Assembly: GCA_029838195.1 (NCBI GenBank)
Contig: JALGVJ010000049.1
Span: 1 to 23,098, forward strand
Length of the DNA stretch: 23,098 bases
From: Promethearchaeota archaeon
GTDB lineage: Archaea > Asgardarchaeota > Lokiarchaeia > Sigyniarchaeales > SOKP01
Direction of reading: 5' to 3'
Shown piece after piece: positions 1 to 23,098 of this stretch. Under the pieces are notes generated by a model, which did not search any database, was not told the DNA's origin, and saw only the letters and a program-made list of their open reading frames with translations. Made by a program: the position numbers and the translations under genes. Within the stretch, counting starts at the first letter, position 1. Every line of letters begins with the position of its first letter.

Positions 1-190
1 CGTCAAATTCCCTGTATTGCTTGCTTCTTGCCCGACCAATAGCGCTTATTTCCCGCATGGCAGCGCTTAATTGGTTTCTTAGCTGTCTTATTACTTCTTC
101 AGAATATTGGAAGACTATATCCGATGCCGGCTCGTCCAGTTCACAATTTTTCGATTCATTAATATATAATGGATCGTCATGTTTTTTCAA
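1..190 (-). CDS. Possible 5' part of a hypothetical protein running off the left edge
   Basis: Manual translation of the minus strand gives an open frame from a TTG at 190 to the edge (LKKHDDPLYINESKNCELDEPASDIVFQYSEEVIRQLRNQLSAAMREISAIGRARSKQYREFD). It looks protein-like, but I recognise no family and the start is uncertain. Confidence 0.4.
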   Translation of the reverse strand, partial: MKKHDDPLYINESKNCELDEPASDIVFQYSEEVIRQLRNQLSAAMREISAIGRARSKQYREFD

Positions 191-399
191 CTTTTTGGTG
201 GTTTTGTCGCCAATCTTAGAGCTGGAGCGTGGTAACTGAGATTAATTTGCTACCTTATATTTTTTTTTGATTTTTTCATGTTAAATGCAGCCGTTTTAAA
301 AGAAGAATTAATATCAATTCCCATGTTAATCCTTAATGTTGCTAAATTTCTTTAGAAATTATCCTCACATCTTCAATACTCATACTAGTACTTGTAGGG

Positions 400-1377
400 G
401 TGTCTTCAATGAAATTCTATAATATAATTAAGATGGAGAATTATGAGGTTTTTTTGCCCGAAAAATGTCATTTTAGCATCGGGACCTCTCCGTATTATTC
501 TCATCAAAATGCCTTGGCAATAGATATTTATCAGCATTTATTCTTAGAAAATGTCGAAGCAGTAAGTCCCGTTGCCGGAAAAGTGATCAAAACTAAGCCA
601 CTAATTGCTCCTAAACCTCGATTTCAAGGGGGTATTAATAAAGATTTTCTCATATTGATTAAAAATGAACAAGACCCCGCTATTGTTTTTAAAATATTGC
701 ACGTTCAACCAAAAATAAAAGAAGGAGAAAAAATCAATGTAGGGGATTATTTAGGAGATACCATTCGTAATGGATATTTTGCTCCGTGGTCTACACCTCA
801 TCTTCACCTTGAAATGAGACCCTTTGAAGATCCTTCTCGAGCAAGAGGAGGAAAAAGGTTCTCTCTAAATATCGATCGAAATTCATTCATGACCTTCAAT
901 TCCGAAAAAACGTTAGAACCGATTCCTTTAGAAATTCAGTGCTCGTGTTCTGAATATTTACTGGCTCGCCTTCCAAGAGATCAATATATCAACTTTAATC
1001 CTATATTTGGCGTTAGAGGAAACATGATGAACGCGCATTGCATGATGGATGGAGGCATTCCAATGTATAAAAATGGCGTTTTCCTTAACAAAGAAGGGCA
1101 CGTTTTCAAAAAAGGAATGAGCATGCATTGGGGACCATTTTGCATAGGTCATGTAAAGGAACTTAAAGGAGAATTTGGTCTGTATGAGTTTAATCCCATG
1201 AAAATGTTCGTCGAAGGTATAGAAATTCGAGGCATCTCCCTTTTTTTTGCTAAATTTGAACCTTTATTAAAAATCATGCCTTTTAATATCTCGGATGGCG
1301 AGCTTGATTATTTCGAGAGATCTAAGGTATTTCTAACAATAAAGAGTAAAACAGAAGAAGAAAATTTTGTGAAATAA
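400..1377 (+). CDS. Archaeal peptidase M23-like (LytM-fold) protein
   Basis: 325 aa ORF with SPYYSHQNALAIDIY (H...D), SPVAGKV, LHV..KIKEGEKINVGDYLG and PHLHLEMR (HxH), all resembling M23 motifs. No obvious signal peptide. The start could be 400, 409 or 433. Confidence 0.6.
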   Translation: MSSMKFYNIIKMENYEVFLPEKCHFSIGTSPYYSHQNALAIDIYQHLFLENVEAVSPVAGKVIKTKPLIAPKPRFQGGINKDFLILIKNEQDPAIVFKILHVQPKIKEGEKINVGDYLGDTIRNGYFAPWSTPHLHLEMRPFEDPSRARGGKRFSLNIDRNSFMTFNSEKTLEPIPLEIQCSCSEYLLARLPRDQYINFNPIFGVRGNMMNAHCMMDGGIPMYKNGVFLNKEGHVFKKGMSMHWGPFCIGHVKELKGEFGLYEFNPMKMFVEGIEIRGISLFFAKFEPLLKIMPFNISDGELDYFERSKVFLTIKSKTEEENFVK

Positions 1378-1394
1378 AAAAGCGTTAGGAGAGA

Positions 1395-1675
1395 AATAAG
1401 GATCTCATCGCCGGGATTGGTGAGGGTATAAATTACGTTGAAAAAAGCAAGGGATGTACCTGTTATAACCAGGATTTCCGTTTGAGGATTATATCTTGTT
1501 CCTCCTTTTTTATCTCAGAAAACCAATGGGAAATTATTTTAAAAGGAGTATCAACCTCCGGTTCTCCAAGTTCCAGGTGAATGACTTTATTTCCTTGCTT
1601 TTCTAGTTCTAAAACACGTGCTAAAATTTGCATGACCATTAAAGATTTAATCTGCTCTACCCTCTTAGAGTACAT
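1395..1675 (-). pseudogene. Remnant of a class I/II PLP-dependent aminotransferase (N-terminal part only)
   Basis: MYSKRVEQIKSLMVMQILARVLELEKQGNKVIHLELGEPEVDTP is a typical AspAT-family N-terminus. After a frameshift near the T6 run at 1506-1511, another frame reads YNPQTEILVITGTSLAFFNVIYTLTNPGDEILI. The segment normally carrying the HYT..G..ELR motif is missing, and there is no room for the PLP-lysine half. Confidence 0.85.
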
Positions 1676-1785
1676 TATTCAATCTCCACTTTCATGATGT
1701 AAAAGTTTAAATAAAAGAAGGAAGCTCTCTTTTCTTTTAAAAACGCAAAAGTAAAATTTGATTCATGGTTTAATATGTCTTGAAG

Positions 1786-2940
1786 TTATAAATTCAATGG
1801 ATACTTTCCATATGACAATCCGGCCTCAACCATCCATTTTATTCTCTCCAAGGACATTTTGGGATGTAAATTCGAAGGGGAAAGCATGAATCCTCCCCCC
1901 TTTCCCATTGCCTTAATAGCACTTTTAACCGCTTCTTGAACCTCTTCCCGTGAGGCCTCGACTAACACATATTTCGTGTCAATGTTCCCAATTAGGCAGA
2001 TTTTATCCCCTATTTTTTTTTTAACATGTTTAGGATTAACAAAAGGTAATTCTAAGCATTGCAATCCATCGAATCCGGAATTCACGATAAAATCTAAAAG
2101 TAAATTAATATCCCCATCCGTATGCAATATGTATTTACCATTCCAATCATGAATTTCTTGTGCAACTTGTTGATAACAAGGGAGTAGGAATTTATTAAAT
2201 TGTTTGGGGCTCAAAAAAGGACCTCCAGAATGAGCGATATCACCTCCTTCCATGAAAATTGTTGCTCCACATTCTTTATATGCTTTAAATACGGTTAATG
2301 CAAATTCCGTGTTAAATTCAAGTCGTTCTTTTATCAACTGAGGATCTCGTTTTAACGCCCGCGCAAAATAGGTAATTCCCATACCTTGCCACGCGGGAGG
2401 AAAAATTGAAGCAAGACTATCTTGTGCCACAACAACAATATCATTATTGATTTTTTTAACATGACGTAATAAACTACTAAAAAATTTTTTTGCATTTCTA
2501 TAGATCTCTTTAAAATCTGGCTTTGGATACGATTCCCAATCTTTTCTGTCTTTTATTAACCCTCCAAAATAATCTGGATAGACGTTGCCATTTATATTTT
2601 TTATTTTTTGCCTTTTTCCAAAAATATCAATCATTTCCTCTTCATTTCGCATTATTAACGGGATATATCCTGCACTACAAGCATCAAAACCTAAAATCGA
2701 TGCGGCTTCTATCACTTTTGAAAATGTTAACACCTCAAGTTGCGGCATGATTCTATTTAATTCTTCTTTCCACCCCTCGGGATTTTTTTCCATGACTTGA
2801 TTCAAAATATTAAATGTATTGGCCGCGGGTTTATTTAGCGCTTCATCCGCTAAATTACCATCAAATCCTGGTGTAAAAAGAGGAACTCTATCTGGTTCTT
2901 CTAAATTTAATGCTAAACTAACACGTTCTTGACTATTCAT
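1786..2940 (-). CDS. Uroporphyrinogen decarboxylase (URO-D)/MtaA-CmuA superfamily protein
   Basis: Motifs MNSQERV..AL..EEPDRVP, GGDIAHSGGPFLSP..F..F..P.Y, ILHTDG, CLIGNID and GGGFMLSPS are characteristic of the superfamily. It lacks the HemE RQAGR motif. Confidence 0.85.
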   Translation of the reverse strand: MNSQERVSLALNLEEPDRVPLFTPGFDGNLADEALNKPAANTFNILNQVMEKNPEGWKEELNRIMPQLEVLTFSKVIEAASILGFDACSAGYIPLIMRNEEEMIDIFGKRQKIKNINGNVYPDYFGGLIKDRKDWESYPKPDFKEIYRNAKKFFSSLLRHVKKINNDIVVVAQDSLASIFPPAWQGMGITYFARALKRDPQLIKERLEFNTEFALTVFKAYKECGATIFMEGGDIAHSGGPFLSPKQFNKFLLPCYQQVAQEIHDWNGKYILHTDGDINLLLDFIVNSGFDGLQCLELPFVNPKHVKKKIGDKICLIGNIDTKYVLVEASREEVQEAVKSAIKAMGKGGGFMLSPSNLHPKMSLERIKWMVEAGLSYGKYPLNL

Positions 2941-3267
2941 ATTTATAAGATTCGAATAATATTCTTTATTTTAATTAAATCATGATATATATTATTTAAT
3001 ACGTTTTTAGTTTAAATCTTTTTTAAATTAATCTATGGACTCTTATCATGTAAAATAACCATGGACATATTTCTATTTCTAATGAAAAATTCATTTCTTA
3101 TCTCTTTTTAACGCTAATGTGAGGAGATCACGTGTTTGCGTTAATTTATACTAAGTTAGAAAAAACCGAGTAAATTTTCTGTTAAAAACCTGATGATTTA
3201 AAAGAATAAAAAAATATTAAAATTCTTTATCTCTTCGTTATTTATTCCCTTGATTTTTAATAAAACA

Positions 3268-3273
3268 AGGAGG
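3268..3273 (+). promoter_or_regulatory. Shine-Dalgarno-like site for the Zn-dehydrogenase gene
   Basis: AGGAGG lies 9 nt upstream of the in-frame ATG at 3283. Confidence 0.6.
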
Positions 3274-3282
3274 AAACACCGC

Positions 3283-4293
3283 ATGATGAAAGCCGTTATT
3301 TATACTGGAAAAGAAATAAGATTGAAAAATGTACCCGTTCCTGAAATTAGTGAATTCCAAGTTTTAATTAAAGTAAAAGCTGTAGGAATCTGTGGTACGG
3401 ATTTGGCCATCATTAAAGGCCATCTCCCGGTAAAACCACCGATAATCTTAGGTCATGAATTTGCCGGGGAAGTAATAAAAGTGGGCAAATCGGTTGACCC
3501 TTCATGGGAGAATAAACGCGTGACTTCTGAAATAAATACTAATATAGATTTTACGTGTTTTTATTGCCAAAAGAAGTTGTATACTCAATGTATTTCGCGT
3601 AAGGCAATTGGCATCGATGTTGATGGGGCTCTTGCGGAATACATTGCCGTGGAGGATTATTTACTTCATGAGATTCCAGATTGCCTGACATTCGAAGAAG
3701 CCACCTTCATAGAGCCTTTAGCGGCGGCTTATCAAACCTTTGAAATGATGCCTCTTGATCCAAGTGATAAAATAATGGCAATTTTCGGATTGGGGAAATT
3801 AGGATTGCTCATCTTACAAGTAGCCAAATCGAAAGGACTTGAGATAATAGCGGTGGATGGCTCGGAAAAGAAGCTCGAATTAGCCAGGAACTTCAATGCC
3901 GATCATTGCATTAACAGGCATGAGGAAAAATCCTTGCCCGATAAAATAAAGGAATTGACTAATGATTTAGGAGCTGATGTAGTCGTGGATGCTACGGGAA
4001 ATCCAAATGTCTTGAATGATATTATCGCCTCTTGCAGAACACGTGGAAAAGTTCATGTAAAAAGCACTCACGGGTTAGCTACTCCCATTAATCTTACAGA
4101 TATCGTTGTGAGAGAGCTCACTCTTTATTCTAGTCGATGTGGTCCGTTTGACAAAGCTATTGAAGGGTTAAATTCCGGGCAAATAAAGGTTAAAAAATTA
4201 ATTTCTGCCGTCTTTAATTTAGAAGATATTGAACAAGCGATTTCCTCTCTTGAAAAAAGTAGAGATAACGTGAAAACAATTATAAAATTATAA
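3283..4293 (+). CDS. Zinc-dependent alcohol dehydrogenase (MDR, threonine/sorbitol dehydrogenase-like)
   Basis: Catalytic Zn motifs GICGTD and LGHE; structural Zn region DFTCFYCQKKLYTQC; EPLAAA; Rossmann motif IFGLGKLG. Start moved from the TTG at 3250 to the ATG at 3283 because of the SD site and the MKAV family start. Confidence 0.92.
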   Translation: MMKAVIYTGKEIRLKNVPVPEISEFQVLIKVKAVGICGTDLAIIKGHLPVKPPIILGHEFAGEVIKVGKSVDPSWENKRVTSEINTNIDFTCFYCQKKLYTQCISRKAIGIDVDGALAEYIAVEDYLLHEIPDCLTFEEATFIEPLAAAYQTFEMMPLDPSDKIMAIFGLGKLGLLILQVAKSKGLEIIAVDGSEKKLELARNFNADHCINRHEEKSLPDKIKELTNDLGADVVVDATGNPNVLNDIIASCRTRGKVHVKSTHGLATPINLTDIVVRELTLYSSRCGPFDKAIEGLNSGQIKVKKLISAVFNLEDIEQAISSLEKSRDNVKTIIKL

Positions 4294-4310
4294 AAGAAAT
4301 AGAAAAACGA

Positions 4311-5537
4311 TTAAATTCGTTCTAAAATCGTTGCAACACCTTGACCTCCTCCTACGCAAGCTGTTGCTAAACCATATTTTCCATTTTTTTCCTGTAAGAT
4401 TCTTGCTAACGTACCGACTAATCTAACACCTGTCATTCCTAGAGGATGGCCTAATGCAATTGCTCCACCCTTCACGTTTATTTTCTCTTCGGGGATTTGT
4501 AAGACTTTCATTGCATATAATGGAACAATGGCGAATGCCTCATTTATTTCCCAAAAATCTATATCATTAATATTCAATCCCGTTCGGTTTAAAGCCTTTT
4601 TGCTTGCGGGAACCGGCCCCGTTCCCATTACACCCGGATTCACTCCCGCCCATGCCATGGCTTTTATTTTTGCTAAAGGTTTTATCCCCAATTCTTGAGC
4701 TTTCCTCTCTGCCATGAGCACGCAACATCCAGCTCCGGCATTTAGCGGAGAGCTATTTCCTGCCGTGATTTGGGGCTCCGCATCAATCCCTTGCGATACT
4801 ACCTTTAATTTTTTCATGATTTCTATGGTCGATCCTTCTCTAATAGATTGATCATGCTTAATTAATTGTTTTGTTCCATCGGGGAGAGTACATTTAATGG
4901 GCAGTATTTCTCCATCAAAAAATCCCTCATCTCGTGCTTTTATCGCTTTTTCATGCGATTTCAAACTAAATCGATCCATGTCTTCTCGTGAAATGTCTTT
5001 ACGATTTTGCTCCCATAATTTTTGAGCCGTCTGAATCATTGAAAACCCCGTCTTCAAGTCGTATTTCACGTGATTAGGATATCGTTTTTCATCCCCTAAT
5101 TCAATCCGCTTTTGGGTTAATTCGGTGCCACGAGGGATTCTCGTCATGTGCTCCATTCCTGCGGCTAAGACAATTTCAGAATTCCCGGTCATGATTTCCA
5201 TTGCTCCCACGTGGACGCTTGACATGCTACTTCCACATTGCCGATCGAGTGCTAATGCTGCTACGGTTTCTGGCAATTCCGATAAAAATACAGCATGACG
5301 TCCTCCGTAAAGAAAGTTTTCTTTTACTTGATTTGCGCATCCAACAATGAGTTCATCAATTTCGTTCACATCAAATTTCGCTCTTTCCATTATTTTTTTA
5401 ATGACTTGAGCTAATAAATGGTCAGCAGGAATTTCATGAAAAACATCCCGCTCTGGTTGGTCAGGCCTGCTGCGAGATATGGGTGTACGCAAGTAATCTA
5501 TAATGACAACCTCATTAAATTTTTCCATTAGATCCAA
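4311..5537 (-). CDS. Acetyl-CoA C-acyltransferase (thiolase)
   Basis: RQCGSS (nucleophilic Cys), EINEAFA, GAIALGHPLG and CVGGGQG form the complete thiolase catalytic set. Confidence 0.96.
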   Translation of the reverse strand: MDLMEKFNEVVIIDYLRTPISRSRPDQPERDVFHEIPADHLLAQVIKKIMERAKFDVNEIDELIVGCANQVKENFLYGGRHAVFLSELPETVAALALDRQCGSSMSSVHVGAMEIMTGNSEIVLAAGMEHMTRIPRGTELTQKRIELGDEKRYPNHVKYDLKTGFSMIQTAQKLWEQNRKDISREDMDRFSLKSHEKAIKARDEGFFDGEILPIKCTLPDGTKQLIKHDQSIREGSTIEIMKKLKVVSQGIDAEPQITAGNSSPLNAGAGCCVLMAERKAQELGIKPLAKIKAMAWAGVNPGVMGTGPVPASKKALNRTGLNINDIDFWEINEAFAIVPLYAMKVLQIPEEKINVKGGAIALGHPLGMTGVRLVGTLARILQEKNGKYGLATACVGGGQGVATILERI

Positions 5538-5797
5538 CCTATTTTAAAGGATTATTTTCTTTTTACAAATATTTCTATTAATTTCACATTATCATGTAAA
5601 ATTTCTTTTTTTTGAAAATATTTTTGAATTTAACTCACTTATCAATAAATTGCTTTTTTATTCGCAATTATAAGAATTATATTATCGTGGTATTCATAAT
5701 TTTTTAAATTAAGACATTAATATACGAACATGAGTAAAAAATCAGAAAATTAAACAATAAATATATTTCATGAATATATTAGGGGAGTTGAGATTAC

Positions 5798-7291
5798 GTG
5801 AGTAATTTAAATAAAGATAACGTCGTGGACTTGTTTTTAAATCCACGCTCCGTGGCGGTGATTGGAGCCTCTAAAAATCCAATAAAAGGCGGATTTCGAA
5901 TCGTGAACAACCTTGTCATTAATAATTTTAATGGTAAGGTGTTTCCCATTAATCCTAATGCAAGGGGCTCTGTTGCTGGATTGAAATTTAAGAAATCCGT
6001 ATTGGAAATTGAAGAAGAAGTCGATTTAGCCATATTTTATGTTCCTAACAGGGTAATTCCGGGAGTGCTAAAGGAGTGCGTAGAAAAAGGAATAAAAGGG
6101 GCAATAATCGAAGCTTCAGGATTTGAGGAAGTGGGAGAAGAAGGTTTAAAATTACGAGATGAAATCATTAAAATCACGGAAAATTTTACTAAGATGCGAA
6201 TAGTGGGACCGAATTGCATGGGCCTTACACGAATTGATAAGAGTAGCAATGAAGGGGATAAAGGCGGATTCTTTTCCAGTTTTGGGCTATTTTCAGAGTA
6301 TAAAAGGGGAAATATAGCCATAATCAGTCAATCCGGGATGCTTAATGGAGGATATTTAGTCTTTTTATTTTCCAAATATCCCGATCTTGGAATTCGATAT
6401 TCGTGTTCTATTGGGAATAAAATGGATTTAAGTGAAATAGAATTTCTTGAATATTTCCTCGAGGATCCTACGGTAAATGTAATAACAATTTATTTGGAAT
6501 CATTTAAAGATCCCAGAAAATTCATTAACTTGGCAAGAAAAACACGATCTCTCCCTAATAAGACCCTCATTTTATTAAAAGGCGGAATTACTTCTCAAGG
6601 ACAAAAAGCAGCTTTAAGCCATACGGCGGCTCTCTCCGAAAATTCTAAATTAATAGAAGCTATCATCAAGCAAGCGGGAGTCATACAAGCACGTAGTTTC
6701 CATGAATTATTCCAGTTAGCGCGCACTTTTTCCATGATATATAATTCTAATAAAACATTGCCCAAAAATGGCAACGTGTCCATGATTACTGGAACGGGCG
6801 GTGGTGGAACAGTAACTGCTGATCTCGCCAAGCAATATGGTTTGAATTTTCCTAAAATGAGCGATGCTACATATTCTGAATTAGTTTCCGTGTTTCCCGA
6901 ATGGATGCCCCCTAATCGATTTGCTCTTGTTGATCTATGGCCTGCCATGGAAAAAGCAGCCATGAATAACATCCCTCCTCCAAAAATTTCGGGAAAGGTA
7001 TTTAATGCGTTAATGAATGATGATGCAATTCAAGGCCTTTTTAACATGCTTTTTTGCTCAAGTAAATTTAAATGGATGGTGGATGTAGATCTAATGCTTC
7101 AACATGTAACTAATACAAAGAAACCCACATTTTTTTGGTTAATAGGAGAAAATGATGAAGTAATGCGGCTTACTCGGTTATTTAATGAAAATAACATTCC
7201 CGCTTTTACGGATCTTCATGAAATGGTAAGAATGTATAAAGCGTTAGTAGAAGAAGCTAAAAATAAAAGTATGAATGAACACGCAAACTAA
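5798..7291 (+). CDS. ADP-forming acyl-CoA synthetase alpha-type subunit (CoA-binding protein)
   Basis: NPRSVAVIGAS, SGFEEVG, RIVGPNCMG, SQSG, GNKMD, YLES and ALSHT (phospho-His). No ATP-grasp (beta) domain. GTG start. Confidence 0.9.
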   Translation: MSNLNKDNVVDLFLNPRSVAVIGASKNPIKGGFRIVNNLVINNFNGKVFPINPNARGSVAGLKFKKSVLEIEEEVDLAIFYVPNRVIPGVLKECVEKGIKGAIIEASGFEEVGEEGLKLRDEIIKITENFTKMRIVGPNCMGLTRIDKSSNEGDKGGFFSSFGLFSEYKRGNIAIISQSGMLNGGYLVFLFSKYPDLGIRYSCSIGNKMDLSEIEFLEYFLEDPTVNVITIYLESFKDPRKFINLARKTRSLPNKTLILLKGGITSQGQKAALSHTAALSENSKLIEAIIKQAGVIQARSFHELFQLARTFSMIYNSNKTLPKNGNVSMITGTGGGGTVTADLAKQYGLNFPKMSDATYSELVSVFPEWMPPNRFALVDLWPAMEKAAMNNIPPPKISGKVFNALMNDDAIQGLFNMLFCSSKFKWMVDVDLMLQHVTNTKKPTFFWLIGENDEVMRLTRLFNENNIPAFTDLHEMVRMYKALVEEAKNKSMNEHAN

Positions 7292-7368
7292 TCTTTCCAT
7301 GCTTTAATTTTTCCTTTAATTTTAGCAATTTAAAATGTTAAAGATAACTTTAGTTTAGTCATGTTTTG

Positions 7369-8160
7369 TTATTTTCCAATAAATTTAGGCGGTTTTTTCT
7401 CAATCATCGCGAATACCCCAATTTTGAAATCTTCGGATTCTGCTGATTGTATTTGCATTTGTCGCTCTTTTTCCAAGTGCTCTTCTAACGGCTTACTTAA
7501 CGCATCAAAGAATAACCTTTTTGTCCTCGCATAGGTTAAAGTGGGACCTTCAGCAAATTTTTTGGCCCATTCAAAAGCACTTTCCTCTAATTTTTCTTCA
7601 GGTACGATGTAATTAACGAAACCTAACTCCTTCATGTCTTGAGCGGAATACGTTTCCCCAAAAAAAGCCATTTCTACAGCTTGTTGCCAAGTAAGTTGGC
7701 GGCTTAAGAGAATCGTTCCAGCAAAACCAGGAATTAAGGCTAACTTGCAAAAGGATTGTCTAAATCGGGCATTCTCACTGGCAATAATAAAATCGCACGA
7801 TAAAGCCAAATTCATGCCGGCACCAACTGCCCAGCCGTTAACTGCAGCTATTACGGGTTTGGGATACATGCGAAGAATTTTTGCTATTTTATAGAGATCT
7901 TGTAATAATTCATCCATGACTTTACCGGGTTTTCCTTGTTCAATGCTTTCCTTGAACTCTTTAATATTTCCACCCGCAGAAAAAGCTTTCCCCACGCCCG
8001 TGATGAGAAGAGCTCGAATCTCACTCTTATTTTCTAATTCTTGTAGATGTTGTAGCAATTCTCGTGCCATGTCTTTCCCTAAAGCATTTAGGTTCTCTGG
8101 ATCTACTAATTTAATAGTAGCTATATCATTTTCAATGATTAATTTTGTTTTTTCTTTCAT
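7369..8160 (-). CDS. Enoyl-CoA hydratase/isomerase (crotonase) family protein, PaaG-like
   Basis: PENLNAL, AFSAGGNI, PKPVIAAVNGWAVGAG..LALSCD and C-terminal KKPPKFIGK. The start is probably the ATG at 8160 rather than the GTG at 8178. Confidence 0.92.
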   Translation of the reverse strand: MKEKTKLIIENDIATIKLVDPENLNALGKDMARELLQHLQELENKSEIRALLITGVGKAFSAGGNIKEFKESIEQGKPGKVMDELLQDLYKIAKILRMYPKPVIAAVNGWAVGAGMNLALSCDFIIASENARFRQSFCKLALIPGFAGTILLSRQLTWQQAVEMAFFGETYSAQDMKELGFVNYIVPEEKLEESAFEWAKKFAEGPTLTYARTKRLFFDALSKPLEEHLEKERQMQIQSAESEDFKIGVFAMIEKKPPKFIGK

Positions 8161-8209
8161 TTTCTTTCCTCTTTTCACCCTTTTCTAATAAAATCCATGA
8201 TTAAAATAA

Positions 8210-9436
8210 CTATTTGCCCCACATTCTAATCATTTCTCTTGAAATCAGATATCGCATTATCTCTGATGTACCTGCAGAGATTTGACCGATCTTTGCATCT
8301 CTATAATACCTTTCTAAAGGATAATCCTCTGAGTAACCTAACCCTCCAACAACTTGAATGGCATCCTGAGTAATTCGCACAGTTACATCTGCCAACTTGG
8401 CTTTAACTGCTGCCACAGTAGCCCTACAATAATGACCCTCATCAAGCATCCTTGCAATCTGAGCTACTGCTATGCGATTCAACTCAATATCCATGTACAT
8501 TTCACTTAATTTAAAGGAAATCGCTTCGAACGAGTAAAGAGGTCTTTTAAATTGTTCTCTCTTGTGAGCATACCTATAGGCGACTTCAAATGCACTTCTC
8601 GCTAATCCGATGTATTGCGAAGCTGTAAAGGTGCGTTCTCCATCAAGACCAAATAATAATACATCCACACCCGCATTGACTTCATGTAATACGTTTTCCA
8701 CGGGAACTTTACAACTATTAAACCTCAAGTAGGAATTAGGCATTCCTCTTCTTCCCATGTGGTTGTAATCTTTTATCACTTCAAATCCCGGCGTATCCGT
8801 TTCAAAAATAAATGCTGTCATGCCTTGATGAGGTTTTACTTGATCATTAGTAATCGCATACAAGCAGATATAATCCGCAACGCTCCCGTTCGTAATGAAG
8901 CATTTCTCTCCATTCAATATAAAGTAATCACCATCTCTTTTTGCTTTTAGACGCATGCCACCTATAGCATCAGATCCAGCCTGTGGTTCCGTAATGCCGA
9001 TTGCTCCAATCTTAGTTCCGTCTGCAATGCCACTTAAATATTTCTTTTTTTGTTCTGGCGTTCCAAATTCGATGATGGGTCCGGCAAAAAGGCAAGAGGA
9101 AGATCCAAATATGCTGGCTAAAGCGTAGCTATAAGCAGTTAGCTCCTCTCCTAAAATGGTTCGATATAAAATTCCTTTTCCCATACCACCCGCTTCTTTA
9201 GGGATAACCATATTTAAATAAGGCATTTTGCGCAATGTTTTCACGGCTAACTCCTTGTTTCTTTCGCGATCAATTTTTTCTGCAACGGGAGCAACATTAT
9301 TTTCGCACCATTTTCGGACTTCCATCCTGAATTTATTCTCTTCTTCCGAATAATAATATAACCGGTCAGGTATGCAAGAATAGCCAAATTTTACATCCAA
9401 ATCTTCAAAATTTATGTGTCCAACCATTTCGCTCAC
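8210..9436 (-). CDS. Acyl-CoA dehydrogenase, isovaleryl-CoA dehydrogenase-type active site
   Basis: ITEPQAGSD, LNGEKCFITNG, REQFKRP, IQVVGGLGY and ERYYRDAK. It has ISAGTSE (Ala where MCAD has the catalytic Glu) together with GLDGER (Glu on helix G), the arrangement seen in IVD. Confidence 0.93.
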   Translation of the reverse strand: MSEMVGHINFEDLDVKFGYSCIPDRLYYYSEEENKFRMEVRKWCENNVAPVAEKIDRERNKELAVKTLRKMPYLNMVIPKEAGGMGKGILYRTILGEELTAYSYALASIFGSSSCLFAGPIIEFGTPEQKKKYLSGIADGTKIGAIGITEPQAGSDAIGGMRLKAKRDGDYFILNGEKCFITNGSVADYICLYAITNDQVKPHQGMTAFIFETDTPGFEVIKDYNHMGRRGMPNSYLRFNSCKVPVENVLHEVNAGVDVLLFGLDGERTFTASQYIGLARSAFEVAYRYAHKREQFKRPLYSFEAISFKLSEMYMDIELNRIAVAQIARMLDEGHYCRATVAAVKAKLADVTVRITQDAIQVVGGLGYSEDYPLERYYRDAKIGQISAGTSEIMRYLISREMIRMWGK

Positions 9437-10022
9437 TTCCTTTTTTAAAGCATATATTCTTTATTTTTAAATCAAATAATAATAACTTTTCCTTTTCTGA
9501 AAAATTCTTTAGAAATTTGAGATAAAATAAAGGTTTTGAATGAAATCATCATGATAAGAAATTCTTTTTTTCCATATTAACCCACATCATTTTCATTAAA
9601 TGTACTTAACTTTTATGGAACAAGCTTCGAATACACTCTTGTTAAAATCAAAGGATTTTAGGTCCAGATTTAAAGGGATGAAAAGGTTTTTGGGAGAGAT
9701 TTTGGAGATAATTTATAATGAATGAAAAATCTCTTAGCATTCAGAGGGATAAATTCAAGATAGACATATTGGACCATGAGATAAATGGGAACAAAATAAA
9801 AAAAGAGGAAAAATTTCTTCATGAATAAAAAAAGGCGAAAAGATCAGTGAATTTTCATTCATTCGTGAAATTATTCTATATCGTAAATTTTTTTTTAATA
9901 TTTTTTTTATGTTTTTTTTCTTTCGAATGCGTTTAACCATTAATCTTAGGACATTTTTGAATATTAAATAATAATATAAAAAATAAGATTTTAAAATAAA
10001 AATAGAGCACGATTTCAATGAT

Positions 10023-11480
10023 TTAACAAGAATCCTTTAATCTTCTTGAATAATTCGTGATTTTCGGCAAAAGAGGCAGAAATTCCAAAGGATCTCCGAA
10101 AACGGGAATCTTTTTATCATGTAATAGAGAAGAAATTCTCTCACGATGCTTCGGACAATTAGCTCTCTGAATTATGGGTATTAAGGGCTTGTCATGAGCA
10201 TGGCCTAAATTGAAGGCCTTAATTAAATTTTTTTCCAATTTATCGTCGGGCAGGACGTAAAAATCGGGGTGAAAATACCAACAAGGTAAATCCATGATTA
10301 ATGCATCAATGTTTTTATCTGATAAAGCTAAATCAATAATATCAATGATGCTTTCACTATAAAAAAGCTGAGCTGCTACATCCAACGGATTTTTGGGACT
10401 CGTTCCTTCCATAAAAAACTTATTTTCTATTTTTTCTTGAATATCGGGACTAAAAGGAGGTATCCTCATGCCATGACTTTCAATCAAGTCGCATAATACA
10501 ACACCATAGCCGCCACTGATGGAAAATACGGCAATATTATTATATTCCCTAATTCCATAAAAATTTATTAATCTGGCAGCATGTAATAATTGTTCTAACG
10601 AATCTACTTCTATAAGATTATATTGCCTAAAGAGTGTTTTCCAAATTGCCGTATTTCCAGCTATAGAAGCCGTGTGAGTTTTTGCTGCAATCGCTCCCAT
10701 GCTGGATTTTCCTCCTTTTAAAATTATGATTGGTTTTTTATGATGGTTCATGTTTTCTGATAATACACGCTTTAAAATCTTAGCTCTATGATTCTTTATA
10801 CCTTCTAAATAACAGGTGATGATATTCGTTTCCGGGTCATTCATTAAATAATTTAAGAGATCCACGAAATCTACATCGGCTCCATTTCCAAAAGAAAAAA
10901 CTTTCGAAAAATAGATTCCCAACTCCATGCCCGAATACACGGCTAAATTACATATTCCCCCACTTTGTGCGATGAATCCGACGTTTCCTGGAATTGTTGG
11001 AAATTTAGGCCTCCATGCGATCCCTAATTTGGGATAAAACAATCCCAATCCATTAGGCCCTAGAATCCTAACTCTATTTTGTGCTTTCTTGATTAATTCT
11101 TGTTCGAGTTTTACTCCTTCTTCCGTTCCGGCATCAGAAAAATTAGCGGCGAATATAGTTGCTAATTTCACCCCTTTTTCCGCACATTCCTCAATTACAT
11201 TTATTACTTTATTAGCGGGGACTGCAATAAAAACAAAATCTACATTATCGGGAATCTCTTTGATGGATTTAAAGATTTTATTTTTCGTGCCATCATCGAA
11301 TCCCGGAATTTGATTTAATGACGGGTGTACGGCATAAATGTTTCCGGAAAAATTTTCCGCGTGATTTCGCAAGAAAAAGAAATTACGTTTTTCCGAAGGC
11401 CCTATTACTGCAATTGACTTGATTTCATTAATGAAGGAAAGATCTTTCAAGCCATCCTTATCGTTATTTAGCACGTGCAT
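10023..11480 (-). CDS. Second ADP-forming acyl-CoA synthetase alpha-type subunit (CoA-binding protein)
   Basis: KSIAVIGPS, RILGPNGLG, AQSGG, SFGNGADVD, YLEG, AKTHT (phospho-His), SGGYGV and NPLDV. No ATP-grasp domain. Confidence 0.9.
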   Translation of the reverse strand: MHVLNNDKDGLKDLSFINEIKSIAVIGPSEKRNFFFLRNHAENFSGNIYAVHPSLNQIPGFDDGTKNKIFKSIKEIPDNVDFVFIAVPANKVINVIEECAEKGVKLATIFAANFSDAGTEEGVKLEQELIKKAQNRVRILGPNGLGLFYPKLGIAWRPKFPTIPGNVGFIAQSGGICNLAVYSGMELGIYFSKVFSFGNGADVDFVDLLNYLMNDPETNIITCYLEGIKNHRAKILKRVLSENMNHHKKPIIILKGGKSSMGAIAAKTHTASIAGNTAIWKTLFRQYNLIEVDSLEQLLHAARLINFYGIREYNNIAVFSISGGYGVVLCDLIESHGMRIPPFSPDIQEKIENKFFMEGTSPKNPLDVAAQLFYSESIIDIIDLALSDKNIDALIMDLPCWYFHPDFYVLPDDKLEKNLIKAFNLGHAHDKPLIPIIQRANCPKHRERISSLLHDKKIPVFGDPLEFLPLLPKITNYSRRLKDSC

Positions 11481-11636
11481 TAAGATTAAAAAGAGGACAA
11501 GTAATTAAAACCTAGAGTTAGAATTATAATTTATAAGAATAACCATTAAATGAAAAGAAAACATATTAATAAACGATTCTATGAACCACGTGTATTTCAT
11601 GCTCATAATTTTCACAAAATGAAGGTAAATGAAACG

Positions 11637-12137
11637 ATGCCTCATAATAATGAAAAGATAAAACAACGCTCGAAAAAAATGATCGAGCTCTTTAACTCGT
11701 TTAAAGAGCAAGATTTATCCCAGTTTCCTGTTCCTCCCTTTACGAAATGGCTAAATGGAAGAGTTATTAATGCTAAGCTAGGGGAAATTGAATTAGAATT
11801 CCTCGTGAGGCCAGAAATGGCAAATCCCACGGGCCTATTACATGGCGGCATGCAATGTGCTTTAATTGACGATGTAATTGGAATGATGAGTGCTACTTTA
11901 GGATATGAAGGATTTTTAATTTCCTTAGATCTCCATGTTAACTATCTTGACAAGGTAAAAATAGGAGAAAAAGTTCGCGTGAAAGCAAGTGTAGTTCGGG
12001 ATGGACGCTACATTGCTCATGCATTTGCTCAAATCTTGAATAGTGAAGGAAAATTAATCGCAACAGGAAATTGCAATTTATTAAAAACGAGATTTAAACC
12101 GGATATCGTAAAAGCAGTAGATGAGACTTATAAATAG
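11637..12137 (+). CDS. PaaI-family hotdog-fold thioesterase
   Basis: MANPTGLLHGGMQCALIDD and SLDLHVNYL. The start is uncertain (11550, 11619, 11637 or 11679); GAAGGT precedes 11637. Confidence 0.9.
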   Translation: MPHNNEKIKQRSKKMIELFNSFKEQDLSQFPVPPFTKWLNGRVINAKLGEIELEFLVRPEMANPTGLLHGGMQCALIDDVIGMMSATLGYEGFLISLDLHVNYLDKVKIGEKVRVKASVVRDGRYIAHAFAQILNSEGKLIATGNCNLLKTRFKPDIVKAVDETYK

Positions 12138-12294
12138 TAAAATGAAGTGTTTCAGTAGAAAATCTTGCTTTTAATGAGCGAATAGAAATTAAGATCTTCC
12201 ATGTTAACTTTTAAATAAAAAAATTCATTTTATTTTATTCAAATTTCAAGGAAATACTTGAATAGAGCTTTAATTTACACGAGTGTAAAATAAC

Positions 12295-13476
12295 ATGGTT
12301 CTGAATGAAGAAAATGTGTACAGAATAACGGAGCGGTTAGCTTTTCCACGACTAGTGGGATCAGAAGGCGAAAAAAAAGCTATAAAAATCATTGTTGAAG
12401 AACTACAAGAGGCAGGATTCAAGAATATTCATCGAGAACCCTTCATGACCTCATTTAAATTATGGATGATCGGGCGTATCGCTTTTATTCCTTTAGGATT
12501 GTTAATAATTTTAACTTCAATTTCCTATATGATAATACCTTGGCTTTCATTGATTACATCCCTTTTTACTCTTCTCCTTCTTCTCAAACTCTTGGGAATC
12601 ACTAATACTACGAAAATCACGTTAAGTAAAAATGAAAAATATAACCATAAGACGGAAAACATTTATGTAGAATTATTAAATGGTCAGCCAAAAAGTACTA
12701 TCGTGTTTCTTGGGCATCATGATAGTAAGAGTCAAACAATGTCCGTTATTGTCCGTTATTTCGTATTTATCATTGCGGTATTTGGAGGATTAATCTTATT
12801 GATCTCTTTCATCATTTTAAGCGTGCTAAAATTAATTATTTCTAAATTCAATTTTCCCATTATAGATTATAGCTTATTAATCATCAGTGTGGTTTGTGCG
12901 TTAATTGGCATGACTAATTTTTTTAATAAAACCCAAAATAAATCTCCAGGAGCCAAAGACAACGCTGCTGCTGTCGGCGTTATAATTGAACTAGCGCGAT
13001 ATTTCAAGAATAATCCTTTAAATGCCACGAGATTGATCTTCTTACTCACGGGATCGGAAGAATTAAATTTAGGAGGAGCAAAAAGTTTTATTTTATCCCA
13101 TGAACATGAATTCGACCGAGACTCTACGTATTTCATAAATTTGGACTCCATAGGAGGTAATGGGGCCATGAAAATATTAACTGCTTATGGCATTCCCCGG
13201 AAATTTCTCTCTAAAGAACTTGAAGCCTTTTTCGCTGAATCTTGTAAGAAATTAAAGATTAATTTGAAAAAACTTTATTTACCAACAGGAGCTTGGGCAG
13301 ATCATGCCCCTTTCGCTAAACGAGGGTTTAAAGCCACGACCGTGAGCTCCGATGGAGGCGAAAGGGAAATCCATACCGTTAAAGATGACATGAGTATTAT
13401 TGACAAACAAGCACTAAGGAACTGTCTCTTAGTATGTCTTGATGTTGCTTCTGCAATTCAAAACAAATATTCTTAA
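12295..13476 (+). CDS. Membrane-embedded M28-family metallopeptidase
   Basis: PRLVGSEGE, GHHDS, PGAKDNAAA, GSEE, INLDSIG, ADHAPF and IHT..DD, plus about four hydrophobic segments. Confidence 0.88.
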   Translation: MVLNEENVYRITERLAFPRLVGSEGEKKAIKIIVEELQEAGFKNIHREPFMTSFKLWMIGRIAFIPLGLLIILTSISYMIIPWLSLITSLFTLLLLLKLLGITNTTKITLSKNEKYNHKTENIYVELLNGQPKSTIVFLGHHDSKSQTMSVIVRYFVFIIAVFGGLILLISFIILSVLKLIISKFNFPIIDYSLLIISVVCALIGMTNFFNKTQNKSPGAKDNAAAVGVIIELARYFKNNPLNATRLIFLLTGSEELNLGGAKSFILSHEHEFDRDSTYFINLDSIGGNGAMKILTAYGIPRKFLSKELEAFFAESCKKLKINLKKLYLPTGAWADHAPFAKRGFKATTVSSDGGEREIHTVKDDMSIIDKQALRNCLLVCLDVASAIQNKYS

Positions 13477-13486
13477 ACTTTTTTTT

Positions 13487-14551
13487 TTAATTCTTACCTT
13501 TTTTTCCTTTTTTACCCCTAATTATTGCCGTTCCTAACTCAATCATTCTATTAAAGGGTTCCTCTCTGTCTTCTCTCAAGACTAACGTGATTGCTTCTTC
13601 AGGACAAGAGGAATAGCAGAGACCGCAGCCCAAACACTTTTCACGGTCCACATGGGCGCTCTCTATTAATTCAATTGCTTTTACGGGACATCTTTCAACG
13701 CATGAGCCACATCCAATGCACTTATCGGGATCAATCACTGATTCAAACAATGCATTCAAGAATTTATGTTTATCTTGGCCATATTGGGTGATTCCTTTCA
13801 TGGAGGCACAGCAGCAAGGGCAACAATTACAAATATTCGAAAGATGCTTTGAATTAGCGCCCGCATGAACTAATCCTGCTTTATCGGCTTCTTCAATAAT
13901 TTTTAATGCTTCCTCTGCCGTAATTTCCCTGCCTATACCATTTTCAATGTAATATTCAGCCGCCACACCAAAACTCAGGCATGTTTCTAAAGGATAATTA
14001 CATCCCTTTCCCGTTAAGCGGGCTTCCTTTCTACAAATGCATTCGGTAAGCGAAATTTTCCTGGCATTCTTGATGCTTTCTTCTAATTTATGATAAGGAA
14101 ATAGGGTCATGTTTGGTTCAATGGCTTCATTTACGGGTAGTACTTTAAAGCCCGGTACGTTGCTTGCTCCCAATTCTTCCAAAAATACCTCGTCATAATA
14201 TTTCTTATATAATTCAGCTAAATGTTTATCCATTTTTTTAACGGAATATTCATACAACCCTATCATGAAGGGCACCGCATTATAATATGTTTTTCCTCCC
14301 CGACGAGTCCTAAAAATTAGCCCCTTTTTCGACATGGCTTCCAATTTTTCTTCTAACTCTTCCGCATTTAATCCATGTTTTTTGGCGATTTGCTTTGCTT
14401 CTTGAGGTATGGGCGATAAAAAGGTCACTAAATGGGCTTCTTCCCGGGTAAAAAGCTGCTTTAAGATTTCTATTTCAACACCGGAAGGGGATTCCGGAAA
14501 ACCAATAGGAAATTCATTTAAAAACCGTCTTAATTTCTGATACTCATCCAT
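13487..14551 (-). CDS. Cys-rich 4Fe-4S dicluster protein with an N-terminal winged-helix-like region
   Basis: C-terminal CIGCGSCVERCP and CLGCGLCYSSCP; internal CICR..C...C and CNCCPCCC; N-terminal P.GFP...SGVE...L..LF..EEA. The start is probably the ATG at 14551 (the ORF track gives the TTG at 14566). Confidence 0.85.
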   Translation of the reverse strand: MDEYQKLRRFLNEFPIGFPESPSGVEIEILKQLFTREEAHLVTFLSPIPQEAKQIAKKHGLNAEELEEKLEAMSKKGLIFRTRRGGKTYYNAVPFMIGLYEYSVKKMDKHLAELYKKYYDEVFLEELGASNVPGFKVLPVNEAIEPNMTLFPYHKLEESIKNARKISLTECICRKEARLTGKGCNYPLETCLSFGVAAEYYIENGIGREITAEEALKIIEEADKAGLVHAGANSKHLSNICNCCPCCCASMKGITQYGQDKHKFLNALFESVIDPDKCIGCGSCVERCPVKAIELIESAHVDREKCLGCGLCYSSCPEEAITLVLREDREEPFNRMIELGTAIIRGKKGKKGKN

Positions 14552-14682
14552 GTTCTTAATCTCCAAGATTATTAATTAACTTATTTAAGAGATAATTATT
14601 TGATTTCCTTTAAAATTTTTTCAACTCATCTGAAAATTAAGGAAAATATTTATTCCTGTTAAAAAGAGCTAGGAATGAGCAT

Positions 14683-14871
14683 GTGAGTGGGCCTTTTTTT
14701 AATAATCAGGTGATTGTTTTAAGGGTACCCGCTCGAGATCGTATAAAATTCGCTTATAAGGATGTGGATTTAAAAAACGGAGATGAGGCTTATTATTATG
14801 CTCGGGCAACCCAATTTGATGGAGAGCGTGCTTGGAGTTCTTCTATTTGGGTTAAAGCTAAGTACATTTAA
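14683..14871 (+). pseudogene. Orphan C-terminal fragment resembling the end of DUF3604/PHP-like hydrolase proteins
   Basis: YYYARATQFDGERAWSSSIWV matches the YYYxRxxQxDGxxAWSSPIW terminus I recall from much larger proteins. Only 62 codons are present, and the upstream DNA is AT-rich and non-coding. Confidence 0.65.
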
Positions 14872-14961
14872 GTTATATTCTTTTAAACAAAAATAATCAT
14901 GTTAAATTAAGGATAAAATTTAATACTTTAATAATTAATTTCTTGATGAGTAAAAAAAGGT

Positions 14962-16089
14962 TTAATTCAAGTTTTCAAGACAAAATTGAATGGCTGGAAT
15001 GATATGATAAGCAATTCCTAAAATATGGGGGCTTAATTCCGCTCTAGGTTCTCTATAAATTTCATATTGACAGTCAATATGGTATTTCTCTAAAGTTTCA
15101 TGAATTTCTTTAATCGCAATCGCACATCCGTATTCATCTCTTTCATCACAATTCATTAGTAAATGAACTTTTTTCAGAGCATCTGGCCTTTTTTTGATGA
15201 GATTATTGATATCATGGTTTAGCCAATTCGATAATGCCTCTTGATTCATTTCTATTATTTTACCTTTCTCGTCTTTCTTAATAGAAGGAATTAAGCGATT
15301 GTCATTTGAAAAAATTAAATCGCAAGTATCTAAAATATCCTCCCACATTTTCTCGCCCAGGCGTTTAGCTATTTTCTCACCGACAAGGTTTTTATAAAGA
15401 GAAATCATAAGTGTCCAATCTAATAGTTTAAAGGTGATATTTCCGGGACTTAATGCAGCAACTGCTTCAAATTTTTCTGAATGGTGAAGAGCAAATCGTA
15501 ATGCTCCTGCTCCTCCCATGGAGCCTCCCATAACTGCTCTATGAGCTTTGTCAGATAACGTGCGATAATGTGAATCAATATAATTTATAATATCCTTCAC
15601 GATGTAATCCATGTAATTGCCAGAATGCGGAGAATTTATATAAAAACTCCCTTTTGTCCCAATCTCTCCTCTCAAATTTCTTATGCGATGTAGATTAGGC
15701 ACGTGAAGACTTGCATCTGGTTGTACGAGAATGAATGGCTTTAAAATCCCATTCTTAATTAATTCATCCAATTTCTCATAGGATGGGAGGTTATCTACAT
15801 CAATTTTTTCCAATATTGTTTTTGGTATGAGTTCAAGAGGATATGCTCGATCTTTATCATGAAGAGAGGTTATTGTCCAATTATGATTGTTTCCTCCATA
15901 CCCATGCAAAAAGTAAATGACCGGATATCGAAGTTCATCAGATTCAAAATAACCTGGTGGCAAATAAATCCGCAAATCTCGGTCCACGGGGCTATTAAGG
16001 GGATTATTTCGTAAACTTTTTGTATGAATGATATCAATTCGGTACCTCTCTCTTGATTGATTTTTAAAAAAAAAATTTTCCTTGCTCAT
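14962..16089 (-). CDS. Putative esterase (alpha/beta hydrolase, Fes/S-formylglutathione hydrolase-like)
   Basis: IYLPPGY, RYPVIYFLHGYGG, YIDSHYRT and the nucleophile elbow GGSMGG; candidate Asp (RDEYG) and His (SPH). Confidence 0.9.
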   Translation of the reverse strand: MSKENFFFKNQSRERYRIDIIHTKSLRNNPLNSPVDRDLRIYLPPGYFESDELRYPVIYFLHGYGGNNHNWTITSLHDKDRAYPLELIPKTILEKIDVDNLPSYEKLDELIKNGILKPFILVQPDASLHVPNLHRIRNLRGEIGTKGSFYINSPHSGNYMDYIVKDIINYIDSHYRTLSDKAHRAVMGGSMGGAGALRFALHHSEKFEAVAALSPGNITFKLLDWTLMISLYKNLVGEKIAKRLGEKMWEDILDTCDLIFSNDNRLIPSIKKDEKGKIIEMNQEALSNWLNHDINNLIKKRPDALKKVHLLMNCDERDEYGCAIAIKEIHETLEKYHIDCQYEIYREPRAELSPHILGIAYHIIPAIQFCLENLN

Positions 16090-16777
16090 GATGTATATTA
16101 AACTATTTACCCGCTAAATAGATTTCTAAATCTTTCAAAATTCATATTTTGTTGCTAAAAATATCTAATGGCTCTCAATATTAAATTAATTAATATTCAT
16201 TAAGGAAGTTTAATAAAAAATTATCAAATATAGTGGATCTTCATTCTCTCCGATTTAAAATTTCATGAGCTTAAAATTTTTTTTGATTATAGCAATGGGA
16301 AAGAGACTTATTAAATTCTTGCAAGTAAGCCTTAAAAAGAGTTTTATTTGATAATAATTTTTCTGATAAAGACACTTTTTTGCTTTTTTTTTTACCATTC
16401 AATTACGGCATTTTAACCATTGAAAGCCACGTGCATCTTTAAAGATTAAACATTGATTAAAACCTATCTTATTTTTTAAATTGCCCAAGATAAGAACTTC
16501 AAAATTATCTGCTAGTACAATTTAAAAATCGCAGTTCTTAATTAAAAATAATTTAATCTTTTCCAAGGCCGTAAAGGAAGGGAAATATTCGAAATTTTTT
16601 ATAGAATATAAATTTTAATAATTCAAAAACATGACATTCCTTTTATATCAATTTTTTCGTATAATTTAAAAATATTCTCATGATTTAATGAAATTATTAA
16701 TGATCTTTTTATAAGATCAATACTTTTGAACTTTTGTTTTAACCAATTAAGATAATGAGAAAAAAGGAAAGTGTTAA

Positions 16778-17389
16778 ATGAGCATGATACTTGCGATTAT
16801 AAATTTCATTTCTTTATCATGTGCCCTTTTTATAATGGCTTATACTTACACGATCAGCATTCAACCCGTTAAACGTTCGGAGAAAAGAGGAGAAAAGGCA
16901 TGGAAAGAATGTAAAACTTACCGTTCCATAGCAGGATTAGCAGAGTTGATTTCAATAATTAATTTAATAATCTGGATTTGGTTTCCCCTTCCCGTGGTAA
17001 ATGAATGGAAAATTAGTTCTAATATTTGGGTTGGAATCATTATTGGTATTTGTATAATTATTCCATGCTCAATTATCATGGGAAAAGCCATAAAAGATGC
17101 AGGATCCGAAACGCTATCCCCTTCTAAAGATTCCGTAATGTACGGAGGTATCTATAAATATATTAGACATCCTCAAACAATAGGCGAATTTCCTACTTTT
17201 GTTGCCTTGGGGTTCTTGCTTAATTCTTGGCTCCTGGTTCTCATCAGTAGCGTCTATATCATTTGTTATACTCCTATCATGATTTATTATGAAGAAAAAG
17301 ATTTAATTAGGAGATTTGGAGAGATATATGTTGAATATAAAAAACGAACTGGAGCTCTGTTTCCAAAATTAAAAAAAAATAACGTTTAA
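16778..17389 (+). CDS. Isoprenylcysteine carboxyl methyltransferase/PEMT-family membrane protein
   Basis: Multiple TM segments with GIYKYIRHP and EEKDL..RFG..Y.EYKKRT..LFP. Confidence 0.88.
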   Translation: MSMILAIINFISLSCALFIMAYTYTISIQPVKRSEKRGEKAWKECKTYRSIAGLAELISIINLIIWIWFPLPVVNEWKISSNIWVGIIIGICIIIPCSIIMGKAIKDAGSETLSPSKDSVMYGGIYKYIRHPQTIGEFPTFVALGFLLNSWLLVLISSVYIICYTPIMIYYEEKDLIRRFGEIYVEYKKRTGALFPKLKKNNV

Positions 17390-17460
17390 TATCATGATTA
17401 TGAGAACATTCTTTTATTTATTTATATTCAATCGAATGGTAGAAATAATATATAAGCAGA

Positions 17461-17907
17461 ATGAAATCTAAAAAATCAAAATTTAAAGTTCATGAGAATA
17501 TAATCAAAAATAAATATTTATTAATAGTAGCAATTTGCTTTTTAATATATTCTATTATTGAAACCTTAGATTGTGCATCTCTCTTGTTAATTTCTTTTAA
17601 TCTGATACCAAATATTTATCTTTCTTGGAATTTGATTAATGTCAAAGAGGTTCACGTTATATTAGAAAATCAACCCATTTTGTTTTTTCCCTTTTTCTTA
17701 AGTTTTACTCTAATGAGAATTTTTTCTACTATAGGAATTCTTAAAAATCTCTCATGGGGGCTTTATCTTGGTTTTATTAGTTTAATTCTGACCATGATAT
17801 TCACCACGCTCTTCATGCCCTTGGGATTTTTTGAACTCCTATTCTGCACGATTCTTTTAATTTTTCTTTTAATGGGTTATTTTGGCGAAAAAAAGATAAT
17901 TGCCTAA
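17461..17907 (+). CDS. Hypothetical membrane protein (about 4 TM)
   Basis: 148 aa hydrophobic ORF, co-oriented with the upstream gene. No motif recognised. Confidence 0.7.
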   Translation: MKSKKSKFKVHENIIKNKYLLIVAICFLIYSIIETLDCASLLLISFNLIPNIYLSWNLINVKEVHVILENQPILFFPFFLSFTLMRIFSTIGILKNLSWGLYLGFISLILTMIFTTLFMPLGFFELLFCTILLIFLLMGYFGEKKIIA

Positions 17908-17949
17908 ATATAATTGATAAAATTCCCCTTTTAATTAATTCTCTTGTAT

Positions 17950-19407
17950 TTAGAGACCGAGTCGTTTTAATTCTTCTGAATTGCGTAAGGCATCTTCTTT
18001 TTTTATTGTATATCCAAAAGCAAATATGATTGTCCCTATTATCAATATTATAAAGGGGATGATGCTAATTTGAAGTAAGAGTCCTAAAAATGCTAATTCT
18101 GTAAAAGTGGAAGGATCACCTGACACGAATCCTGTATAGCTCGAAACTATCGCAAAAATAAAAGTTTGAAGCGCATATGAGTAAGCAGTAAATACTCTTA
18201 AAATGCCAATATAAGAACCTTCTTCACGAACACGCCATTTAATAACGGCATTGTCTATGGCTTCTGCATTGAGATAGAGTCCCGAGACTATAACTCCTCC
18301 ATAGGAAAGCCCTCCAAATATGCAAAGGTAATTTAAAAAAGAAACTGGTATAAAAAACATCGCCAGAAAAAAAAAACTCAAGGAAAATAAACTAACTATA
18401 GTGCATTTCTTTGCTCCATATTTTTTAACTAAAGGAATGAATAATAATGAACCTACAAATGTCATGAGCAGGACGATGATATAAGGTAGAATCGCCTCGA
18501 TTGACCCTATATCATATCCTAGGCCATCATAAAAGAAAAACGGTAACCCATTTAAAAAACAAATCCCTGCTACCGAATATAAAAAAAACATTATAACATA
18601 AGTCATCCAATTCTTGTCCGTAAAGATGTGATTTAAAGTTGTTTTAAGATGGGTTTCATTTTTTTCTTTTTGTTTTTTGTCCAATGCCATGCGGAATGTT
18701 CTCATTTCTTTATTCTCATGAGCACCATACGCAAAAGGAATTAGTAGTATATATACTATCACGGCACATATTATTGCTGTTCCTATAAATGCTTGTTGGC
18801 TATCTTCGCCCCCTAACCATTGGATTATTAAGGGTATAAAAATAGCCATCGCCACTTGAAAAAGAATGCCAATGACTTGTTGGGCCCTTATACTCTTGGA
18901 ACGCTCTTCTACGCCTCGAAATAAATCAGGAAACAAGGCAGATTGATTGACTTCACTAAGAGTTCCCATGGTCTCAAAAATACACATCATGAGTATTGCC
19001 CACGTTACGGATATGATTAAATTACTTGGAATTTTCATTAAAAATGTCAATGGAACAAAACATAATATCAAAAATATGGGCTGAAACACTCGACCAATCA
19101 TGATCCAAGGCCAACGTTTTCCAAATCGTTCCGTGAATCTCGCAGAACGATCGGTAAGGATTCCCACGATAGGGTCATTAAAAGCGTCAACCGTGGAATA
19201 AATTAGATAAATTAATGAGATGGTAAGCTGTGAAAATAATAAAATATGAGCGGCATAATATTGCCAGCGGCTCCACATGTTATTGAGTATCGTAAAAATG
19301 GGTCCTCCCATAGCCCATGCCCAATATTTTATAGGTTTATGAGGGGGTCTCTTACTAACCTCTGAATTATCAACTTTTTCTCGAGAATACACGGTAATCT
19401 TTCTCAC
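17950..19407 (-). CDS. MFS transporter, glycoside-pentoside-hexuronide (MelB-like) family
   Basis: About 12 hydrophobic segments with DAFNDPIVGILTDR, FGKRWPW and REEGSYIG. GTG start. Confidence 0.9.
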   Translation of the reverse strand: MRKITVYSREKVDNSEVSKRPPHKPIKYWAWAMGGPIFTILNNMWSRWQYYAAHILLFSQLTISLIYLIYSTVDAFNDPIVGILTDRSARFTERFGKRWPWIMIGRVFQPIFLILCFVPLTFLMKIPSNLIISVTWAILMMCIFETMGTLSEVNQSALFPDLFRGVEERSKSIRAQQVIGILFQVAMAIFIPLIIQWLGGEDSQQAFIGTAIICAVIVYILLIPFAYGAHENKEMRTFRMALDKKQKEKNETHLKTTLNHIFTDKNWMTYVIMFFLYSVAGICFLNGLPFFFYDGLGYDIGSIEAILPYIIVLLMTFVGSLLFIPLVKKYGAKKCTIVSLFSLSFFFLAMFFIPVSFLNYLCIFGGLSYGGVIVSGLYLNAEAIDNAVIKWRVREEGSYIGILRVFTAYSYALQTFIFAIVSSYTGFVSGDPSTFTELAFLGLLLQISIIPFIILIIGTIIFAFGYTIKKEDALRNSEELKRLGL

Positions 19408-19615
19408 TAATTCATGATAGATATTAAATTTAAGATTCTTTTATATTTTTAATTTTTTTCTCAAAAACCTAATTTTTTAAATTCTTCCGTGAAAAGTAAT
19501 TATTTTTCATACGATATCTGATTTGATTATTATTTTATTTGGAAAAACTTAATTTTGAACAAATCGTTAAAATAATTTAACCTATAAATTTATGTGTAAT
19601 AAATCGTGAAATTTA

Positions 19616-20605
19616 ATGCTTGATTCCGAACAAATAAAAGAAATATTATCAAACATATGCGTTAATCTTCGATTTCATGCCCGAGGAGGTCAAGGGGGAG
19701 TCACGGCGTCAAATCTTTGTGTGGAAGCTTTTGTAGGATATGGCGTGTGTCAACCAAGCTTTGGAGCAGAACGCATGGGCTCTCCTACGGAAAGCTATGT
19801 CAGATTATCGCTTAATGAAGACTTAGTACGTTCTAATGAACAAGTTTATGTTCCTCATTTTGTTTCGGTCTTGGATCCTTCATTACTTGCAGAAATTGAT
19901 GTTACGGCAGGAGTTCCCCAAGGGGGATGGCTTATCGTAAATACTACCATGAATCAATTAGAAATTCAAGATCTTGTTAAGCGAAAAGATCTTAATATCG
20001 CAACAGTGGATGCGCTAACCATAGCAATGGAAATCCTTGGACGTAATATAACAAACACGATAATCCTAGGAGCATTAATCCGTGTTTCTAATCTATTTAC
20101 CCTTGACCAACTAGCAGAAGCTATAATGAGAAGATTTAAAGAAGATATTGCTGCAAAAAACATTGAAGCCGTAAAAAGAGCTCATAAGGAAGCTTGTATT
20201 TATGAAAGTGGCGTCCAGCTTGATTTTACTGCTGATACAAAAGTTCCATGGCAACAAGTTAGGCCTGGCTTGCCCGGATATAAGGAAGTGGATAAAGCCG
20301 GCGTATGGTATTGTGATGAGGATATAATCGAATATGGCAGCAAGCAAGTTAATACGGGCTCTTGGGGGGAATGGGAGGTCATTTGGAATGAAGATAAATG
20401 CACGGATTGCGCCCAATGTTGGTTTATTTGTCCTGATTTTGCAATTCTGCGCAAAAAAGGTGATGATGGGCTATGGCACATGGCAGGTATCGATAATTTT
20501 CATTGTAAATCATGTTTAAATTGTCTAAACATTTGCCCTGTTAATGCTATTGATAAAAAATTAAAACAAGCGCCGGCTTCATGTGCGGTGCCGGAGGAAA
20601 ACTAA
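19616..20605 (+). CDS. 2-oxoacid:ferredoxin oxidoreductase fused gamma-delta subunit
   Basis: Gamma part: LRFHARGGQG, FGAERMGSP, VLDPSL, NTIILGA and KNIEA. Delta part: NTGSW, CTDCAQCWFICP and CKSCLNCLNICP. All in one uninterrupted frame. Confidence 0.92.
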   Translation: MLDSEQIKEILSNICVNLRFHARGGQGGVTASNLCVEAFVGYGVCQPSFGAERMGSPTESYVRLSLNEDLVRSNEQVYVPHFVSVLDPSLLAEIDVTAGVPQGGWLIVNTTMNQLEIQDLVKRKDLNIATVDALTIAMEILGRNITNTIILGALIRVSNLFTLDQLAEAIMRRFKEDIAAKNIEAVKRAHKEACIYESGVQLDFTADTKVPWQQVRPGLPGYKEVDKAGVWYCDEDIIEYGSKQVNTGSWGEWEVIWNEDKCTDCAQCWFICPDFAILRKKGDDGLWHMAGIDNFHCKSCLNCLNICPVNAIDKKLKQAPASCAVPEEN

Positions 20606-20606
20606 A

Positions 20607-20613
20607 AGGTGAT
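20607..20613 (+). promoter_or_regulatory. Archaeal-type Shine-Dalgarno site for the alpha subunit
   Basis: AGGTGAT lies between the gamma-delta stop (20605) and the ATG at 20617. Confidence 0.55.
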
Positions 20614-20616
20614 GTC

Positions 20617-21846
20617 ATGTCAATAGAACCAATGAAATTATTTTTTAAAGAGATTAAGGAACCGATCGAGACAACGATGATTGGAAACTATGCCGTGGCG
20701 GGGGCGGTGACTCAAACTAACCCAGACGTAATTTGTGCATTTCCCATTACACCCCAAACTCAAGCGGTTGAAGGCCTATCAGATGTAGTACATCAAGGCA
20801 GATTAAAAGCTGCTTTTATTAATGTTGAATCCGAATTAGCTGCGATTAGCTACTCTACTGCAGCTTGTGCGGCAGGAGCAAGAACATTCACGGCAACAGC
20901 TTCTCAAGGATTCTTGTTAATGACTGAAGCATTACCGATGGCTGTGGGGTGGCGAGTGCCTCTAACCATGATGATTTCAGCTCGAGCTTTTAATGCTCCC
21001 AATTTGTCCATCTGGAATTCATGGGAATTCACGCAGGTGAATTCCGAGTTAGGCTGGAATTGTCTTGTATCGGAAAATGTTCAAGAAACGTATGATGCTG
21101 CTATCATATCTTTAATGATTGCAGAAGATTCTCTGTTTCCTACAATGTTTGTTCATGATGGATTTATCATCTCTCATTCCGTGCAGAAACTATGGCTCAT
21201 TCCTGATGAGACAGTATTAAAATTAACTCCAAGGAAACCTCGGCATACCATCACTCCTGAAAGGCCGGGCACTTGGGGAGGCATCGTAACTCCAGATTAT
21301 TTCATGGAAGGACGAAAAAAGCTGGATGAAGAAAAGGAACCTGTACTGGATATCATGAAGCAATGCTTTAAAAATTTCGAAAATGAGACAGGACGCAAGT
21401 ATGATTTAATCGAAACGTTTAATTTAGATAATTCTTCAAAAACAGCGATCATCACCATGGGCTCAATGTGTGGAAACATTATCAGCTGGATGACAAAGAA
21501 TCCTGATATCGGATTAATTAAAATTAGAGCATATCGTCCCTTTCCTCATGAAGAACTACAAAAAATCGTGGAAGAGAGTCAACTCGAAAGATTAATCATC
21601 CTTGAAAAGTCAGATTCATTAAATGGCATGCTTCCGCCTTTTTCTATGTCCGTGGCTACTGCTCTCTATCCCCTCGGAACCCTCTTTAGGAGTTTTATCG
21701 TAGGCTTGGGAGGTCGAGATGTCACCCGTGATGAGTTTGATGTTGCTAAAAAGAAAATACAAGAGGTAAATGACATGAAAGGAAAGCTCTACATGTATCT
21801 AGGAGTGAGAGAAACTAAAAAAAAAATCTATGGGGTGAATGAATGA
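20617..21846 (+). CDS. porA: 2-oxoacid (pyruvate/ketoisovalerate-type):ferredoxin oxidoreductase alpha subunit
   Basis: GNYAVA, FPITPQT, VESE, TATASQG, ARAFNAP, DGFIISH, RAYRPFP and GLGGRD. Start placed at the ATG at 20617. The substrate is not established. Confidence 0.93.
   Translation: MSIEPMKLFFKEIKEPIETTMIGNYAVAGAVTQTNPDVICAFPITPQTQAVEGLSDVVHQGRLKAAFINVESELAAISYSTAACAAGARTFTATASQGFLLMTEALPMAVGWRVPLTMMISARAFNAPNLSIWNSWEFTQVNSELGWNCLVSENVQETYDAAIISLMIAEDSLFPTMFVHDGFIISHSVQKLWLIPDETVLKLTPRKPRHTITPERPGTWGGIVTPDYFMEGRKKLDEEKEPVLDIMKQCFKNFENETGRKYDLIETFNLDNSSKTAIITMGSMCGNIISWMTKNPDIGLIKIRAYRPFPHEELQKIVEESQLERLIILEKSDSLNGMLPPFSMSVATALYPLGTLFRSFIVGLGGRDVTRDEFDVAKKKIQEVNDMKGKLYMYLGVRETKKKIYGVNE
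21832..21838 (+). promoter_or_regulatory. Shine-Dalgarno-like site for the beta subunit
   Basis: GGGGTGA inside the end of the alpha gene, 9 nt upstream of the in-frame ATG at 21848, suggests that 21848 is the true start. Confidence 0.5.
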
Positions 21847-22936
21847 AATGTCTCAACCAGAACGTAATATCATAAACATGGATGATCTATTGGCAAGCGA
21901 TGGCAAAACTAATGTATTATTTGTCAATTATGACAACGAGGCTTTCATGAATACGGGTATTCAAGAATCGGGAAGCACTCCTCCTCATGCATCCACGACA
22001 ACGGGACCCGGTGGAGAGAAAATTCCGGGAAAAATAGGGATCAAACAAGATCTGATCACGCCTTTCGGATTTTTTGGAACAAAATCATTATTCCTGGCAA
22101 CGGTAAATCCCGCCTATCCAAATGATCTCATGGGAAAGGTAATGGAAGCTCTTAAGACTAATGGCTCTGCTTTCATTCAGTCTTTTTCAGATTGCATGCG
22201 AGGGTGGCGGCACGATGCCGGAGAAGCCGTTAATGTTTCTAAATTAGCAACAGATTGCGGATATTGGCCGTTATATACTATAAGAGTGAAGGATGGAATG
22301 CCCGTTTTTTCCTACTATCGAGGCTTAGAAATTGATAAAGAAAAATTTGAGCAATTCCTCAAATCGATGGGACGATTTCGACATCTTTTCCGTCCAAAAT
22401 TCAGAGAAAAAGAAATTGATGAAATCATTTATTACACCGAACAACGAAATAACCGATTAAAAGCTTTAATTGAAAAATTTGGTGCTGAAAAACCAATTGA
22501 TATTTATCGCATTAATAGAAAAAAATTACAGCCTCAATATCACCTTCAACCCGGCCACGGATTATGTCCTGGTTGCGGAGCAGGAATGTTTTTGAATCAA
22601 TTAGCGACAGCCGCGGGCATGGTTGCTGGAAACAACATTATTTACGTGAATAATACCAGTTGTACCGAAGTTTCTACCTCAAAAGATAATGTTTCTTCTT
22701 GGAATGTTCCTTGGGTGCATCATCTTTTTGAGTCGGGAGCTACGATTGCAGAAGCCATTAGCACGGCTTATAAAATTTTGAAATCAAAAGAACTTTATAG
22801 TGGAGAAGTGCCTTATATCATCCATATTGGCGGAGATGGCTCCACTTATGACATTGGATTTCAATTCCTCAAATCTGCTTTAATGAGAACAAGTAGTTTT
22901 GTAGAAATGAATGAATATCTCTCAAATCAAAAATAA
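21839..22936 (+). CDS. porB: 2-oxoacid:ferredoxin oxidoreductase beta subunit, circularly permuted
   Basis: All PorB motifs are present but in rearranged order: NVLFVNYDNEAFMNTGIQESGSTP (aa 25-48), FSDCMRGW (C119), GRFRHL, then PGHGLCPGCG (aa 238-247), NTSC (C275), HLFE, and GGDGSTYDIGFQ..ALMR (aa 331-350). It lies directly downstream of alpha. Start is 21839 or 21848. Confidence 0.93.
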   Translation: MNEMSQPERNIINMDDLLASDGKTNVLFVNYDNEAFMNTGIQESGSTPPHASTTTGPGGEKIPGKIGIKQDLITPFGFFGTKSLFLATVNPAYPNDLMGKVMEALKTNGSAFIQSFSDCMRGWRHDAGEAVNVSKLATDCGYWPLYTIRVKDGMPVFSYYRGLEIDKEKFEQFLKSMGRFRHLFRPKFREKEIDEIIYYTEQRNNRLKALIEKFGAEKPIDIYRINRKKLQPQYHLQPGHGLCPGCGAGMFLNQLATAAGMVAGNNIIYVNNTSCTEVSTSKDNVSSWNVPWVHHLFESGATIAEAISTAYKILKSKELYSGEVPYIIHIGGDGSTYDIGFQFLKSALMRTSSFVEMNEYLSNQK

Positions 22937-22937
22937 G

Positions 22938-22945
22938 TTTTTTTT
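22938..22945 (+). terminator. Oligo-T tract, candidate archaeal terminator of the oxidoreductase operon
   Basis: A T run immediately follows the stop at 22936; another T run lies near 22985-22992. Confidence 0.45.
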
Positions 22946-23098
22946 AATTTTGGTGATATTAAAAATAATTTAAACATATTCAACTTTTTTTTGCTTATTT
23001 TCTCCTTTTTCAACTCCTTCTTACCAATTCTTTACATCTATCGAAATCCAGAGTAATCTCAGAATTACATTGTGTCGGCGAGGACAAACGTTTTCCTA

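Follow-up and report, generated by a model that had tools for sequence, protein, structure and literature searches.

A circularly permuted and probably functional beta subunit of a 2-oxoacid:ferredoxin oxidoreductase in the Lokiarchaeia

We identified an open reading frame which very probably encodes a functional, naturally circularly permuted beta subunit (the PP domain, or domain VI) of a POR/VOR-type 2-oxoacid:ferredoxin oxidoreductase (OFOR). It lies in the window, which is the whole of a 23,098-nucleotide contig (JALGVJ010000049.1) of a Promethearchaeota archaeon of the class Lokiarchaeia. A preliminary description of this DNA had read the motif order as DNEAFMNTGIQ at residues 32-42, C119, GRFRHL, PGHGLCPGC (P238 at nt 22550), C275, D333, ALMR (R350) and a 15-residue tail, and the translation agrees with it. 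This swapped order lies far outside what chance would give. On the 300-position PorB profile of NCBI, the cut separates positions 117 and 118; as had been proposed, it is located in the ALxR/NVL loop, which connects the GDG helix to the DNE strand of the ThDP/Mg motif. The two halves of that motif sit at opposite ends of the chain, and both are present and invariant. The features of the locus are collected in Table 1.

Table 1. Features of the gamma-delta, alpha and beta genes, with the permuted segments of the beta chain (positions in the window)
Feature	Position	Strand	Remarks
Gamma-delta fusion subunit	19616..20605	+	POR (CoA-binding domain III), then a two-[4Fe-4S] ferredoxin domain (domain V)
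Alpha subunit (domains I and II)	20581..21846	+	Probable start M13, nt 20617
Circularly permuted beta subunit ORF	21839..22936	+	365 aa, single open frame; probable start M4, nt 21848
New N-terminal extension, aa 9-22	21863..21904	+	Short strand and helix predicted (AF2 model)
Former C-terminal half, aa 23-213	21905..22477	+	Corresponds to PorB profile positions 118-297
ThDP/Mg motif, second half, DNEAFMNTGIQ, aa 32-42	21932..21964	+	Invariant residues in 28 orthologues
C119 (in SDC), fourth ligand of the proximal [4Fe-4S] cluster	22193..22195	+	Invariant in 28 orthologues
Linker from old C-terminus to old N-terminus, aa 214-231 (about 18 residues)	22478..22531	+	Between HMM-aligned stretches
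Former N-terminal half, aa 232-350	22532..22888	+	Corresponds to PorB profile positions 10-117
CPGC, two cluster ligands, C243 and C246	22565..22576	+	Invariant in 28 orthologues
C275 (in NTSC), cluster ligand	22661..22663	+	Invariant in 28 orthologues
ThDP/Mg motif, first half, GGDGSTYDIG, aa 331-340 (D333)	22829..22858	+	Conserved in 28 orthologues
New C-terminal tail, aa 351-365, with stop codon	22889..22936	+	Conserved pattern

The alignments of the beta chain cross wherever a canonical protein or profile is used as the reference. In blastp, the native order gave crossed HSPs against the canonical 298-residue paralogue encoded in the same genome, residues 19-212 matching paralogue residues 115-297 (E 4e-32) and residues 225-355 matching residues 2-123 (E 5e-9). 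Re-ordering the chain in silico (residues 228-350 followed by 16-227) gave a single HSP covering paralogue residues 7-297 (E 3e-41), the one colinear full-length alignment that had been predicted for a permuted protein. The crossing recurred against the solved PorB of Methanosarcina acetivorans (9bt4 chain C), where residues 229-350 correspond to chain positions 3-115 and residues 25-196 to positions 118-282, and against the NCBIfam PorB profile NF008819, where residues 232-350 correspond to positions 10-117 and residues 23-208 to positions 118-297; in none of the three was the native order colinear. Between the two HMM-aligned stretches (residues 23-213 and 228-355) lies the short linker that had been described as joining the old termini. 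On the strength of these alignments we regard the permutation of the beta chain as confirmed.

Conservation extends both to the cofactor ligands and to the parts of the chain that are new. Translation from M4 gives a protein of 362 residues, and this start is used by the orthologues, whose N-termini are MSQPERN-like sequences, and by most gene callers. Among the 28 orthologues, which range down to 57% identity, D32, N33, E34, A35, F36, N38, T39, G40, I41 and Q42 of the second half of the ThDP/Mg motif are invariant, as are G332, D333, G334, D338, I339 and G340 of the first half. C119 aligns with the cysteine of the SPC motif in the canonical paralogue of the genome. The earlier statement that a clean frame retains all four cluster cysteines and the GDG and DNE ligands is thus borne out, with cysteines and ligands unchanged throughout the alignment. 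In the same alignment the N-terminal extension keeps the pattern NIIxxEDLLxR, and the tail keeps R-S/T-x-S/T-aromatic-x-x-M/Q-N-x-Y/L-L.

Structural comparison also treats the protein as two halves. The AF2 monomer model reached a pTM of 0.85, with a pLDDT below 50 for the ThDP loop (residues 34-68); in the N-terminal extension it places a strand at residues 9-13 and a helix at residues 14-19 (block pLDDT 96 and 91). Sequential structural alignment matched the halves one at a time: the C-half (residues 11-213) gave Z-scores of 9.9-11.8 and an rmsd of 2.9-3.7 Å over 161-172 residues against PFOR domain VI, the beta subunit of oxalate oxidoreductase and PorB, and the N-half (residues 228-365) gave Z-scores of 4.7-5.3 against OGOR/OFOR beta subunits. 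Foldseek returned low TM-scores (0.30-0.39), since a sequential aligner matches just one half in each alignment.

A swapped order could be produced by assembly or binning, if the contig of a metagenome-assembled genome (MAG) held a chimeric join or if a tandem duplicate had collapsed in it. It is true that just 162 nt separate the gene from the end of this 23-kb MAG contig, and coverage in the public runs is low, with a word depth of 2-6. However, four runs, each from a different study, yielded independently assembled contigs that cross the N-terminal junction, the linker and the C-terminal end without a single difference, so that every junction over which the preliminary description had wanted read support is spanned. 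The linker is bridged by contigs X1 (22131-22661) and X2 (22355-22695), and the tail is crossed by X1 (22687-23050) and X3 (22825-23050); all of these come from DNA runs at the word depth given above, at which gaps in cover carry no meaning. No run from RNA was listed for this stretch. In addition, a sample of 400 genomes from the phylum includes 131 that encode a full-length colinear orthologue (51-85% identity), and a single class accounts for all of these except one; this answers the question of whether other Asgard genomes share the order. Exact orthologues include QEE14985.1 of Promethearchaeum syntrophicum MK-D1, UYP46588.1 of Lokiarchaeum ossiferum and MCF2138868.1 of Harpocratesius repetitus, and these three organisms are among those with closed genomes that carry the permuted gene; the single-contig genomes of cultured or enriched strains share the order. 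An artefact of assembly or binning is refuted, and the chance of one is negligible. The query found no match at E 1e-40 in several near-complete (98-100%) genomes of the same family (G011, G020, G192 and G216), and the enzyme is therefore dispensable in some lineages.

The permutation has a single origin, which lies at or close to the base of the class containing Lokiarchaeum and Promethearchaeum. In a quick IQ-TREE tree, 22 permuted sequences form one side of a branch (SH-aLRT 100) with a stem of 1.26 changes per site, and this clade is not sister to the canonical paralogues of the genome. Among the 150 matches listed from a search of 1.84 billion cluster representatives, the only ones colinear with the query were one other full-length 50%-identity cluster (P0122) and a few fragments; almost all of the remaining listed matches were of the two-stretch, canonical type, and a few were half-length pieces. 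The route may have been tandem duplication with trimming or fission with re-fusion. The two stretches share just 3-5 canonical HMM positions in the majority of 105 members, and a profile comparison of the N- and C-terminal segments (hhalign) gave E 0.14, which is not significant. These two results lend no support to the idea that the tail RTSSFVEMNEYL descends by decay from a second copy of the NVLFVNYDNEAFM strand, or that DLLxR near the N-terminus copies the end of the ALxR helix. Sequences from the search of representatives that look like the C-half only and begin at the same cut (P0189, P0267 and P0256) were rejected as split-gene intermediates; P0189 lies at the edge of a 1.2-kb contig and P0267 stands behind an RNA-polymerase fragment in an odd context, and neither supports a split beta subunit. 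A 9-mer, ATGAATGAA, is present twice, once at the alpha/beta junction and once in the tail; we take this repeat as a coincidence, since the MNE upstream is not shared by the orthologues.

The automatic annotation of the protein reflects the order of its chain. Against NF008819 the whole beta subunit scores 206.8 bits in two crossed stretches, where the cut-off is 405, and for this reason it is labelled "hypothetical protein" in GenBank and RefSeq, including in both cultured Asgard archaea. The Pfam profile TPP_enzyme_C gives one half-domain match (profile positions 72-150) at 21.9 bits, exactly its cut-off. The expectation that profile-based annotation would see only partial matches was right for Pfam and NCBIfam and wrong for KEGG (K00170), COG1013, Prokka and JGI, which call a POR/VOR beta subunit. 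The sub-threshold score is due to the order of the chain and not to its content, since the re-ordered chain aligns over its full length.

Such scores at or below the Pfam and NCBIfam cut-offs, together with the long stem branch and the lack of the gene in some complete relatives, are also what might be expected of a non-functional relic, such as the decaying remnant of a porB tandem duplication that has lost cofactor binding. Each half scores well alone, however, and the permutation itself accounts for the low profile scores. The reading frame is uninterrupted here and in nearly all orthologues, the gene evolves under constraint (dN 0.12-0.19 and dS >2.4, with dN/dS at most 0.07), all cofactor ligands are invariant across the class, the operon is conserved and a transcript is detected in MK-D1. 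In that strain, the beta, alpha and gamma-delta genes (DSAG12_00808 to 00810) have RPKM values of 286, 372 and 314 (Imachi et al. 2020, PMC7015854, Supplementary Tables 3 and 4); the table spans a narrow range, with neighbouring genes at 150-200, and these values are therefore read as detection and not as high expression. We consider a relic extremely improbable.

The beta subunit is encoded with a gamma-delta fusion and an alpha subunit. In the gamma-delta fusion, Pfam finds POR at residues 24-190 and Fer4 at residues 255-312, and NCBIfam finds PorC at residues 17-192 and PorD at residues 242-316. The alpha subunit matches POR_N (E 7e-56) and PFOR_II of Pfam, and its best PDB match is 9bt4_B (E 3e-54). 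T45, R123 and the glutamate of ESE are invariant in the alpha alignment, and the alpha residues align with T31 and R114 of Desulfovibrio africanus PFOR (chain positions 30 and 113). The operon position is a normal one, as had been noted: the order in the window is gamma-delta, alpha, beta, and alpha stands directly upstream of beta in all 11 related loci, with the delta end upstream of alpha in all nine that reach that far. A model of the alpha-beta complex gave an ipSAE of 0.84 against 0.00 for the best of three controls, a mark attained by 58 of 80 solved complexes but by just 2 of 110 mismatched pairs. At least 96% of its contacts were shared between runs and the partner pLDDT was at least 84, although resemblance to solved OFORs may account for the pass. 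In the model it is mainly the former N-terminal half that contacts alpha, and tail residues 358, 360 and 361 touch alpha as well.

These tail contacts, and the conservation of both new terminal extensions, would also fit a subunit that has kept its fold and taken on a non-catalytic, structural or regulatory role. In such a protein, the invariance of GDG, DNE...NTGxQ and the four cysteines would be unexpected, as cofactor binding would no longer be needed, and the gene occupies the standard catalytic position of the operon; we judge this very improbable. The low dN/dS, the invariant ligands, the conserved operon and a complex model that passes its controls all point instead to a functional permutant, in agreement with the preliminary description, which had set it against debris.

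The chain begins at the strand leading into the DNE...NTGxQ half of the ThDP/Mg motif and continues with the C-terminal lobe, which contains the fourth cluster cysteine, and with the helices that were formerly C-terminal. It then passes through the linker to the former N-terminus with its CxxC and third cysteine, and stops just past the helix that follows GDG in the other half of the motif. Both new termini thus lie in the helix-strand loop inside the GDG-X-N motif. With the termini in this loop, D333, close to the C-terminal end, and N33, close to the N-terminal one, would have to come together in the folded protein, and by homology they are predicted to hold Mg-ThDP; D333, N33 and A35 have as counterparts the Mg ligands D963, T991 and V993 of 1b0p. 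Together with alpha and the fused gamma-delta, the enzyme is predicted to convert 2-oxoacid and CoA to acyl-CoA, CO2 and reduced ferredoxin, and electrons would pass from ThDP to the cluster of the beta subunit and on to the two delta clusters.

As a prediction, the enzyme most likely acts on pyruvate. The best family and PDB matches of alpha are PorA and the M. acetivorans PFOR, and KEGG assigns K00169, K00170 and K00172, which are POR orthologues. Imachi et al. (2020, PMC7015854) list DSAG12_00808 to 00810 as the pyruvate:ferredoxin oxidoreductase of MK-D1, with EC 1.2.7.1 given by annotation only, and name pyruvate or 2-oxobutyrate as key intermediates. There is nevertheless a considerable chance, somewhat short of even, that the enzyme is a functional OFOR whose physiological substrate is another one (2-oxobutyrate, a branched-chain or aromatic 2-oxoacid, glyoxylate or oxalate, for example) or that works mainly in the reductive synthase direction. 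The intermediates named by Imachi et al. are compatible with this; the beta halves reach similar scores with the PorB, VorB and oxalate-oxidoreductase profiles, and alpha falls under every equivalog cut-off. For oxalate in particular, alpha has a threonine (PITP) where oxalate oxidoreductase (5c4i_A) has an arginine (PIRP). Besides the permuted set, the genome holds two canonical POR/VOR-type sets, two KOR/OFOR sets and three IOR-like sets, which suggests a division of labour, and with two further POR/VOR sets pyruvate oxidation need not depend on the permuted enzyme. A changed substrate or role is possible because the family is divergent, with its long stem branch and an alpha subunit that scores 305 bits against PorA_Arch (cut-off 550 bits) where the canonical paralogues score 400-417 bits.

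The closest known protein is PorB, with 9bt4_C as the best PDB sequence match (E 5e-47). It shares with the permuted subunit the CxxC, the third cysteine, GDG...DIG, DNE.YMNTG.Q, the fourth cysteine in C..GW and GRF.HL, as well as the fold of each half and the operon partners; the permuted chain differs in the swap at 117/118, the linker and the new N- and C-terminal extensions, and its operon differs from that of the four-subunit archaeal POR in the fusion of gamma and delta. VorB (3-methyl-2-oxobutanoate dehydrogenase beta subunit, NF008818) and the canonical paralogues on contigs C91 and C23 of the genome belong to the same POR/VOR clade. The C91 paralogue is 32% identical to the re-ordered chain over its full length, but, unlike the permuted subunit, both paralogues are colinear with the profile (387-414 bits). 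The oxalate oxidoreductase beta subunit of Moorella thermoacetica (5c4i chain C) is the second-best PDB match (E 5e-43) with the same crossing, and is itself of canonical order. Domain VI of the homodimeric PFORs (D. africanus 1b0p and Moorella 6cin) matches the C-half as a PP-domain fold (Z 11.5-11.8), within a single chain of 1,200 residues that has the canonical internal order.

Rearrangements and chain breaks are likewise tolerated elsewhere in ThDP enzyme architecture. Domain order is permuted within the ThDP superfamily (PP-PYR-CFX versus PYR-CFX-PP; bioRxiv 10.1101/2021.03.21.436335) and a split-gene transketolase is known (PMC7661550), but these cases move or separate whole domains, whereas the beta subunit described here is cut inside the PP domain and inside the GDG-X-N motif. 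The preliminary description knew of no OFOR beta subunit with this topology, and literature searches, including searches by locus tag and accession and with subscription journals outside their scope, found none. Imachi et al. (2020, PMC7015854) do not mention the topology, and the string "permut" is absent from the text and supplements of that paper that were searched. As far as we could find, no circular permutation within the PP domain has been described before for a ThDP enzyme.

It may be that the permutation is adaptive, altering cofactor loading, assembly, stability or the response to oxygen, that the enzyme is the main oxidiser of pyruvate or 2-oxobutyrate in the Lokiarchaeia, and that the N-terminal strand-helix, the alpha-contacting tail and the gamma-delta fusion make up a distinct three-gene OFOR architecture. 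We hold this to be speculative and rather unlikely; if true, it would concern an enzyme central to the syntrophic metabolism invoked in models of eukaryogenesis. For genome annotation, pipelines that apply NCBIfam or Pfam thresholds miss the beta subunit of an enzyme listed as the pyruvate:ferredoxin oxidoreductase of MK-D1, because the proteins are labelled "hypothetical". Since cultured strains carry orthologues, biochemical and structural tests are feasible. With the two halves of the textbook GDG-X-N motif at opposite chain ends, the protein is a natural experiment showing that the chain can be interrupted in the loop between them and its old termini connected. The permutation is also a rare genomic change that marks one class of Asgard archaea, and it could serve as a clade marker that is independent of tree inference.

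Translation of the beta-subunit ORF bore out the motif order of the preliminary description: from the N- to the C-terminus DNEAFMNTGIQ (aa 32-42), SDC (C119), GRFRHL, PGHGLCPGC (C243, C246), NTSC (C275), GGDGSTYDIG (D333) and ALMR (R350), followed by 15 further residues. By blastp, the native chain gave crossed HSPs against the canonical 298-aa beta paralogue of the same genome, and the chain re-ordered in silico (aa 228-350, then 16-227) gave a single colinear alignment over paralogue positions 7-297 of 298 (E 3e-41). Canonical PorB carries the same segments in the opposite order: aa 229-350 correspond to chain positions 3-115 and aa 25-196 to 118-282 of the solved M. acetivorans PorB (9bt4_C), and aa 232-350 correspond to positions 10-117 and aa 23-208 to 118-297 of the 300-position NCBI PorB profile. 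An HMM derived from 55 canonical beta subunits split 105 family members in the same way. The beta subunit is therefore a circular permutant, as originally proposed. The alignments place the cut at one point, in the loop that connects the helix following GDG to the strand leading to DNE, and thus within the GDG-X-N motif; the break at profile positions 117/118 agrees with the suggested cut inside the ThDP-binding motif. The former C- and N-termini are connected in frame by a short linker of about 14-18 residues (aa 214-231).

The genome carrying the window comprises 4.5 Mb in 94 contigs, of which the window is one entire contig (C65). The three genes at the end of the window, each on the forward strand, make up the OFOR operon. 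There are three genes instead of four because gamma and delta are fused. In Promethearchaeum syntrophicum MK-D1, the gamma-delta orthologue DSAG12_00810 has COG1014 and COG1144 and was named 'delta/gamma subunit' (Imachi et al. 2020, PMC7015854). The operon position is normal, as first described: each of the 11 related loci inspected has alpha directly before beta, and the nine that extend far enough all have the delta end of the fusion upstream of alpha. The start codons of alpha and beta are ambiguous. The alpha ORF overlaps gamma-delta by 25 nt, but M13 (20617) is where its orthologues begin to align; the beta ORF overlaps alpha by 8 nt, but orthologues and most gene callers use M4 (nt 21848). 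A T-rich run at 22937-22960, immediately after the beta stop and about 150 nt from the contig end, is a putative archaeal terminator.

Genes of the OFOR operon at the end of the window
Feature	Positions	Strand	Basis
Gamma domain fused to two-cluster delta domain (POR domain and two Fer4 motifs, one ORF)	19616-20605	+	Domain searches
Alpha subunit (POR_N and PFOR_II)	20581-21846	+	Domain searches
Permuted beta subunit, 365 aa	21839-22936	+	Translation and profile searches

The permuted gene is real DNA. Logan contigs from four runs in four studies, the best-matching of which is possibly the source sample of the MAG itself, showed zero differences from the window and bridged the alpha/beta junction and new N-terminus (21710-21915, 21804-21954 and 21793-22082), the linker (22131-22661 and 22355-22695) and the new C-terminus (22687-23050 and 22825-23050). 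Full-length, colinear and stop-free orthologues with 51-85% identity are present in most relatives in four families of the order. Exact look-up located orthologues in the closed genomes of MK-D1 (QEE14985.1, DSAG12_00808), Ca. Lokiarchaeum ossiferum (UYP46588.1, NEF87_002873) and Ca. Harpocratesius repetitus. Of 400 genomes drawn from the whole phylum, 131 had the same order, and all but one of these matches fell in a single class. The exception (G115:C23:1999-2799), in another family of the phylum, is a partial copy of aa 3-269 with 78% identity and one TAA; mis-binning is more likely than transfer because the MAG has 8% contamination. Four genomes of the same family (G011, G020, G192 and G216; 98-100% complete) gave no permuted-beta match at E 1e-40, apparently through gene loss in part of genera g11 and g6.

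Several signs point to function. The dN/dS of beta is at most 0.07, since dN is 0.12-0.19 while dS is saturated (>2.4). All four cluster cysteines (C119, C243, C246 and C275) and the Mg/diphosphate ligands are invariant in 28 orthologues of down to 57% identity, in which D32, N33, E34, N38, T39, G40, Q42, G332, D333 and G334 are unchanged. Both new terminal extensions are conserved, and the N-terminal one forms a confident strand and helix in the predicted structure. Alpha retains the ESE glutamate and the residues aligned to positions 30 and 113 of the D. africanus PFOR chain, which correspond to the substrate carboxylate binders T31 and R114. In structural searches, each half separately matched OFOR beta or domain VI structures. 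The modelled alpha-beta complex had an ipSAE of 0.84, whereas none of three controls scored above 0.00. The mark it passed was attained by 58 of 80 solved complexes and by 2 of 110 mismatched pairs; contact agreement between runs was at least 96%, and the partner pLDDT at least 84. The predicted alpha contacts fall on beta aa 265-361, among them residues 358, 360 and 361 of the tail. Because OFOR complexes have already been solved, this pass indicates likeness and is no proof of binding. The MK-D1 genes are transcribed, with RPKM of 286 for beta, 372 for alpha and 314 for gamma-delta, compared with 150-200 for neighbouring genes and 361-382 for canonical PorB paralogues (Imachi et al. 2020, PMC7015854), and were entered in Supplementary Table 4 of that paper as pyruvate:ferredoxin oxidoreductase. 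With the chain order, conserved ligands, operon, selection and transcript observed, the evidence from sequence and modelling points to a functional permuted beta, as had been suggested.

The protein family is divergent and the same genome holds two canonical sets of POR/VOR type, two of KOR/OFOR type and three that are IOR-like, so that a 2-oxoacid other than pyruvate is a live alternative substrate. These seven further OFOR loci lie on contigs C91, C23, C34, C90, C1 and C87; the canonical sets have a separate gamma, and the IorA-like proteins are about 650 aa long. Nevertheless, the substrate is probably pyruvate, since the best matches are PorA, PorB and K00169/K00170 and alpha has Thr, not Arg, in the PITP motif. 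Beta would adopt the normal PP-domain fold with altered connectivity. By homology with D. africanus PFOR (D963, T991 and V993), D333 close to the C-terminus would bind Mg-ThDP together with N33 and the A35 carbonyl close to the N-terminus. Electrons would then travel from the cluster on C243, C246, C275 and C119 via the two delta clusters to ferredoxin.

In a quick tree, 22 re-ordered permuted sequences formed one side of a branch with an SH-aLRT of 100 and a long stem of 1.26 changes per site; the canonical paralogues of the genome were not the sister group of the permuted clade, and no canonical group had support in that position. Among the 150 matches listed from 1.84 billion cluster representatives, only P0122 (a full-length 50%-identity cluster, 55% identical to the query) and a few fragments aligned as a single colinear stretch; the others were almost all two-stretch and canonical-type, the few half-length pieces being fragments. 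The single branch and the restriction of colinear matches to P0122 and fragments fit a permutation that arose once, close to the base of the class. The route may have been either duplication with trimming or fission with re-fusion. A search for a trace of duplication found only 3-5 parental positions shared by both termini, which is not significant, and candidate split beta genes, as fission intermediates, proved to be fragments. A separate locus (L026:15-768, ENA contig k141_4010913) encodes a 188-aa protein consisting solely of a beta-subunit C-half, starting exactly at the permutation cut and preceded, in an odd context, by a 64-aa RNA polymerase Rpb1 fragment.

The functional assignment is not new, as KEGG, COG, Prokka and JGI already name POR/VOR beta. 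The expectation that profile annotation would see only partial hits thus held for Pfam and NCBIfam, which give half-matches at or below threshold, but not for these other resources. The orthologues in all three closed genomes are labelled 'hypothetical protein' because of these half-matches. A corpus of some 8.4 million open papers and preprints yielded only ThDP-superfamily domain-order permutations and a split-gene transketolase, whereas the permutation here cuts inside the GDG-X-N motif; Imachi et al. (PMC7015854) do not mention the topology. In keeping with the preliminary description, the permuted beta topology appears to be undescribed.

In conclusion, the observation of a permuted chain is confirmed, and its interpretation as a circularly permuted OFOR beta subunit, present class-wide and under selection, is supported. 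Such a permuted subunit is relevant to protein evolution, ThDP enzymology and the annotation of Asgard genomes.
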